Of a stretch of 64,000 nt of DNA, positions 1-64,000 are shown in pieces. Numbering within the stretch: the first letter of the stretch is position 1; the number at the start of each line of letters is the position of its first letter. The position numbers were made by a program, and so were the translations under genes. The notes beneath the pieces are model-generated. The model was not told the DNA's origin, made no database searches, and saw only the letters and a list, made by a program, of their open reading frames with translations. The stretch is from Candidatus Berkelbacteria bacterium (lineage in GTDB: Bacteria > Patescibacteriota > UBA1384 > XYA2-FULL-43-10 > 1-14-0-10-43-13). The stretch is taken from NCBI GenBank assembly GCA_037143235.1, contig JBAWZC010000003.1, positions 25,192-89,191 of the forward strand, written 5' to 3'.

Positions 1-794
1 GATAATTTGTTATTTGGAAATAGTCCTATCAGGGTTACCACTAGCGCCAGCAACACCGCAAATGATATCAGTATCCTGCGAACCTTTTGACCCAATCTTA
101 CATAAAGAAAGATGAACAGGGACAAAAGCAGTCCGAGCAGCGCAGCGCGAGAAAAGGAGAAAAAGATGGCCAGAAAGAATACTACAGAAAACAAAACAGG
201 CAACTTTTTTGACCTATTTTCGATAATATCACTGATACTAAGGAAAAACGTCGGTAAAAGATATGACCCAAGTTGATTCGCACCTAGCAAAAACGAAGCG
301 CTACGCTGGATGTTACTACTCCCGACCAGAAATGTGCCATACGAGTTTTCAATGTTCGGGATGATTAATTGCCAATAATTCAGTGGGAACAATCTCTCAA
401 TCAGCGCCCACAGAGCCACGACAAATGCGACCCAAAGATATATTCTAATCATTTTTTTCAGATCACAAGCTTGTCCAAAGACAGAAGCGGAGAAAAGAAG
501 TGCAATCGACAAAAGAGTAAAACGGAAACCTTCAACTCCCTGGCGCCAGCTCGGAGAAATAAAAAATATCGAAATCAAACCGAGTGCCATCAGACAAATT
601 GAAAAAAAACGCCAGTCCAAAAAAGACTTTCGGTTGAAATTCAGCAAATATTTGATGAAAGCCACCAGAGACAATACAACAATGACAAGATCATAGAAAT
701 GCAAATACGGGAATTCCGGTAAATCAAACCCAGAAACTGACAGGAAATAATACCAAAGCAGGTGACCAAATGGCAGAAAAATAATCAAAAACAT
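1..794 (-). CDS. O-antigen ligase (Wzy_C)-like polytopic membrane protein, partial; it runs off the left edge. Start codon is the complement of 792-794.
   Basis: Manual translation of the minus strand from the ATG at 792-794 gives MFLIIFLPFGHLLWYYFL... with at least 8 hydrophobic helices and an 'FSFSRAALLGL' loop motif like the neighbouring ligase-like gene. No stop occurs before position 1. It is absent from the ORF track only because it is truncated. Confidence 0.5.
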   Translation of the reverse strand, partial: MFLIIFLPFGHLLWYYFLSVSGFDLPEFPYLHFYDLVIVVLSLVAFIKYLLNFNRKSFLDWRFFSICLMALGLISIFFISPSWRQGVEGFRFTLLSIALLFSASVFGQACDLKKMIRIYLWVAFVVALWALIERLFPLNYWQLIIPNIENSYGTFLVGSSNIQRSASFLLGANQLGSYLLPTFFLSISDIIENRSKKLPVLFSVVFFLAIFFSFSRAALLGLLLSLFIFLYVRLGQKVRRILISFAVLLALVVTLIGLFPNNKL

Positions 795-822
795 GAAAAA
801 GATTGAGATTGTTTGAGAAAAA

Positions 823-2058
823 TTAAACTTTGGCAATAATTTCATGTTCTTTCTTCTCGTATATAATTTTAATAGCGATGATCAACCAAAAAATCATCGA
901 CAAATCATTTTTGAAATAAGTTGTATCAAAAAGCCCATGAATCAAGATGGCGGTCATCGCCGACAGGACAAGGCCAGCCTGAAATCTATCCCTGGAATAA
1001 ATCTCATATCGATAAAATCGAATAAGAATGATTAAAAATACAATAAAACCGGCCAAACCAAGATTAAGCCACATTGCCAGAAAAACATTATGAGGATGCA
1101 CGGCATACGGTAATTTATAAAATTGAAAGTCACCATCATCCTTGGTAATAACATCAACTGCTTGGTGATATTCACCCAAACCAACGCCAAGGATAGATCG
1201 CTGTTTGATCAGCTCGACGGAGTAATGATAAATAACCAAACGAGAGCTATTGCTAATCGCCCTAGAAGAATCCTTGGTATTCAGGAAACCATAAAGACCA
1301 TAAACCAAAACTATACCCAGGGCCAGAGCTACGAACAAGGCTTTTTTGTTTTTATGCCAGACAAATTCGTTGATGACATACACCATCGCCCCCGCGATCA
1401 AGGCCAAGAGACCAGCTCTCGAGCCAGAAAAATATATCGCGACAGAGGGAATAATAAAAGTTAGTAACAAAACCACCTTCTTGTATCTCGTTTTGACAAA
1501 CTGAAAAATTGGGATCGAGAGAAAAATCATCGGCGCCAGATACATTGCCAAAAAATTTGGCGAATTGAAAGGACCAAGGGCTCGCAGTGGGTGCTGCATA
1601 TATTGGACAATCTCGATATCCTGGGTCTGGTAAAACAACGCGCCGATAATACGCATCTTTTGCAAAATTGCCCAGACTGAGACGATCATCATCGAGGCAA
1701 AAAAAGATATCGACAATTTCTTTACCTCGTCTGCCTTAAAAAGATTTATCACCAGCAAATACATTATTATTGGTGCAGCAAACCAGCCTTTCAGCACTCC
1801 AAGAGCTTGCAATCGATCGCCCGCGATGAAAGTCGAGATCATCGCGCAAAGTAGAAAGAGATATGGCCAGATCGGTCCGAAAACCAATTTCTGTCGATCT
1901 CTCAGCAAGAAATAAATGGTTGAAATAAACGATACCAGTACTGAAACCTCCAGTATGTTGGTTGGCACGCCGAAAACTTTGAAACGAAAGATGTAAAATG
2001 GAACTAGAAAAACGCTAATGTAGACGCAGTATTTGGAAAAAGTTTTTGGATTTATCAT
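823..2058 (-). CDS. O-antigen ligase / O-antigen polymerase family membrane protein
   Basis: 411 aa with ~10-12 predicted TM helices and an 'FSGSRAGLLALIAGAM' motif typical of the Wzy_C/WaaL family. It sits in tandem with the partial paralog at 1-794. Confidence 0.55.
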   Translation of the reverse strand: MINPKTFSKYCVYISVFLVPFYIFRFKVFGVPTNILEVSVLVSFISTIYFLLRDRQKLVFGPIWPYLFLLCAMISTFIAGDRLQALGVLKGWFAAPIIMYLLVINLFKADEVKKLSISFFASMMIVSVWAILQKMRIIGALFYQTQDIEIVQYMQHPLRALGPFNSPNFLAMYLAPMIFLSIPIFQFVKTRYKKVVLLLTFIIPSVAIYFSGSRAGLLALIAGAMVYVINEFVWHKNKKALFVALALGIVLVYGLYGFLNTKDSSRAISNSSRLVIYHYSVELIKQRSILGVGLGEYHQAVDVITKDDGDFQFYKLPYAVHPHNVFLAMWLNLGLAGFIVFLIILIRFYRYEIYSRDRFQAGLVLSAMTAILIHGLFDTTYFKNDLSMIFWLIIAIKIIYEKKEHEIIAKV

Positions 2059-2186
2059 AGAGTGATTATAACAAAGAATATCAGAGGTTTCTAGTTTGCC
2101 TAGGACGACTTAAACTGAAATAGATATTTTATTTATCAACAGACCAAGGACTATTTTTTTGCTATAATAGGAAAGAAGGAATATTT

Positions 2187-3182
2187 ATGCCTAAAATTTT
2201 TAAGTTCTTTGCGGGGATGATGGCGATTGCCTCGCTCATTTCTTTCCCGATGAACGCGGTGGCGGCAGACGGACAGGTCAGCCTCGTTACTGTTTCATCG
2301 AGGCAGGTTAGCGGCAATGGCACTGTTTTCTATGGCAAAACTGTTGCTCAGCTCATCGCCGACGAAAGCAACGAGCACAACATCAACCCTCGGATGATTT
2401 TGGCGATACTACAGAGAGAAAGCTCGTCAATCACTCAAACCTCACCAAGCAGCGAAACAGTACGAACTTGGCCAATGTTCTATATGTATGACGAGAGAAT
2501 GGCGACTTGCCTGAATCAAAAAGATCCTAACTACTGCTCCGATGCACTTTATGGCAATGCGACTTATCTAGAGAGAGCCAATGTCTTTGGCGGTCTTGGT
2601 CACCAGATAGCCTACTCGGTTTACAATTTTGACACGATGTACAACAAATACGCCTCGAGCGGCAACTACAGTAACGACACAACAGTAGACGGGACGATCA
2701 TCAACCCAGCCAACATTGCCACCAAAGTACTATACGCCTACACACCTCACATATCTGCTTACAATACTAACTCGAACTTCTGGACATATTACACCAAGTG
2801 GTGGGGAGCCCCAAACGGCGGTGTCAATAATATTAACAACATCTTCTCCAATGATGACTTCCGCAATTCAAGTCCGATGACCGGCACTCAGATAAATGAT
2901 TGGCTGAAAAGCGTGCCTGGCGCTGGACGCAGTTGGCTGGCAGATTATGTAATATCAGAATACATTGCGGTTCCATATCCCTCTGTCGCCGGCGGCGCCG
3001 TCAATACCCCACCACCAGTTCCTGGTGATTTCAATGGCGATCGTACGGTAGAAATTCTTGATTTATCGATGTTTGCAAGTTATTGGGGCCAAACTGATCC
3101 AGGCAATCCCCTTGTCGATATGAACAGAGACGGAGTCGTCGATATTGTCGACCTGTCGATGTTAGCAAGTTATTGGAAATAA
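2187..3182 (+). CDS. Secreted protein with a C-terminal type-I dockerin-like module; the N-terminal domain is possibly lysozyme/transglycosylase-like
   Basis: N-terminal signal peptide (MPKIFKFFAGMMAIASLISFPMNAVAADG). The C-terminus carries two 22-residue Ca-binding repeats, DFNGDRTVEILDLSMFASYW and DMNRDGVVDIVDLSMLASYW, matching the D-x-N-x-D-G...D dockerin pattern. An 'ILAILQRESSS' E-S motif in the N-terminal half gives only weak catalytic-domain evidence. Confidence 0.6.
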   Translation: MPKIFKFFAGMMAIASLISFPMNAVAADGQVSLVTVSSRQVSGNGTVFYGKTVAQLIADESNEHNINPRMILAILQRESSSITQTSPSSETVRTWPMFYMYDERMATCLNQKDPNYCSDALYGNATYLERANVFGGLGHQIAYSVYNFDTMYNKYASSGNYSNDTTVDGTIINPANIATKVLYAYTPHISAYNTNSNFWTYYTKWWGAPNGGVNNINNIFSNDDFRNSSPMTGTQINDWLKSVPGAGRSWLADYVISEYIAVPYPSVAGGAVNTPPPVPGDFNGDRTVEILDLSMFASYWGQTDPGNPLVDMNRDGVVDIVDLSMLASYWK

Positions 3183-3189
3183 ATAGGAT

Positions 3190-3386
3190 AAATTAACCTA
3201 AGGGTTCTTCTCCTTTTCAAGGAGAAGTTAGATGAGGTTTCTTCTTAAACATTAAACCTCACCCCTGCCTCTCCTTGAAAAGGAGAGGGGTAAACCAATA
3301 ACTAAATAATCAAATATTCAATAAATGAATAAATGTCTAATTGATTAAATGAATAAATTAATAATTATATAAATCGAAGGAAAATT
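3190..3386. repeat. Intergenic cassette of three stem-loops plus an AT-rich 'aaatgaataaat' tract. An inverted copy lies at 38395-38590.
   Basis: Hairpins ttctcctttt-caa-ggagaag, gaggtttc...gaaacctc and cctctccttgaaaaggagagg are seen directly. The reverse complement recurs at 38455-38590 with a ~24 bp insertion. The AT-rich tail recurs at 30880-30960 and 38395-38460. Confidence 0.5.
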
Positions 3387-4682
3387 ATGAATAAAATTAG
3401 ATCAATCGCAGCCGGGCTGCTGCTCTCTGCTATCACCATTTTCAGCCTGCCGACTTCGGCTTGGGCCGATGGAAGCATCAGTGCTTCTGGGGGCGGGACG
3501 AAAACTGTTGGTGACACCTTCAATATCACTGTAGCAGCCAAAGGTGCCGAATTTGATACCCTACAAGGCACAATTTCAGTCTCCGGACCAGTCGATATTG
3601 TTTCGTTTTCGGCTGGAAATGCGACCTGGATGCCTGGGTACTCACCCTCAAATGGCAAACAGTTTGTCGGCATGGTTAGCGCCACCTCCTCTTTCACTGT
3701 TGCGACGATCAGACTTCGCGCCAAAAGTATTGGCAGCGGCTCAGTCTCTGTTTCTGGCGCCAAGATGGTTAGAACGACTGGCGGGGTAGCCTCAGTCGTC
3801 GGCACTGGTACTGACGGAACGACTTTTACGATTCAACGAGCTCTTGTCACCCCGGGACAAATCACTGTCACTTCCTCCTCTCACCCAGATCAAAGCACCG
3901 CCTATGAAGCGACAACCATCGCCCTTGCGTGGGATAAGGGTAGTGGCGTGACTGATTTTTCCTATTTGCTGGACCAAGCCGCCGACACGACCCCTCCAAC
4001 AACCGCAACTTCCGCCGACACTTCGATCTCCTACCCAGACAAAGCCATCGGTGAATATTATTTCCATATCCGAGCAAAAAATGGCGACGGTTGGGGACCA
4101 ACAACAACTTTCAAAATTACGATCAAAGAGCCAGATGCCAAAATTGACGAAACACTTACCAAACCAACCATTTCTTCCATTGAAAAAACGGCTGATTTTT
4201 CGAACAATATTGCCGAGGGTAATATCAGCGGTATCAAGATCAAGGGCAAAACAATTGCCGGCTACACCGCTAATATTATTCTTGCTCCGTCGGTCTCGGT
4301 GCCCGAAGGAAAAAGTTTGTCTGCGATGGCTGATGCCAATGGCGATTTCGAACTTTTGATCGACTATCCAATCAATTCTGGTTTCTACAAATTGACTGTA
4401 CAAGGCCAGCTGAACAAGGTTTTGACACCGGTAAGTGATCCTACCATCTTCGAAATCTCCCAAGCTAAAGGCGGGAAAATCACACTTTTAACCTCAGCTG
4501 ACGAAAAAGAACCAATAATCCCAGTCAAAAAATGGTGGGAAAAAATCAACTATATGAACCTGTCGATCGGCTTGGCAGCGCTTTTCTTTATCGCTCTTGG
4601 TTTCAGCCTATACCTGCTGGTCAAGAATAGATCCATGAGTAAAGTCTGGAAAGGTGTGGCTGAGAAGATGAACCTCAAATAA
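3387..4682 (+). CDS. Cell-surface protein with beta-sandwich (cohesin/Ig-like) and FN3-like domains and a C-terminal TM anchor
   Basis: Signal peptide (MNKIRSIAAGLLLSAITIFSLPTSAWA). An N-terminal Gly/Ser/Thr-rich beta-strand region resembles cohesin or Ig folds. The segment 'YYFHIRAKNGDGWGPTTTFKITI' is FN3-like. The C-terminus has a hydrophobic anchor followed by KNR. It lies immediately downstream of the dockerin-bearing gene. Confidence 0.45.
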   Translation: MNKIRSIAAGLLLSAITIFSLPTSAWADGSISASGGGTKTVGDTFNITVAAKGAEFDTLQGTISVSGPVDIVSFSAGNATWMPGYSPSNGKQFVGMVSATSSFTVATIRLRAKSIGSGSVSVSGAKMVRTTGGVASVVGTGTDGTTFTIQRALVTPGQITVTSSSHPDQSTAYEATTIALAWDKGSGVTDFSYLLDQAADTTPPTTATSADTSISYPDKAIGEYYFHIRAKNGDGWGPTTTFKITIKEPDAKIDETLTKPTISSIEKTADFSNNIAEGNISGIKIKGKTIAGYTANIILAPSVSVPEGKSLSAMADANGDFELLIDYPINSGFYKLTVQGQLNKVLTPVSDPTIFEISQAKGGKITLLTSADEKEPIIPVKKWWEKINYMNLSIGLAALFFIALGFSLYLLVKNRSMSKVWKGVAEKMNLK

Positions 4683-4710
4683 GTGAATTACGAATCAGGA
4701 ATCATGAATT

Positions 4711-5091
4711 ATGGATGAAAACAAAACAATAAAATCTTTCGCAGACTTAAATTCATGGAAAGAATCTCGCAAATTGGCAGTAAAAGTATATGAAGTTACC
4801 AAGAAATACCCAAAAGAAGAGATGTTTGGACTGACAAACCAATCTAGGAGATGCGCCGTTTCGATTTCATCAAATATAGCAGAGGGATTTAGCAGACAAT
4901 CATACAAAGAAAAAGTACAATTTTACTCAATATCTCTTGGGTCAACAACAGAGTTACAAAGCCAACTTTTGATCGCTAAGGATGTCGGATTTCTTGATAC
5001 TATTGACTACAATAGCTTGATTAATCAGTCAATAATTGTACATAAATTACTTAACGGGTTAGTAAAAAGCTCCAAAAACCATGATTCATAA
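4711..5091 (+). CDS. Four-helix-bundle protein (23S rRNA intervening-sequence protein family, TIGR02436-like)
   Basis: 126 aa carrying the family signature '...QSRRCAVSISSNIAEGFSRQS...'. A paralog lies at 30475-30852. Confidence 0.7.
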   Translation: MDENKTIKSFADLNSWKESRKLAVKVYEVTKKYPKEEMFGLTNQSRRCAVSISSNIAEGFSRQSYKEKVQFYSISLGSTTELQSQLLIAKDVGFLDTIDYNSLINQSIIVHKLLNGLVKSSKNHDS

Positions 5092-5126
5092 TTCATTATT
5101 CAAAATTCTAAAATCCAAAGGATTTT

Positions 5127-6386
5127 ATGTTTAATCGCAAAGCGATTCTCTGGAACACCTTTTCTCAAGTCCTCGTCCGACTGGTCACTTTGGTGTTGAC
5201 ACTGATTTCGATCAAAATACTCGCTCGCTACATCGGCGTCGAAGGTGTCGGTAATTACAACGCGATCACGACCTATGTAAACTTTTTCATCGTCATCGCC
5301 GATCTCGGTCTATTTGCTGTGACTGTTCGAGAAATTGCCAAAAATCCAAATCTGGAGAAAAAGATTATTTCCAATGTCTTCACGATCAGAGCCGTAACTG
5401 CAGCTCTAGCCTGTCTGGTGGTAGTCGGAATTTTATTTTTTACCCCGTATCGCCACAATCCTGATATTTTCTACGGTTCTATCATCGCCTGTGGTTTCCT
5501 TTTTTTCAATCTACTCGGTAGCGTCTACGATATGGTCCTCCAATACCGCCTACAGATGCCCTATTCGGCTCTAGCAGAGTTTCTGAGCAAGTTTCTCTCC
5601 ATAGTGGCAATAGCGACCGTCGTCACACTCAGAGGCAATTTTCTCTGGGTCGCTGCCACGATCGCGATCTACGGCTTGTTTATCTTTGTTTTCAAGTGGC
5701 TTTTCTCTCGTCAATTCATCAAGTTTGGCTTTGAACACGATCGCAAATTTACCAAATGGATACTAGAAATGGCTTGGCCGATGGGCATCGTCTTCATCTT
5801 GAATAATCTTTACTTCAAACTCGACACACTCATGCTCTATGTTCTAAAAGGTGCAGCAGCTGTCGGTATCTACTCAGTCTCCTACAAAGTCCTCGAGGTT
5901 ACAGCTTTTATTGGCTCTTATTTCTCGAGTGCCCTAAAGCCCGCCCTGGCTCAAAACCTAAATACAGCCGAGCAAAGAAAAAATGTCGCCAGAATATTGA
6001 AAAAATCAGCCCTATTACTCTCTGGTCTCGGGCTACTAATTGCACTGATTTGTACAGCCTTTTCTGAGCCAATTCTCCGCTTGATTAGCTCGGACGAATT
6101 TGTCGCCGGCAAAGACGCTTTGATCGTCCTCTCTTTCACCCTGCCGCTGATCTTCCTGAACTATCTGATGGCCGAAGTGATGATTGCGGCTGACAAACGC
6201 AAAACTATGTTGAAGGTGACTGGCTTCATCCTGCTTTTCAACTTAATCTTGAACCTGATCTTCATCCCCCGTTACTCATACATCGCTGCAGCTTGGACCA
6301 CACTCGCTTCAGAGCTTGTCTTGGTGGTGGTCAATTACATAATTTCGAAAAATATACTCAGAGGAAAAGTCGAAAAAAGCCAATAA
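5127..6386 (+). CDS. wzx: Oligosaccharide/polysaccharide flippase (Wzx / MOP superfamily)
   Basis: 419 aa with ~12 TM helices. N-terminal 'polysaccharide biosynthesis protein' architecture. Sits in a glycan-locus context. Confidence 0.65.
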   Translation: MFNRKAILWNTFSQVLVRLVTLVLTLISIKILARYIGVEGVGNYNAITTYVNFFIVIADLGLFAVTVREIAKNPNLEKKIISNVFTIRAVTAALACLVVVGILFFTPYRHNPDIFYGSIIACGFLFFNLLGSVYDMVLQYRLQMPYSALAEFLSKFLSIVAIATVVTLRGNFLWVAATIAIYGLFIFVFKWLFSRQFIKFGFEHDRKFTKWILEMAWPMGIVFILNNLYFKLDTLMLYVLKGAAAVGIYSVSYKVLEVTAFIGSYFSSALKPALAQNLNTAEQRKNVARILKKSALLLSGLGLLIALICTAFSEPILRLISSDEFVAGKDALIVLSFTLPLIFLNYLMAEVMIAADKRKTMLKVTGFILLFNLILNLIFIPRYSYIAAAWTTLASELVLVVVNYIISKNILRGKVEKSQ

Positions 6387-6475
6387 GCCAGGCAGCTGGT
6401 AAGTGTTTAAGATTGTTAGCTTTCTTTTTGTCGTTGCGGACTGGTCCGCCACACTTGTAACCAAAATCGCTTGTT

Positions 6476-6832
6476 TCATTTGTGCTCTGATATTTTGAAC
6501 AATATTAATAAATATCTGACGAGAAAAAATACTGCCACTGTAGAGCCGAAGATTGAGATTATTGACAAAATAATGCCATAACTCATCGGTAAGTGCCTTG
6601 AGACAAGATGCTGATATGGAGTTGGAATAATTTTGAGAAAAAATAAACCCGCTGTTCCCAAAGCCGCCACGAAATAAAATCTGGTTTTAATGTCCAGCTC
6701 GATCAATAGTCCGCACGCAACGATAACAGCCAAAAATAAAAAAACACGAAGTCGACCAAAAGCAGGCATGGCTGCAACTGTGACTATATATATTGCAATT
6801 ACCGAGTAAATTATTTTTTGAATCTTTGTCAT
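6476..6832 (-). CDS. Small integral membrane protein (4 TM), function unknown
   Basis: 118 aa, very hydrophobic. Its start overlaps the stop of the upstream 464-aa membrane protein (ATGA), so the two are probably co-transcribed. Confidence 0.4.
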   Translation of the reverse strand: MTKIQKIIYSVIAIYIVTVAAMPAFGRLRVFLFLAVIVACGLLIELDIKTRFYFVAALGTAGLFFLKIIPTPYQHLVSRHLPMSYGIILSIISIFGSTVAVFFLVRYLLILFKISEHK

Positions 6833-8223
6833 TTTACCTTAAATATTTTAACACCATCGTGATCATAAATGAGAGAGTAATTGTCACTCACAATCGCTGG
6901 AATTTGGTCAACTTCTGCGTAGTATATTTCGTTGAAGTTTAATCCCGTTGGCAACACATCTGTCTTTTGGAAAACCGACAAATTTTCTATAGAGCCAACA
7001 TCAGTCAATGCCTTGATCCAAATCTGGCGTTTGTGTGTTGCAGTTACAACAACACTACTGTCTGAATTTCGTTGCAACCAGTCGATTGCTTCCCTGTCTC
7101 CTATAGTCATACTGTCATTGGCCGCAACATTATTCACTTGATATGAGGTAATAATATTGTTACCACGAAAATGTGGCCACAATGCCACAATACCAATTAA
7201 TATTGTCAGTCCGATCGAGTAAAATCTACCGAGTTTCATTGTCTCGACAAAATGCTTCACCCCAAGGGAGATAAATATGGCTAGGGCTATATCAAGATAC
7301 GGGAAAAATCGAAATACAAGGAAGCGAACCCCGAATATCTGGTTCATTGACATAAACAGCGCGACAAATAACAGCAAATACAATACTTTGATGTAACGAC
7401 TTGACCAATTTTTGGTCGAGATCACGACTCCGATCAAGGCAAAAACAAGAGAGAAGGTTCGCAATGGATCGTTGTTGATGAGTACTTCCCAGAGTGGCCG
7501 TTCGCCCCAACCGATTCTCTCAGGATTTATGAAATCACGAAATTTGACCAAAATTGCTGGATCGACCAGATAACACACTACAATCGCACCAATATAAATT
7601 CCGCCAATAATAAGAATATACTTGCGACCTTGCTTTTCAAATATCATAAGGACGAAATACAACATAAAAATCAGGGCAAAAATCGTAAAAGAAAAAGGAT
7701 GGCTAAAAGCTAAAAATGCGCTCGAAAGAACTGTAAGTAAAATATTACCGGAAGCGAGAAAATATAGCGTCCAAATCAAAACTATCCAACCGAAAGATTC
7801 AGCAAAAAGCCCCATCCGCAGACTATCGACGGACCAACAACCCAAAGCAAAAGCGGCCGCGCCGACAAAAGAATAAAGATTGCTCTTCGTCATCTTTTTG
7901 ATAAAGAAAAAAAGACTCACGGAGGCCAAAAACAGTTGAGTCGAAATCTGTAAAACAAAAAGAGTTGGTGCCGAAAGATGACTAATGCTATGGAAGAATT
8001 TAAAGATAGAAAGCGGCATTGGATACGAAAGTATCTTAAACATCTCTCTGTAGCTGTATATGTGAATATACTGGATATGAATCGCGGGGTCATCACCAGT
8101 TGGAAAACCATTGGTGATCAAAGCGTACTGAGAAGATAGAAATGCCAATGTCAAAAAGGCAATCACATAAAAAAGCCAACGCCAATGAATAATAAATTTA
8201 AGAACTTTCTCTGTATTCTTCAC
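6829..8223 (-). CDS. Polytopic membrane protein, candidate GT-C-fold glycosyltransferase (a partner for the adjacent GtrB-like GT2)
   Basis: 464 aa. The first extracytoplasmic loop after TM1 carries an acidic 'GDDP' motif. There are ~11 TM helices and a C-terminal soluble domain. It is divergently arranged with a GtrB-like GT2 + DUF2304 pair. The function is inferred from context only. Confidence 0.35.
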   Translation of the reverse strand: MKNTEKVLKFIIHWRWLFYVIAFLTLAFLSSQYALITNGFPTGDDPAIHIQYIHIYSYREMFKILSYPMPLSIFKFFHSISHLSAPTLFVLQISTQLFLASVSLFFFIKKMTKSNLYSFVGAAAFALGCWSVDSLRMGLFAESFGWIVLIWTLYFLASGNILLTVLSSAFLAFSHPFSFTIFALIFMLYFVLMIFEKQGRKYILIIGGIYIGAIVVCYLVDPAILVKFRDFINPERIGWGERPLWEVLINNDPLRTFSLVFALIGVVISTKNWSSRYIKVLYLLLFVALFMSMNQIFGVRFLVFRFFPYLDIALAIFISLGVKHFVETMKLGRFYSIGLTILIGIVALWPHFRGNNIITSYQVNNVAANDSMTIGDREAIDWLQRNSDSSVVVTATHKRQIWIKALTDVGSIENLSVFQKTDVLPTGLNFNEIYYAEVDQIPAIVSDNYSLIYDHDGVKIFKVK

Positions 8224-8352
8224 ACATCAATGATATCAGTTATTGCATTTTTTGTGTACCACTATAAATCGCAACCGGCAAGTCGTCTCCAAGAGTTTGC
8301 TCACATAATGCAAATGTGATACTTTATTGTTAGTAAAATAATTGCTAAATAT

Positions 8353-9042
8353 ATGAAGTTAGCCATCGTCATACCGGCGCACAACGAAGCCACCGTGATT
8401 GCGGAAGTGATCAAGAAACTTCCCAAAAATATCAAAGGTGTCGACGAGATAATCTCTATCGTGATCGATGATGGATCTTCCGATGGGACTTTTCTTATTG
8501 CCGACAAATGCGCTAACTATGCCGTCAAGCACGTCATCAATATGGGGGTTGGGGCTGCAACGACGACAGGGTTTGAGGCTGCGAAAAAGCTGGAGGCCGA
8601 CATTATCGTCACCTTGGACGCCGACGGCCAACACAATCCTGACGATGTCGAAAAATTGATACGACCAATATTGGAAAATAGGGCCGATGTTGTCACTGGC
8701 ACACGAATGCTGAATACCGCAGGCATGCCATTTTTCAAAATATTTGGCAACTGGCTAATGAACTTCCTGACATTTATGGTTTTTCACAAATGGTCATCTG
8801 ACAGTCAATCGGGCATGAGAACTTTCAACAAAAAAGCAATCAGCAAGATGTGTTTCCACGCAATTGGCTATGAGATTTGCTCAGAAATCATGGGGGAGGT
8901 CAAGAGAAATAAATTGAGATTTACCGAAGTGCCGATCGAAGTGATCTACACCAAATATTCAAATACCACCGGCCAAAGCTGGCTCAATGCCGTCAATATC
9001 CTGACGAAAATAATTAATATTAAATTCACGGGCAAAAAATGA
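8353..9042 (+). CDS. GT2 polyprenyl-phosphate sugar synthase (GtrB/DPM1/ArnC-like glycosyltransferase)
   Basis: The N-terminal motif 'LAIVIPAHNEATVIAEVIKKL', the segment '...IVIDDGSSDGT...' and the 'TLDADGQHNPDD' DXD region are classic for the dolichyl/undecaprenyl-phosphate glycosyltransferase family. Confidence 0.85.
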   Translation: MKLAIVIPAHNEATVIAEVIKKLPKNIKGVDEIISIVIDDGSSDGTFLIADKCANYAVKHVINMGVGAATTTGFEAAKKLEADIIVTLDADGQHNPDDVEKLIRPILENRADVVTGTRMLNTAGMPFFKIFGNWLMNFLTFMVFHKWSSDSQSGMRTFNKKAISKMCFHAIGYEICSEIMGEVKRNKLRFTEVPIEVIYTKYSNTTGQSWLNAVNILTKIINIKFTGKK

Positions 9043-9374
9043 TTTTAACCATAGTTCGCATCATCGCAATTATCCTAAGTTTGGTCTCGATAACCAAGAC
9101 TTATTATGATCTTAAAAAACATACGGAATCGATAACGATGTTCATATTTTGGCTCTTGGTTTGGGGCGCAGTCATCGTTGCCGCCCTCTTCCCGATTAAT
9201 ATCATGCAAATCGCGGCGAATATTGGCCAAAAAGGTATCGGCATAGGTACATTTCTTGGGCTTGTACTTGTCTTTCTCCTCTTTGTCATCTACCGAGTCT
9301 ACGTAAAAGCCAACAGAATAGAAAAGCAAGTTCGCGATATGGTTATGAAGCTTGGACTCAAAGATGTTGAGTAA
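9039..9374 (+). CDS. DUF2304-like small membrane protein (GtrB-associated)
   Basis: 111 aa with 3 TM helices. Start overlaps the GT2 stop. This architecture is the one usually found downstream of GtrB-like GT2 enzymes. Confidence 0.55.
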   Translation: MILTIVRIIAIILSLVSITKTYYDLKKHTESITMFIFWLLVWGAVIVAALFPINIMQIAANIGQKGIGIGTFLGLVLVFLLFVIYRVYVKANRIEKQVRDMVMKLGLKDVE

Positions 9375-10553
9375 TCACTTCAACTTTTCAAGTCTCTTGT
9401 ATAAAGCTTCCGATATTTCTTGCAGAGAAGGGTTGACATCCTTTACTCTCTTACTGCCAATTTTTTTGACTAGCTGAAAAAACTCTTTCGGCCTCTTTAG
9501 ATCAAAATAGTAAATATTATTTTTCCCACCATTGTCAGGAAAGATGTCGAGAACGCCGTGAAGCCTAGTGGCAATCACAGGTTTTTCAGAAGCCATATAT
9601 TGATAGACTTTCCCTGGGAAAATAATATCTGTGATTTTATTTATCTGAAAAGGATTTATACAAACATCTGCAAGATTTATATATTTCGGTAACTTCGCGT
9701 AGTCGATGAAACCCGTCAATATGACTCTGTCCTCAAAACGATTTTTAGCTATTAATTTGTTGAGAAGATCAGCTTGTTGACCATGACCAACAATTATTAG
9801 CTTAACATCTTTGGTAGCCTCCCTGTTTCTTGCCATATACTCGATCAAAACATCTAAACCAGAAAAATTGTAAAGCGTACCAGCGAACAACACAACCTTG
9901 TCTTTTTCGGTAATGCCAAATTTTCTAATCAAATCTTTGTTCTTACCTTCTGGGTAGAAAAAATCTAGATCAGAACCTGAGGGGAGATAAAAAGTTGTTT
10001 TAGGATCGCCACCCATCTCAATCGCATATTCAACTAGCATCGGAGTTATCGCTGAAATTTCAGAAACTCTTTTGTATACATATTTTTCAAGAATGAAGGT
10101 CGGCCATGAGAGTATTTTCGAAGGGACTAATTGGTGCAAGACATCGAGAAGACGAAAATGTATAGGTATCCCGAACCTTTTTGCCCAAAACACCGTTTGC
10201 ACTCCGTTTGTCGGCACAGAGTACAAAACGATTTTATCAATTTTATACTCTTTTAGAGCTCGCGGGATGATGAAAAAGTAAGCAAAAAAAGCGACAAGGC
10301 GGCTTATACCTGGTATCTTGATAATGCCTGGTCTGACGAGAGTGATCCCCTTCTTTTTTCCAGTTCGTCGGACATCCGTCAGGTGTTGTGTTTTGAAAGT
10401 ACCGAAGTCAAAAAAGCTCTTCTTTTTCCAGGACATCGGGAAATCAATCATATAGACATTGTGTCCTTCCGAGGCAAGAATTTCCGGAATGATTTGAAAC
10501 TCGATAACGACCTTCTCTATATACTCTGTTTCATGGATAAACAATATATTCAT
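9375..10553 (-). CDS. Glycosyltransferase family 4 (GT-B fold)
   Basis: The C-terminal half has a GT4 signature ('VLFAGTLYNFSGLDVLIEYM...KLIIVGHG', 'ADVCINPF...'). Confidence 0.75.
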   Translation of the reverse strand: MNILFIHETEYIEKVVIEFQIIPEILASEGHNVYMIDFPMSWKKKSFFDFGTFKTQHLTDVRRTGKKKGITLVRPGIIKIPGISRLVAFFAYFFIIPRALKEYKIDKIVLYSVPTNGVQTVFWAKRFGIPIHFRLLDVLHQLVPSKILSWPTFILEKYVYKRVSEISAITPMLVEYAIEMGGDPKTTFYLPSGSDLDFFYPEGKNKDLIRKFGITEKDKVVLFAGTLYNFSGLDVLIEYMARNREATKDVKLIIVGHGQQADLLNKLIAKNRFEDRVILTGFIDYAKLPKYINLADVCINPFQINKITDIIFPGKVYQYMASEKPVIATRLHGVLDIFPDNGGKNNIYYFDLKRPKEFFQLVKKIGSKRVKDVNPSLQEISEALYKRLEKLK

Positions 10554-10620
10554 TTGGGGCTACAAATATGATCAGTTTTAATGTAATATAATCTTATTAT
10601 AAAAATAACAGATCAGTCAA

Positions 10621-11775
10621 ATGAAAATACTCCAAGTTATCCCCTTCTTTACTCCTGCGCTAAGCTTTGGTGGTCCAGTAAAGGTTTGCCAGCAAATCAG
10701 TTCTGAATTATCCAAGAAGGGTGACTCTGTCACAGTATGGACAACGGATGCTGCTGATACAGACAATCCTATTACAAAATATGACGAAATTGTTAATGGC
10801 ATCTCTATCAAGCGTTTCAAAAACTTTTTCCCAAAGCTGACACACGGTTACAATATATTTACTCCGATTGGTTTTTCTTCGTATGCGACAAAAACAATAT
10901 CAAAATATGATGTCGTCCATTGCCACTCTTTTTTTACATATCAAAACATTATTATTAGCCGAGTTTGCCGCAAGCACAAAGTCCCGTACATCATTCACCT
11001 TCATGAAACTCCTATTCCAAATGACCTGCTTGGTAAAAAAATAATTAAATCTACTTACAACCGTTTTTTTGGTAAAAAAATATTATTAAATGCCGACAGC
11101 ATAATAGTGGTTTCTTCTCGAGAGAAAGACCTTCTATCCGACTATTTACCAGAACTTAACAAAAGAATTTTTGTTGTGCCAAATCCTATCGAAAAATATG
11201 AATTTAATCCTTCCTTAAAGAAAACTGCGAAAGACTCAAAAACAATACTCTGTTTGGGCAGACTTAGTTTTATAAAATCGATTGACAACTTAGTGCTATC
11301 GTTTGCCGAACTTCTCAAAAAAGACGATTTATACAAGCTAATCATCGCTGGACCGAATGAGAACAAAACTTTACCTAAATTGCAAAAGCTTGTAAATGAT
11401 CTTGCAATAGCAGACAAGGTAGAATTTACAGGGCTAATAACTGGCGAGGCAAAAGAAAAAGTATTTTACAGATCAGATATTTTTGCTCTTTTCTCCGATT
11501 ACGAATCTTTTTCCGTTGCCTCCCTCGAAGCGCTCCAGCACAATCTCCCCTGCTGTTTATCTAATAATATTGGCATAGCCCCACAAATTGAGCAATCAGG
11601 CGCTGGCGTTGTTGTCGCTGACACAAAAAACTTTTCCGAATGCGCAGAAAAGATGAAATTTGTCTATGAAAATAGGTACAATCTATCAAAGAACTGTTCG
11701 AAAATTCTACCGTTATTTGAGATATCTGTTATAATGAACCTAATTAGAACAATATATAAGAAAGCGATTCAATGA
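10621..11775 (+). CDS. Glycosyltransferase family 4
   Basis: Contains the motifs 'MKILQVIPFFTPALSFGGPV', 'ILCLGRLSFIKSIDNLV...KLIIAGPNE' and 'FSDYESFSVASLEALQHNLP' (the E-x7-E region). Confidence 0.75.
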   Translation: MKILQVIPFFTPALSFGGPVKVCQQISSELSKKGDSVTVWTTDAADTDNPITKYDEIVNGISIKRFKNFFPKLTHGYNIFTPIGFSSYATKTISKYDVVHCHSFFTYQNIIISRVCRKHKVPYIIHLHETPIPNDLLGKKIIKSTYNRFFGKKILLNADSIIVVSSREKDLLSDYLPELNKRIFVVPNPIEKYEFNPSLKKTAKDSKTILCLGRLSFIKSIDNLVLSFAELLKKDDLYKLIIAGPNENKTLPKLQKLVNDLAIADKVEFTGLITGEAKEKVFYRSDIFALFSDYESFSVASLEALQHNLPCCLSNNIGIAPQIEQSGAGVVVADTKNFSECAEKMKFVYENRYNLSKNCSKILPLFEISVIMNLIRTIYKKAIQ

Positions 11776-13766
11776 TTGACTGGATTAACATCAAGGCGCT
11801 TTTTGTGATTGTATCTATTCTGACAGTCAGTAGTTTTGCACTGTATTTTCCGATGGCCGCCATATTTGAAGAGAAGATTGCTGCCAAATTTGCGATTCCT
11901 GTCTCAATCTCCGTCCAGATTATCTTCGCATATGTCTTCTATTGTTTTGGCATCGTAAAAATCTATCCAGCTATCTATGCTTCGCTAATAGTGTTTATAA
12001 ATGTTTTAGCCATATGGAAACTTAAACATGGTTTTTTCAATATACGCAGGCCGTCCCTCCAGCAAATTCTTCACATACTAGCTCTTATCATACTTTTTTG
12101 CGTTATAATATACAGCAGGTTTCATGATTCTTTCACAAACATTGCCCCTGGAGAAATTGACACTTACAGTCATGTCCAATTTATAAAAGATCTTACTACA
12201 CAAGGATACTTAAATTTTCCACAATACGCCCCTGGTTTCCATCTGTTTCTCTATCCTCTAGTTTTCGTAACCAAACTGTCTGAGATATATAGATTTGCAG
12301 GCCCTACAATAGGTGTGCTGTGTATTTTATCTTCGTTTCTCCTGCTAAAGGATTCTTTCAAGCGAACAACAACAAGGTACGTATTTCTCGCACTTTGCCT
12401 TTTACCAATATTCAATCAGCTATTCTTGCAACAAATCGGCTTTTTTTCAACTTCACTTTCGTTCATTTTCATACCGTCGCTCATTTTTGCCATCTATACG
12501 AAAAAAGATATCTTACCAAAATCAGGAATATTAATTCTATACGGTCTGATAATTTCTGCACTATCTTTGACTCTTCCATATCTCTATATCCAGTACCTGC
12601 CTTCGCTTGCTCTTTTCTCTATCATAATTTTTGCAACTAAAAAAGGCTACTCAAATGATTATCTGCGCAAAATATTATGTATCTGTATACTATCTTTTAT
12701 TGGCTTTTTCTTGGCATTCGGACATGTGTATTTGCAGACGAAGATTCTTAAAAGAGCAGACAATTTCCCCGCCATGGAGTTTACCCGTTTTGAAAATGGC
12801 TCGTTAGTTGTCAGCAACAGTTACTCGCCCACAGACAATCCAAATCAGACAGTTACCCCAGCTGCCAGAAGCTACATTAGCACTATAGCGGACCATAGTT
12901 CCCAGGCTATTTTAAAAGCATCAAAGAAGATTGATCCTGTCACCAAGACTTTGAAAGAAACTGCTGCTTATACAAAGTATATTAGGCCAATGCTGAATAC
13001 TGCCAATGAGGCATTTTCCGTAAAAAATATTCGTCCATTTGCGGGAACTCTATCTATAGGCGCATATGTGTGGATATTCATATGCGCATTAGTGCTCCTC
13101 TATGCTTCGTTAATAAAGAACACTCTGCTTCTAACATTATCAGCCTTTACATTAATATTTGGCATAGCAACACAGTTTGGTGTTTTAGAAATTAGCTCAT
13201 ATCGAGGAAGAAGCGGCTGGTATTTATTGCTTTTCATGATACTTCTCGTAACTTTCCTATATGACCTTTATTTTCCTAAAAAGTTTGAAAAGAAATGGTT
13301 TATTTATACGGCTATTGCTCTAAGTTGCACCTTAGGGATAGCTAAACCACCAGTATTCTACCGAGCCTACTATACTGATAGTTATGTCAAACTAAAAAAT
13401 ATTGTGACCTCGCTGCCCGATAAGACGACATTGTCATTGTTGACAAATGATAGACAGCTAAGTCTAGTATTGGAAAGCATTCAGCTAACCCCACTGGATA
13501 ATGGGACAATCTTAAAACCATGCAGCAGCAATACCTGTGTAATAATTATCGATAAAAAGTTTTTTGATGCAGATCCTATTTTATCTCAGAAAAGTATCGC
13601 CGGGGATGAAAACTTCTCAGATTATTATGCCAAACAAGTGGCAGCTGAACTTGAGTACAAAACAAGAGTTGAGAGAATCAAAGGTACATATGAATTCTCT
13701 TTGTACAAACTATACTGGGACGATAACAACACCGAGATATATTGGATAAATAATAGCGCTAAATGA
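11772..13766 (+). CDS. Large polytopic membrane protein (>12 TM) with a C-terminal soluble domain. Possible GT-C glycosyltransferase or polymerase.
   Basis: 664 aa. ATGA overlap with the upstream GT4. No recognisable catalytic motif, so the role is inferred from glycan-locus context. Confidence 0.4.
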   Translation: MIDWINIKALFVIVSILTVSSFALYFPMAAIFEEKIAAKFAIPVSISVQIIFAYVFYCFGIVKIYPAIYASLIVFINVLAIWKLKHGFFNIRRPSLQQILHILALIILFCVIIYSRFHDSFTNIAPGEIDTYSHVQFIKDLTTQGYLNFPQYAPGFHLFLYPLVFVTKLSEIYRFAGPTIGVLCILSSFLLLKDSFKRTTTRYVFLALCLLPIFNQLFLQQIGFFSTSLSFIFIPSLIFAIYTKKDILPKSGILILYGLIISALSLTLPYLYIQYLPSLALFSIIIFATKKGYSNDYLRKILCICILSFIGFFLAFGHVYLQTKILKRADNFPAMEFTRFENGSLVVSNSYSPTDNPNQTVTPAARSYISTIADHSSQAILKASKKIDPVTKTLKETAAYTKYIRPMLNTANEAFSVKNIRPFAGTLSIGAYVWIFICALVLLYASLIKNTLLLTLSAFTLIFGIATQFGVLEISSYRGRSGWYLLLFMILLVTFLYDLYFPKKFEKKWFIYTAIALSCTLGIAKPPVFYRAYYTDSYVKLKNIVTSLPDKTTLSLLTNDRQLSLVLESIQLTPLDNGTILKPCSSNTCVIIIDKKFFDADPILSQKSIAGDENFSDYYAKQVAAELEYKTRVERIKGTYEFSLYKLYWDDNNTEIYWINNSAK

Positions 13767-14165
13767 TGCTTGCCATCACGCGCTTGCTACAGTACATCAA
13801 TAAGGCAATCTATTGGCCACTCACGGCGTACATTAACAGCTCTTCCCCGAACAACTACAGTCTGGTTGTCTATGCCAGACTCGACCAGACTGTCATTTGG
13901 GCGGAAATAAACAGCTGCTGCGTGATGCTCACGCTTCGCATCGTCTGTAATATTTCAGCCTGGAAATAGCTATGAATATTGTTTGTCGCCAAAATAGGGC
14001 TCATTGTGCTATTCTTTACGTCAATATAATCTCAAGAAAAGCTGATTTGCTAGGACAACTCGGGTATTTATTTGCATTAATTTTATTACGCTGTCAGCGA
14101 TGTTTCTCGAATAGTTCTTGCAGCCATAAGCAGGAGCAACAAAAGATAGTCCCGAAGAGAAAGTA

Positions 14166-15269
14166 TTATTTTTTCCAAAAGCTTAGGACGATTCTAGTTA
14201 TGATATCGCTAACATTTTTCACAATATACTCCTTAGGCGGTTCCCATTTCAATTCTGAACTTGTTGCGATCTCAACACCGAGCAAAATCGTCTCTGGATC
14301 ACTTCCAGCGATGAAATTGCTACCAGCCTCTATTGTCTCTGGTCTCTCGGTCACATCGCGCAAAGTAACGTTTGGAACGCCGAAAATCGCACACTCTTCC
14401 TGAACCGTACCGCTGTCGCTAAGTGCACAAAAAGCATTTTTCTCAAGATGGACAAAGTCAAATAAGCCCATTGGCTCGAGAGGAATCATTCCTTCGCCCC
14501 CTAAAGACTTGCCCTGTTTCTCTAGTTGTGATCTTGTCCGTGGGTGCACACTAAGAACAATTGGCATCTTATATTTATCGTAAATTCTCTTGAAAGCTTC
14601 AATAAAATCAGTCAGTCTTTCAGAAACATCAACATTTTCTGCACGGTGAAGCGTGACAAGAAAGTATTTTCCTTTCTCTACTCCAAGTCGATCCATTACG
14701 TCGCTCTTATCAATTTCGCCCTGGTAACAATTCAAAACTTCGAGAATTGGATTCCCTGTAACATAGATTTTTTTACTCGTGATGCCTTCTGCCAAAAGGT
14801 TCGCCCTACTACGTTCAGTATATGGCAATAAAATCTCACTTGAGTGATCGACGATTCTTCTGTTCACTTCTTCTGGCACTCGATCATCATAGCAACGATT
14901 ACCGGCTTCCATATGAAATACTGGGATACCCATTCTCTTCGCAACGATCGCAGACAAGGCGCTGTTTGTATCACCTAATATCAAGATTGAATCAGGCTTT
15001 TCCTCTTGGAAATACTTTTCGCAACCCTCTAAAATGATACCAATCTGACCCATCGCGCTAGCAGATTTTGAATCTAAGACATGATCTGGCTTCCTGATCT
15101 TCAATTCTTCAAAGAATATATCATTCAGAGTTTTATCAAAATTCTGACCAGTATGTAGGACTTTGTGATCACAAAATTGATCAAGCGTCGCCATTACTCG
15201 ACTAAGGCGAATAATTTCTGGCCTAGTTCCCAGAACCGTTATCACTTTTGGCTTCTTATTTTCCTGCAT
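14166..15269 (-). CDS. UDP-N-acetylglucosamine 2-epimerase family (FnlC/WbvD/CapG-like)
   Basis: Contains 'VLGTRPEIIRLSRV...HTGQNFD...ILGDTNSALSAIVAKRMGIPVFHMEAGNRCYD...PEEVNRRIVDHSS', which is canonical for the 2-epimerase family. It is the last gene of a three-gene L-6-deoxy-HexNAc cluster. Confidence 0.85.
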   Translation of the reverse strand: MQENKKPKVITVLGTRPEIIRLSRVMATLDQFCDHKVLHTGQNFDKTLNDIFFEELKIRKPDHVLDSKSASAMGQIGIILEGCEKYFQEEKPDSILILGDTNSALSAIVAKRMGIPVFHMEAGNRCYDDRVPEEVNRRIVDHSSEILLPYTERSRANLLAEGITSKKIYVTGNPILEVLNCYQGEIDKSDVMDRLGVEKGKYFLVTLHRAENVDVSERLTDFIEAFKRIYDKYKMPIVLSVHPRTRSQLEKQGKSLGGEGMIPLEPMGLFDFVHLEKNAFCALSDSGTVQEECAIFGVPNVTLRDVTERPETIEAGSNFIAGSDPETILLGVEIATSSELKWEPPKEYIVKNVSDIITRIVLSFWKK

Positions 15270-16311
15270 TTTTAAGCCTTTCTAGCTCTTGCTGTATCTC
15301 TGGCAAACTAAGCAAAAGCTCCTTTGTTTGCTCAACATTTAGCTGAGTTGTGTTTCCAGATGTGTAGGACTCAATCTTGTCAATATCAACATCCTGACCG
15401 GTAGTAAAATACTTATTGTAATTTAGATCCTGGCTCTCTGGCGGAATGTCGTAGTAATCACCAAGGTCAATTGCTCTCATCATCTCTTCTTGGGAGACGA
15501 GAGCCTCGTGCATCTTCTCTGAGTTTCTGATACCAACCTCCACATAGCCTGGCTCATATTCGAATAATTTACACATTGCCTTTGCAAGTGTCTCAATGGT
15601 AGCGGCTGGTGCTTTTTTGATATACGTATGACCATTTCCGCCATGAGTCAAGCCAAACAAGACTAAGTCAACAGCATAAGGCAAAGGCAAGAGGAATCGA
15701 GTCATAGCTCCATTTGTAACGGTTAGCCTTTCCCCTTTTTCCATCAAGCTTACGAAGTAAGGAAGGACTGATCCTCTCGAATAAAGCACATTTCCGTATC
15801 TTGTGCCGCACATGCTGGTGGAAGTATTTGACAGGGTCTTAGCTGTTGCCACCATCAGCTTCTCCATCAGGGCCTTCGACATGCCCATCGCATTGATCGG
15901 ATAAACAGCCTTGTCAGTGCTCAAGACGACAACTCTTTCGACACCGTGGTCCATCGCCGATTCGAGAACATTATTTGCGCCGAGAACATTTGTTTTCACA
16001 GCTTCAATAGGAAAAAATTCGCAAGACGGAACTTGCTTCAGGGCGGCCGCGTGGAAAACGTAGTCAACGCCTTCTCGCATTGCCCGATCAAGACTAGCTC
16101 TGTCCCGAACATCACCAATGACGAAATCAAGCAACGGATTATTAAACTCATTTCTCATGTCGAATTGCTTTTTCTCATCGCGACTAAAGATAATAATCTT
16201 CTTAGGCTTCATCGACAAAAGTCTCTTTGATACTGTACTGCCAAACGAGCCTGTGCCGCCTGTTATTAAAATCGTTTTACCTTCAATTTTTGATTTGATT
16301 TCTTCTTCCAT
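15256..16311 (-). CDS. UDP-GlcNAc 4,6-dehydratase/5-epimerase, extended SDR family (FnlA/CapE/WbvB/PseB-like)
   Basis: Contains 'KTILITGGTGSFGSTVSKRLL' and 'YVFHAAALKQVP...GMSKALMEKL' (the catalytic YxxxK variant, MxxxK, seen in the CapE/PseB subfamily). Confidence 0.8.
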   Translation of the reverse strand: MEEEIKSKIEGKTILITGGTGSFGSTVSKRLLSMKPKKIIIFSRDEKKQFDMRNEFNNPLLDFVIGDVRDRASLDRAMREGVDYVFHAAALKQVPSCEFFPIEAVKTNVLGANNVLESAMDHGVERVVVLSTDKAVYPINAMGMSKALMEKLMVATAKTLSNTSTSMCGTRYGNVLYSRGSVLPYFVSLMEKGERLTVTNGAMTRFLLPLPYAVDLVLFGLTHGGNGHTYIKKAPAATIETLAKAMCKLFEYEPGYVEVGIRNSEKMHEALVSQEEMMRAIDLGDYYDIPPESQDLNYNKYFTTGQDVDIDKIESYTSGNTTQLNVEQTKELLLSLPEIQQELERLKNAGK

Positions 16312-16322
16312 AAATCTTCTTT

Positions 16323-17210
16323 CTAAGTATATTTAATGAAATTGCTATTTGATTTGTAATATTCATACATTTTCTCGATCAAGACGTCCCAGCTTGGCGG
16401 AGTATAGCTGGATATTTTTCGAAACCTGTCTGAATTAAGTGATTTGTCAGAGACCTCATTGTCCGAAGATATCAAGTTTACCTTTTTGCTATAAACTTTA
16501 GCAACAAGTTTCAGAAGATCATATTTTGAGATTGGATCCGCCGAGACATGGTAAAGACCAGAGAGCTCATGATTAGGAAGAATATATTCTGTCAAAATTC
16601 TGGCAATCTCTACTGTAGGAAAGCCGGAGAAAATGACTTTATCATAGCCAGTAACATCACCTTCTTGCGCCAGAAACCAGTCGACTAGAGAAGCATTCGT
16701 CTCTAGGCCGTGACCGATGATCGAAGTTCTCATCGTGAAGCAGTGAGGATAAACTACCTCTCCTAGGTATTTTGTCCGACCATATACATTACCTGCATCG
16801 GAAAAATCTTTTTCGGTATAGTTCCCCTTTTTACCACTAAAAACACAATCTGTGCTAAAGTGGATCATTCGCGCGTTGTATTCCTCACAAATTGAGGCAA
16901 GTCTATGAGGGAACAACGCATTCATGTATATAGCCATCGCCGTATTAGAGGCGCTCGGAGATTGTTTGATGAGACCAACGCAATTCATAACAACATCTGG
17001 TTTCAGCTCCTTGATAGCAGTGCTCAGTGACAGAAGGTCTTCTATATCAATGTCTGCAATAATCTTGTTTGCAAGGTTCTCGGGGAAAAAGGCTGGGTTC
17101 ATTTTTCTGGCAGTCCCATATACGTCAAAATCAGCTTTTGACAATTCAGTAAATAGTGCATTTCCCAACATTCCGGTCGCACCCAAAACAAGAATTCTTT
17201 TACTGTTCAT
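16323..17210 (-). CDS. NAD(P)-dependent sugar-nucleotide 4-reductase, RmlD substrate-binding family (WbvR-like)
   Basis: 295 aa with a 'KRILVLGATGMLG' Rossmann motif. It is the first gene of the dehydratase-reductase-epimerase trio. Confidence 0.7.
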   Translation of the reverse strand: MNSKRILVLGATGMLGNALFTELSKADFDVYGTARKMNPAFFPENLANKIIADIDIEDLLSLSTAIKELKPDVVMNCVGLIKQSPSASNTAMAIYMNALFPHRLASICEEYNARMIHFSTDCVFSGKKGNYTEKDFSDAGNVYGRTKYLGEVVYPHCFTMRTSIIGHGLETNASLVDWFLAQEGDVTGYDKVIFSGFPTVEIARILTEYILPNHELSGLYHVSADPISKYDLLKLVAKVYSKKVNLISSDNEVSDKSLNSDRFRKISSYTPPSWDVLIEKMYEYYKSNSNFIKYT

Positions 17211-17291
17211 ATTAAATATATATCCTTTTCTTAGCTTAGCTTATCTTTTTTAACATGTTTTATCAAGCGAAATATCCATCTGCCCAGGCTT

Positions 17292-18506
17292 TTATTTACC
17301 CCTGTAGACAGTCTGGTAATACTCAACCGCTTGTCTTTTCAACAACTTTGAATCTAGACGAAGATTAACTGTTTTGTAGTTTTCTACCGCGGCCAAATCC
17401 ACAAGATCATCGTTGGTTAAAGCTATTCTAAGAGCTTTCTCTATCACATCGGGGTCTTCCGGGGATACAAGTAGGCCAGTACTACTATCTTTGATCCACT
17501 CATCGGCAGTAGCTGTTCTAGATTGTATTGGGAAAGAGCCCATTGCCATAGCCTCTAAGAGAGCAGTGCTGATACCATCACTGATACTCAGACCGATCGA
17601 AATCCTAGACCTACCATGCATTTTAAGCATGTCTATGTGCTTTGTATTCGACGGCATTATTCTGACTGGAATCCCAGTGTTCTGGGCAAAAAGCTCAGCA
17701 GATATTTCAACTGCAGATGGAATAGTCGGCGAAATAGCCAAACCATCGGTTACAGCAGAATATATAACAACTTCATATCCCCTTAGCAAGTCAGCGCAAC
17801 GCTCAAGCGCTCTTATCCCAAACAAGGACCTGCCTGCCCACCCATAGTAGCCTTTGAGCAATATAACCCGACGTTTCGAAGTCACTAGCTCTGTCTTCCT
17901 TAGCATTTCTATTTTCTCTAGATCAAATCCGCCCGTATTCGGAAACACGGGAAGAGTTATGCCCCGAAAACCATAATCTCTCGCCAATTGTACATCTCTT
18001 TGTGACTCACACGAATAATAATCGCAAGATTTCAGAGTTTCTTTAATTCTATCGCGATGACTTGCAAGTCGGCCAAAAAGATATATGTCACTGCCCCAGT
18101 TAGTGGCAATCCATTTTGGAAAAGTTCCTTTATATCGTTTTTTTGCATCCAGAACAAGATAGCCAGCGCCCTGTAGCTCCAAGGAATGTACTATGTCAGG
18201 TTTTATTTTCTTAATTAATTTGTTTAGACTGTTAACGCGGTGATTTCTCATTTTGTTATTTAAAAAATACGCTCCAAAAGAAGCTATATTCTCAGCAAAA
18301 ACTGGAACGCCTGTTTTTCTGACGCTTTTATCAGTTTTCTGATTGCCATACAGTGTATGATGGATAGTCAAGTTTTTCAATTCAGGGTATGACTTGCCAC
18401 TTTCGTAGCTAGGAAAAAGATGGATATCCCAACTTTGATTAGCAATCTGTGCTATCCATCTTGCCGTGTGCACGCTCTCCGACATTGCTACAAATAATAT
18501 CTTCAT
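17292..18506 (-). CDS. Glycosyltransferase family 4
   Basis: 404 aa. The C-terminal segment 'GLSISDGISTALLEAMAMGSFPIQS' is typical of GT4. Confidence 0.65.
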   Translation of the reverse strand: MKILFVAMSESVHTARWIAQIANQSWDIHLFPSYESGKSYPELKNLTIHHTLYGNQKTDKSVRKTGVPVFAENIASFGAYFLNNKMRNHRVNSLNKLIKKIKPDIVHSLELQGAGYLVLDAKKRYKGTFPKWIATNWGSDIYLFGRLASHRDRIKETLKSCDYYSCESQRDVQLARDYGFRGITLPVFPNTGGFDLEKIEMLRKTELVTSKRRVILLKGYYGWAGRSLFGIRALERCADLLRGYEVVIYSAVTDGLAISPTIPSAVEISAELFAQNTGIPVRIMPSNTKHIDMLKMHGRSRISIGLSISDGISTALLEAMAMGSFPIQSRTATADEWIKDSSTGLLVSPEDPDVIEKALRIALTNDDLVDLAAVENYKTVNLRLDSKLLKRQAVEYYQTVYRGK

Positions 18507-18514
18507 AATCAGTC

Positions 18515-19750
18515 CTAATTAAGTTCTAAAAATCTTTTAAAGTTTTCCTCTAGTGTATCGTTTGTAAAAAATCTATTAAATGATTCTCTGCCATTACAAA
18601 CCATTTCTGCATAAGCCTTTTCATCAACTACAAATTTCGTTAGCTTACAAATAATTTTTTTACTATCCAGTGTATTGCAGCACAGGCCACAATCGGATTC
18701 TTTAATGAATCTCGCTGGAGAGCTAAAATCGGGCCCATGAAATAATACTGGTCGTCCTGCAGCCAGATAAGTCGTAATTTTCGATGGAAAACTATATCGT
18801 GACACTGATTCGTAGGACGAATCAAACCAGTACGGACAATAAAGCACATCCATCTGAGACAACAGCTTGATCGTTTCTTCTTGAGTCCGCCAACCTAGTA
18901 CTGAAATGTTTGGATTATCAGCCAGCTCAGCAGGCCACTTACCAATAAATTTGATTGATACTTTCCTGCCGGCAATCTTCCATTCCACTGACTCTAGTGC
19001 TCTGACTAGAGCAACCCATTCTTCTTTAGCATAAATCTGACCAGCCATCCCAATTATGAAAGAACCATCAGTTTTTAATCCAGGAACAACCGGCAAAGCC
19101 ATGTTTTGGTCAAGGCTTGGAATTAATGGAACAGTTCTCGCCCCGTACTTATGCTCATATTCTTGAGCCATTGCCCATGATGCAGTTGCACAGCCCTTAC
19201 TCTCTCTGATCGCATCTTCAAATTGTTTTAAATATTCATTTGTAGACAGCTCGTTCATCCTAGCATGTTTTGCTTCCCAAATTGGGGGGTCCCAAACCTC
19301 AGTATAGAGAGGGAGCCCAAGCTTCCTAGCAGCTTTTGTGGCCAAACGAATTGTGGCCTGGCCTGAAAGAATACACCATATCGAGTCAACATGGTTTTTT
19401 TTAGCAAATTCTGCCATTCTATTAAGCAAGAACTTATCACCGATATATTCGTTGTAATAGAACCCTATTCTACCAATCAACTGATTTAGGCAATAAGGCA
19501 CCCTAGGCCAAAAACCAAAATAAGAAGTATACCTTTCGGTTGGTATCCACGCTAGGTCCTCTGGGATTTCTGCTCTTATTTTTATTATCGGAAGTTGCAA
19601 AAGAAAACATGCCAATGAGCTTTTTGGCAAGAAACGACAAAGTTGTGCCAAAATAAGACCGCCGCTATAATTACTACATGGTGGTATTTCACTAATAAGC
19701 AAAATTTTTCTGCTAGCTTTGCTATTCATTTTTCTTTCCAAAATTCTCAT
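18515..19750 (-). CDS. Glycosyltransferase (GT-B, GT4-like)
   Basis: 411 aa. The C-terminal 'KITTYLAAGRPVLFHGPDFSS' resembles the GT4 nucleotide-binding region. The assignment is weaker than for its neighbours. Confidence 0.5.
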   Translation of the reverse strand: MRILERKMNSKASRKILLISEIPPCSNYSGGLILAQLCRFLPKSSLACFLLQLPIIKIRAEIPEDLAWIPTERYTSYFGFWPRVPYCLNQLIGRIGFYYNEYIGDKFLLNRMAEFAKKNHVDSIWCILSGQATIRLATKAARKLGLPLYTEVWDPPIWEAKHARMNELSTNEYLKQFEDAIRESKGCATASWAMAQEYEHKYGARTVPLIPSLDQNMALPVVPGLKTDGSFIIGMAGQIYAKEEWVALVRALESVEWKIAGRKVSIKFIGKWPAELADNPNISVLGWRTQEETIKLLSQMDVLYCPYWFDSSYESVSRYSFPSKITTYLAAGRPVLFHGPDFSSPARFIKESDCGLCCNTLDSKKIICKLTKFVVDEKAYAEMVCNGRESFNRFFTNDTLEENFKRFLELN

Positions 19751-20792
19751 GCCAAGCTTTTCTAAAAGTCACTAGGATGCTGTAAGCAAAAGCATAAAAA
19801 GGGTCCTCAAGGTAGATTTTTAAAATTTTATGTTTTATTTGCTTATTTAAAAAGTAATTTTGAGAGGCTTGGATGATTCTTCGGATATAATCTCTTTTGA
19901 TAACCCTTAACACCCCTTTATCATAAGATTTTTTTTGTATGTTTTCAAACAGATCTCGAAGAATGCCTAATAGGAAAATTGCCTCTTCAGAACTTTTTGG
20001 TTCTGACTGATTACCCAAGCAAGATAAGGATTCATCTGGTGTCATTTTTGTTGTTGCTTCGTAAATTATCTCTTTGATAATAGAAAGAGACTTTTGATTA
20101 ACGGCTTTCCCATTAACTATCGATTCGTTTAGGCCATGTTTTCTAAGCATTAGCAACGGTTGCTTTAGATTATGTAACTTAGTTATTTTACTCATGCGAT
20201 ACCAAAGATCGTAGTCTTCTGACTGGTAAGCGTCCAGCGAATAATATTCTCCGCTCTTAGCTGTTGATAGTGCTTCCAACGCGTCTTTTCTCATCATTAC
20301 TGTTGGGTGCGCAAAGGGACAACCGAAATTCATATTCCAACGAATCATGCCATCTTGAACAGGCATTACCAGCGTTCCTTTTTTATTACCGTCCCCATCA
20401 ATTATTTTGATAGCGGTGCCAAGCACCCCGATTTCTAGGTTAGACTCCATATACTGTAGCTGATATGCCAACCGTGTAATATCTGAGACATCATCACAAT
20501 CCATTCGTGCAATGTATTTACCCTTAGATAAAGCAATACCTTTGTTCAGAGTTCTTATCAAGCGTAAATTATTAATATTTCTTATATAAACTATCCTTGA
20601 GTCAAGGTATGATTTTATGATTTGTTCACTGTTATCTGTTGATCCATCATTGATGATGATCAACTCAAAATCAATAAAAGTTTGATTTAGTATACTATTA
20701 ATAGATTCGGCTAGATATTTTTCACCATTATAAACAGGCATAAGAACAGTAACCATTTTTTTATATGATTTCGTGCTCATATTCTTTTCCAT
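19722..20792 (-). CDS. Glycosyltransferase family 2
   Basis: Contains 'VTVLMPVYNGEKYLAESINSILNQTFIDFELIIINDGSTDNS' and a 'RMDCDD' DXD-like motif. Confidence 0.8.
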   Translation of the reverse strand: MEKNMSTKSYKKMVTVLMPVYNGEKYLAESINSILNQTFIDFELIIINDGSTDNSEQIIKSYLDSRIVYIRNINNLRLIRTLNKGIALSKGKYIARMDCDDVSDITRLAYQLQYMESNLEIGVLGTAIKIIDGDGNKKGTLVMPVQDGMIRWNMNFGCPFAHPTVMMRKDALEALSTAKSGEYYSLDAYQSEDYDLWYRMSKITKLHNLKQPLLMLRKHGLNESIVNGKAVNQKSLSIIKEIIYEATTKMTPDESLSCLGNQSEPKSSEEAIFLLGILRDLFENIQKKSYDKGVLRVIKRDYIRRIIQASQNYFLNKQIKHKILKIYLEDPFYAFAYSILVTFRKAWHENFGKKNE

Positions 20793-21634
20793 TTTTTGGG
20801 TATCATGTCACTACTGTCCATCTTTGGATCGCGAAACCATTGCTTGGGCGCGATAACAATCTTATTGGGTTTGATGTTCAACCAAGCGCCCCACCAACTA
20901 AATGAACTATTAGCGATAATATTGTCTTCGCAACATGACATAAGCCTCAAATCTTCATAGCTTTTTTCAGGACCGTTTCCTTCAACGTATACCACGGTAT
21001 GATTAAATATTAAATTTTTTTTCACCCATGGCATATCATCAGAAAAAATGAACAATGTAAAATCCTTTGTTTTTTTCTCAATAATTTTCAGAGCGTTCTC
21101 GTAATAACTCGGCCCGCAAACACCATGGACACTATTCGCAGACCGGTCAGAGACATAGTCACCCCTGCGAACATGAAGGCTTACTGAATGACACTTTTGG
21201 ATCATATTTAAATACTTTCTGTTCAGCCGGTCTGGAGCCGATTTTGGCTTGTATTCTTCTCTGATAATTTCCGGGATATTTTCAAAATATTTCTCTGATT
21301 GCCAGTACCCAGCCAGGTATTTGTTGTCTGTGATTTTTAATATTTTAGGATCAAATTTAAGCGATTTGTCTAATATAATATTTCTGGAATAAACAGAAAA
21401 ATGAAACAAATCAAACAGTCGAAATAATTTAGAATTATATTTTTTTAAAACAGACCGATCAAGAATCTTCTCCTGAATATTATAATCATTCAAACAATAT
21501 TTGCGGGTTGCATATCTATCATATGCCGAAATATCAAGAACAAGCTCTGCCCCCAAATAGTTCGCTAGATTCCTTCCTAGCGCATACTGAAACATCTGAT
21601 TTCCAAGACCACCTATAATTTTGACAATAATCAT
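20777..21634 (-). CDS. GT11 alpha-1,2-fucosyltransferase
   Basis: The N-terminal 'IIGGLGNQMFQYALGRNLA' is the hallmark GT11 motif. The length of 285 aa is typical for the family. Confidence 0.8.
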   Translation of the reverse strand: MIIVKIIGGLGNQMFQYALGRNLANYLGAELVLDISAYDRYATRKYCLNDYNIQEKILDRSVLKKYNSKLFRLFDLFHFSVYSRNIILDKSLKFDPKILKITDNKYLAGYWQSEKYFENIPEIIREEYKPKSAPDRLNRKYLNMIQKCHSVSLHVRRGDYVSDRSANSVHGVCGPSYYENALKIIEKKTKDFTLFIFSDDMPWVKKNLIFNHTVVYVEGNGPEKSYEDLRLMSCCEDNIIANSSFSWWGAWLNIKPNKIVIAPKQWFRDPKMDSSDMIPKKWKRI

Positions 21635-21640
21635 AAAATC

Positions 21641-23221
21641 CTAATTTAATGCCGAATTGTCACTTATTTTTTTAATCATATTTCTCGCCTTTTGCACTAT
21701 GGGGATCAATAGTCGTGGAGAAAAACCCATCAGGTTATCAAGAATCTCAACATCCTCGTAGCAAAATACTTTTAACCATACTAGCGCCCTAAACGATAAA
21801 AATAATAAGATTATCCCAGCTATCAATTTAATTATAACCAATTTAGTTATAACCGACAAAGCCACAAACAACAATGAGAAAATAACTGCCCAAGCTAGTA
21901 ACTTCCATACCTTCCTCCAGTCAATGTAATAGCGTGTAGACCTTAGGACATATGTTAATAATAAAGTTGTAGTAACAGCCTGACTAAGAAAGTTTGCGAC
22001 TCCTGCACCAATAGATGAATACTTTCTAATCAAGAAATAATCAAGAACAAGATTAAGTACCGCACCAAGTAATATAATCAGAATTGTCTTAGAAAATTTC
22101 TTGTTTTGGTTAGCAATTTTAATAAAAATTGGTGTAAAAATTACACCTATAATTGACGAATACAAGACCAATGGAAAGATTGACTGAATCTTGACAAAGC
22201 CGCTACCATATACTAGATTTACGGCGTTGCCGATAAAAAGAACCAGCAGGTTTGCGATTGGAATGAACAAGATAAGTCCATATTTAATCGCAAGGTAGCA
22301 CATTCTGTCCGATCTTTTTTCCTCAGTCTCTAGCACCTCGAATTGAGCGTTCTGCAGAGATTTTTGTAGCACACCAACAAAACTTGTAAATATAATTGCC
22401 ATAGTGTAGGCGAGAGAATAAAATCCAATCTCTGCTGAGGGAGAATATTTACCAAGGAATATCACTTCAGAATAAGACCAGAGCACAAACTGAACAAGAA
22501 CATTTATATATGCTAACCATGTATATTTCACAATTTCTTTGCGATCAACTACTGTTTCCGGAAACTCTTTATAGATAAGCAATGGCTTGACCTGAAAGAA
22601 AGCGTAACAGGCGACAGCAAAATTCGTCAGGATCGACGCCGCCAAAATATAGGCTATTCCTTTCGATAGGAAAATGACCGCAAGAATAAAGATAATGTTC
22701 AAAGTGCTGCCAACAATGTTGGCAATCGCGACTTTCTTAAAATTTTGGGTCGCACTCAAAAAATTTAATAAATGGGCAGAAAGGAAAGAAACAAGTGACC
22801 CCAAGATGGCAATCAGAAGCAATCGCCTGACATCTGGATCTGCAATGTTTACGACTCCAATCCAGTGGCTGAGTGTTAAACAGAGAATTGCGATTATCAG
22901 CACAGAAACAATCAATCGAAGATATGTTGCTGCTAAAAATATTTTGATTGCGATACTCTTTTTTTCTTCGTACCAAAAATATTTTGGTACATATTTATTT
23001 ATGGCCTGCCCTATCCCAAAATCAAGAACTATGGCAAGAATCGCCACCAGGCTTGTCATATATGCATACACACCGTACTTACTGGCCCCAAAATATCTTG
23101 TCAATATAATTGACACAACAAGACCCGTGATCCCAACGAATACAAAATTAAGAGAGCTCCAAAATGAGTTCTGCGTAACAATTGTTAGAAAATTCTTATT
23201 TGTATTTTTGTCGTTGATCAT
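21641..23221 (-). CDS. wzx: Oligosaccharide flippase (Wzx / MOP superfamily)
   Basis: 526 aa with ~14 TM helices and polysaccharide-biosynthesis-protein topology. This is the second flippase in the locus. Confidence 0.65.
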   Translation of the reverse strand: MINDKNTNKNFLTIVTQNSFWSSLNFVFVGITGLVVSIILTRYFGASKYGVYAYMTSLVAILAIVLDFGIGQAINKYVPKYFWYEEKKSIAIKIFLAATYLRLIVSVLIIAILCLTLSHWIGVVNIADPDVRRLLLIAILGSLVSFLSAHLLNFLSATQNFKKVAIANIVGSTLNIIFILAVIFLSKGIAYILAASILTNFAVACYAFFQVKPLLIYKEFPETVVDRKEIVKYTWLAYINVLVQFVLWSYSEVIFLGKYSPSAEIGFYSLAYTMAIIFTSFVGVLQKSLQNAQFEVLETEEKRSDRMCYLAIKYGLILFIPIANLLVLFIGNAVNLVYGSGFVKIQSIFPLVLYSSIIGVIFTPIFIKIANQNKKFSKTILIILLGAVLNLVLDYFLIRKYSSIGAGVANFLSQAVTTTLLLTYVLRSTRYYIDWRKVWKLLAWAVIFSLLFVALSVITKLVIIKLIAGIILLFLSFRALVWLKVFCYEDVEILDNLMGFSPRLLIPIVQKARNMIKKISDNSALN

Positions 23222-23753
23222 TTCAAAAAGTAAAATCCAATTTTATCATTTGCAGCGACTCATCTTAGCCAGTGTTTTTGCAATAACCAAAATGTGTTTT
23301 TCGATACCTTTATTCAGTTCAGTAGTAGAACGCCAACCAATTTTTGTCATCTTTGATGCACCTAGGAGCTTTTTGTCATGTCATTTGGTTTTGTTGCGTC
23401 AAAAACCGACTTTCGGGAGACACTTCGCTTTAGCATCATGCATTCGCCCCATGAGAGCAGGTATCACATGCAATGATTCTGGACTAAAGTTGTCATTTTC
23501 TCCGTATATATTTGTAGGCATGCACGAGATAAATGTTTGAATATACTGCTCATAAATTTTTCCACAGAGTTTCATCTCAGCAATCTTGGCCAGTAATCCT
23601 CGTGGTCATCGCTTTTTTTTCCTCTTGACTCCTTCTGGATGAAATGAACTATACCTTTTATGTTTTTCAGGATTAAGAATATCATTTTAATTTGATTTAA
23701 TAAAGTCTAAATGATACTTTTAATATTAAACAACAATTAATGCAGGATTTAAC

Positions 23754-24740
23754 ATGAAAATTCTTGTCACAGGCGGTGCTGGGTACATCGGTTCGCACAC
23801 AGTAAAAGAGTTATTGAAAAAAGGACACGAGGTCATAATTTTTGATAGTCTTGAAAACGGTTTTCGAGATGCAGTAGTCGGAGGAAAGCTAATTGAGGGC
23901 GATCTTCGAAATAAAAAGGATATTGAGGACGTATTTGATAAACATAAGATTGAGGCTGTGATTCACTTTGCTGCATATGCTTCTGTCCCAGATTCAGTTG
24001 CAGACCCAGCTAAATATTTCGAGAACAATCTTTGTGGTGGACTTAATCTACTGAATGCAATGCTTAAGGCAAACGTGAAGAAGCTTGTGTTTTCATCGAC
24101 AGCAGCTGTGTACGGAGAACCAAAAGCAATTCCTATCAAAGAAGATGATCCGAAAGACCCAACTTCTCCTTATGGCTTGTCGAAACTTCAATTTGAACAA
24201 ATTTTGGAATGGTATGATCGGGCCTACGACTTCAGATACGTTGCAGTTCGCTATTTCTGTGCAGCTGGAGCAGATCCAGAAGGACAGATTGGCGAGAATC
24301 ACATGCCCGAGACACATGTTATCCCGATGGCAATTTACACCGCACTTGGGAAAAGAGAAGTATTCAAAATATATGGCGACGACTACAATACACCTGACGG
24401 TTCTGGTGTTCGTGACTTTATCCACGTCGTAGACTTAGCGAATATACATATTCGCGCCCTGCAGTACCTTAGAGAAGATGGAAAATCTGATGCATTCAAC
24501 TGTGGAATAAAAAAAGGTTATTCAGTTAGGCAAATTGTTAATAAGGTTGAGGAAATATCAGGGAAAAAAGTTAATACTACGATAGAACCGAGACGTGCTG
24601 GCGACCCAGCTACTCTTGTCGCCGATCCTTCTAAAATAATTGCAAAATTTGACTTCGAGCAAAAGTTTTCAGATCTCGACACAATAATAAAAACTTCTTG
24701 GAATTGGTTTGCTAAAAATCCTGATGGATACAAGGAATAA
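23754..24740 (+). CDS. galE: UDP-glucose 4-epimerase
   Basis: Contains 'MKILVTGGAGYIGSHTV', 'YASVPDS...' and a 'YGLSKL' catalytic YxxxK. Length 328 aa. Confidence 0.85.
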   Translation: MKILVTGGAGYIGSHTVKELLKKGHEVIIFDSLENGFRDAVVGGKLIEGDLRNKKDIEDVFDKHKIEAVIHFAAYASVPDSVADPAKYFENNLCGGLNLLNAMLKANVKKLVFSSTAAVYGEPKAIPIKEDDPKDPTSPYGLSKLQFEQILEWYDRAYDFRYVAVRYFCAAGADPEGQIGENHMPETHVIPMAIYTALGKREVFKIYGDDYNTPDGSGVRDFIHVVDLANIHIRALQYLREDGKSDAFNCGIKKGYSVRQIVNKVEEISGKKVNTTIEPRRAGDPATLVADPSKIIAKFDFEQKFSDLDTIIKTSWNWFAKNPDGYKE

Positions 24741-24741
24741 T

Positions 24742-25449
24742 ATGAAAGCATTTGTGCTCGCAGCAGGTCTAGGCACTAGGCTCAAGCCTCTAACTGATAC
24801 AACACCAAAGCCTATGCTGAAGGTTGGAGACAAGCCGCTTCTCGAACATCAGCTACTTTGGCTAAGGTCGCATGGCGTGACTGAGATAATTATGAATCTC
24901 TTCTATTTTCCAGATCAAATCGAAGGCTACTTTGGAAATGGTGAAAGATTTGGTCTCAAAATTAGATACATTTTGGAAAAAGATTTATCTGGCACCGCTG
25001 GACCGATTACAAAAGCTCAAGATTTTTTCAACGAAAAGTTTTTTGTCATCTACGGAGACAATCTCACAAACATTAATCTCACTAAACTACTCGATTTTCA
25101 TGAATCAAAAAAAGGGATTGCAACAATTGCCCTTTACTACGAGAAACATCCCGAAAGCAAGGGCATCGTAGAATTAGACAAAAATGCGAGGGTAATTTCA
25201 TTTAAAGAAAAACCCCCTACAGACGAGATAACGAGCCACTGGGCAAACACTGGAATATATGTATGCAATCCAGAAATTATCCAGCATATACCTGAAGGAT
25301 TTTGCGACTTCGGTCGTGACTTATTTCCTGCCTTACTCACTCAGAATCTGCCTTTGTTCGGGTATAAAACTGATGATTTTTTATTAGACATCGGCACTCA
25401 CGAAAATTATGAAAAAGCCAAGAATGAAATTAAGAACATGGATTTTTAA
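24742..25449 (+). CDS. Sugar-1-phosphate nucleotidyltransferase (HddC/GmhD-like, D-glycero-D-manno-heptose-1-P guanylyltransferase candidate)
   Basis: 'MKAFVLAAGLGTRLKPLTDTTPKPM' is the G-x-G-T-R signature of NTP-transferases. The start is placed at the ATG at 24742, after an AGGAA RBS, rather than the track's upstream ATG. It clusters with gmhA, hddA and gmhB. Confidence 0.7.
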   Translation: MKAFVLAAGLGTRLKPLTDTTPKPMLKVGDKPLLEHQLLWLRSHGVTEIIMNLFYFPDQIEGYFGNGERFGLKIRYILEKDLSGTAGPITKAQDFFNEKFFVIYGDNLTNINLTKLLDFHESKKGIATIALYYEKHPESKGIVELDKNARVISFKEKPPTDEITSHWANTGIYVCNPEIIQHIPEGFCDFGRDLFPALLTQNLPLFGYKTDDFLLDIGTHENYEKAKNEIKNMDF

Positions 25450-26003
25450 TGAAACCAGCAGTATTTTTAGACAGAGACGGCGTGATAAATTATAATGCAA
25501 ACCCCCATGATTATGTAAAAAAATGGGATGAATTTCGTTTTTACAAAAACGCAGTGAAGGCGTTGAAAGATCTCAGCAAACGCAATATATTTACCGTGCT
25601 TGTAACAAACCAAAGAGGTATCAGTAGAAATATAATGAGCCACGAGGATTTGTTGGACATTCACAAGAATATGCTCGAGGAATTGGGAAAAGTGAACGCC
25701 TCAATTTCTCAAATATATTATTGCTCTCATGGGCACGAAGACAACTGCAACTGCAGGAAGCCAATGCCAGGAATGTTTTTGCAAGCGGCGAAAGAGCATG
25801 AAATTATTCTCGAAAAATCATTCATGGTGGATGATGCTCGATCAGGAATTGAGGCCGGAAAAAGGGCTGGATGTAAAACAATTCTAGTTCTGACAGGCAA
25901 TGGCAGAGAAAATCTGAAAACTGTCGACGAATGGGAATTTAAACCAGACTATATTACAAAAGACCTATTGTCTGCCACCAAAATTATTTGTAAATATATA
26001 TAG
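25449..26003 (+). CDS. gmhB: D,D-heptose 1,7-bisphosphate phosphatase (HAD-IIIA)
   Basis: Contains 'AVFLDRDGVIN' (DxDG HAD motif I), the 'CNCRKPMPGM' zinc/Cys motif and 'VDDARSGIEAGKRAG'. Confidence 0.75.
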   Translation: MKPAVFLDRDGVINYNANPHDYVKKWDEFRFYKNAVKALKDLSKRNIFTVLVTNQRGISRNIMSHEDLLDIHKNMLEELGKVNASISQIYYCSHGHEDNCNCRKPMPGMFLQAAKEHEIILEKSFMVDDARSGIEAGKRAGCKTILVLTGNGRENLKTVDEWEFKPDYITKDLLSATKIICKYI

Positions 26004-26576
26004 CTATTTTAAATTTTCATAGAACCAGCGCGTAAGCATGTGCGTAACAATCATATGAAAGTCTTCGGCAACATCATATTTTTTAATCTCTGCGGTTATG
26101 CAGACCTTGCTTCTTTTTGCAAGCTCACCTCCATCGAAACCAGCGAGGCCGACAATCATTGCACCATGTTTTTCTGCGACATTGAGAGCGTTCAAAATAT
26201 TCTTTGAGTTTCCACTTGCACTGATTGCAAGCAATACATCTCCCTCTTGAACAAGATTCTCAAGCTGCTGCGAGAATATATCATCAAACGAGGTATCGTT
26301 TGCCCATGCGGTCATCGTCGCAACATTATCAGTCAAAGAGATGACTCGGAATCTCTTGATGTTTTTCTCGCCAGTATGCCCAAGAACACCCTTGCTCCAA
26401 TCGTTAGAAACATGAGAAGCAGTTGAAGCACTTCCGCCGTTACCGATTACAAAAATCGTGCGACCATCGTCTCTCGCAGTTAGTAAAATATCTCTTACTT
26501 CGGCAAGCTTGTCAGAATTGATAGAACCAAGACAGTAATTCAGTTCTGACAAATAGTCAGATAAAAATTCTTTCAT
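26004..26576 (-). CDS. gmhA: Phosphoheptose isomerase (SIS domain)
   Basis: Contains 'IFVIGNGGSASTASH' and 'LLAISASGNSKN', the SIS signatures of GmhA. Confidence 0.8.
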   Translation of the reverse strand: MKEFLSDYLSELNYCLGSINSDKLAEVRDILLTARDDGRTIFVIGNGGSASTASHVSNDWSKGVLGHTGEKNIKRFRVISLTDNVATMTAWANDTSFDDIFSQQLENLVQEGDVLLAISASGNSKNILNALNVAEKHGAMIVGLAGFDGGELAKRSKVCITAEIKKYDVAEDFHMIVTHMLTRWFYENLK

Positions 26577-26592
26577 ACTTTTACCTCCAAAA

Positions 26593-27588
26593 TTAGTCGT
26601 GAATAAAGATTACTTTACTCCCCTGATAATCAAATTTCAAGTCAATCGGCCTTAGAATATTTAGTGAATGCTGAACCTGCGCATGTTTTTCCTTTGGCGC
26701 ATAGAACATGAGGAATCCACCACCGCCTGCTCCTAGAAGTTTTCCGCCTGTCGCACCAGCCTTAATTGCTAATTTATACCATTCGTCTATAGCTGGAGTA
26801 CTAACACCTGCCGCCATTTGTTTTTTTAAAATCCAGTTTTCGTTCAGAATTTCACCAAATGCACTCACATTGTTCTCTTGTAATTCATTCTTAAGCTCAA
26901 ACGCAAGCTTTACCATCTTGTCCATGATTAAGCCCTTGTTTTTGTCAGATTCAAGGTTTTTCTTCTGATCTGCTAATATATTTGAGGCGCTTCGAGTGAT
27001 TCCTGTGTAGAACATCAAAATATTGCTTTCTAACTCCTGAATAGTGTCTTTTTTACAAATGATTGGATCTACTGCCACCGAGCCATCAGGATTAAACTGA
27101 ATCAAGTTCAGTCCACCGTACGCTGCTGCATACTGGTCCTGCTTGCCTATCGGCTCTCCTAATATTTCAACCTCTATCTGACACGCTTCTTGTGCTAATT
27201 TTTCAGGAGAAGCGTATTCACCTTTGTATGCGTGAAGTGCTTGGAGCAAGCCTACTGTAAAAGAACTAGATGAACCGAGACCTGTCCCCTTCGATGGAAT
27301 ATCTGCCAACGAGGACACCTCCAGAGAATCAGTAATTTTCAGTAGTTTTAATATCTCTCTAGCCCGATCATGTTGTAAATCATCAATATTTTCGACTTTT
27401 TCGACTTGAGAATATTTAAGATTAATCCCTTTGTCAAAGTTCTTGTTCAAAGTAATAAAGATGTATTTATTAATAGTAGTACTTACTACGGCGCCAACCT
27501 TGTTTCCATAATAAGATTCAAGATCACTGCCACCACCAACGAAACTCATCCTGAACGGTGTCTTTGTAATTATCATTTCGCCTTTCAA
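26593..27588 (-). CDS. hddA: D-glycero-alpha-D-manno-heptose-7-phosphate kinase (GHMP kinase)
   Basis: Contains 'TPFRMSFVGGGSD' (GHMP N-terminus), 'GTGLGSSSSF' and 'KLLGAGGGGFLMFYA'. Adjacent to gmhA. Confidence 0.75.
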   Translation of the reverse strand: MKGEMIITKTPFRMSFVGGGSDLESYYGNKVGAVVSTTINKYIFITLNKNFDKGINLKYSQVEKVENIDDLQHDRAREILKLLKITDSLEVSSLADIPSKGTGLGSSSSFTVGLLQALHAYKGEYASPEKLAQEACQIEVEILGEPIGKQDQYAAAYGGLNLIQFNPDGSVAVDPIICKKDTIQELESNILMFYTGITRSASNILADQKKNLESDKNKGLIMDKMVKLAFELKNELQENNVSAFGEILNENWILKKQMAAGVSTPAIDEWYKLAIKAGATGGKLLGAGGGGFLMFYAPKEKHAQVQHSLNILRPIDLKFDYQGSKVIFIHD

Positions 27589-27748
27589 AGAATAATTTAT
27601 ACTTACTTCGCAGATAATTTAAATACCAGGAATAGTCACGTGAGCGGTAATTATGACCAGCATGGGAAGGATATAACTACGACCATTATCGTAACAAAAG
27701 AGTGTTCAGAGAGTTGCAACTGCTTACCAATGATAAGAATAATATTTT

Positions 27749-28258
27749 TTACTGTTTCTCTCCTATTTTCTCACTGATCTTTGTTGATGAAATACCGCCC
27801 TTGATTTTCTCTGGTGGCAGACGGTGGCAGGTAATGAATTTGGTGCCGTACTGATCGCAAAGTTGTTTTTTTGCCTCCAGACTGGAGTCGGTCACTGGGA
27901 CTACATAAGCATTTGGTTTTAATAAATCCATCAAAATGTTGTGATCCATCTTCTCCCCGACTTCCTCAGAAAGAACGACATAATCAACCGTGTCTAGAGC
28001 TGCTACAAGCCGTGTACGGAGTTTTTCATTATTGATCGGTCGAGTTGGCCCTTTGAGATTACGGATTGTGGCATCATTGCCGACACTGACGAAAAGGATA
28101 TCCCCTTTTGATTTACAGTAGTTGAAGTGAATGACATGCCCAAGGTGAAGAATATCATAGCAGCCCGTCGTCAAAACAGTACTCTTCCCCTTAGACTTGA
28201 GTTGATCTCGAACTTTAGTGACTTCTGAATATTTGATGATTTTTTTGTCAGTTTTCAT
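27749..28258 (-). CDS. Cytidylyltransferase-like nucleotidyltransferase, RfaE domain II / HldC-like (heptose-1-P adenylyltransferase candidate)
   Basis: 'VLTTGCYDILHLGHVIHF...VSVGNDATIRNLKGPTRPINNEKLR...VDYVVLSEE' closely parallels RfaE domain II ('GCFDILHAGH...LKGxxRPxN'). Confidence 0.6.
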   Translation of the reverse strand: MKTDKKIIKYSEVTKVRDQLKSKGKSTVLTTGCYDILHLGHVIHFNYCKSKGDILFVSVGNDATIRNLKGPTRPINNEKLRTRLVAALDTVDYVVLSEEVGEKMDHNILMDLLKPNAYVVPVTDSSLEAKKQLCDQYGTKFITCHRLPPEKIKGGISSTKISEKIGEKQ

Positions 28259-28372
28259 ATTTAAACAATTAAATAGCTACTAGTTGGTTCGAATTACAGC
28301 TGAATTGTACCAACAATAATGAATCAAGGCAACAACCGTGACACAAGCCCGTAAAATGGGTATATGGCCTAA

Positions 28373-29260
28373 CTAGAAAAACTTGATGCCATCGAGAAGT
28401 GTTGGTTTTGTCGCCCAAAAACCTTGTTTCTCCAGATCTGAAATTACTTGATCACGATCATCTTCGCTTTTGGCGAACATAATACCATAGCCACCCCCGC
28501 CAGCGCCACAGAGCATATGACCGACGGCACGATCTGGTGTAGGCACGTCTACATCCATCTCGAAATATGGTTTGATCAACTCGCTGAGCTTGACCCATGA
28601 TTCGAGGCAGAGATCGATCATTTCGTCAGCATCTCCAAGAAGAGCAGAATCGGCTCGATCAACTACAGTAGACAGATATTTAGAAAATTTCGGCTCGTAT
28701 TTGATCAACAATCTGACGATATCGCCAACATTGCCACTCCTGCGCCTGATATCGGTATCAAACAAAACTATTCGACTCATAACCGGGTGATCATCTCGTT
28801 GCTTGATACTGAAGTTTTCGTGATCTGTCGTCTTGATCAGTTTCAGTCCGGGGATTATCGCCCCGACCTGGTCTTGCCAACCACCCTTTGTGCCCTCATT
28901 CCACTCCCACTCAAGAGTATGACCGACAAAGTCACCGTCAGGTTTGGCAAGCAAATATTTGCCTCCCTCCAAGATAGAACTAATCCCTAGACCTGTCCCA
29001 ATACCAGGGATACGAGAAGAAACCCGATAGTTTTCTCCCTGTGCCAAAAGCATAAAAGGATAGCCGCCATCATAGCATCCTCCCCACCCAGCAGCAATAT
29101 TTATTACTGCCGCTGGCCCTTCCCAGAAAAGTTGGTCAGTCCAGCCACCGATCAGATTTATCCGTATCGGCAGTAGAGCACCTTTGGGATTAGCGATTTT
29201 ACCTTGGGTGGATACCCGCAAATTAGTTTTGAATTTTCTTGTTATTTCTGGCTTAATCAT
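28373..29260 (-). CDS. GHMP kinase family protein (second sugar kinase, substrate unknown)
   Basis: Contains 'LPIRINLIGGWTD' and a C-terminal 'MLCGAGGGGYGIMFA'. Atypically short for the family at 295 aa. Confidence 0.5.
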   Translation of the reverse strand: MIKPEITRKFKTNLRVSTQGKIANPKGALLPIRINLIGGWTDQLFWEGPAAVINIAAGWGGCYDGGYPFMLLAQGENYRVSSRIPGIGTGLGISSILEGGKYLLAKPDGDFVGHTLEWEWNEGTKGGWQDQVGAIIPGLKLIKTTDHENFSIKQRDDHPVMSRIVLFDTDIRRRSGNVGDIVRLLIKYEPKFSKYLSTVVDRADSALLGDADEMIDLCLESWVKLSELIKPYFEMDVDVPTPDRAVGHMLCGAGGGGYGIMFAKSEDDRDQVISDLEKQGFWATKPTLLDGIKFF

Positions 29261-29300
29261 GATTACCTCATTTTTTCAAAGAAATTAATAATTCAGAACC

Positions 29301-29729
29301 CTATTTCTTGTATGTCCAAAACTTATTGGCGAAGAAATTCCAGATGATGGCGGCACCTGAGGCGATAATCAGGGAGACAATTTTACTCTGATCGAGATGA
29401 AAGCGATCGTAATCGAAAGCCAATGTGTTGATTGCCCAGCCGATGCCCGAAACAAGAACAAATTTGCCGAAAATGCCATATGCGGCTGATTTGTCACCAC
29501 CGGTCGCCTTGTCGTATTCGCCCTTGAAGGTCCAAATAGTATTGAATAAGTACGAATTTAACATCGCAACGATAAAAGATAGTGCTTTGGCGACTGTCTC
29601 TGACCCAGAGAGAATTGTATTAATCAGCAGATAGAAAAACAGCCAGTCGACCCCGGTGTTGGCCACACCGACCAGACCAAACTTCACAAACTGAAGAAGA
29701 GACGAAGCGTCATTTTTATATTTGTTCAT
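29301..29729 (-). CDS. GtrA family membrane protein
   Basis: 142 aa with 4 TM helices. 'FVKFGLVGVANTGVDWLFFYLL' is typical of GtrA. Confidence 0.75.
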   Translation of the reverse strand: MNKYKNDASSLLQFVKFGLVGVANTGVDWLFFYLLINTILSGSETVAKALSFIVAMLNSYLFNTIWTFKGEYDKATGGDKSAAYGIFGKFVLVSGIGWAINTLAFDYDRFHLDQSKIVSLIIASGAAIIWNFFANKFWTYKK

Positions 29730-29802
29730 TTACCTATTTTCTCATTTATTTAATTATTTTTCGAATTTATTTATTTTCTCACACAGAATATTTAATCATT
29801 TT

Positions 29803-30327
29803 TTATTTCATTCTCTTCAGCAACTTCTTTTTGATAATATACGTTTTAGAACAATTAGCTTTTAGGGCATTGCTAATAAAATTTTCAAATCCCACATAAA
29901 CAATTGTTTTGCCTTCTCCCCGTGCATCTTTTATTGCTGGAATCATATCCGTATCAGAAGATATCAAATAGCAAGTATCGTATGTATTTTTCAGTGCACC
30001 CTTGAGAATATTTAAAGCTATCCTGACATCAACGCCTTTTTCGTGATAAATGCCCTTGCTTTTCAACATAAATCCTTTTTCTATCATAATTTTTTGCTTT
30101 TCTAGACTATAAAACAACGATTGCTGGCCAGAATACAATCTCTCAGAAATTTTGTCTCCTTTTCTTCGTTTGATTTCGCCAACACAATAATCTATCGATA
30201 CACCTGTAGATCCGGCGATCTCCTCAGCAAGAAGCCTATAACCAAAATCAGTTAAGTGCAACTCTGGGCACAAGTTTTTCGCCTGATGATAAAAATTGCT
30301 TCCATCAAAGATTACAAGTATTCTCAT
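29803..30327 (-). CDS. NYN domain (LabA/DUF88-like) protein
   Basis: Contains 'MRILVIFDGSNFYH...' and a later 'LISSDTDMIPAI', the acidic-residue pattern of NYN nuclease folds. Confidence 0.7.
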   Translation of the reverse strand: MRILVIFDGSNFYHQAKNLCPELHLTDFGYRLLAEEIAGSTGVSIDYCVGEIKRRKGDKISERLYSGQQSLFYSLEKQKIMIEKGFMLKSKGIYHEKGVDVRIALNILKGALKNTYDTCYLISSDTDMIPAIKDARGEGKTIVYVGFENFISNALKANCSKTYIIKKKLLKRMK

Positions 30328-30345
30328 ACAGTAATTATAGCTTGA

Positions 30346-30392
30346 GCCCTATAAATATAAAACCCCCAGGTCCTGTTACAGAACTGGGGGGA
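30346..30392 (-). terminator. Rho-independent terminator candidate for the four-helix-bundle gene
   Basis: The hairpin cccccag-gtcctgttacagaa-ctgggggg is followed on the minus strand by ttttatattt. Confidence 0.45.
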
Positions 30393-30474
30393 TTTAGCGA
30401 TTTAATATCGTTTCCGATGCACTGAGTATATATCAATTTGGCCATGTTTGTCAATGTCTAGTAGGCAAATTTAA

Positions 30475-30852
30475 TTATTTTTCGAATTTATCTATTTTGT
30501 CTTTTTGATTCATGGTGTGAACAATCTTGTGAAAGATCAGACACAATTCGTTACACTCAGACCAGATTTTTTCAATTTCAATTTTATGCTCATCTTCAAT
30601 GTTTTGAAGCAATTTCAGCCAATATTTAGTTTCAGATCCTTCCTTCTTGCAAATAAATATTTTGTTCTTAAAATCCTTTTTGCTGCTAGCGTTGTTGGCT
30701 TCAATATAATTAGCGCCAACACTGGTAGCGGAGCGAACCAGCTGATTTATTATCGGACGGCTAATGTTCGTTTCCTTGATATTTTTTGACAATTCGATAA
30801 CCTGTGTCGAAAATCGAAGCAATCTGTTTTCAAATTCAATTTCCCTGCTCAT
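30475..30852 (-). CDS. Four-helix-bundle protein (23S rRNA IVS protein family), second paralog
   Basis: Contains 'LVRSATSVGANYIEANNASSKKDF' and a 'KYWLKLL' signature. Confidence 0.7.
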   Translation of the reverse strand: MSREIEFENRLLRFSTQVIELSKNIKETNISRPIINQLVRSATSVGANYIEANNASSKKDFKNKIFICKKEGSETKYWLKLLQNIEDEHKIEIEKIWSECNELCLIFHKIVHTMNQKDKIDKFEK

Positions 30853-30973
30853 TTCTTCTATTTTACCGCATCAGTGTGGATTAATAAATGATTAAATAGT
30901 AAAATATAATTAATAAATGAAAAAATGACCAAATGGTTAAATGAATAAATATTAATGTCCTCAGGAGGGTATT

Positions 30974-31861
30974 ATGTTGCAAGTAAAAATTGAGAAAATT
31001 GTACCAGTAACTGACGCTAGAGATAATTTCAACAAGATTATCGATGAAGTTGATGCGACCGATGAACTCTATGTCATCACCAAAAACGGCAAACCATCGG
31101 CAATTGTCGTTGGCGTTCACCACCTGGATAAATTGACTGGCGGAAATAAAGTTGCCGAGACAATTGAACCAATTAAAAAAAGTGAAAGTATCTCTGCGAT
31201 GCCTGATCCGCTACCAAAGATGGACTTGCCGAAAATTGATCTTGCGCCAACAAATACTCCTGCTCCAGCTCCGGCTGACAAAGAAGACGATGATATGAGC
31301 ATCGACGATCTTTTTGGTCCGATTACTGACGATGATGTGTTGCCATCAACCACTCCTCCGGCAACCAATCAAACTCCGGCGACACAAACGAGCTCCGCTA
31401 ATCCTGCTCCTGCGTTTAGTTCCAATGCTTCGGCCACGCCAGCACCAACCTTTAAGCCCGCTGCGACTTCGCCATGGTCATCTCCAACAAATACTCCAGC
31501 TGCAACGCCAACTGCGCCTAGCGCATCAACTCCAACTTTTAGACCGACAGTTACTCCTGCTTCTGCAAATCCGGCACCTTGGACACCAGTGCCGACTGCG
31601 TCTACCCCCGCAACAACCGTCACGAACCCTACTCCATCATTTCGACCAACCGTGACACCTTATACTCCGGCGGCTACACCAGCGACCAATCCTGCGCCAG
31701 CCGCATCTAGTTCAACATTTAGACCAACAGTTGCTCCAGCCTCTGCGAATCCGGCACCTTGGACACCAGCGCCGGCTGCGAATCAGAGCTCAACAAACCA
31801 GCCAATCCAATTAACTCCGACAGTACCTGCGCAAAGCAATCAGAATTCTAACAATGTCTAG
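30974..31861 (+). CDS. Phd/YefM-like antitoxin-fold N-terminal domain fused to a Pro/Thr/Ala-rich repeat region
   Basis: The N-terminus 'VTDARDNFNKIIDEVDATDELYVITKNGKPSAIVVGV' matches the Phd/YefM fold. Residues ~90-295 are low-complexity, with four '(S/T)F(R/K)PTV(T/A)P...NPAPWTP' repeats. Confidence 0.6.
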   Translation: MLQVKIEKIVPVTDARDNFNKIIDEVDATDELYVITKNGKPSAIVVGVHHLDKLTGGNKVAETIEPIKKSESISAMPDPLPKMDLPKIDLAPTNTPAPAPADKEDDDMSIDDLFGPITDDDVLPSTTPPATNQTPATQTSSANPAPAFSSNASATPAPTFKPAATSPWSSPTNTPAATPTAPSASTPTFRPTVTPASANPAPWTPVPTASTPATTVTNPTPSFRPTVTPYTPAATPATNPAPAASSSTFRPTVAPASANPAPWTPAPAANQSSTNQPIQLTPTVPAQSNQNSNNV

Positions 31862-31894
31862 AGAATAGAACAGCAAAGAAAACACACTAAAGTG

Positions 31895-31960
31895 TGGGCT
31901 ACGACAAATCATGTAGTTCAAGCTTTAGCTTGTAAAAAACCACGCTGAAGCGTGGTCTGC
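31895..31960. repeat. Intergenic repeat (module E), with a possible terminator hairpin
   Basis: 'tcatgtagttcaagctttagcttgtaaaaaaccacgctgaagcgtggtctgcagag'. The hairpin cacgc-tgaa-gcgtg recurs at 42665, 49285 and 56435. Confidence 0.5.
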
Positions 31961-32043
31961 AGAGAGCATGCGCAAGGTAAATATTCGGTCTATTATCCAA
32001 CTAACCGTTTAACTGTCAACTGTCTCGCCGTATAACTTACTAG

Positions 32044-32661
32044 CTATCTCCCCTTGTTCTTCAGATGTCTCCAAACATATAGTGCAACCAAGATGACAAC
32101 GCCAGCGGCGATTGTCATATCAAAATTGTGCAAAGTTTTGCGGACCAACTCCCAATTCTCCCCCATCTTAATACCCAGCCAAGCGAAAAGAGCGGTCCAA
32201 GGCAGTGCGCCCAGGAAAGTATAAAAAGCGAACTTTTTGATATCCATTTTGGCGATACCAGCAGGAAAAGAGATATATGTTCTCACGACTGGAAGCAAGC
32301 GACCAAAAAAGACCGTTGCGCTGCCGTATTTTGCAAACCACTTGTCAGCAAGATCGAGGTCATGTTTCGAAATCAGGATATATTTGCCCCATTTTTCGAT
32401 CAGTGGGCGTCCGCCCTTCCAAGCGATCCAATAAGCCAAAAGAGAGCCAGTCAGATTGCCAAAAGTGCCGACGGCCACAACAACCCAGAAATTCAGACGG
32501 CCAAGTGCGACCCAATAGCCAGCAAACGGCATGATAACTTCTGAGGGCATCGGGATACCACACGACTCGAGGGCCATCAACAGAAATACACCAAAGTTGC
32601 CTGAAACTTCGATCGTTTTGATGACGATATTGGCCAGAAAGTCGATGATAGTTGTGATCAT
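32044..32661 (-). CDS. DedA family (VTT domain) membrane protein
   Basis: Contains 'LESCGIPMPSEVIMPFAGY' and '...GRLLPVVRTYISFPAGIAKM', canonical for DedA. Confidence 0.85.
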   Translation of the reverse strand: MITTIIDFLANIVIKTIEVSGNFGVFLLMALESCGIPMPSEVIMPFAGYWVALGRLNFWVVVAVGTFGNLTGSLLAYWIAWKGGRPLIEKWGKYILISKHDLDLADKWFAKYGSATVFFGRLLPVVRTYISFPAGIAKMDIKKFAFYTFLGALPWTALFAWLGIKMGENWELVRKTLHNFDMTIAAGVVILVALYVWRHLKNKGR

Positions 32662-32755
32662 AAAGATAGTGTTAAAGCTGGTAAGTGTTTAAGCTAATTA
32701 GCTGTGTAATTCATTAGTTGATTAGATTTTAGCAAATTATTGCCGCAGTCGAAAG

Positions 32756-32935
32756 AGTGCTTACTGTCTGTCGATCCTAAATCCGCTCCTGTCATTTCTG
32801 CCCTGAAACGAGTTCAGGATAAACTCCGGCAGGCATCTAGTGACAGCAAAAACGTCAAGATACACTCTGCTTGGCGCTTACGCTGTGACGGGATTCCGGA
32901 TCGAGTCCGGAATGACAAAAGAGATGAAGATAACA
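32756..32935. repeat. Intergenic palindromic repeat element (module A family, 'gtcattcctgc...gcaggaatgacaaa')
   Basis: About 85% identical to 36630-36765. Shares 'gcttggcgcttacgctgtgac' with 35545-35575 and 51395-51425. Confidence 0.6.
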
Positions 32936-32966
32936 ACAAAATGATATAAGCAAACGATACATATAG

Positions 32967-33869
32967 TTGCAATCAGACAGGTTTTTCACTAAGATTATGA
33001 GGATGTATCTATCTTACCCCGTGCAACTGAAAGAATTTGGTCGAGAGTACTTCGAGGACACGGAGCATGGTTTTGCCTATCGGTATCAACAGTCGAAAAG
33101 GTTTTTTGGCTTGATGAAATCCATCTTTATCCCCTATGGTCCTGTTTGCAACGATCTCAAGAGTTTTAGCAACTTCCTTGATCAGATCGAAAAAAATAAA
33201 ATGACCAAAGTTTACATCGACTTGCCACTGATATTAGACCCAAAAATCTTAAAAGAAGTGACCAAAGAGTTGCAGCAGAGAGGTTACAAACATCATCGCT
33301 CCGAAGTTTTGGATGGCGAAACTATCCTAGTCGAAAAAGATAAATATTGCCCAAATTCGAGATCGGCCAGATACATCCGGCGAGGGATAGAAAATTTTCG
33401 CATCGAGATAAAGAGCGAGATAGCCAAAGACGAGATCAGGGTGATGCACGAGCTCTATCTGTCAAACAATACCGAGATCAGAGACTTCAATCCCAAACCT
33501 CTTGCCGCCTTCACTAAAATTGCTAGTCACGGGGTGACGGCAATCGCTTATGATAAAATCACGAACAAAATCGAAGGGTTTCTGATGGGCTATATCGATG
33601 AGATCGCTACTGATTTTAAAAACAATGTTAACAAAAAAATTCTATATCTGATGTTTACAGCAGCTACCGACATTGGCCGAGAACAAAAGATCGGTTTCGC
33701 CCTTCATGGCCGACTTTTCGACGAAGCCTTTAATAATTTAGGCGTTGACCTCGTTGATTTCCTTGGCGCTGACAGAGCGATGAATCGTAAATACACTGAG
33801 TTTAAGATGAAGTGGGGAGGTGAATTTGTCAGTTTCCCCGGTAGTTATCAGAAAACTTTTTGGCTTTGA
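32967..33869 (+). CDS. FemAB-family peptidyltransferase (peptidoglycan cross-bridge formation)
   Basis: 300 aa. 'TEFKMKWGGEF' matches the conserved FemABX C-terminal motif. Confidence 0.7.
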   Translation: MQSDRFFTKIMRMYLSYPVQLKEFGREYFEDTEHGFAYRYQQSKRFFGLMKSIFIPYGPVCNDLKSFSNFLDQIEKNKMTKVYIDLPLILDPKILKEVTKELQQRGYKHHRSEVLDGETILVEKDKYCPNSRSARYIRRGIENFRIEIKSEIAKDEIRVMHELYLSNNTEIRDFNPKPLAAFTKIASHGVTAIAYDKITNKIEGFLMGYIDEIATDFKNNVNKKILYLMFTAATDIGREQKIGFALHGRLFDEAFNNLGVDLVDFLGADRAMNRKYTEFKMKWGGEFVSFPGSYQKTFWL

Positions 33870-33879
33870 TCTAAAGTTC

Positions 33880-33995
33880 TCTGTCATTCCCGCGCAGGCG
33901 GGAATCCACAAAATATTTTACCAGATTCCTGCTCATCGAGTCTGAGCCTGAGGACTCTTCCCTCAGAGTCGAATGACCTTCGCAGGAATGACAAA
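33880..33995. repeat. Intergenic palindromic repeat element (module A)
   Basis: 'ctgtcattcccgcgcaggcgggaatccacaaa' is shared with 35482-35515. The element ends in 'cgcaggaatgacaaacag'. Confidence 0.55.
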
Positions 33996-34064
33996 CAGCT
34001 TGGTTATTTTGTCATTTGGACGTTGATTTAGAAATTGGAAATTGGAAATTTGGTTATTTTTTTC

Positions 34065-35432
34065 CTATTCCACCAACTCCCAGTTCGAATCAACCTTGAT
34101 CTCATCCCATTTTTTCACATCGCCACGCTTGATATGATAATACGCCGCAAGGCCGATCATTGCCGCGTTGTCGCCAGTCATTGCTCTTTCTGGAGACAGA
34201 AAAGTAATTGACGGTGAAGCACTTGTGACTGTTTCCCCCAAACGACCCCGCAAGTAGCTATTTGCGCTCACACCGCCAGCAAAAACAACTGTTTTGGGCG
34301 AATACTTAGCGATTGCTTTGGATAGTTTCGACGAAAGTACCTCAGCAACCGCATCTTCAAAAGCACAACAAATCTCCTGCTTGATCTCCGTTGATATCTC
34401 CGCCGACGACGCTAAGTCTTTCTCTAATATAATTTTTTTAACTTGATATAAAACCGCGGTTTTGAGCCCAGAAAAGGAAAAATTGAATGTATCGTCTCGG
34501 AGCAATGGCCGAGGAAAAACGATACTTAAATTATGAATAATGAATAATGAATTATGGATTTCTTTCGGATTTCTTTCGGATTTAGAATTTTGGTTTTGGG
34601 ATTTATTTCGGGTTTCGGATTTCGGATTTAGAATTTTGTTTCTGAATTCACTCGCATATTTAGAAACAATTGGTCCTCCGGGGTAGCCAAGACCAAGTAA
34701 TTTTGCCACCTTGTCGTAAGCCTCACCGACTGCATCGTCTAAAGTTTCGCCAAGAGTTTCATATACACCATGATCCTCCATCAGTGTGATTGAGGTATGA
34801 CCACCAGAAACTGTTAACGAGATCAATGGAAAGTACGAAGCACTAAGCTCTAAATCCGAAACAATATCTAAATTAGAATTTTTAATATTTAAACTATTTG
34901 AACTTGAAATTTCTTTAGTATTTGGGGTTTGGGATTTGGGATTTGCGCCAGCCAAAGCGGAGTAAATATGTCCCTCGATGTGATTCACGGGTACGATTGG
35001 CAGATTGAGCGCATAAGATATTGTTTTGGCAGCGTTGAATCCAACCAACAACGAACCGATCAAGCCAGGACCAGCTGTGACGGCAATGTGAGTAACACCA
35101 TTGAGTAAATCCGAAGCGCTAATATCTAAATCCGAAACAATGCCCAAATTCGAATTTTTAATGTTTAAACTGTTTGAGCATGAAATTTCTTTAGTATTTG
35201 GGGTTTGGGATTTCGAATTTACCAGTGATTCTGTAATCACTGGTACAATTGCTTCGACATGTGCTCGACTGGCAACTTCTGGCACTACGCCTCCAGTCAG
35301 GGCATGTAGGTCCACCTGTGAGGAAATAATATTCGACAAAACGACCGGTTTCCCATCGATTTCCTCGATCACGGCCGCCGCTGTCTCATCGCAGGACGAT
35401 TCGATTGCTAGTATTCGTATATTATTTTTCAT
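34065..35432 (-). CDS. tsaD: tRNA N6-adenosine threonylcarbamoyltransferase TsaD carrying three in-frame repeat-derived insertions
   Basis: Contains 'ILAIESSCDETAAAV...GGVVPEVASRAH', 'VTAGPGLIGSLLVG', 'NHIEGH' and 'SGGHT'. At 455 aa it is ~118 aa longer than canonical TsaD, because of three ~35-40 aa low-complexity inserts. Confidence 0.85.
   Translation of the reverse strand: MKNNIRILAIESSCDETAAAVIEEIDGKPVVLSNIISSQVDLHALTGGVVPEVASRAHVEAIVPVITESLVNSKSQTPNTKEISCSNSLNIKNSNLGIVSDLDISASDLLNGVTHIAVTAGPGLIGSLLVGFNAAKTISYALNLPIVPVNHIEGHIYSALAGANPKSQTPNTKEISSSNSLNIKNSNLDIVSDLELSASYFPLISLTVSGGHTSITLMEDHGVYETLGETLDDAVGEAYDKVAKLLGLGYPGGPIVSKYASEFRNKILNPKSETRNKSQNQNSKSERNPKEIHNSLFIIHNLSIVFPRPLLRDDTFNFSFSGLKTAVLYQVKKIILEKDLASSAEISTEIKQEICCAFEDAVAEVLSSKLSKAIAKYSPKTVVFAGGVSANSYLRGRLGETVTSASPSITFLSPERAMTGDNAAMIGLAAYYHIKRGDVKKWDEIKVDSNWELVE
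34515..34650. repeat. In-frame repeat insertion C inside tsaD (diverged copy)
   Basis: AT-rich 'ggatttctttcggattt...tttgggattt...cggatttagaatttt' shares its core with inserts A and B. Translates as NPKSETRNKSQNQNSKSERNPKEIHNSLFIIHNLS. Confidence 0.5.
34846..34950. repeat. In-frame repeat insertion B inside tsaD
   Basis: 'ctaaatccgaaacaatatctaaattagaatttttaatatttaaactatttgaacttgaaatttctttagtatttggggtttgggattt' is ~88% identical to 35128-35215. Its ends, aaatccgaaac / gtttgggattt, are imperfect inverted repeats. Confidence 0.6.
35106..35222. repeat. In-frame repeat insertion A inside tsaD
   Basis: Near-identical to insert B and includes an internal 'taaatccgaa' duplication. Encodes KSQTPNTKEISCSNSLNIKNSNLGIVSDLDISAS. 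Confidence 0.6.
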
Positions 35433-35479
35433 TTAGATCATTTGTCACTAATTGGTTTAGATTAGAAATAGTTTGTCAT

Positions 35480-35605
35480 TCTTGAATGTACTGTCATTCC
35501 CGCGCAGGCGGGAATCCACAAACAGTATTAACACATGATACGGTCTTCTGGACGCTTACGCTGTGACAGGATTCCTGCCTTCGCAGGAATGACAAATTTA
35601 CAACC
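35480..35605. repeat. Intergenic palindromic repeat element (module A)
   Basis: 'gtcattcccgcgcaggcgggaatccacaaa ... cgcttacgctgtgacaggattcctgccttcgcaggaatgacaaa'. Terminal inverted repeats gtcattcc / ggaatgac. Confidence 0.6.
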
Positions 35606-35666
35606 TCTCTATTTTTACCATTACCAGGGCATTTATTCAATCTCAGAATGGTGCTAGAATATTTCT

Positions 35667-36605
35667 ATGGCAAACATCTTCCAATCTCATGAGTGGGAAC
35701 AATTCAAACTTCAAAGTGGCTACCAGAAAAGTTATCGTGTTGATGGTGTTCTTGTCTTGCAAAAAAATCTACCGCTTGGGCGGACAATGCTATACGCGCC
35801 GATGGTCAGTCAGCCTACGGCTGACGAAATTATGAATAGTGAATCAAGAATTAAGGATTTCATGGCAGAAATTCGAAAGATAGGCAACGAACAAAACTCT
35901 ATCTTTTTTCGATTGGAGTTTGACGTCCCGGTCGACCATGATTCATACCCCATAATTCATGATTCTGCTATTGTACAAAGCTTTGAGGAGATGCAACCCG
36001 AAAATACTTGGGTTCTCGATCTCAGCCAAAGCGAAGAAGAAATTCAGAAGAATATGAAGCCACGTGCCCGCTACAATATCAGACTTGCGGAGAAAAGTGG
36101 CGTCACGGTCAAAAGTGGTTTTACGGCTGAGCATCTCGATATTTTTTACAACCTTCACAGCTCGACCGCCATACGCCACGGGATTTCCTACCGGAGCAAG
36201 GATTACTTCGCCAGATTAGTTGAGTGTTTGAGACCAGCGGGATTGGTAAAGATTTTTGTTGCTTATCTCGATGAAGAGCCGATTTCCAGTCACATCATCA
36301 TTTCCTCTGGAGATACGGCGATTAATATGTTTGGTGCTTCATCAACTGACCATCGCGAAGTGAAGGCTCCCCACTTGCTCCAATGGCGCATCATAGAGGA
36401 GTGCAAGAGCAATGGCTTTGCCAAATATGACTTTTTTGGTATCGCCCCTTCTGACGACTCTAAGCACAAATGGGCCGGTATCACCAGCTTCAAAAAAAGT
36501 TTTGGCGGGTACCAGCGAGACCTGATGGGTAGCTACGATCTAATATTTAAGCCCCTTGAATATCAGATATTCAAGTTGGCAGAGAATATTCGCCGACCGA
36601 AATAA
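35667..36605 (+). CDS. FemAB-family peptidyltransferase
   Basis: 312 aa with 'ITSFKKSFGGYQRD' (FemABX motif). Paralog of 32967-33869. Confidence 0.7.
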   Translation: MANIFQSHEWEQFKLQSGYQKSYRVDGVLVLQKNLPLGRTMLYAPMVSQPTADEIMNSESRIKDFMAEIRKIGNEQNSIFFRLEFDVPVDHDSYPIIHDSAIVQSFEEMQPENTWVLDLSQSEEEIQKNMKPRARYNIRLAEKSGVTVKSGFTAEHLDIFYNLHSSTAIRHGISYRSKDYFARLVECLRPAGLVKIFVAYLDEEPISSHIIISSGDTAINMFGASSTDHREVKAPHLLQWRIIEECKSNGFAKYDFFGIAPSDDSKHKWAGITSFKKSFGGYQRDLMGSYDLIFKPLEYQIFKLAENIRRPK

Positions 36606-36614
36606 GACTCAAAT

Positions 36615-36940
36615 TCTTGCTCCCTTTTCTGTCATTCCTGCCCTGAAACGAGTTCAGGATAAACTCCGGCAGGAATCTAGTAACAATAAAAATGCCAAGA
36701 TACACTCTGCTTGGCGCTTACGCGTCGTCAGGATTCCTGCCTGCGCAGGAATGACAAAAGGAAAGAACGGGTTGAGTTGTTATTGCGGGGAGTCTGCGAC
36801 CTACCTACCGGCAGGCAGGCGCGGCAATCAATCATGACTTCTCGACAAGCTCGAAGAATAACTAGTTATGGTTCGACCTTGTGGAGAACAGCTTGGTACT
36901 TCTCGACACGTCCAGCTCACTCGAAGAATAAAATAACCTA
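36615..36940. repeat. Composite intergenic repeat (modules A + B + C)
   Basis: 36630-36765 copies 32756-32930. 36785-36840 ('gcggggagtctgcgacctacctaccggcaggcaggcgcggcaatcaatcat') recurs inverted at 51283-51345. 36865-36900 ('gttatggttcgaccttgtggagaacagc') recurs at 38280-38320 (inverted), 49235-49290 and 51195-51225 (inverted). Confidence 0.6.
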
Positions 36941-38203
36941 GCCCCTAATTGATTTGATCTTACCAACAAACGAGCGGATCGCAGGAGAAACACGAACTAG
37001 CAGCCAATAAGCAAAGCGATTGTTGACGAAGGCATATTCCCCGACATATTTGATCTCCTTGGCTCCAAAACTCTTTTTGAAAAGATACAGACCATAGTTC
37101 TCGTCCTTTTGGTCATGACTGGCAAGATAGATCCTCGCCAAATCATGATATTTGAGATGATGGCGAACACTATCCTCGATCCGTTTGTAATTTAGAAAAT
37201 GGCTTGGACGAGCTAGATTTCGCAACAGATTTTTACTGCCGCCGTAGAGACAATCGGCGGTATCACCAAAGAGCGTCGTAATCGAGCCAGCCAAATAGAT
37301 CTTGTCAGCTTTTTTAATATCAATATTGTTTTTTTCCAATTCAGCAACCCGCTTTTGATAGCTGCTGATCTTGATCTCTAATTCTTTGAATGCTTTGCTC
37401 TCAGTCTCTGTTGAAAGTCTCTTTAACGCTGCTTCATTTTCCTCATTTTTCATGCGATCCGCGACCGCATCGTAGTAGACCATATTTAGATAAGCATAGG
37501 GCTCGAAATTTTTCAATAAATTCTTAAAATAAGTAGCTCCCCTAGTCATCGATCCGAGGCGACCCATCGTTTGGCTCATAATCTGAATAAATTCATCAAA
37601 TATCGCTGGATCTTTTTGAATGTCGCTGTAAAGATATGATTTATATCCAAGACCGCGTACTTCTGCGTTTTTAATGCTGTATTTGATCCCCTTTTCAAAG
37701 CCGGAAATTAATTCCTCTATATTCTTCTCTTTGCCCTCATCGTACAAATCGATAACGAAAGTTGTGTCGGGCTGAATGTATGGTCTGGATCCCTTAGTCT
37801 TAATCAATCCAAACTCAACCATGTTTTTTTGCAGAGCTATGCCGGCGGCCTGTTCTTCACCTTCAATCAAGTATGGCACGGTCGGGTCAACGAAGCAGAC
37901 ATCGATAAAATGTTTTTGTGTATAATCCCCGACAAACGCAAGGGCGTCCCGAAGTAGTTTCGGGTCACCATAGTCGCAGACGAACCCAAGCGGAATATAT
38001 CCAACAGTAATAAATCTGGCAATTTTCCTCTCCAGCAGCAAACAGGTCAGGACGACTTTACCGTCTCGTCTACCGACAATAAAATGACTTTGCCACTCTG
38101 GTTTATTTTCTGCTCCTTTGCTCGTCTGCAAGATGGAGCCACCATTTTCTTCGACGAAAGCATCAAATTCGGTTAGATTTTCTGTTGGCTCAAATATAGT
38201 CAT
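36938..38203 (-). CDS. FemA/FemB-like peptidyltransferase with a coiled-coil insertion
   Basis: 421 aa. Contains 'LFKKSFGAKEIKYVGEY' (FemABX motif) and a central coiled coil ('KELEIKISSYQKRVAELEKNNIDIKK'), as in staphylococcal FemA/FemB. Confidence 0.7.
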   Translation of the reverse strand: MTIFEPTENLTEFDAFVEENGGSILQTSKGAENKPEWQSHFIVGRRDGKVVLTCLLLERKIARFITVGYIPLGFVCDYGDPKLLRDALAFVGDYTQKHFIDVCFVDPTVPYLIEGEEQAAGIALQKNMVEFGLIKTKGSRPYIQPDTTFVIDLYDEGKEKNIEELISGFEKGIKYSIKNAEVRGLGYKSYLYSDIQKDPAIFDEFIQIMSQTMGRLGSMTRGATYFKNLLKNFEPYAYLNMVYYDAVADRMKNEENEAALKRLSTETESKAFKELEIKISSYQKRVAELEKNNIDIKKADKIYLAGSITTLFGDTADCLYGGSKNLLRNLARPSHFLNYKRIEDSVRHHLKYHDLARIYLASHDQKDENYGLYLFKKSFGAKEIKYVGEYAFVNNRFAYWLLVRVSPAIRSFVGKIKSIRG

Positions 38204-38224
38204 ATTTAGTCACCTGTTTGCTAT

Positions 38225-38350
38225 TTATTCTTCCAGTCAATTCGACAAACCCAGGGTGAGACTGCCAGGAAGTGTTGGACTATTCTCCACAAGGTCGAAC
38301 CATAACAATTTATTCTTCGAGCTTGTCGAGAAGTTCCTAATGAATTGCCG
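38225..38350. repeat. Intergenic repeat (module C, inverted)
   Basis: 'ctattctccacaaggtcgaaccataacaatttattcttcgagcttgtcgagaag' is the reverse complement of 36850-36905. Confidence 0.55.
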
Positions 38351-38394
38351 TTTTTCCTCTTTCTCAATCATCTTAACACTTTAGGATACCTCCT

Positions 38395-38590
38395 TGCCAG
38401 AAGTAATACCTATCCAGAGACAATTTAATCAATTAATCATTTATTCATTTAGTCATTGATTATCTCCTCTCCTTTTCAAGGAGAGGCAGGGTGAGGTTTA
38501 ATGTTTTAAAATGAAACCTCATCTAACCCATTCGACTTCGCTCAGGGCAGGACTTTCTCCTTGAAAAGGAGAAGAACCCTTAGAGCAATT
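38395..38590. repeat. Three-hairpin cassette, inverted copy of 3190-3386
   Basis: 'ctctccttttcaaggagagg', 'gaggtttaatgttttaaaatgaaacctc' and 'tttctccttgaaaaggagaag' are the reverse complement of the 3195-3300 hairpins. AT-rich 'atttattcattt' lies at the FemA-proximal end. Confidence 0.5.
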
Positions 38591-38655
38591 AGAAATTATT
38601 TTTCTTCTCTCCTAGTCTTGACTTATGCCTAAGATTGTTTTAGTGTTGGGTCAAG

Positions 38656-39981
38656 ATGTTTAAATTTCTCTCCCCATACCTCGACCGTCAAACTAAAAAT
38701 AAGATCCACTTATTATTTGCGAAGTGGGCTGTCTTTTTGCATAGCAACCCCAGCAGCCGCATCAAAGTGATCGGCGTGACCGGTACTCAGGGCAAAACTA
38801 CGGTCTGCAATATGATTTCGAGCATCCTTGATCAAGCCGGCCTGACAAACGCACTGGAGACAACGATCAACACTCGCATTGCCGGCGAAAACATAGAGAG
38901 ACCAGCAGACTACCGCCGAACCACTCCCACAGCTGCCTATCTCCAAGAATTTCTCGACAAAGCCGTCAAGGCGGGCTGCTCCTATGCAATTATTGAAGTT
39001 TCCTCTCAGGCCATCGACCAAAATCGCATCCATGGCATCAAATTTCATTCGCTGGTTTTCACCAATCTGACCCACGAACATCTCGACTATCACGGCACCA
39101 AAGAAAATTATCTAAATACGAAACTAAAACTATTTAAGAACAATCCTGAGGCAAATTTTATTATTAATGCCGATGATCCTTCTTGGAATCGTTTTTACTC
39201 TCTTTCAGGCTTGCAGAAATACCTGTTTTCTATCAAAAAATCAGTTGAGCACGGGGCGATTGCTCGCAAGATATTATCCTCTCCCTCCGACACAACTTTT
39301 ACAGCAGTGTCTGACAATGGCCAAATCACGATCGATCTCAACATCCCTGGGTTGTTCAATGTTCAAAACGCTTTAGCGGCTTTTTGTGTCGGTATGGCTT
39401 TGGAAATCAGTCTTGAAAATATCAAGCGCGGAATCGAAGATATTCGTCTAATCGCTGGCAGGATGGAACCAATCAGAGTGTCTAAACACCAAAATTTCAC
39501 CGTTTTGATCGATTACGCGCACACGCCCGACTCACTGAAAAATGTCTACGAGACCGTGAAAGAAAGCATCAAAAACAGTATGGGGAGACTGATCGCTGTA
39601 CTCGGGGCCACAGGCAATCGCGATATCTCAAAAAGACCGATCATGGGGGCGATGGCAGGTCATTTTGCTGATCTCGTCGTCTTTACGAACGAAGATCCTT
39701 ATGACGAGGATCCAGTTGCTATCATGGAGGCTGTGGCTGAGGGTATTCACAAAGGCGCAGAGAAAAAGCATCAGTGGAGACTAAATCGTAACTATTGGAA
39801 GGTTATTGATCGAGCTCAAGCCATCCACAAGGCCATTAGAGAGGCGAAAAAAGGTGATGTGGTCATTATCACCGGCAAGGGTGACGAAAGCGTCATGGCG
39901 GTTTCTAGTGACAAATTTGTGCCATTCTCAGATCGAAATATCGCCAAACAGGAGCTATCAGAGATTTTTGGAAGAAAGTAG
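38656..39981 (+). CDS. Mur ligase family protein (MurE-like UDP-MurNAc-L-Ala-D-Glu:diamino-acid ligase)
   Basis: Contains 'IGVTGTQGKTT' (P-loop of Mur ligases) and 'DYAHTPDSL' in the central domain. At 441 aa it lacks a long N-terminal domain, so the assignment within the Mur family is uncertain. Confidence 0.65.
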   Translation: MFKFLSPYLDRQTKNKIHLLFAKWAVFLHSNPSSRIKVIGVTGTQGKTTVCNMISSILDQAGLTNALETTINTRIAGENIERPADYRRTTPTAAYLQEFLDKAVKAGCSYAIIEVSSQAIDQNRIHGIKFHSLVFTNLTHEHLDYHGTKENYLNTKLKLFKNNPEANFIINADDPSWNRFYSLSGLQKYLFSIKKSVEHGAIARKILSSPSDTTFTAVSDNGQITIDLNIPGLFNVQNALAAFCVGMALEISLENIKRGIEDIRLIAGRMEPIRVSKHQNFTVLIDYAHTPDSLKNVYETVKESIKNSMGRLIAVLGATGNRDISKRPIMGAMAGHFADLVVFTNEDPYDEDPVAIMEAVAEGIHKGAEKKHQWRLNRNYWKVIDRAQAIHKAIREAKKGDVVIITGKGDESVMAVSSDKFVPFSDRNIAKQELSEIFGRK

Positions 39982-40044
39982 ATAGCAAATTGTTCGATTG
40001 CTGGATTGCTAAACTGTTAATCAGCTTACTAGCTTAAACACTTA

Positions 40045-41037
40045 CTAGCTTTCTGACTTACCGGCTTGCTCACTCTCTTTCTCTTCTGCCTTTTTATCAT
40101 GAAATTTACGATGAACATCGCGCAGGTGCTGATCGGTCACATGAGTATAAACTTGGGTCGTCGTGATCGAGGAGTGACCAAGCATCGACTGAACACTCCT
40201 GATATCGGCCCCGTTTATGAGCAGATCAGTAGCAAAAGAGTGACGCAAAGTATGCGGAGTCACTTTTTTTGTAATCCCCGCTTTTTTCGCATATTTATGG
40301 ACAAGGCGCTCTACAGAGCGGACCGAGAGTCGAGAGTGTTGGCTCGAGATAAATAGTGGCACTTCAGCTAATTTGGAAAACCCCTCAGGCTCATAGCCAC
40401 GAGTGGCGAGAAAATCAGCCAGGGCTTTCTTCGCACTTTCAGAGAGAAAAACTACTCGAAATTTCTTGCCCTTGCCCAAAACAGCGATCTCGTCACGCTC
40501 AAAATTCAAATCTTCAACATTTAGTGAGACCAGCTCAGAGACTCGTAAACCAGTCGAGAAAAGGAGGTCAAGTAAGGCTTTGTCTCGCAGACCAGCCTCG
40601 TCAGCCGCTGGCATGGCTAATATCTGGTTAATCTCGTCACCTTCAAGAAAACTAATCTCACGCTCGTCAGCTTTGGCCACGGTCACCTTTTCGGGCGACA
40701 CAGTCACGATGCCTCGGTAGGCAAGGTAACGAAGATAAGCCCTTACAGCCAGCATGTGGTAATTCTGGGTTGATTTCTTTAGCATCTCCCCCTTTTGATC
40801 CTTGAGCCTGTTTACATGCAACCGATATTCTCTAATGACTTCCTGTGTCAGGTCGCTCGGCATGATGACTGCATGTTTTTGCGCCGCTTTATCCTCTGCC
40901 TTGTGCTTCTTCTCGTCAACAAAAATGAAAAAACGATCGATATAGCGATTGTATGCCTCGATAGTCAAGTTCGATTGATTTTTCTCGAGTTCACAGTGCT
41001 CGAGAAATTGACGCTTGAGCGTGTAGAGATCTTCCAT
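40045..41037 (-). CDS. xerD: Site-specific tyrosine recombinase (XerC/XerD family)
   Basis: Contains 'HTLRHSFATDLLINGADIRSVQSMLGHSSITTTQVYTHV' (R-H-R-Y catalytic region) and an N-terminal SAM-like core-binding domain. Confidence 0.85.
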   Translation of the reverse strand: MEDLYTLKRQFLEHCELEKNQSNLTIEAYNRYIDRFFIFVDEKKHKAEDKAAQKHAVIMPSDLTQEVIREYRLHVNRLKDQKGEMLKKSTQNYHMLAVRAYLRYLAYRGIVTVSPEKVTVAKADEREISFLEGDEINQILAMPAADEAGLRDKALLDLLFSTGLRVSELVSLNVEDLNFERDEIAVLGKGKKFRVVFLSESAKKALADFLATRGYEPEGFSKLAEVPLFISSQHSRLSVRSVERLVHKYAKKAGITKKVTPHTLRHSFATDLLINGADIRSVQSMLGHSSITTTQVYTHVTDQHLRDVHRKFHDKKAEEKESEQAGKSES

Positions 41038-41592
41038 TTACCTCCAGTTTTTTTGAGCCTTGGAGATGATCAGATAGGACAAAATACCAGAAAGGATGCC
41101 AAAAAAGGCGCCAGCGACAATATCTGTCGGGTAATGCAAGCCAGTAGCGATGCGCGAGACACCAATCATGAGTGCGATTACAAAGAGAGCCAGACCGAGT
41201 CGTTTATGACCGTAAAGGAAGATACTTGTTGCAACAGCAAAGGCAACATAGGTATGAGCAGAGGGAAAAGAAGAAGCGCTGAGTTTCATCCCATCAATAA
41301 TAGGCTGAATCACCTCGCCAAAATGGCTCTCAAAGGGATGCGGCCGACGCCAAAAAATAGAGATAACAAAGTCTGCAAGGGCGGCGATAGAAAGAGCAAT
41401 AAACGCACAGAAAAACGCTTTGATCGTCCCTCGCCAGATCAGGTAAACCGAGGACAAGATGATCAGCACAATGCCATATTTGGAAAAGAAGAAGAAAATA
41501 TATGATAGAAAATGATGGTCAATCTCGAGACGATAAAAATAGAGATAGATGTGATAGTCCCAAAAGCGCATTTTGTCGAAATATGTTTCCAT
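41038..41592 (-). CDS. PAP2-family phosphatase (undecaprenyl/phosphatidic-acid phosphatase type)
   Basis: Contains 'FPSAHT' and 'SRIATGLHYPTDIVAG' (PAP2 motifs 2 and 3). The track ORF extends to 41763, through a repeat element. The start is placed here at the internal ATG at 41590-41592 (METYFDKMRF...), which is outside the repeat. This is a judgement call. Confidence 0.65.
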   Translation of the reverse strand: METYFDKMRFWDYHIYLYFYRLEIDHHFLSYIFFFFSKYGIVLIILSSVYLIWRGTIKAFFCAFIALSIAALADFVISIFWRRPHPFESHFGEVIQPIIDGMKLSASSFPSAHTYVAFAVATSIFLYGHKRLGLALFVIALMIGVSRIATGLHYPTDIVAGAFFGILSGILSYLIISKAQKNWR

Positions 41593-41619
41593 AAGAGTAT
41601 GATAACACAAAGATTGACA

Positions 41620-41780
41620 GCTAAACAGCTGGTAAGTGTTTAAGTCTGTAAGCTGGTAAGTGTTTAATCTAGCAAGCTTTCTCGTTGTCATTGCGAGGAG
41701 TCTGCGACGCGGCAATCTATCATTTGAAATGCATGATGGATTGCCGCACTTTGGAAAACCCAATAGCTCGCAATGACAAA
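41620..41780. repeat. MITE-like intergenic element with terminal inverted repeats (module D + B)
   Basis: Two tandem 'agctggtaagtgtttaa' copies. Then 'ttgtcattgcgagg...ctcgcaatgacaaa' has 12-bp perfect TIRs (gtcattgcgag / ctcgcaatgac) flanking ~65 bp. Confidence 0.6.
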
Positions 41781-41843
41781 CATTTTGTATTCTTCGAGCC
41801 TACCCGCCCCTCGTAGTTTTAATGTAGTGGGGTTAAGAACAGC

Positions 41844-42524
41844 CTAAATCTTAACTTTCTCTGCCTCTCCTTGGTAATCTTTGATCGGTTGATAGACTGG
41901 GTCGAGTAATGCTGCTCGATCAAACGCTTTTTTAGCTTCGGCGAGATAGTTTTTCAAAACGTTTTTGTCCGTCTTCAAGTTAGTTGCCGCTCGCAAATTC
42001 GCAATTCCGAGATACAGCCAGCCGTCACGATAAGTATCATTTAGCGCAACAGAACGCTCAGCGGGAATAATCGCGTATTGATACTGCCCTCTTCCGATCA
42101 ACGACTGCGACAATATGGTCAGATCATAATATTTTTTATCTGTAACAGTCGATTCTGAATACAGTTGCAACGAAGCTGTTGCCTTCTCTCTTTTGAAAAA
42201 GTCTAACAACTTCGAAATGTCGCCGCTACCCTCCACGGCCAACTTTTTCTGACTTTTCGCTACTTTGTTGCTCGGCTCGAGCAACGAAGCCTTGGCATAC
42301 GACAGCTCGGCCCAATTGTATTTTGCCTCGAGCAAATATTTATCACCAGCGCTGATATAGTTAGCGGCCCAAGCGTGACGAATGGGCTTGGTCAACAACG
42401 ATAAGAAGGAAAGTCCTATCAAAAAAATGAGCAGATAAACTGCCGTTTGGTACCAAATAGGTGCCTTTTTAATCTTGACCAAACGATCGAGATAAAGTTT
42501 TTTGATCAATACTCTAGTATTCAC
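41844..42524 (-). CDS. Membrane-anchored hypothetical protein with TPR-like helical repeats
   Basis: N-terminal TM (VYLLIFLIGLSFLSLL). The remainder is helical with 'AELSYAKASLLEP' and 'AEAKKAFDRAALLDP' TPR-like pairs. No specific family recognised. Confidence 0.35.
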   Translation of the reverse strand: MNTRVLIKKLYLDRLVKIKKAPIWYQTAVYLLIFLIGLSFLSLLTKPIRHAWAANYISAGDKYLLEAKYNWAELSYAKASLLEPSNKVAKSQKKLAVEGSGDISKLLDFFKREKATASLQLYSESTVTDKKYYDLTILSQSLIGRGQYQYAIIPAERSVALNDTYRDGWLYLGIANLRAATNLKTDKNVLKNYLAEAKKAFDRAALLDPVYQPIKDYQGEAEKVKI

Positions 42525-42559
42525 TCTTGTCTATTTTATTTACGATTTATAATTCTTCT

Positions 42560-42750
42560 GTCGTAGCCGCTTTTATTTTGTCATTGCGAGGAGTCGGCGA
42601 CGCGGCAATCTATCATCTGATCTGTTTCCAACAAGTAAAGCTTGATTTACACACTGTCGTAGCCCACGCTTCAGCGTGTTTTCCCTACAAGCTAAAGATT
42701 GAGCTACGATTCGGAAGAAGAATTATCAGCTTATAAGCTTAAACACTTAC
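42560..42750. repeat. Composite intergenic repeat (modules B + E + D)
   Basis: 'gtcattgcgaggagtcggcgacgcggcaatctatcat' is ~92% identical to 41688-41725. 'cccacgcttcagcgtg' hairpin plus 'acaagctaaag...gagctac' are the reverse complement of 31905-31950 and 56395-56450. 'agcttaaacacttaccagct' is the reverse complement of module D. Confidence 0.6.
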
Positions 42751-42757
42751 CAGCTCC

Positions 42758-43564
42758 CTACTTCATCCACCCAACCACAGCCAATCCAATGACCAATGCT
42801 CCGAGCAGGATGCGATAATAGAAGAAGATCGAGAAGTCCGCTTTCTTGAGCCAAGCAAGCAAAAAACGAATGGCAATCAAGCCCGAGACGAGCGAAGCGA
42901 AAAAGCCAAGAACAAAGGCCAAATCCATATGGATTGCCGTGATCTTTTTCAGGTCAAAGACAAAAGCGCCAATCATCGCCGGTGTACCAAGCAAAAAAGA
43001 AAATCTGGCTGCTTTTTCGCGACTAAGACCGAGCGCGCGTGAGGCAACCATTGTGATACCAGACCGAGAAACGCCGGGGATCAGGGCAAGAGATTGAGCT
43101 AGACCAACCAAAAATGATTGCTTATACCGAATATCTTTTGTCTCCAAACTCTTGCGAGCATATTTATCGACTAAGAATAGAACAAGACCAAAGACGATGA
43201 GGTTCGTAGCCAATAAATACGGTGAATGCAGCTTACTTTCGACAATATCTGCTATGAGATAGCCGACCGCTCCTGCTGGGATAGTTGCGACCAAGATTTG
43301 CCACAAAAAATTGCGCGGATAATCCTCAGCAGTGACAGTTTCGCTATTATCTAGAGCGAGAGAAATTAGTTTGGCCCAATCTCGCCAAAAATATGCGACG
43401 ATGGCCACCACGGTGCCAAGATGCATCGCAATATCAAAGGACAGCCCCTGATACTGCCAATGGAAAAGACTGGGCACGATGACCAGATGAGCCGATGATG
43501 AGATTGGCAAAAATTCTGTAAAACCTTGGATGATGCCAAGTGTGATTGATTGCAAGTATTCCAT
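42758..43564 (-). CDS. uppP: Undecaprenyl-diphosphatase
   Basis: Contains 'GIIQGFTEFLPISSSAHL' and '...PGVSRSGITM', canonical BacA/UppP motifs. Length 268 aa. Confidence 0.9.
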   Translation of the reverse strand: MEYLQSITLGIIQGFTEFLPISSSAHLVIVPSLFHWQYQGLSFDIAMHLGTVVAIVAYFWRDWAKLISLALDNSETVTAEDYPRNFLWQILVATIPAGAVGYLIADIVESKLHSPYLLATNLIVFGLVLFLVDKYARKSLETKDIRYKQSFLVGLAQSLALIPGVSRSGITMVASRALGLSREKAARFSFLLGTPAMIGAFVFDLKKITAIHMDLAFVLGFFASLVSGLIAIRFLLAWLKKADFSIFFYYRILLGALVIGLAVVGWMK

Positions 43565-43763
43565 GGCATCATTTTATCAAAGTTCATTTCGAAATGCCAA
43601 AAAGATAGAAATAGCTAGCAAGCTGGTAGACTGCTCCGCAGATCGTAGCCCACGCTTTATCTTGTGAAGAAAACACGCTGATCCTGCTGGTCAATAGACT
43701 GGACTGAAATGACTGTGAAAAAATATCTACAAAATTCTTGCAATCGAAATAAAACCTCGCCCA

Positions 43764-43813
43764 CAAATCTGTGTCAAATATGAAACGGCCGTTTCATATT
43801 TGACACAGATTTG
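43764..43813. promoter_or_regulatory. Perfect 50-bp palindrome, candidate operator / protein-binding site
   Basis: caaatctgtgtcaaatatgaaacgg|ccgtttcatatttgacacagatttg. The two 25-nt arms are exact reverse complements, checked base by base. The core recurs at 44529-44556. Confidence 0.5.
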
Positions 43814-43907
43814 AGGCAAACGATCGGGATATACGAATACGATTTGCTACCCCATTCTATTTTATAGGCGAGAATATGTTATCAAGGAACATAATATTTG
43901 GAATGAT

Positions 43908-44450
43908 CTATTTCTCCAACTTTTTTTTGATGTAGCCGTCAATATCTGACGTCGAAGAGACAATATAGATGATATAGTTCTCGACTCCGTATTCCCGCGC
44001 AGCTAGTTCGATCAATTCGCTCACATCGTGGTCTATCACCCACAGACTCTGTTGAATTTGCCGAAAACCGAGCCTCTTGATTGTTTTTCTGAACTGATTC
44101 CGTTTGGTTGACATTGCCTCGGGGATATCAAATGAAATAAACCGATGTACGCCATCTTTCCTTGGGACCAATTTCTCAATTATTTTCAATTTTGCCTTGT
44201 TGGTGAACCTAAACGAATCAGGATGATTTGCATCTTTTTCAAGATAACCGTGCCGTGTAAGATTACTAACTTTACGACTAAATTGGTCACGAGAATAATT
44301 GCTACCGCCATAATACAGATTTCTGTAAGCCGCTTTTTTCGAGATAAATGAGGAGCCAAGGATTTCGAAGGAGGCTGCCAGATTCTCCAAAAATAAAACA
44401 ACAGCACTTTTGAGATCACCTTTCTTGAGCACCACTACCTCCTCGCGCAA
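43908..44450 (-). CDS. Cas2-fold / PaaX-C-like small protein, candidate transcriptional regulator
   Basis: 'RFISFDIPEAMSTKRNQFRKTIKRLGFRQIQQSLWVID' fits the Cas2/PaaX C-terminal pattern (V-x-[FY]-D-[IV]...R..L...G.R.Q.S[VL][FW]). The gene is bracketed by two copies of a perfect palindrome. Confidence 0.35.
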   Translation of the reverse strand: MREEVVVLKKGDLKSAVVLFLENLAASFEILGSSFISKKAAYRNLYYGGSNYSRDQFSRKVSNLTRHGYLEKDANHPDSFRFTNKAKLKIIEKLVPRKDGVHRFISFDIPEAMSTKRNQFRKTIKRLGFRQIQQSLWVIDHDVSELIELAAREYGVENYIIYIVSSTSDIDGYIKKKLEK

Positions 44451-44525
44451 TTAATTAATCGCCCCAACTACACCTAGCATTAACAATTCGCCTTATACAT
44501 AAATATTACTTTTGCTTAAAAAATA

Positions 44526-44559
44526 TGTCAAATATGAAACGGCCGTTTCATATTTGTCG
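44526..44559. promoter_or_regulatory. Second copy of the palindromic operator candidate, lying in a divergent promoter region
   Basis: A 28-bp perfect palindrome caaatatgaaacggccgtttcatatttg (44529-44556), identical to the core of 43764-43813. It extends to 34 bp with one mismatch. Confidence 0.5.
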
Positions 44560-44677
44560 TTGATTTAAGGCTGATTATTCCAGATGCGTTGTATAGGGGT
44601 TCGCATAGGAAGTTGGACAGGAGGCTAGATGGAAGATCGTGAAAAAACAAACTTTTGAGGCCAAATATCTTGTCCCC

Positions 44678-44706
44678 TTGCAGCAAGATGACTTGACCTC
44701 TATAAT
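44678..44706 (+). promoter_or_regulatory. Sigma70-like promoter for the T4SS-like operon
   Basis: TTGCAG (44678-44683), a 17-bp spacer, then TATAAT (44701-44706). A GGAGGG RBS lies at 44742-44747 and the ATG at 44751. Confidence 0.4.
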
Positions 44707-44750
44707 ATATTTATCGCCACTGGGCACTAATTTTGTTGTATGGAGGGAAG

Positions 44751-46847
44751 ATGAATATACGAAATTTTATAGCCAAGATCCTCGTGATCTCTCTTTTTGT
44801 GACCATCTTGCCATATCAGCAGGCGATGGCAAAAAATGACATGCCAGCCACACCTACTCCAACACTTGGTGAGGGACAATATGATGAGGCAGGAAGCATA
44901 TGGGAGTGGCAACACGAAGATACTGATGGCGGAAGATGGGTTGTGATACACACTATTGCCCAAAAAGTTAACGGACAAATTGTTTACCACAAAATCAAAT
45001 ATGGACAAGATGCTGCAAACCTACAGACAACTTTTTCAATGGTAGACTATAAAAATGAAACTCGAAGTCTCGGCGGTCAATATTGGTTCAAGATGGAAAC
45101 ATATGACGACGACGGTGTTAGTGGATACAATATTTATATCTATATACATTCCAGAGGAACACAGAACCCACCAATACCATCGCCCTCGCAAACGCAAATA
45201 ACGCCGCCCGGTGAGTACAACCGAGACTTTGCTGATCCATCTTACCTCGGAACAATCGTGACATCAGCCAAAAAGGCTTACGGCCTTTACAAATGGGTCT
45301 ATACAGTACCAAAAGGCAAAATGCAAGACGCTGGGTATTGTATTGACAAGGGGCAGACAGCAATCGTGAGAGATGTCACTGGCGTGAGGCAGATAGAGAA
45401 TCTGGGCATGATAATCTTTGGCGCAACCACGGGGTACCGATTGGAAAATACATATACGAATGCCGCCGACGAAACAGCTATGTGTATGCAGCCAGTCATG
45501 AAATTTCAGTATGGCGACAAGACGAAAGCTGTGGAAAATTATCTAACTGCCACTAATGATTATCTAAACTCCAGAGATATCATAAACAAACCGAATGTAA
45601 CTGAAGAATTTATTACACCGGAGGAAATATCTGAAGCAGGCTGTAAATCTCCTCTTGGAAATGAGGCTGATGCAAAAAATACTTTCATGAAAAATTACGA
45701 TGAATATATGACCGTGCTCTGGGACAATGCCGTTGACAATAATGGCAACAGCATCGTTGTACCCGGAAATGTAAAAGACAAATACAAGGAAAACACTATC
45801 AATGCAATGAATGGCGATATGCCGGATATTACGAAGATTAATTCATTTAAACTACCCGGAGTTGATTGGGGTGGTATGTACCAACAATATTATGGAGGTT
45901 ACGGAATAAAAAACTATCCCGGTTCAGGGTATGGACCTGCCCCCGATGCGCAGTATCCCAACATGTTTTATGATAAAAACATGCTAGATCGTATGGATGC
46001 CCCTCTTAAACAGATTGAAAGTAGATGGAGCAAAAAACCCACACCAGAAAACGCACTTACGCTCCCTGACAAAAAGGTGATTGATATGGAAAAAACCCAA
46101 ATCAAGGCCGCCGAGGCGGTAACGAAGAAAAATGGTGGCTCCGTCCCAAATGGCGGGTTAACACTACCACAGGCCTCATGGATTCTAACTGGAGTAGCTG
46201 CAACCGGTCTTATCCTTGCCAAAACAGGAGTTTTTGCGGCGGCCTGGGGCGGAGTTAAGACCGCCGCTGTTAACTATGGAATTGCGATGTATTTAGATTT
46301 TGGTGTCGCCATAGAAAGTGCTGGAGCAACAATAGGAGTAGCTCTTGGTGCAACAGTAATTTTAATTGCTCTCGCGGTCGCTTTAACTGTTCTGGCAATA
46401 ACTTATGCCAACGTAGACAAATATTACAACCAGAATCTGGTAAAGGCACAGACAGCATTGCTTTATTCGACTTTCTTGGCAAGTAATGCGGCTGATTTCC
46501 ACGCTTGCATGCTTCAAAATTCAGTCAAGGCAAACAAAATGGACGCAGCAAAAGCTATTAAGCTTGGCTTAACCGACGAGAATGTTAAAAACGAGATGAT
46601 GAATATCGCTTATGGCAAGAATAATTATGCCAAATCGGTAGTGACAAATATAAAAAATGCTGGAAACTGCCCAGATATTAATCTTATGAATATGGGGCAG
46701 ACATTGCAAAGTGCAATTTGCAATGTCTTTTATATGCTCAACTCCCTGATTAATGTATTGGCCAACGGGGTTCGAGACTTTATGGTCAATAACATCTTGT
46801 CATTTAATACCCTAGGACCAGTACCAAAAATTATAAATACTGCATGA
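44751..46847 (+). CDS. Secreted protein with C-terminal membrane-spanning segments. First gene of the T4SS-like operon.
   Basis: Signal peptide (MNIRNFIAKILVISLFVTILPYQQAMA). There is a ~450 aa soluble region, then 2-3 hydrophobic helices ('WILTGVAATGLILAKTGVFAAAW', 'IGVALGATVILIALAVALTVLAITY'). The start is chosen at the ATG after the GGAGGG RBS rather than the track's upstream ATG. Confidence 0.45.
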   Translation: MNIRNFIAKILVISLFVTILPYQQAMAKNDMPATPTPTLGEGQYDEAGSIWEWQHEDTDGGRWVVIHTIAQKVNGQIVYHKIKYGQDAANLQTTFSMVDYKNETRSLGGQYWFKMETYDDDGVSGYNIYIYIHSRGTQNPPIPSPSQTQITPPGEYNRDFADPSYLGTIVTSAKKAYGLYKWVYTVPKGKMQDAGYCIDKGQTAIVRDVTGVRQIENLGMIIFGATTGYRLENTYTNAADETAMCMQPVMKFQYGDKTKAVENYLTATNDYLNSRDIINKPNVTEEFITPEEISEAGCKSPLGNEADAKNTFMKNYDEYMTVLWDNAVDNNGNSIVVPGNVKDKYKENTINAMNGDMPDITKINSFKLPGVDWGGMYQQYYGGYGIKNYPGSGYGPAPDAQYPNMFYDKNMLDRMDAPLKQIESRWSKKPTPENALTLPDKKVIDMEKTQIKAAEAVTKKNGGSVPNGGLTLPQASWILTGVAATGLILAKTGVFAAAWGGVKTAAVNYGIAMYLDFGVAIESAGATIGVALGATVILIALAVALTVLAITYANVDKYYNQNLVKAQTALLYSTFLASNAADFHACMLQNSVKANKMDAAKAIKLGLTDENVKNEMMNIAYGKNNYAKSVVTNIKNAGNCPDINLMNMGQTLQSAICNVFYMLNSLINVLANGVRDFMVNNILSFNTLGPVPKIINTA

Positions 46848-49135
46848 ACAGCGAATTTCTAAAAAAATATTCACTCCTTTTTTTCTCCTTACTCGCCTTC
46901 TCGGTGCTAGTAAGTTTGATATTTTATAATTACGCTTCTGCTGGAGCAATTGCTCTGACGCTTGAATCAAATGCCGGAGTAATGAAGAGCTGGAAACTCA
47001 TCATAGGTATTGCCAACAGTTTCGTCATCTTGATTTTAATCGTAGTTGCTTTTGCTGAAATACTACACATCCAAATAGACACATATGCCGTTAAAAAGAT
47101 TTTACCATCGATCATTATGGCTGTTGTTGCAGCTAACTTCAGTTTTCTCTTGTGTCGAATCGCCGTCGATTTAAGCACGGTAGCTATTGTAAGGTTTTCT
47201 GTGATAAATGATAGTTTGGGAAATAACCTCACCGATTCTACTTGGATACCTTGGGACATGGACAACGTTGGGCAGAGTCTATTTAACGCTATCATCACAC
47301 CAGTATTTACTTTGGTATTGCTGATCGCATATGCAGTTCTAGCCTTTTTGTTCTTCATCAGGAGCTATGTAATATACTTTTTGGTTATCGTCTCTCCAAT
47401 AGCCATCATGGCCATGGTGTTACCAGTCACCAAAAAATTCTTCGATCAGTGGCTCGGACAATTTCTTCGCTGGGCATTCCTACCAGTTCCATCGATGGCG
47501 CTCTTGGGACTGATGGGAATATTCCTAACACAAATACCTAACGGTCTTTTAAGAATAGCCTACTCTTCTGTCTGTCTTTATGGTGCGATCATATTGCCTT
47601 TTCAGCTCGGCGGGCCGATCATGCAAAAATGGAGTACATTGCCTGGCCATGCCTTTAAGCAACTTGGTGGAGTTGGGGCGAGGATATCAAATTATGGGCA
47701 AAGAAGAAGAAAAATGTACGGAGACAATGACAGACTGGGCAACGCAATGAACAGTATTGGTGGTTTTATCAACGCCCCATACATGGTCAAGACACTGCAA
47801 GACAAACACAAGGCATATGTGACTGATCTCGGTAAGGCCGAAAGCAAGACTTGGGTAAAAGGCGCTCTTGGCGGAATGAGTGGGCAACTTGAGTCCATGG
47901 GTCTTCGTCATGCTGATGATCTGGCCAATAGCACTGCCATGACGGATGCCCAACAGATTATGGCTGTAGAAAATACTATTCGTGGTGCAATCAATGCTAC
48001 CCCTGCGCTTCGAACCAGGCAACAACAGAGGATGGTCGAGGGCATCGACACAAAACTTGGAGGTGCTGGAAATTATGATAACCCACTCGTTAGTGATGCT
48101 CGAAAGAACGATGCCCTTCGTAGGTACTTAGCTTCTGAATCCCAAGGCAGTCTAGCTACAAAGCATCTTGGGTTAGCAGGACTTACCAATGCCAGTGACA
48201 TAGTGTTGGCACAGGGATGGGCTAAAAATGCAATTGTAGATATACGTGGGAACAGGACCAGGGCCGACTTCGAAAGAGTATACAGAGGTGGGCCACCGCC
48301 GACGCCACCGGGGGGGCCACCGCCTCCCGGACACTTGCCAACGGGAGCAGTTGGCCAGACAACAGCCAACAGTGCTGCTGAGGGAGAAGGAGGTACTGGC
48401 AATATGCGCCCAGTGCCGGTTGTGATTATGGAAAATCGTGACCAGACGATAAGAGATGGAATGTCGCATATTGCCAAATACGACGCCATAACCAAAGAAA
48501 TATTGGCAGGAGTACAGAACGGTACGGTTCCCCCGACAAACCTGACGGGATTAATGGACGGAACGATGTCAGACGACAAGAAAGCCAGAGCTGTCGAGTC
48601 AATGGTACCAAGTCTTCAAGGCCAAGATCCAGTAAAGATTGCTGAAGCGTTGGCACTTCTAAATAGATCTTCGTCTGCAAGAAGTGGCAACGGAGATTAT
48701 AATACTGTGATGAACGAGATCAAAAATGCATTAAACAATCATGCTAATAATTCTGCTTTGGGCAGCACTGTACTCGACCACATGGGCAACAATAGCAACA
48801 ACACCATCGGTAGTTATATAGGCAACGAGCAAGCGATGAAAGAACTGGCCGGATCTGTCGCTGATATGCATATGGCAATCAACAACCTTGGAGAAAGACC
48901 AGCGATCGATCACACTGAACTTGCAAAAGTATTGAAAGAATCAATGATTGGACTGGTTGGCAAAAATGGTGGTGGCAATGGTGCCAATACCTCTATGTCG
49001 TCACTTCTGGGTGGTACTGACGAACAAGCGAAAAGACGATTTGCAGAGACAATGGGTAAGGCTGTGGCAACAAGCATGGCCAAGCAAGGAGCGAATATGA
49101 GAACACCGGCGCCGGAACCGCAGAACGGGGTTTAA
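46844..49135 (+). CDS. VirB6/TrbL-like polytopic membrane protein with a large C-terminal extracytoplasmic domain (ConG/TcpH-type architecture)
   Basis: ATGA overlap with the upstream gene. ~7 TM helices in the first 270 aa. A 'GGPPPTPPGGPPPPG' proline linker is followed by a ~480 aa soluble domain. This domain organisation matches the VirB6 homologues of Gram-positive conjugation systems. The call rests on architecture rather than strong sequence similarity. Confidence 0.4.
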   Translation: MNSEFLKKYSLLFFSLLAFSVLVSLIFYNYASAGAIALTLESNAGVMKSWKLIIGIANSFVILILIVVAFAEILHIQIDTYAVKKILPSIIMAVVAANFSFLLCRIAVDLSTVAIVRFSVINDSLGNNLTDSTWIPWDMDNVGQSLFNAIITPVFTLVLLIAYAVLAFLFFIRSYVIYFLVIVSPIAIMAMVLPVTKKFFDQWLGQFLRWAFLPVPSMALLGLMGIFLTQIPNGLLRIAYSSVCLYGAIILPFQLGGPIMQKWSTLPGHAFKQLGGVGARISNYGQRRRKMYGDNDRLGNAMNSIGGFINAPYMVKTLQDKHKAYVTDLGKAESKTWVKGALGGMSGQLESMGLRHADDLANSTAMTDAQQIMAVENTIRGAINATPALRTRQQQRMVEGIDTKLGGAGNYDNPLVSDARKNDALRRYLASESQGSLATKHLGLAGLTNASDIVLAQGWAKNAIVDIRGNRTRADFERVYRGGPPPTPPGGPPPPGHLPTGAVGQTTANSAAEGEGGTGNMRPVPVVIMENRDQTIRDGMSHIAKYDAITKEILAGVQNGTVPPTNLTGLMDGTMSDDKKARAVESMVPSLQGQDPVKIAEALALLNRSSSARSGNGDYNTVMNEIKNALNNHANNSALGSTVLDHMGNNSNNTIGSYIGNEQAMKELAGSVADMHMAINNLGERPAIDHTELAKVLKESMIGLVGKNGGGNGANTSMSSLLGGTDEQAKRRFAETMGKAVATSMAKQGANMRTPAPEPQNGV

Positions 49136-49139
49136 TCAA

Positions 49140-49320
49140 GCAAGCTGGTAAGCTATTAAATATTTAAGCCGGTAAACAAAAACTTCTCGACTCGTCAGAC
49201 TCGCCCCAAAGGGGACATTTCAAGTCTCGAAGAATAAATTGTTATGGTTCGAGCCCTGCGTGTCAGTAGACAGGTTGTCGAGAACAGCACGTTGAAGCGT
49301 GGCTACAAGAATGACAAACA
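49140..49320. repeat. Composite intergenic repeat (modules D + C + E)
   Basis: 'agctggtaagctattaaatatttaagcc', then 'gttatggttcgagccctg...gtcgagaacagcacgttgaagcgtggctacaagaatgacaaaca'. Confidence 0.55.
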
Positions 49321-49336
49321 TTATTGAAGAGAAATT

Positions 49337-51139
49337 ATGAGCGAAAACAAACCACAACCTGATGAAACACCACTCGGCCCAGTCCCAGTCAAATCTCTTT
49401 TAGATAGATTAAGAGAAGAGACAGAAGGAGGAAGTCAGGAAACAGAAGACAGGAGTCAGGAGACAGTCGAGACTATTCCACCAGTCCCCCCTGCTGTTGT
49501 CGAGGAAAAGAATCAATCCCGAGAACGCAAAAGAGCATTTTGCGACAAACAATCGTTTGTCGACTTTGCGAAATATTGTATCGATGGCGGTACCGAAGAC
49601 TTGATCATTCTGGCCGAAAAAGATTTGGCTGAAAAAAGAAAAAATCAGACAGAGGCAGATAACACAGAAGAAAATGAGGCAATGAAAGAGGGCGTGGAGG
49701 CGATCAACAGATTTATTTTTTCCCCAGAGTGGAAGACCGTCTGGCAAAAATTTGACGCCCTAAAGGCGAACCCCGAATATGCAAATATTGACCAAAGAAA
49801 AAAAGATATTCAGCAAGCGATTCTGATGCCAGTGATCAACGGGCACTTGACCGCACAGGACGCCGCAAATTTGGTCTCTGGTGTTGATATCTTGCCTGAA
49901 AATAATACTGGCGACTCGACCCAAAGCCATGGTTACGATGGCATTCTTTTCTATTCCCCTAGCAGCCGCAAGATATTGATCGCCGAACGAGCGCTCAAAG
50001 ACAAATATACCGAAAATCGAAACGGCACAGAAGTTGAGATAAAGTTGAACTTTGGTCATATGATCTCGCACGAGATGGGTCATGGTCTGACGGCTGAGGC
50101 GGGAGCCACACCACGAACAAGCGCCGAACTGGCGAAGCAAATAACTGATAAAGAGCCGAATTTTACTTCCAAGATGCTTTCCGAAGCTCGAAAGATGATC
50201 GACAATGCGGCGATATACAAAGACGCACAGCCGATGCATGTCAAAACTGTATTGGAAGGACTTTCAAACATCGGCGAGCAATATGACAAGATGACTGATC
50301 CTGAGAAACAAAAAGTTGGCACACTGGAGAATTATACGAACATACGCAAAATTATGGCGGCAGACGAGATTATCACCGACTACACCGCCGTCTTTTTGCA
50401 AACCGATGGCAGTTTTGCCGACTTCGCTGAGAAATGTATCTTGGTGGCCGACAAAGATGGTCTGTCGAGGTATTTGGCTGGGCCGATCGCAGGAGAAAAT
50501 ATTGACGCAACAGCTTTTGCCCTTGGCAAGTTGCGACAGATCAATGGTGAGCTAACCGCAGCTGAGAAGAAAGAACAAGCGACAGACGATGAAAACTTTG
50601 CTCGCGAAAACCCAGAAAATGCTGGATATCTGCTTCGCGAAACCAGAGAAGATGTTTTGAAAAAATATCCAGAGATCAGCCGATTGCTTGAATCCTATCA
50701 AGCTTTTTATGGAGATATAGTGGACATGAAGGGCAAAACTAGGGGCAAGATCACGATGGGCCAAGGGACCGAAGACGACGATATGATCTCCGAAGGCTAC
50801 GGCGGCGGTTTTGATGGTGGCAGAAGTATGGGCGGTAGTGGCAATGATGGCATCGCCATGGCGAACGATCTCCTCGGTATCGCACATCACCTTCTGTCTG
50901 GCGTTGGCGTGGTAACTGGTAGCGAGATGCAAATCAGGGGCGGACAGACCGCGGGTGCAGGAGCGCCAATTATTCCAAGCGAACAAAGATCAATTCCGAG
51001 TGTCGAAGGAACTATGACGGCAGAGCAAATTGAGGCAGCCAAAAAGGAGAAAGAAGAAAAAGAACGATTGGCGAAAGAAAAAGAAGAGACAGAAAAAGCC
51101 GCAGCTACGAGTCCGGAAAGTAACAAGCCGGCAGGATAG
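49337..51139 (+). CDS. Acidic soluble protein with an HExxH zincin-like motif and a Lys/Glu-rich C-terminal tail
   Basis: 'NFGHMISHEMGHGL' (HExxH) sits mid-protein. No signal peptide or TM helix. The C-terminus has 'EKEEKERLAKEKEETEK'. No family assignment is possible by eye. Confidence 0.35.
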   Translation: MSENKPQPDETPLGPVPVKSLLDRLREETEGGSQETEDRSQETVETIPPVPPAVVEEKNQSRERKRAFCDKQSFVDFAKYCIDGGTEDLIILAEKDLAEKRKNQTEADNTEENEAMKEGVEAINRFIFSPEWKTVWQKFDALKANPEYANIDQRKKDIQQAILMPVINGHLTAQDAANLVSGVDILPENNTGDSTQSHGYDGILFYSPSSRKILIAERALKDKYTENRNGTEVEIKLNFGHMISHEMGHGLTAEAGATPRTSAELAKQITDKEPNFTSKMLSEARKMIDNAAIYKDAQPMHVKTVLEGLSNIGEQYDKMTDPEKQKVGTLENYTNIRKIMAADEIITDYTAVFLQTDGSFADFAEKCILVADKDGLSRYLAGPIAGENIDATAFALGKLRQINGELTAAEKKEQATDDENFARENPENAGYLLRETREDVLKKYPEISRLLESYQAFYGDIVDMKGKTRGKITMGQGTEDDDMISEGYGGGFDGGRSMGGSGNDGIAMANDLLGIAHHLLSGVGVVTGSEMQIRGGQTAGAGAPIIPSEQRSIPSVEGTMTAEQIEAAKKEKEEKERLAKEKEETEKAAATSPESNKPAG

Positions 51140-51149
51140 AAAGATGAAC

Positions 51150-51470
51150 AGTTTTTAAGTGTTTAAGCCAGACAGTGAAAACAGGTCACTTTGCTAAGGC
51201 TGTTCTCCACGAGGTCGAACCATAACTAGTACCACGGCATTCTTATTGTTATTCTTCGAGCGAGCCTTGCGAGTCGAGAAGTAATGATAGATTGCCGCGC
51301 CTGCCTGCCGGTAGGTAGGTCGAAGACTTCTCGCAATGACAAACAGTTCTGTCCTTCCTGCGCAGGCAGGAATCTAGATATAATAGCAACTTCAGAATAT
51401 GCTCTCCTAGGCGCTCACGCGACGACGGGATTCCTGCCTACGCAGGAATGACACAGGGATAGGTGGAAAA
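51150..51470. repeat. Composite intergenic repeat cluster (modules D, C inverted, B inverted, A)
   Basis: 51195-51260 is the reverse complement of module C. 51283-51345 is the reverse complement of 36785-36840. 51350-51460 holds 'cctgcgcaggcaggaatc ... gggattcctgcctacgcaggaatgaca' inverted repeats. Confidence 0.6.
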
Positions 51471-51689
51471 GTATAACAATGTTTAAGTGTTTAAGCCGAA
51501 TAATTTACTAGTTGATAGTTTTATAATTTTTGCTGTTGCAATTAAAATTGTGTTACAATAACAGGTAGTTAATGTGCACAGTTTTATAGTATAGAATGCG
51601 CCAAAAAGTTTCGTCCCACTTCGCCTAGAAGCTTCGCGGGACCAAAACAATTACTTTAGATTTCGTTAGTGTAGTTTTGGGAGGGGTTC

Positions 51690-52088
51690 TTGAGATACAA
51701 AGTTCCACAAAATATCGACATGCAAGACAGGGTCATCGGTCCCCTTACCATGACTCAATTTGTGTATGTCATCATCGGCACTGGTTTGTCATACAGTGTT
51801 TGGACAGCTCTGCCCTCGCCGATCGGTCTTGGGATTGCTATTCCTTTGCTTTTACTCACCTTTTGCATCGGCTTTATCAAAATAAACGAGCGACCTTTTT
51901 GGGTATTTCTAGCTTCAATCTTGGGCTATATGAGCACCCCACGACAGAGAGTTTGGCAACACGATGCCAACGGCTCAATGAGAGTGGAGATCTATACTCC
52001 GATAAAATCACAAGTTACCGCAGCTCCAACCAAAAATATCAGTCACGAAGAAATCAGTCGCATCGCCCAGATGAATGACAGACGATAA
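51690..52088 (+). CDS. PrgI/TcpE-like small membrane protein (VirB3 analogue of Gram-positive T4SS)
   Basis: 132 aa with two TM helices ('FVYVIIGTGLSYSVW', 'IGLGIAIPLLLLTFCIGFI') after 'QDRVIGPLTMTQ'. It lies immediately upstream of the VirB4 gene, as in the prgI-prgJ and tcpE-tcpF pairs. The alternative-frame ORF at 51677-52078 is rejected. Confidence 0.55.
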   Translation: MRYKVPQNIDMQDRVIGPLTMTQFVYVIIGTGLSYSVWTALPSPIGLGIAIPLLLLTFCIGFIKINERPFWVFLASILGYMSTPRQRVWQHDANGSMRVEIYTPIKSQVTAAPTKNISHEEISRIAQMNDRR

Positions 52089-52217
52089 TAAAATTAGTTT
52101 AATTAGTTACATTAGCCATTCGTATTAATTGAGAATCGCAAGAAAATTAGCTTAATTCGCCCAATTGGTCATTTGTATTGAATCATTCGTATTGAAACAT
52201 TAGTTATTCGTATCGCC

Positions 52218-53162
52218 ATGAACAATCCTTCAACCCAACAACAGATTGAGATCGCCGGTATCAAAAACGGTGTCGTGATTATGAAAGACTTGAGCTACCG
52301 CATCGTTTTGGAGGTGGCTTCGATCAATTTCAACTTGAAAAGCGAGATGGAACAAAACTCGATCGTTTTTCAGTATCAAGGTTTCTTGAACGCTCTCCAT
52401 TTCCCGATCGAGATTGTCGTTCGCTCCAAAAGACTCGATCTCACTCCATATCTAAATCATTTGAAAGATATTGGCGAAAAACAACAGAACGAACTTATTC
52501 GCTCTCAGACTCTTGATTATGTGAATTTTGTCGGCCAGCTGATCGATATCGCCAATATTATGAAAAAAAGTTTCTATATTGTCGTTCCCTACTCGCCGAT
52601 GAATTTACCGAACGCTAATCTTTTTGACAAAATCTTTGGTACGGGCAAAAATCCACAGACAAACTTGCGCATCACTGACAAGGACTTCAAGGCTAATGTG
52701 ACCAAATTGACCGAGAGAGCAAACATCGTTGCCTCGGGCATCGGCTCGATCGGATTGCGCTGCACTCAGTTAAATACCGAGGCATTGATCGAACTTTTTT
52801 ACGGTGTTTACAATCCAGCCGAGTCCGGCAGGGAGCGACTAACTGATTTTTCAACTGTTTCTTCGCCGGTGATTAGCAACGGTTCAGCAACACCAGATAT
52901 GTCAAATCGAGCGGCGATGACGGAGATCGGCATGATCGACAATGTGGCTCAGGTCAAGGAGCAACAAAAGCTTGATGCTAGCGCCAAACAAGCGAAGGAA
53001 CAAAAAACTGAAGAAAAAGTCCAAGGATACGAACAGTTCAAGACTCCAGAGTTTTTGGATCTAGAAACACAAACTCAGGCAGGAGAGATCACGCCACAAG
53101 TCCCAGATAAGACATCAGCGACTCCTCCAGCAACAACAGATAACAATAATCAGGCGGTATAA
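52218..53162 (+). CDS. Conjugation-ATPase N-terminal-domain-like protein (resembles the extra N-terminal domain of ConE/TcpF-type VirB4s). Separated from the VirB4 core by a single in-frame TAA.
   Basis: 'IEIAGIKNGVVIMKDLSYRIVLEVASINFNLKSEMEQNSIVFQYQGFLNALHFPIEIVVRSK' resembles the N-terminal region of Gram-positive VirB4 homologues, but this rests on recalled similarity. The C-terminus is a Q/E/K/T-rich linker. It is in the same frame as 53163-55022. Confidence 0.4.
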   Translation: MNNPSTQQQIEIAGIKNGVVIMKDLSYRIVLEVASINFNLKSEMEQNSIVFQYQGFLNALHFPIEIVVRSKRLDLTPYLNHLKDIGEKQQNELIRSQTLDYVNFVGQLIDIANIMKKSFYIVVPYSPMNLPNANLFDKIFGTGKNPQTNLRITDKDFKANVTKLTERANIVASGIGSIGLRCTQLNTEALIELFYGVYNPAESGRERLTDFSTVSSPVISNGSATPDMSNRAAMTEIGMIDNVAQVKEQQKLDASAKQAKEQKTEEKVQGYEQFKTPEFLDLETQTQAGEITPQVPDKTSATPPATTDNNNQAV

Positions 53163-55022
53163 ATGGCAGACACAAATAACAACCAAAATCAGCCAGTTCC
53201 AACTCCAGCACCAGTCCCATCACCACGAGAGATGGCACAGGCAAATATTGCCCAGCGTGAAGCTGGTCGACCAGTGGTTGCAATTCCGACTGCACAAACA
53301 GACCAGTACAAAAAAGGTGTGACATCAGTCCCTGACATTATCGCCCCCGCCTCTTTTGTAGTCGAACAAAACTATATTCAGCTTGGCAATAAATTTGTCA
53401 AAACACTTTTTGTTTTCACTTATCCGCGATATTTGGAAACGAACTGGCTCTCCCCGATCATCAACTATGATCTTTCGATGGACATCGGGATGTATATTCA
53501 TCCGCTGGAGACCAAAGATGTCATGACCGACCTGAAAAACCAGCTCGGCAAGCTCGAGTCTACTTCGAGGATTGAACAGGAAAAAGGCACGCCGAGAGAT
53601 CCTGAGATTGAGACTGCTTTGGGTGATATTGAAGCGCTCCGAGATGTCTTGCAGCGCGGCGAGGTTCGCCTATTTCAATTTGGTCTGTACTTTACCATCT
53701 ACGCCAACTCGATCGAGGAATTGAAAACGATTACTGATCAGCTAGAGTCTACTCTCGGGGGCATCCTTGTTTACACCAAAGAAGCACTTTTCCAGATGGA
53801 ACAGGGTTTTACCGCGACTTTACCTCTCTTTTCAGACAAACTTGGCATCTTGCGCAACCTTGATACTGGTTCACTCTCTTCGACATTCCCCTTCGTCTCC
53901 TCTGATCTGACGCAGGAAGATGGCGTGCTGTACGGTATCAACAAGCACAACAATTCGTTGATCATTTTCGACCGCTTTAGCCTAGAAAATGCGAACTCTA
54001 TCGTCTTTGCAAAGTCTGGCTCGGGTAAAAGTTATTTTGTGAAACTTGAGGCTCTGCGCTACCTGATGATGGGTATCGATGTCATTGTGATCGACCCAGA
54101 AAATGAGTACAAACCGCTCTGTGAAGCTTTCAACGGCAGCTATCTCGAGATTTCGCTCAACTCTGACAAACGAATTAACCCTTTTGACCTGCCGATCAAT
54201 ACGGACGAGTCTGGTGAAGATGTCTTGCGTTCAAATATTGCCTCACTTCACGGCCTGATCAATGTGATGGCTGGCGGGTTGACTCCAGAGGAAGATGCTT
54301 TGGTCGACAAGGCTCTTTACGAGACCTACGCACTCAAGGATATTACGACAGACCCAGAAAGTCAGCGAAACGAAGTGCCACTGATGCAAGATTTTTACAA
54401 TATATTATCTGGTATGCAAGGTTCAGATTCACTTCGCGCTAGACTATCAAAATTTGTCGAGGGAACTTTTGCCAATCTGTACAATCAACGCACCAATTTT
54501 GATCTCAAGCCTGGTTTTGTTGTCTTTTCGGTTCGTGATCTCGATGAACAACTAAGGCCAATCGCCATCTATACTATTCTCGACTACATCTGGACCAAGA
54601 TCAGGATGAATCTCCGCAAAAGACTGATGATTGTTGATGAGGCTTGGTGGATGATGCAATACGATGACTCAGCGAAGTTTTTGCAGGGTTTGGCCAAAAG
54701 AGCACGAAAATATTATCTTGGTCTCACAATCATCTCACAGGATATTGAGGACTTTCTGTCGAGTCGTTACGGCAAGGCCGTGGTAGCCAACTCGTCGATG
54801 CAAATATTGATGAAACAGTCGACCGCTTCGATCAAGGCCGTGACTGATGTTTTTAATCTAACCGAAGGCGAACAATACATCCTACTCGAGTCAGAAGTTG
54901 GCGAAGGACTCTTTTTTGCTGGGCAAAACCATGTCGCCTTCAAGGCGATCGCCTCCTTTGTCGAAGACCAAATCATTAACACTGATCCGCGTCGTCTAAG
55001 CCAAAACAATGATGAACTTTAA
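53163..55022 (+). CDS. VirB4/TrbE/ConE-family T4SS ATPase
   Basis: The N-terminal region '...QLGNKFVKTLFVFTYPRYLETNWLSPIINYDLSMDIGMYIHP' is a VirB4 signature. Walker A is 'FAKSGSGKS'. Walker B is 'RLMIVDEAWWMM'. Confidence 0.8.
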   Translation: MADTNNNQNQPVPTPAPVPSPREMAQANIAQREAGRPVVAIPTAQTDQYKKGVTSVPDIIAPASFVVEQNYIQLGNKFVKTLFVFTYPRYLETNWLSPIINYDLSMDIGMYIHPLETKDVMTDLKNQLGKLESTSRIEQEKGTPRDPEIETALGDIEALRDVLQRGEVRLFQFGLYFTIYANSIEELKTITDQLESTLGGILVYTKEALFQMEQGFTATLPLFSDKLGILRNLDTGSLSSTFPFVSSDLTQEDGVLYGINKHNNSLIIFDRFSLENANSIVFAKSGSGKSYFVKLEALRYLMMGIDVIVIDPENEYKPLCEAFNGSYLEISLNSDKRINPFDLPINTDESGEDVLRSNIASLHGLINVMAGGLTPEEDALVDKALYETYALKDITTDPESQRNEVPLMQDFYNILSGMQGSDSLRARLSKFVEGTFANLYNQRTNFDLKPGFVVFSVRDLDEQLRPIAIYTILDYIWTKIRMNLRKRLMIVDEAWWMMQYDDSAKFLQGLAKRARKYYLGLTIISQDIEDFLSSRYGKAVVANSSMQILMKQSTASIKAVTDVFNLTEGEQYILLESEVGEGLFFAGQNHVAFKAIASFVEDQIINTDPRRLSQNNDEL

Positions 55023-56289
55023 GAGGAAATTAAAGGGAAATATTGCTTGGACTCTCGCTGCTGCTGTCGGACTGCTGATGATCTCAACCTTCGCTCTGGC
55101 GATTTCTTTTTCACCACTCGCCCTCTTTAAGGGTGGAGATCCAGTGAAAGGAACAAGTGGTTACGCTGGCGGCGTTGGAGGAGGATGCTCTGTGCCTGAC
55201 AAAATACTTTCGGACACCATTACTTACAATACGGCTGATAAAATAATCGCAAGCGTCGGCGGAAAATACACGGATATTCTAAGTGCCCCAGACAGAAAAG
55301 AAAAACTTAATATTGTAGTCACTGAAGCGCTAAATCATAATGTTAATCCAGCAATTCTAACTGCAATGTGGGTTGCTGAGGCTAGTGCGGCAGCCGAACA
55401 CGACGACGCAGCCTTTGGTTATGGGGTATACGGCGGAGTAAACCGATATCCAGGATTCAACAAACAAACGGCAGGTGGGGCCTCACTGATCAGAAAAGCT
55501 GTAGATAATGTGGCACCATATAATGAACCGTCTGGAGAAAATGCTTGGACCAGACTGTTCTACAACTATGTCGCTGCTGCAATGAAGGATTCTTATGATG
55601 AAAAAGGATATGTCTCAGATGCAGACGAAGCAAGATATGTGATTATAAAAAGATTTTACCCATCAGAAGCAACTTGTACAAAATCACCAATAATGATGCC
55701 GGGAAGCGTTGACGGCACAAAAGCAGAGGTTATCAAGAGAATCAATGCGACCGCTGGAGGGTCAGGAACTTGCAGTAGCGTAAACCTTGAGGCGAGAGCT
55801 GGTAGCTACAGCAGTGATCTAGATGAAATTACTGTCAGGATATGGAAGTACAATGGAGGGAGTGCTCCAATTGATAGTTCTATGGTGTTAACTGTCAATC
55901 CAAACTGTACCGAGGTTATCAAAGCGATTTTTACTGACATTTACAACGACCCAAGCCACCCTCAGATTGACCCTAGTCAGACAACCTGTGCCGCCAGCAG
56001 AGACAGACGCTCAAATCACGTTATCGGCGCTGCTTGCGATGTCAATGCTGACCAAAACTGGTGCGCGCCAAATTGCTACAACAAGACCAATAACAAAATT
56101 GGAGATTATTGGAAGCCAGGCGACGAAAGTCCCAATAAAGAATTTAAAGCTTGGAGCGAGGGATATGATCCTAGATCCATCGGCATAAACAGCCCTATCG
56201 CCAATGCTTTTAGAAAACATAACTGGGGCAGAGGTCTTTACAGGGACAACTTTGACGACATGATGCATTTTAGTTTTGATGGGCACTAA
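55009..56289 (+). CDS. Membrane-anchored cell-wall hydrolase (M15/LAS-type peptidase motif at the C-terminus; N-terminal domain possibly lysozyme-like)
   Basis: N-terminal TM/signal anchor. 'SNHVIGAACDV' fits the S-x-H-x-x-G-x-A-x-D zinc site of VanY/M15 peptidases. Its position next to VirB4 parallels CwlT, TcpG and PrgK. Confidence 0.45.
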   Translation: MMNFKRKLKGNIAWTLAAAVGLLMISTFALAISFSPLALFKGGDPVKGTSGYAGGVGGGCSVPDKILSDTITYNTADKIIASVGGKYTDILSAPDRKEKLNIVVTEALNHNVNPAILTAMWVAEASAAAEHDDAAFGYGVYGGVNRYPGFNKQTAGGASLIRKAVDNVAPYNEPSGENAWTRLFYNYVAAAMKDSYDEKGYVSDADEARYVIIKRFYPSEATCTKSPIMMPGSVDGTKAEVIKRINATAGGSGTCSSVNLEARAGSYSSDLDEITVRIWKYNGGSAPIDSSMVLTVNPNCTEVIKAIFTDIYNDPSHPQIDPSQTTCAASRDRRSNHVIGAACDVNADQNWCAPNCYNKTNNKIGDYWKPGDESPNKEFKAWSEGYDPRSIGINSPIANAFRKHNWGRGLYRDNFDDMMHFSFDGH

Positions 56290-56344
56290 ACTCAGACAAT
56301 ATCCTCTGGGCAGTTGCCTACTAATTGAAGTATAATGAAGACAA

Positions 56345-56455
56345 GGGCAACAAATAAGCTGGTGAGCGTTTAAGCTAGTAACTCTCCATTTAAACCGTAG
56401 CTCAAGCTTTAGCTTGTGAAATACAACACGCTGAAGCGTGGTCTACAGGTGGGTG
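56345..56455. repeat. Intergenic repeat (modules D + E)
   Basis: 'agctggtgagcgtttaagc ... gtagctcaagctttagcttgtgaaatacaacacgctgaagcgtggtctacag' is ~90% identical to 31905-31950. Confidence 0.55.
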
Positions 56456-56482
56456 GGTAAGCAGAACAAATAATACAAAAAA

Positions 56483-64000: not shown

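What the first reader, a model, noticed from the sequence alone, without database searches (positions are those of the whole stretch)
52218..55022. VirB4/ConE-like ATPase encoded as two ORFs in the same frame, separated by a single TAA followed immediately by ATG
52218-53162 (314 aa) and 53163-55022 (619 aa) are in the same reading frame: both start coordinates are divisible by 3, and the junction reads GCG GTA TAA ATG GCA. The upstream ORF resembles the accessory N-terminal domain found fused to VirB4 in ConE/TcpF-type proteins. The downstream ORF is a complete VirB4 core. The stop lies in a Q/N/T/P-rich linker. The possibilities are a natural domain split with TAAATG translational coupling, a recent nonsense mutation, a sequencing error, or programmed stop-codon readthrough yielding a 934-aa fusion at low frequency.
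Basis: seen in the sequence. Interest (0 to 1): 0.55.

Follow-up and report, generated by a model that had tools for sequence, protein, structure and literature searches.

The report
Split VirB4 secretion ATPase gene pair
These are two ordinary, separately translated genes of a type IV secretion system in an ultra-small (Patescibacteria) bacterium: a TrsD-like protein that matches the front part of the VirB4 motor, and the rest of the motor. That they sit in the same reading frame is a coincidence.

Summary
ORF1 (52218-53162, 314 aa) and ORF2 (53163-55022, 619 aa) share a frame and are separated only by TAA, with ATG immediately after.

It is a natural, old gene split. It is not an assembly error, a recent nonsense mutation or programmed readthrough.
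- ORF2 is a VirB4 ATPase that lacks the first ~180 positions of full-length VirB4 profiles.
- ORF1 is a TrsD-like ("TraC-like", PF26593) protein homologous to that missing N-terminal portion.
- The 120 best ORF1 homologues listed and the 120 best ORF2 homologues listed are all standalone proteins.
- In 54 related loci the two genes are never fused. Their frame offsets are 12/19/23 and the gaps run from about -68 to +477 nt.
- A second assembly carries the identical junction.
- TAA is the commonest stop codon in the window.
- No RNA structure follows the stop.

The trsD-virB4 pair of Patescibacteria is already published (Quinonero-Coronel et al. 2025: 2,272 TrsD homologues, 1,664 next to virB4).

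One modest extra finding: a sister clade of about 66 protein clusters carries the two parts fused (~890 aa). This links the two proteins functionally. It also means the window's junction is one point mutation away from that fused form.

Interest is low.

The parts
46844..49135 (+). VirB6/TrbL-like polytopic membrane protein (763 aa) of the same T4SS cluster
   Evidence: Pfam TrbL PF04610, E=1.1e-06, 29 bits against a cut-off of 25.9
51690..52088 (+). PrgI family (VirB3-like) small membrane protein, 132 aa, immediately upstream of ORF1
   Evidence: Pfam PrgI PF12666, E=1.3e-10, 42.1 bits against a cut-off of 27. The same gene call and family appear in the ENA copy of the contig.
52218..53162 (+). 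ORF1: TrsD-like / PF26593 'TraC-like' protein (314 aa), the detached N-terminal portion of VirB4. Residues 1-~215 form the folded domain. Residues ~216-314 are mostly a disordered Q/T/P/K/E-rich tail, with one predicted helix at 243-271.
   Evidence: NCBIfam hits to the N-termini of VirB4_plasma and CD1110 and to TrsD. Precomputed PF26593. AlphaFold2 model with pLDDT 75. The top 14 Foldseek hits are TrwK/VirB4. 38% identity to residues 13-228 of the natural fusion P0311.
53152..53157 (+). Shine-Dalgarno-like AGGCGG inside the 3' end of ORF1, 5 nt before the ORF2 ATG
   Evidence: Read directly from the sequence. Comparable purine-rich motifs precede the abutting junctions of L035 (GAAGGAG), L039 (GGAG) and L041 (AAGGA). 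Its function is inferred.
53160..53165 (+). Junction TAA|ATG: the ORF1 stop directly abuts the ORF2 start, in the same frame
   Evidence: An identical junction is present in the independent Logan assembly L098.
53163..55022 (+). ORF2: VirB4-type T4SS ATPase lacking the N-terminal portion (619 aa). Residues 1-~45 are low-complexity. Walker A is AKSGSGKS at aa 283-290 (nt 54009-54032). Walker B is LMIVDEAW at aa 488-495 (nt 54624-54647).
   Evidence: NCBIfam conju_CD1110 E=7.1e-109, 365.1 bits against a cut-off of 325, profile positions 178-735 of 752. Pfam P-loop_TraG E=4.5e-28. Motif positions. 56% identity to residues 319-889 of the fused P0311.
55009..56289 (+). 426-aa protein with a C-terminal Peptidase_M15_4 domain. 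It overlaps the virB4 3' end by 14 nt and is a likely cell-wall hydrolase of the cluster (VirB1-like role).
   Evidence: Pfam PF13539, E=3.9e-07, 31 bits against a cut-off of 25. The role is inferred from PMC12102498, which notes essential peptidase and lysozyme genes downstream of virB4 in Ca. S. epibionticum.

Best explanation
The two ORFs are the trsD-like and virB4 genes of the chromosomal type IV secretion system of a Candidatus Berkelbacteria (Patescibacteria/CPR) bacterium. In this lineage the VirB4 motor is encoded in two pieces.
- ORF1 supplies the N-terminal ~200-residue domain, followed by a disordered tail.
- ORF2 supplies the remainder of the N-terminal region plus the P-loop ATPase domain.

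Both are translated as separate polypeptides from one operon: prgI/virB3-like, trsD-like, virB4, then a peptidase. The ribosome terminates at TAA and starts again at the abutting ATG, helped by an SD-like AGGCGG 5 nt upstream. That is ordinary translational coupling and would favour similar amounts of the two proteins. The two proteins are inferred to assemble non-covalently, with PrgI/VirB3 at the membrane, into the equivalent of a full-length VirB4.

The shared frame is a coincidence of a zero-length spacer. It leaves the locus one stop-loss mutation away from the fused form that a sister clade has fixed.

Shown here: the gene identities, the homology, conservation of the split, non-conservation of the frame, and the existence of fused relatives. 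Inferred: the translational coupling and the physical complex.
For: - Identity of the proteins.
- Colinear tiling on full-length profiles: ORF1 residues 14-123 map to VirB4_plasma positions 112-233 and ORF2 residues 49-604 to positions 287-892. ORF1 residues 7-64 map to CD1110 positions 2-60 and ORF2 residues 47-594 to positions 178-735.
- The split is conserved. The best 120 of 796 ORF1 homologues are all 224-383 aa. The best 120 ORF2 homologues are all 582-698 aa. Of the 150 best representatives at 50% identity, 149 are standalone.
- In 54 loci the pair is never fused, the frame offsets are 12/19/23, and the gaps run from about -68 to +477 nt.
- The ORF2 N-terminus MADTNNNQNQ matches MPDQNQNQ in L001 and L002, where it follows a 59 or 135 nt spacer.
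- A second assembly has the identical junction.
- Stop codon use among the 45 long ORFs is TAA 20, TAG 17, TGA 8.
- Functional link: about 66 fused clusters of 850-910 aa carry both domains. They form one clade in an NJ tree, beside the split clade that holds the window.
- Literature: TrsD is remotely homologous to the VirB4 N-terminus. 2,272 homologues were found in Patescibacteria, 1,664 of them next to virB4, and the gene is essential in Ca. S. epibionticum (PMC12102498).
Against: - No direct evidence that ORF1 and ORF2 bind each other.
- The AlphaFold2 model of a natural fusion has low confidence (pLDDT 64, pTM 0.43). Its domains align to TrwK in order but with ~32 A rmsd, so domain docking is untested.
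- ORF1's score against the NCBIfam TrsD model (18.6 bits) is far below the curated cut-off of 200.
- My Pfam-A scan returned no family for ORF1. The PF26593 assignment comes only from precomputed annotations.
- About 16 loci with at least 3.4 kb of downstream sequence have a TrsD-like gene but no VirB4 core nearby. TrsD-like proteins therefore do not always travel with virB4.
- The SD-like motif is imperfect.
Confidence: 0.9

Rival explanations
1. Programmed stop-codon readthrough: a fraction of ribosomes read through TAA and make a 934-aa fused VirB4 as a regulated second isoform.
For: The two ORFs share a frame with a single stop between them. The linker is disordered. A fused architecture is clearly functional in a sister clade. 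A readthrough product would therefore probably be tolerated.
Against: - The in-frame single-stop arrangement is not conserved. Only 12 of 54 loci are in frame, and only 6 of those have a single stop.
- The closest relatives, L001, L017-19 and L021, are out of frame with 25-115 nt spacers.
- TAA is the most used stop codon in the window. From general knowledge, it is also the least leaky stop in bacteria.
- There is no stable RNA structure around or after the stop (z=+0.5).
- ORF2 has its own conserved start.
Confidence: 0.02
2. Recent nonsense mutation: a formerly fused ~930-aa virB4 was broken by a point mutation creating TAA, leaving a pseudogene or a newly split gene.
For: Fused relatives exist in the same candidate phylum. 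The junction is exactly in frame.
Against: - All 120 nearest ORF2 homologues listed (70-80% identity) and all 120 nearest ORF1 homologues listed are standalone.
- In the NJ tree the window's VirB4 (P0121) sits deep inside the split clade, not in or next to the fused clade.
- The ATG and the N-terminal residues of ORF2 are shared with relatives whose genes are separated by spacers in other frames.
- Outgroups from other CPR classes and from Clostridia are split too.
Confidence: 0.03
3. Sequencing or assembly error that created a false stop codon.
For: The source is a metagenome-assembled genome. Read pile-ups could not be inspected.
Against: - The exact 314-aa protein and the identical TAAATG junction occur in a separately assembled Logan contig of run SRR7053653, as well as in the 99.6-kb ENA/NCBI contig.
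- The split architecture is what every close relative has.
Confidence: 0.02
4. ORF1 is an independent accessory protein, such as an adaptor or regulator, that descends from the VirB4 N-terminus but no longer completes the VirB4 core structurally.
For: - TrsD has no assigned function (PMC12102498).
- About 16 loci have TrsD-like genes with no VirB4 core within 3.4 kb. The paper reports the same for Gracilibacteria.
- ORF1 carries a ~100-residue tail with a conserved D241-N242 motif and a helix at 243-271 that has no counterpart in VirB4.
Against: - ORF2 lacks the N-terminal ~180 profile positions that single-chain VirB4 proteins have, and ORF1 matches those positions.
- A whole clade has the two parts fused in the same order.
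- The genes are adjacent and abutting in the window.
Confidence: 0.08

Closest known systems
TrsD-VirB4 gene pair of the Patescibacteria T4SS (Quinonero-Coronel et al. 2025, Microb Genom, PMC12102498). Essential T4SS of Ca. Southlakia epibionticum (Wang et al. 2023, as cited there).
   Same: The organism group is the same: ORF1 is an exact match to a Ca. Berkelbacteria MAG protein. The gene order is the same: PrgI/VirB3-like, TrsD-like, VirB4, then cell-wall hydrolases, with VirB6 nearby. TrsD is a standalone protein remotely homologous to the VirB4 N-terminus and sits next to virB4.
   Different: Nothing essential differs. The particular zero-spacer, in-frame TAA|ATG junction is one of many junction geometries. 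The paper's main text does not mention the fused TrsD-VirB4 clade found here.
TrsD/TraD plus TrsE/TraE of staphylococcal and enterococcal conjugative plasmids (pGO1/pSK41 subclass of MPF-FATA; NCBIfam NF041427)
   Same: A small protein encoded just upstream of the VirB4 ATPase, with similarity to the VirB4 N-terminus. 45 of 47 ORF1-family members hit the TrsD model at E<=0.01, with a best E-value of 1.4e-8. Clostridia loci L013-L016 show the same split.
   Different: ORF1 scores 18.6 bits, far below the family cut-off of 200. It is longer (314 aa against ~200 aa), with a disordered tail. The system is chromosomal and, according to PMC12102498, usually lacks a relaxase, so it is probably not conjugative.
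Single-chain VirB4 ATPases: R388 TrwK (PDB 7O43, 8RTD), T. pseudethanolicus VirB4 (4AG5), the CD1110 family, and Mycoplasma ICE VirB4 (NF045975)
   Same: ORF1 and ORF2 tile colinearly on these profiles. The ORF1 model's top 14 structural hits are TrwK. The C-terminal domain of a fused relative matches 4AG5 at TM 0.78, 3.1 A rmsd and 33% identity.
   Different: Here the protein is encoded as two polypeptides. About 145 residues of low-complexity sequence flank the break. Structural similarity of the N-terminal domain to TrwK is modest (TM 0.34 over the whole query, ~8 A rmsd, 10-12% identity).
Fused TrsD-VirB4 proteins of a sister Patescibacteria clade (P0311 and P0388-P0456; 850-910 aa)
   Same: The same two modules occur in the same order, joined by a P/A-rich linker, with the same PrgI-upstream context.
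   Different: They are a single ORF. ORF2 is 56% identical to the core and ORF1 is 38% identical to the N-terminal domain. They form a separate clade in the NJ tree.

Membership tests
VirB4-type T4SS ATPase (CD1110 / MPF-FATA type): ORF2 | P-loop NTPase domain with Walker A and Walker B motifs | tested here: met
   Pfam P-loop_TraG E=4.5e-28, plus AAA_10 and DUF87. AKSGSGKS at aa 283-290 and LMIVDEAW at aa 488-495.
VirB4-type T4SS ATPase (CD1110 / MPF-FATA type): ORF2 | Whole-protein score above the curated family cut-off | tested here: met
   NF045971 conju_CD1110: 365.1 bits against a cut-off of 325. The match covers only profile positions 178-735 of 752.
VirB4-type T4SS ATPase (CD1110 / MPF-FATA type): ORF2 | N-terminal portion present in the same polypeptide | tested here: not met
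   ORF2 has no match to profile positions 1-177 of CD1110 or 1-286 of VirB4_plasma. ORF1 matches those regions instead.
VirB4-type T4SS ATPase (CD1110 / MPF-FATA type): ORF2 | Encoded among other T4SS components | tested here: met
   PrgI/VirB3-like at 51690-52088. VirB6/TrbL-like at 46844-49135. M15 peptidase downstream.
VirB4-type T4SS ATPase (CD1110 / MPF-FATA type): ORF2 | ATP hydrolysis and hexameric assembly at the membrane | not testable with these tools
   This needs biochemistry or cryo-EM.
TrsD/TraD family (NF041427) / PF26593 TraC-like: ORF1 | Sequence match to the family model at the curated threshold | tested here: not met
   TrsD: 18.6 bits, E=0.0013, against a cut-off of 200. 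45 of 47 homologues match at E<=0.01, none shown to be near the cut-off. ORF1 is a remote relative, not a strict member of the NCBIfam subfamily.
TrsD/TraD family (NF041427) / PF26593 TraC-like: ORF1 | PF26593 (TraC-like) domain | tested here: inconclusive
   Precomputed annotations list PF26593 for the exact protein and for nearly all homologues. My own scans of the Pfam-A copy returned no family, even at E<=10.
TrsD/TraD family (NF041427) / PF26593 TraC-like: ORF1 | Homology to the N-terminal portion of VirB4 | tested here: met
   All 47 family members hit the N-terminal region of VirB4_plasma (best E=7e-13), 43 hit CD1110 and 14 hit VirB4_CagE. The top 14 Foldseek hits are TrwK/VirB4 at probability 0.82-1.00, and the next hits fall below 0.25. 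ORF1 aligns to residues 13-228 of the natural fusion P0311 at E=7e-54.
TrsD/TraD family (NF041427) / PF26593 TraC-like: ORF1 | Standalone small protein encoded directly upstream of virB4 | tested here: met
   True in the window and in 54 of 54 related loci that carry both genes.
Programmed stop-codon readthrough | In-frame single stop conserved among relatives | tested here: not met
   12 of 54 loci are in frame, and 6 of 54 have a single stop. The closest relatives are out of frame.
Programmed stop-codon readthrough | Leaky stop context or a stimulatory downstream RNA structure | tested here: not met
   The stop is TAA followed by A. The fold of 53100-53220 has MFE -9.1 kcal/mol and z=+0.5 against shuffles. 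No Rfam family matches anywhere in the window.
Programmed stop-codon readthrough | Junction-spanning protein product | not testable with these tools
   This needs proteomics or ribosome profiling.
Pseudogene or recent gene disruption | Close relatives carry the intact, uninterrupted gene | tested here: not met
   The nearest 120 homologues listed for each ORF are all standalone. Fused forms are a separate clade at ~56% identity.

The most novel reading that the evidence does not exclude
The junction is a snapshot of gene fusion in progress. The spacer between trsD and virB4 has collapsed to zero, in frame, so background TAA readthrough already yields trace amounts of a full-length VirB4. That product would resemble the protein a sister Berkelbacteria-like clade has fixed by re-fusing the genes. 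Selection might act on this minor tethered isoform.
Probability: 0.03. Interest if true: 0.35.

Novelty: already known. Interest (0 to 1): 0.12.

Why it matters
It matters little beyond correct annotation. The two genes are labelled 'hypothetical protein' and 'DUF87 domain-containing protein' in the public record. They should be read as the trsD-like and virB4 genes of the Patescibacteria type IV secretion system. Published work reports that this system is essential for epibiotic growth in the one CPR species tested (PMC12102498).

The small added value is the fused sister clade of about 66 protein clusters. It gives Rosetta-stone evidence that TrsD-like proteins work as part of the VirB4 motor. 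It also shows that fusion and split states both occur among related Patescibacteria (some members of each named Ca. Berkelbacteria). That could guide experiments on what TrsD, currently of unknown function, does.

Tried and rejected
- A profile search of PDB sequences with the ORF1 family found nothing relevant. The best hits were eS8 (E=0.09) and fibrinogen, both driven by the low-complexity tail.
- Guglielmini et al. 2014 (PMC4027160) does not name TrsD in its main text. The statement about TrsD homology therefore rests on PMC12102498.
- The 2025 FEMS review (PMC12857230) mentions neither TrsD nor split VirB4.
- I tried to model the hypothetical readthrough product.
  - MAFFT misaligned the ORF1 homologues onto the ORF2 part (A2).
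- Modelling the natural fusion P0311 instead gave a low-confidence model (pLDDT 64, pTM 0.43). Its inter-domain geometry cannot be trusted: rmsd to TrwK is ~32 A, although the alignment is colinear over ~930 columns.
- TAA reassignment was considered and rejected. All three stop codons end long ORFs, and TAA is the commonest.
- An rRNA operon was considered to explain the ORF-poor 59-64 kb region and rejected. There are no Rfam hits. The region is one giant ORF that runs off the window.
- The promoter and terminator scan was uninformative. Counts were near the shuffle expectation, and no terminator lies between the two genes.
Full report
**1. Observation**

The sequence is as described. ORF1 runs from 52218 to 53162 (ATG to TAA, 314 aa). 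ORF2 runs from 53163 to 55022 (ATG to TAA, 619 aa). The junction reads GCG GTA TAA ATG GCA, and a single-frame translation of 52218-55022 contains exactly one stop. The stop lies in low-complexity Q/N/T/P-rich sequence. The AlphaFold2 model of ORF1 is well folded over residues 1-~210 and mostly disordered after that, apart from a helix at 243-271.

**2. What the proteins are**

ORF2 is a VirB4-type type IV secretion ATPase.
- NCBIfam conju_CD1110 matches at E=7e-109 with 365 bits, above the curated cut-off of 325. The match covers profile positions 178-735 of 752.
- VirB4_plasma matches over positions 287-892 of 894.
- Pfam P-loop_TraG matches at E=4.5e-28.
- Walker A (AKSGSGKS) and Walker B (LMIVDEAW) are both present.
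- ORF2 therefore lacks the first ~180-290 positions of single-chain VirB4 profiles.

ORF1 matches exactly those missing regions.
- Residues 14-123 map to VirB4_plasma positions 112-233 (E=8e-8).
- Residues 7-64 map to CD1110 positions 2-60.
- There is a weak hit to the TrsD/TraD family.
- Across 47 ORF1 homologues, 47 hit VirB4_plasma, 45 hit TrsD, 43 hit CD1110 and 14 hit VirB4_CagE.
- Precomputed annotations call the domain PF26593 'TraC-like'. My own Pfam scans gave no hit.
- The 14 best Foldseek hits of the ORF1 model are all R388 TrwK/VirB4 (probability 0.82-1.00, ~225 aligned columns). Nothing credible follows them. The similarity itself is modest: TM 0.34 and ~8 A rmsd.

**3. Context**

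The exact ORF1 protein is a 'hypothetical protein' of a Candidatus Berkelbacteria MAG. The surrounding genes form a T4SS cluster:
- a VirB6/TrbL-like protein at 46844-49135;
- a PrgI/VirB3-like protein at 51690-52088;
- ORF1 and ORF2;
- a protein with an M15 peptidase domain that overlaps the virB4 end by 14 nt;
- further envelope proteins downstream.

**4. Is the split real and old?**

It is both.
- The best 120 of 796 ORF1 homologues are all standalone proteins of 224-383 aa.
- The best 120 ORF2 homologues, at 70-80% identity, are all 582-698 aa.
- Of the 150 best representatives at 50% identity, from 3,697 hits, 149 are standalone.

I fetched 96 related loci. In the 54 that hold both genes completely enough to analyse, the genes are never fused.
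- The frame offset of virB4 relative to the upstream gene is 0, 1 or 2 in 12, 19 and 23 loci.
- The distance from the stop to the first possible start has a median of 8 nt and ranges from about -68 to +477.
- The junction types include ATGA overlaps, short spacers and three more stop|ATG abutments (L035, L039, L041).
- The nearest relatives have spacers of 25-135 nt, mostly in another frame (L001, L002, L017-19, L021).
- Their VirB4 proteins begin MPDQNQNQ... or MADLDNNTQ..., matching the window's MADTNNNQNQ. The ORF2 start codon is therefore ancestral.

Other checks agree.
- A separately assembled Logan contig (SRR7053653) has the identical junction.
- TAA is the commonest stop among the 45 long ORFs of the window, at 20 TAA, 17 TAG and 8 TGA, so the genetic code is standard.
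- The RNA around the stop has no unusual structure (z=+0.5).
- The window has no Rfam match.

Together these exclude an assembly error and a recent nonsense mutation as likely explanations. They also leave no support for programmed readthrough.

**5. Fused relatives**

One of the 150 representatives, P0311 (898 aa), is a natural fusion.
- Residues 13-228 are the TrsD-like domain, 38% identical to ORF1 (E=7e-54).
- A P/A-rich linker follows.
- Residues 319-889 are the VirB4 core, 56% identical to ORF2.
- It occurs on five contigs from at least three sequencing runs, downstream of a PrgI gene.

Searching with P0311 revealed about 66 clusters of fused proteins, 850-910 aa long. Some are named Ca. 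Berkelbacteria or Saccharimonadales.

I built a rough NJ tree of 121 VirB4 cores, without support values.
- The fused proteins form one clade.
- That clade sits beside the split clade, and the window's protein lies deep inside the split clade.
- The more distant CPR and Clostridia outgroups are split.
- The fused form therefore looks like a secondary re-fusion. This is an inference.

Two apparently standalone proteins sit inside the fused clade: P0453 and P0457. They are annotation artefacts. In CP066695.1 and MEZX01000002.1 the frame upstream of the called start stays open for about 900-990 nt and encodes the whole TrsD-like domain.

The fused clade gives Rosetta-stone evidence that the two proteins act together. 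It also shows that the window's junction is one stop-loss mutation away from a viable fused architecture.

**6. Mechanism**

Shown here: the two genes are adjacent and co-directional, abut each other, and are each conserved.

Inferred:
- They are co-transcribed with prgI.
- ORF2 is translated by termination-reinitiation at TAA|ATG, aided by the SD-like AGGCGG at 53152-57. Similar purine-rich motifs precede the other abutting junctions.
- The ORF1 domain joins the ORF2 protein non-covalently to complete the VirB4 N-terminal region. From published R388 structures, that region contacts VirB3 at the membrane.

I could not test the docking.
- The model of the natural fusion is of low confidence (pLDDT 64, pTM 0.43).
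- Its C-terminal domain matches T. pseudethanolicus VirB4 well (4AG5: TM 0.78, 3.1 A rmsd, 33% identity).
- The whole chain aligns colinearly with TrwK over ~930 columns, but at ~32 A rmsd.

One caveat remains. About 16 loci encode a TrsD-like protein with no VirB4 core within 3.4 kb, as the literature also reports for Gracilibacteria.

**7. Comparison with what is known**

Quinonero-Coronel et al. 2025 (PMC12102498) already describe this arrangement.
- It is the most abundant T4SS component detected in Patescibacteria, with 2,272 homologues.
- 1,664 of these are associated with virB4.
- It is essential in Ca. S. epibionticum.

TrsD was first defined in the pGO1 subclass of the MPF-FATA systems. 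Clostridia loci retrieved here show the same split. ORF1 is only a remote relative of the NCBIfam TrsD subfamily, scoring far below its cut-off, so I call it 'TrsD-like' rather than a strict member. The paper's main text does not mention TrsD-VirB4 fusions.

**8. Verdict**

This is the known trsD-virB4 split gene pair with a zero-length, coincidentally in-frame junction. The novelty class is 'already known' and the interest is low. The only mildly new point is the fused sister clade.

Noticed in passing
window 59110-64000 (+): A single open reading frame of more than 1,630 codons runs off the 3' end of the window, so the ORF listing does not list it. It has a hydrophobic N-terminal segment and no Pfam hit. 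It looks like a giant secreted or surface protein directly downstream of the T4SS cluster. The fused-clade loci also have proteins of 1,241-1,501 aa flanking the cluster.
   Followed up: partly
L099-L101, P0311, P0388-P0456: A clade of about 66 protein clusters in Patescibacteria (some named Ca. Berkelbacteria or Saccharimonadales) carries the TrsD-like domain and the VirB4 core fused in one ~890-aa protein. The main text of the 2025 survey of Patescibacteria T4SS does not mention it.
   Followed up: yes
L102 1514-2500 (CP066695.1) and L104 1613-2500 (MEZX01000002.1): Public annotations call virB4 from an internal start (582 and 578 aa). This leaves ~900-990 nt of open, in-frame, TrsD-like coding sequence unannotated. 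These genes are really fused.
   Followed up: yes
L004, L005, L037, L040, L043, L047, L054, L055, L061, L064, L067, L076, L078, L090: TrsD-like genes with no VirB4 core within the ~3.4-4 kb available downstream. L004 and L005 are labelled Peribacteria. This agrees with the literature remark that TrsD is not virB4-linked in Gracilibacteria. What these unlinked copies do is unexplained.
   Followed up: no
window 52938-53030 (ORF1 residues ~241-271): Inside the otherwise disordered ORF1 tail, D241-N242 are conserved in at least 90% of 47 homologues, and a helix is predicted at 243-271 with pLDDT ~90. This could be an interaction motif. Shorter TrsD-like proteins (~215-250 aa) lack the tail.
   Followed up: no
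window 51284-51451 (+): A 55-aa ORF between the 600-aa unknown protein and prgI gives a weak Zn-ribbon hit (NOB1 Zn-ribbon, E=1.2e-4, 22.5 bits, below the cut-off of 24.9). It is unclear whether this is a real gene.
   Followed up: no
window 44733-46847 and 49337-51139 (+): Two large proteins (704 and 600 aa) inside the T4SS cluster have no Pfam or NCBIfam hit. They are candidates for lineage-specific T4SS components.
   Followed up: no
L009 (CAZSER010000033.1): A contig binned as 'uncultured Gammaproteobacteria' carries a CPR-type trsD-virB4 pair, 40% and 52% identical to the window's proteins. This could be mis-binning or a horizontal transfer.
   Followed up: no
ORF1, Pfam: The Pfam-A copy used by search_protein_families returns nothing for ORF1 or its homologues, even at E<=10. 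The precomputed tables list PF26593 (TraC-like) for almost all of them. The two Pfam versions evidently differ.
   Followed up: partly
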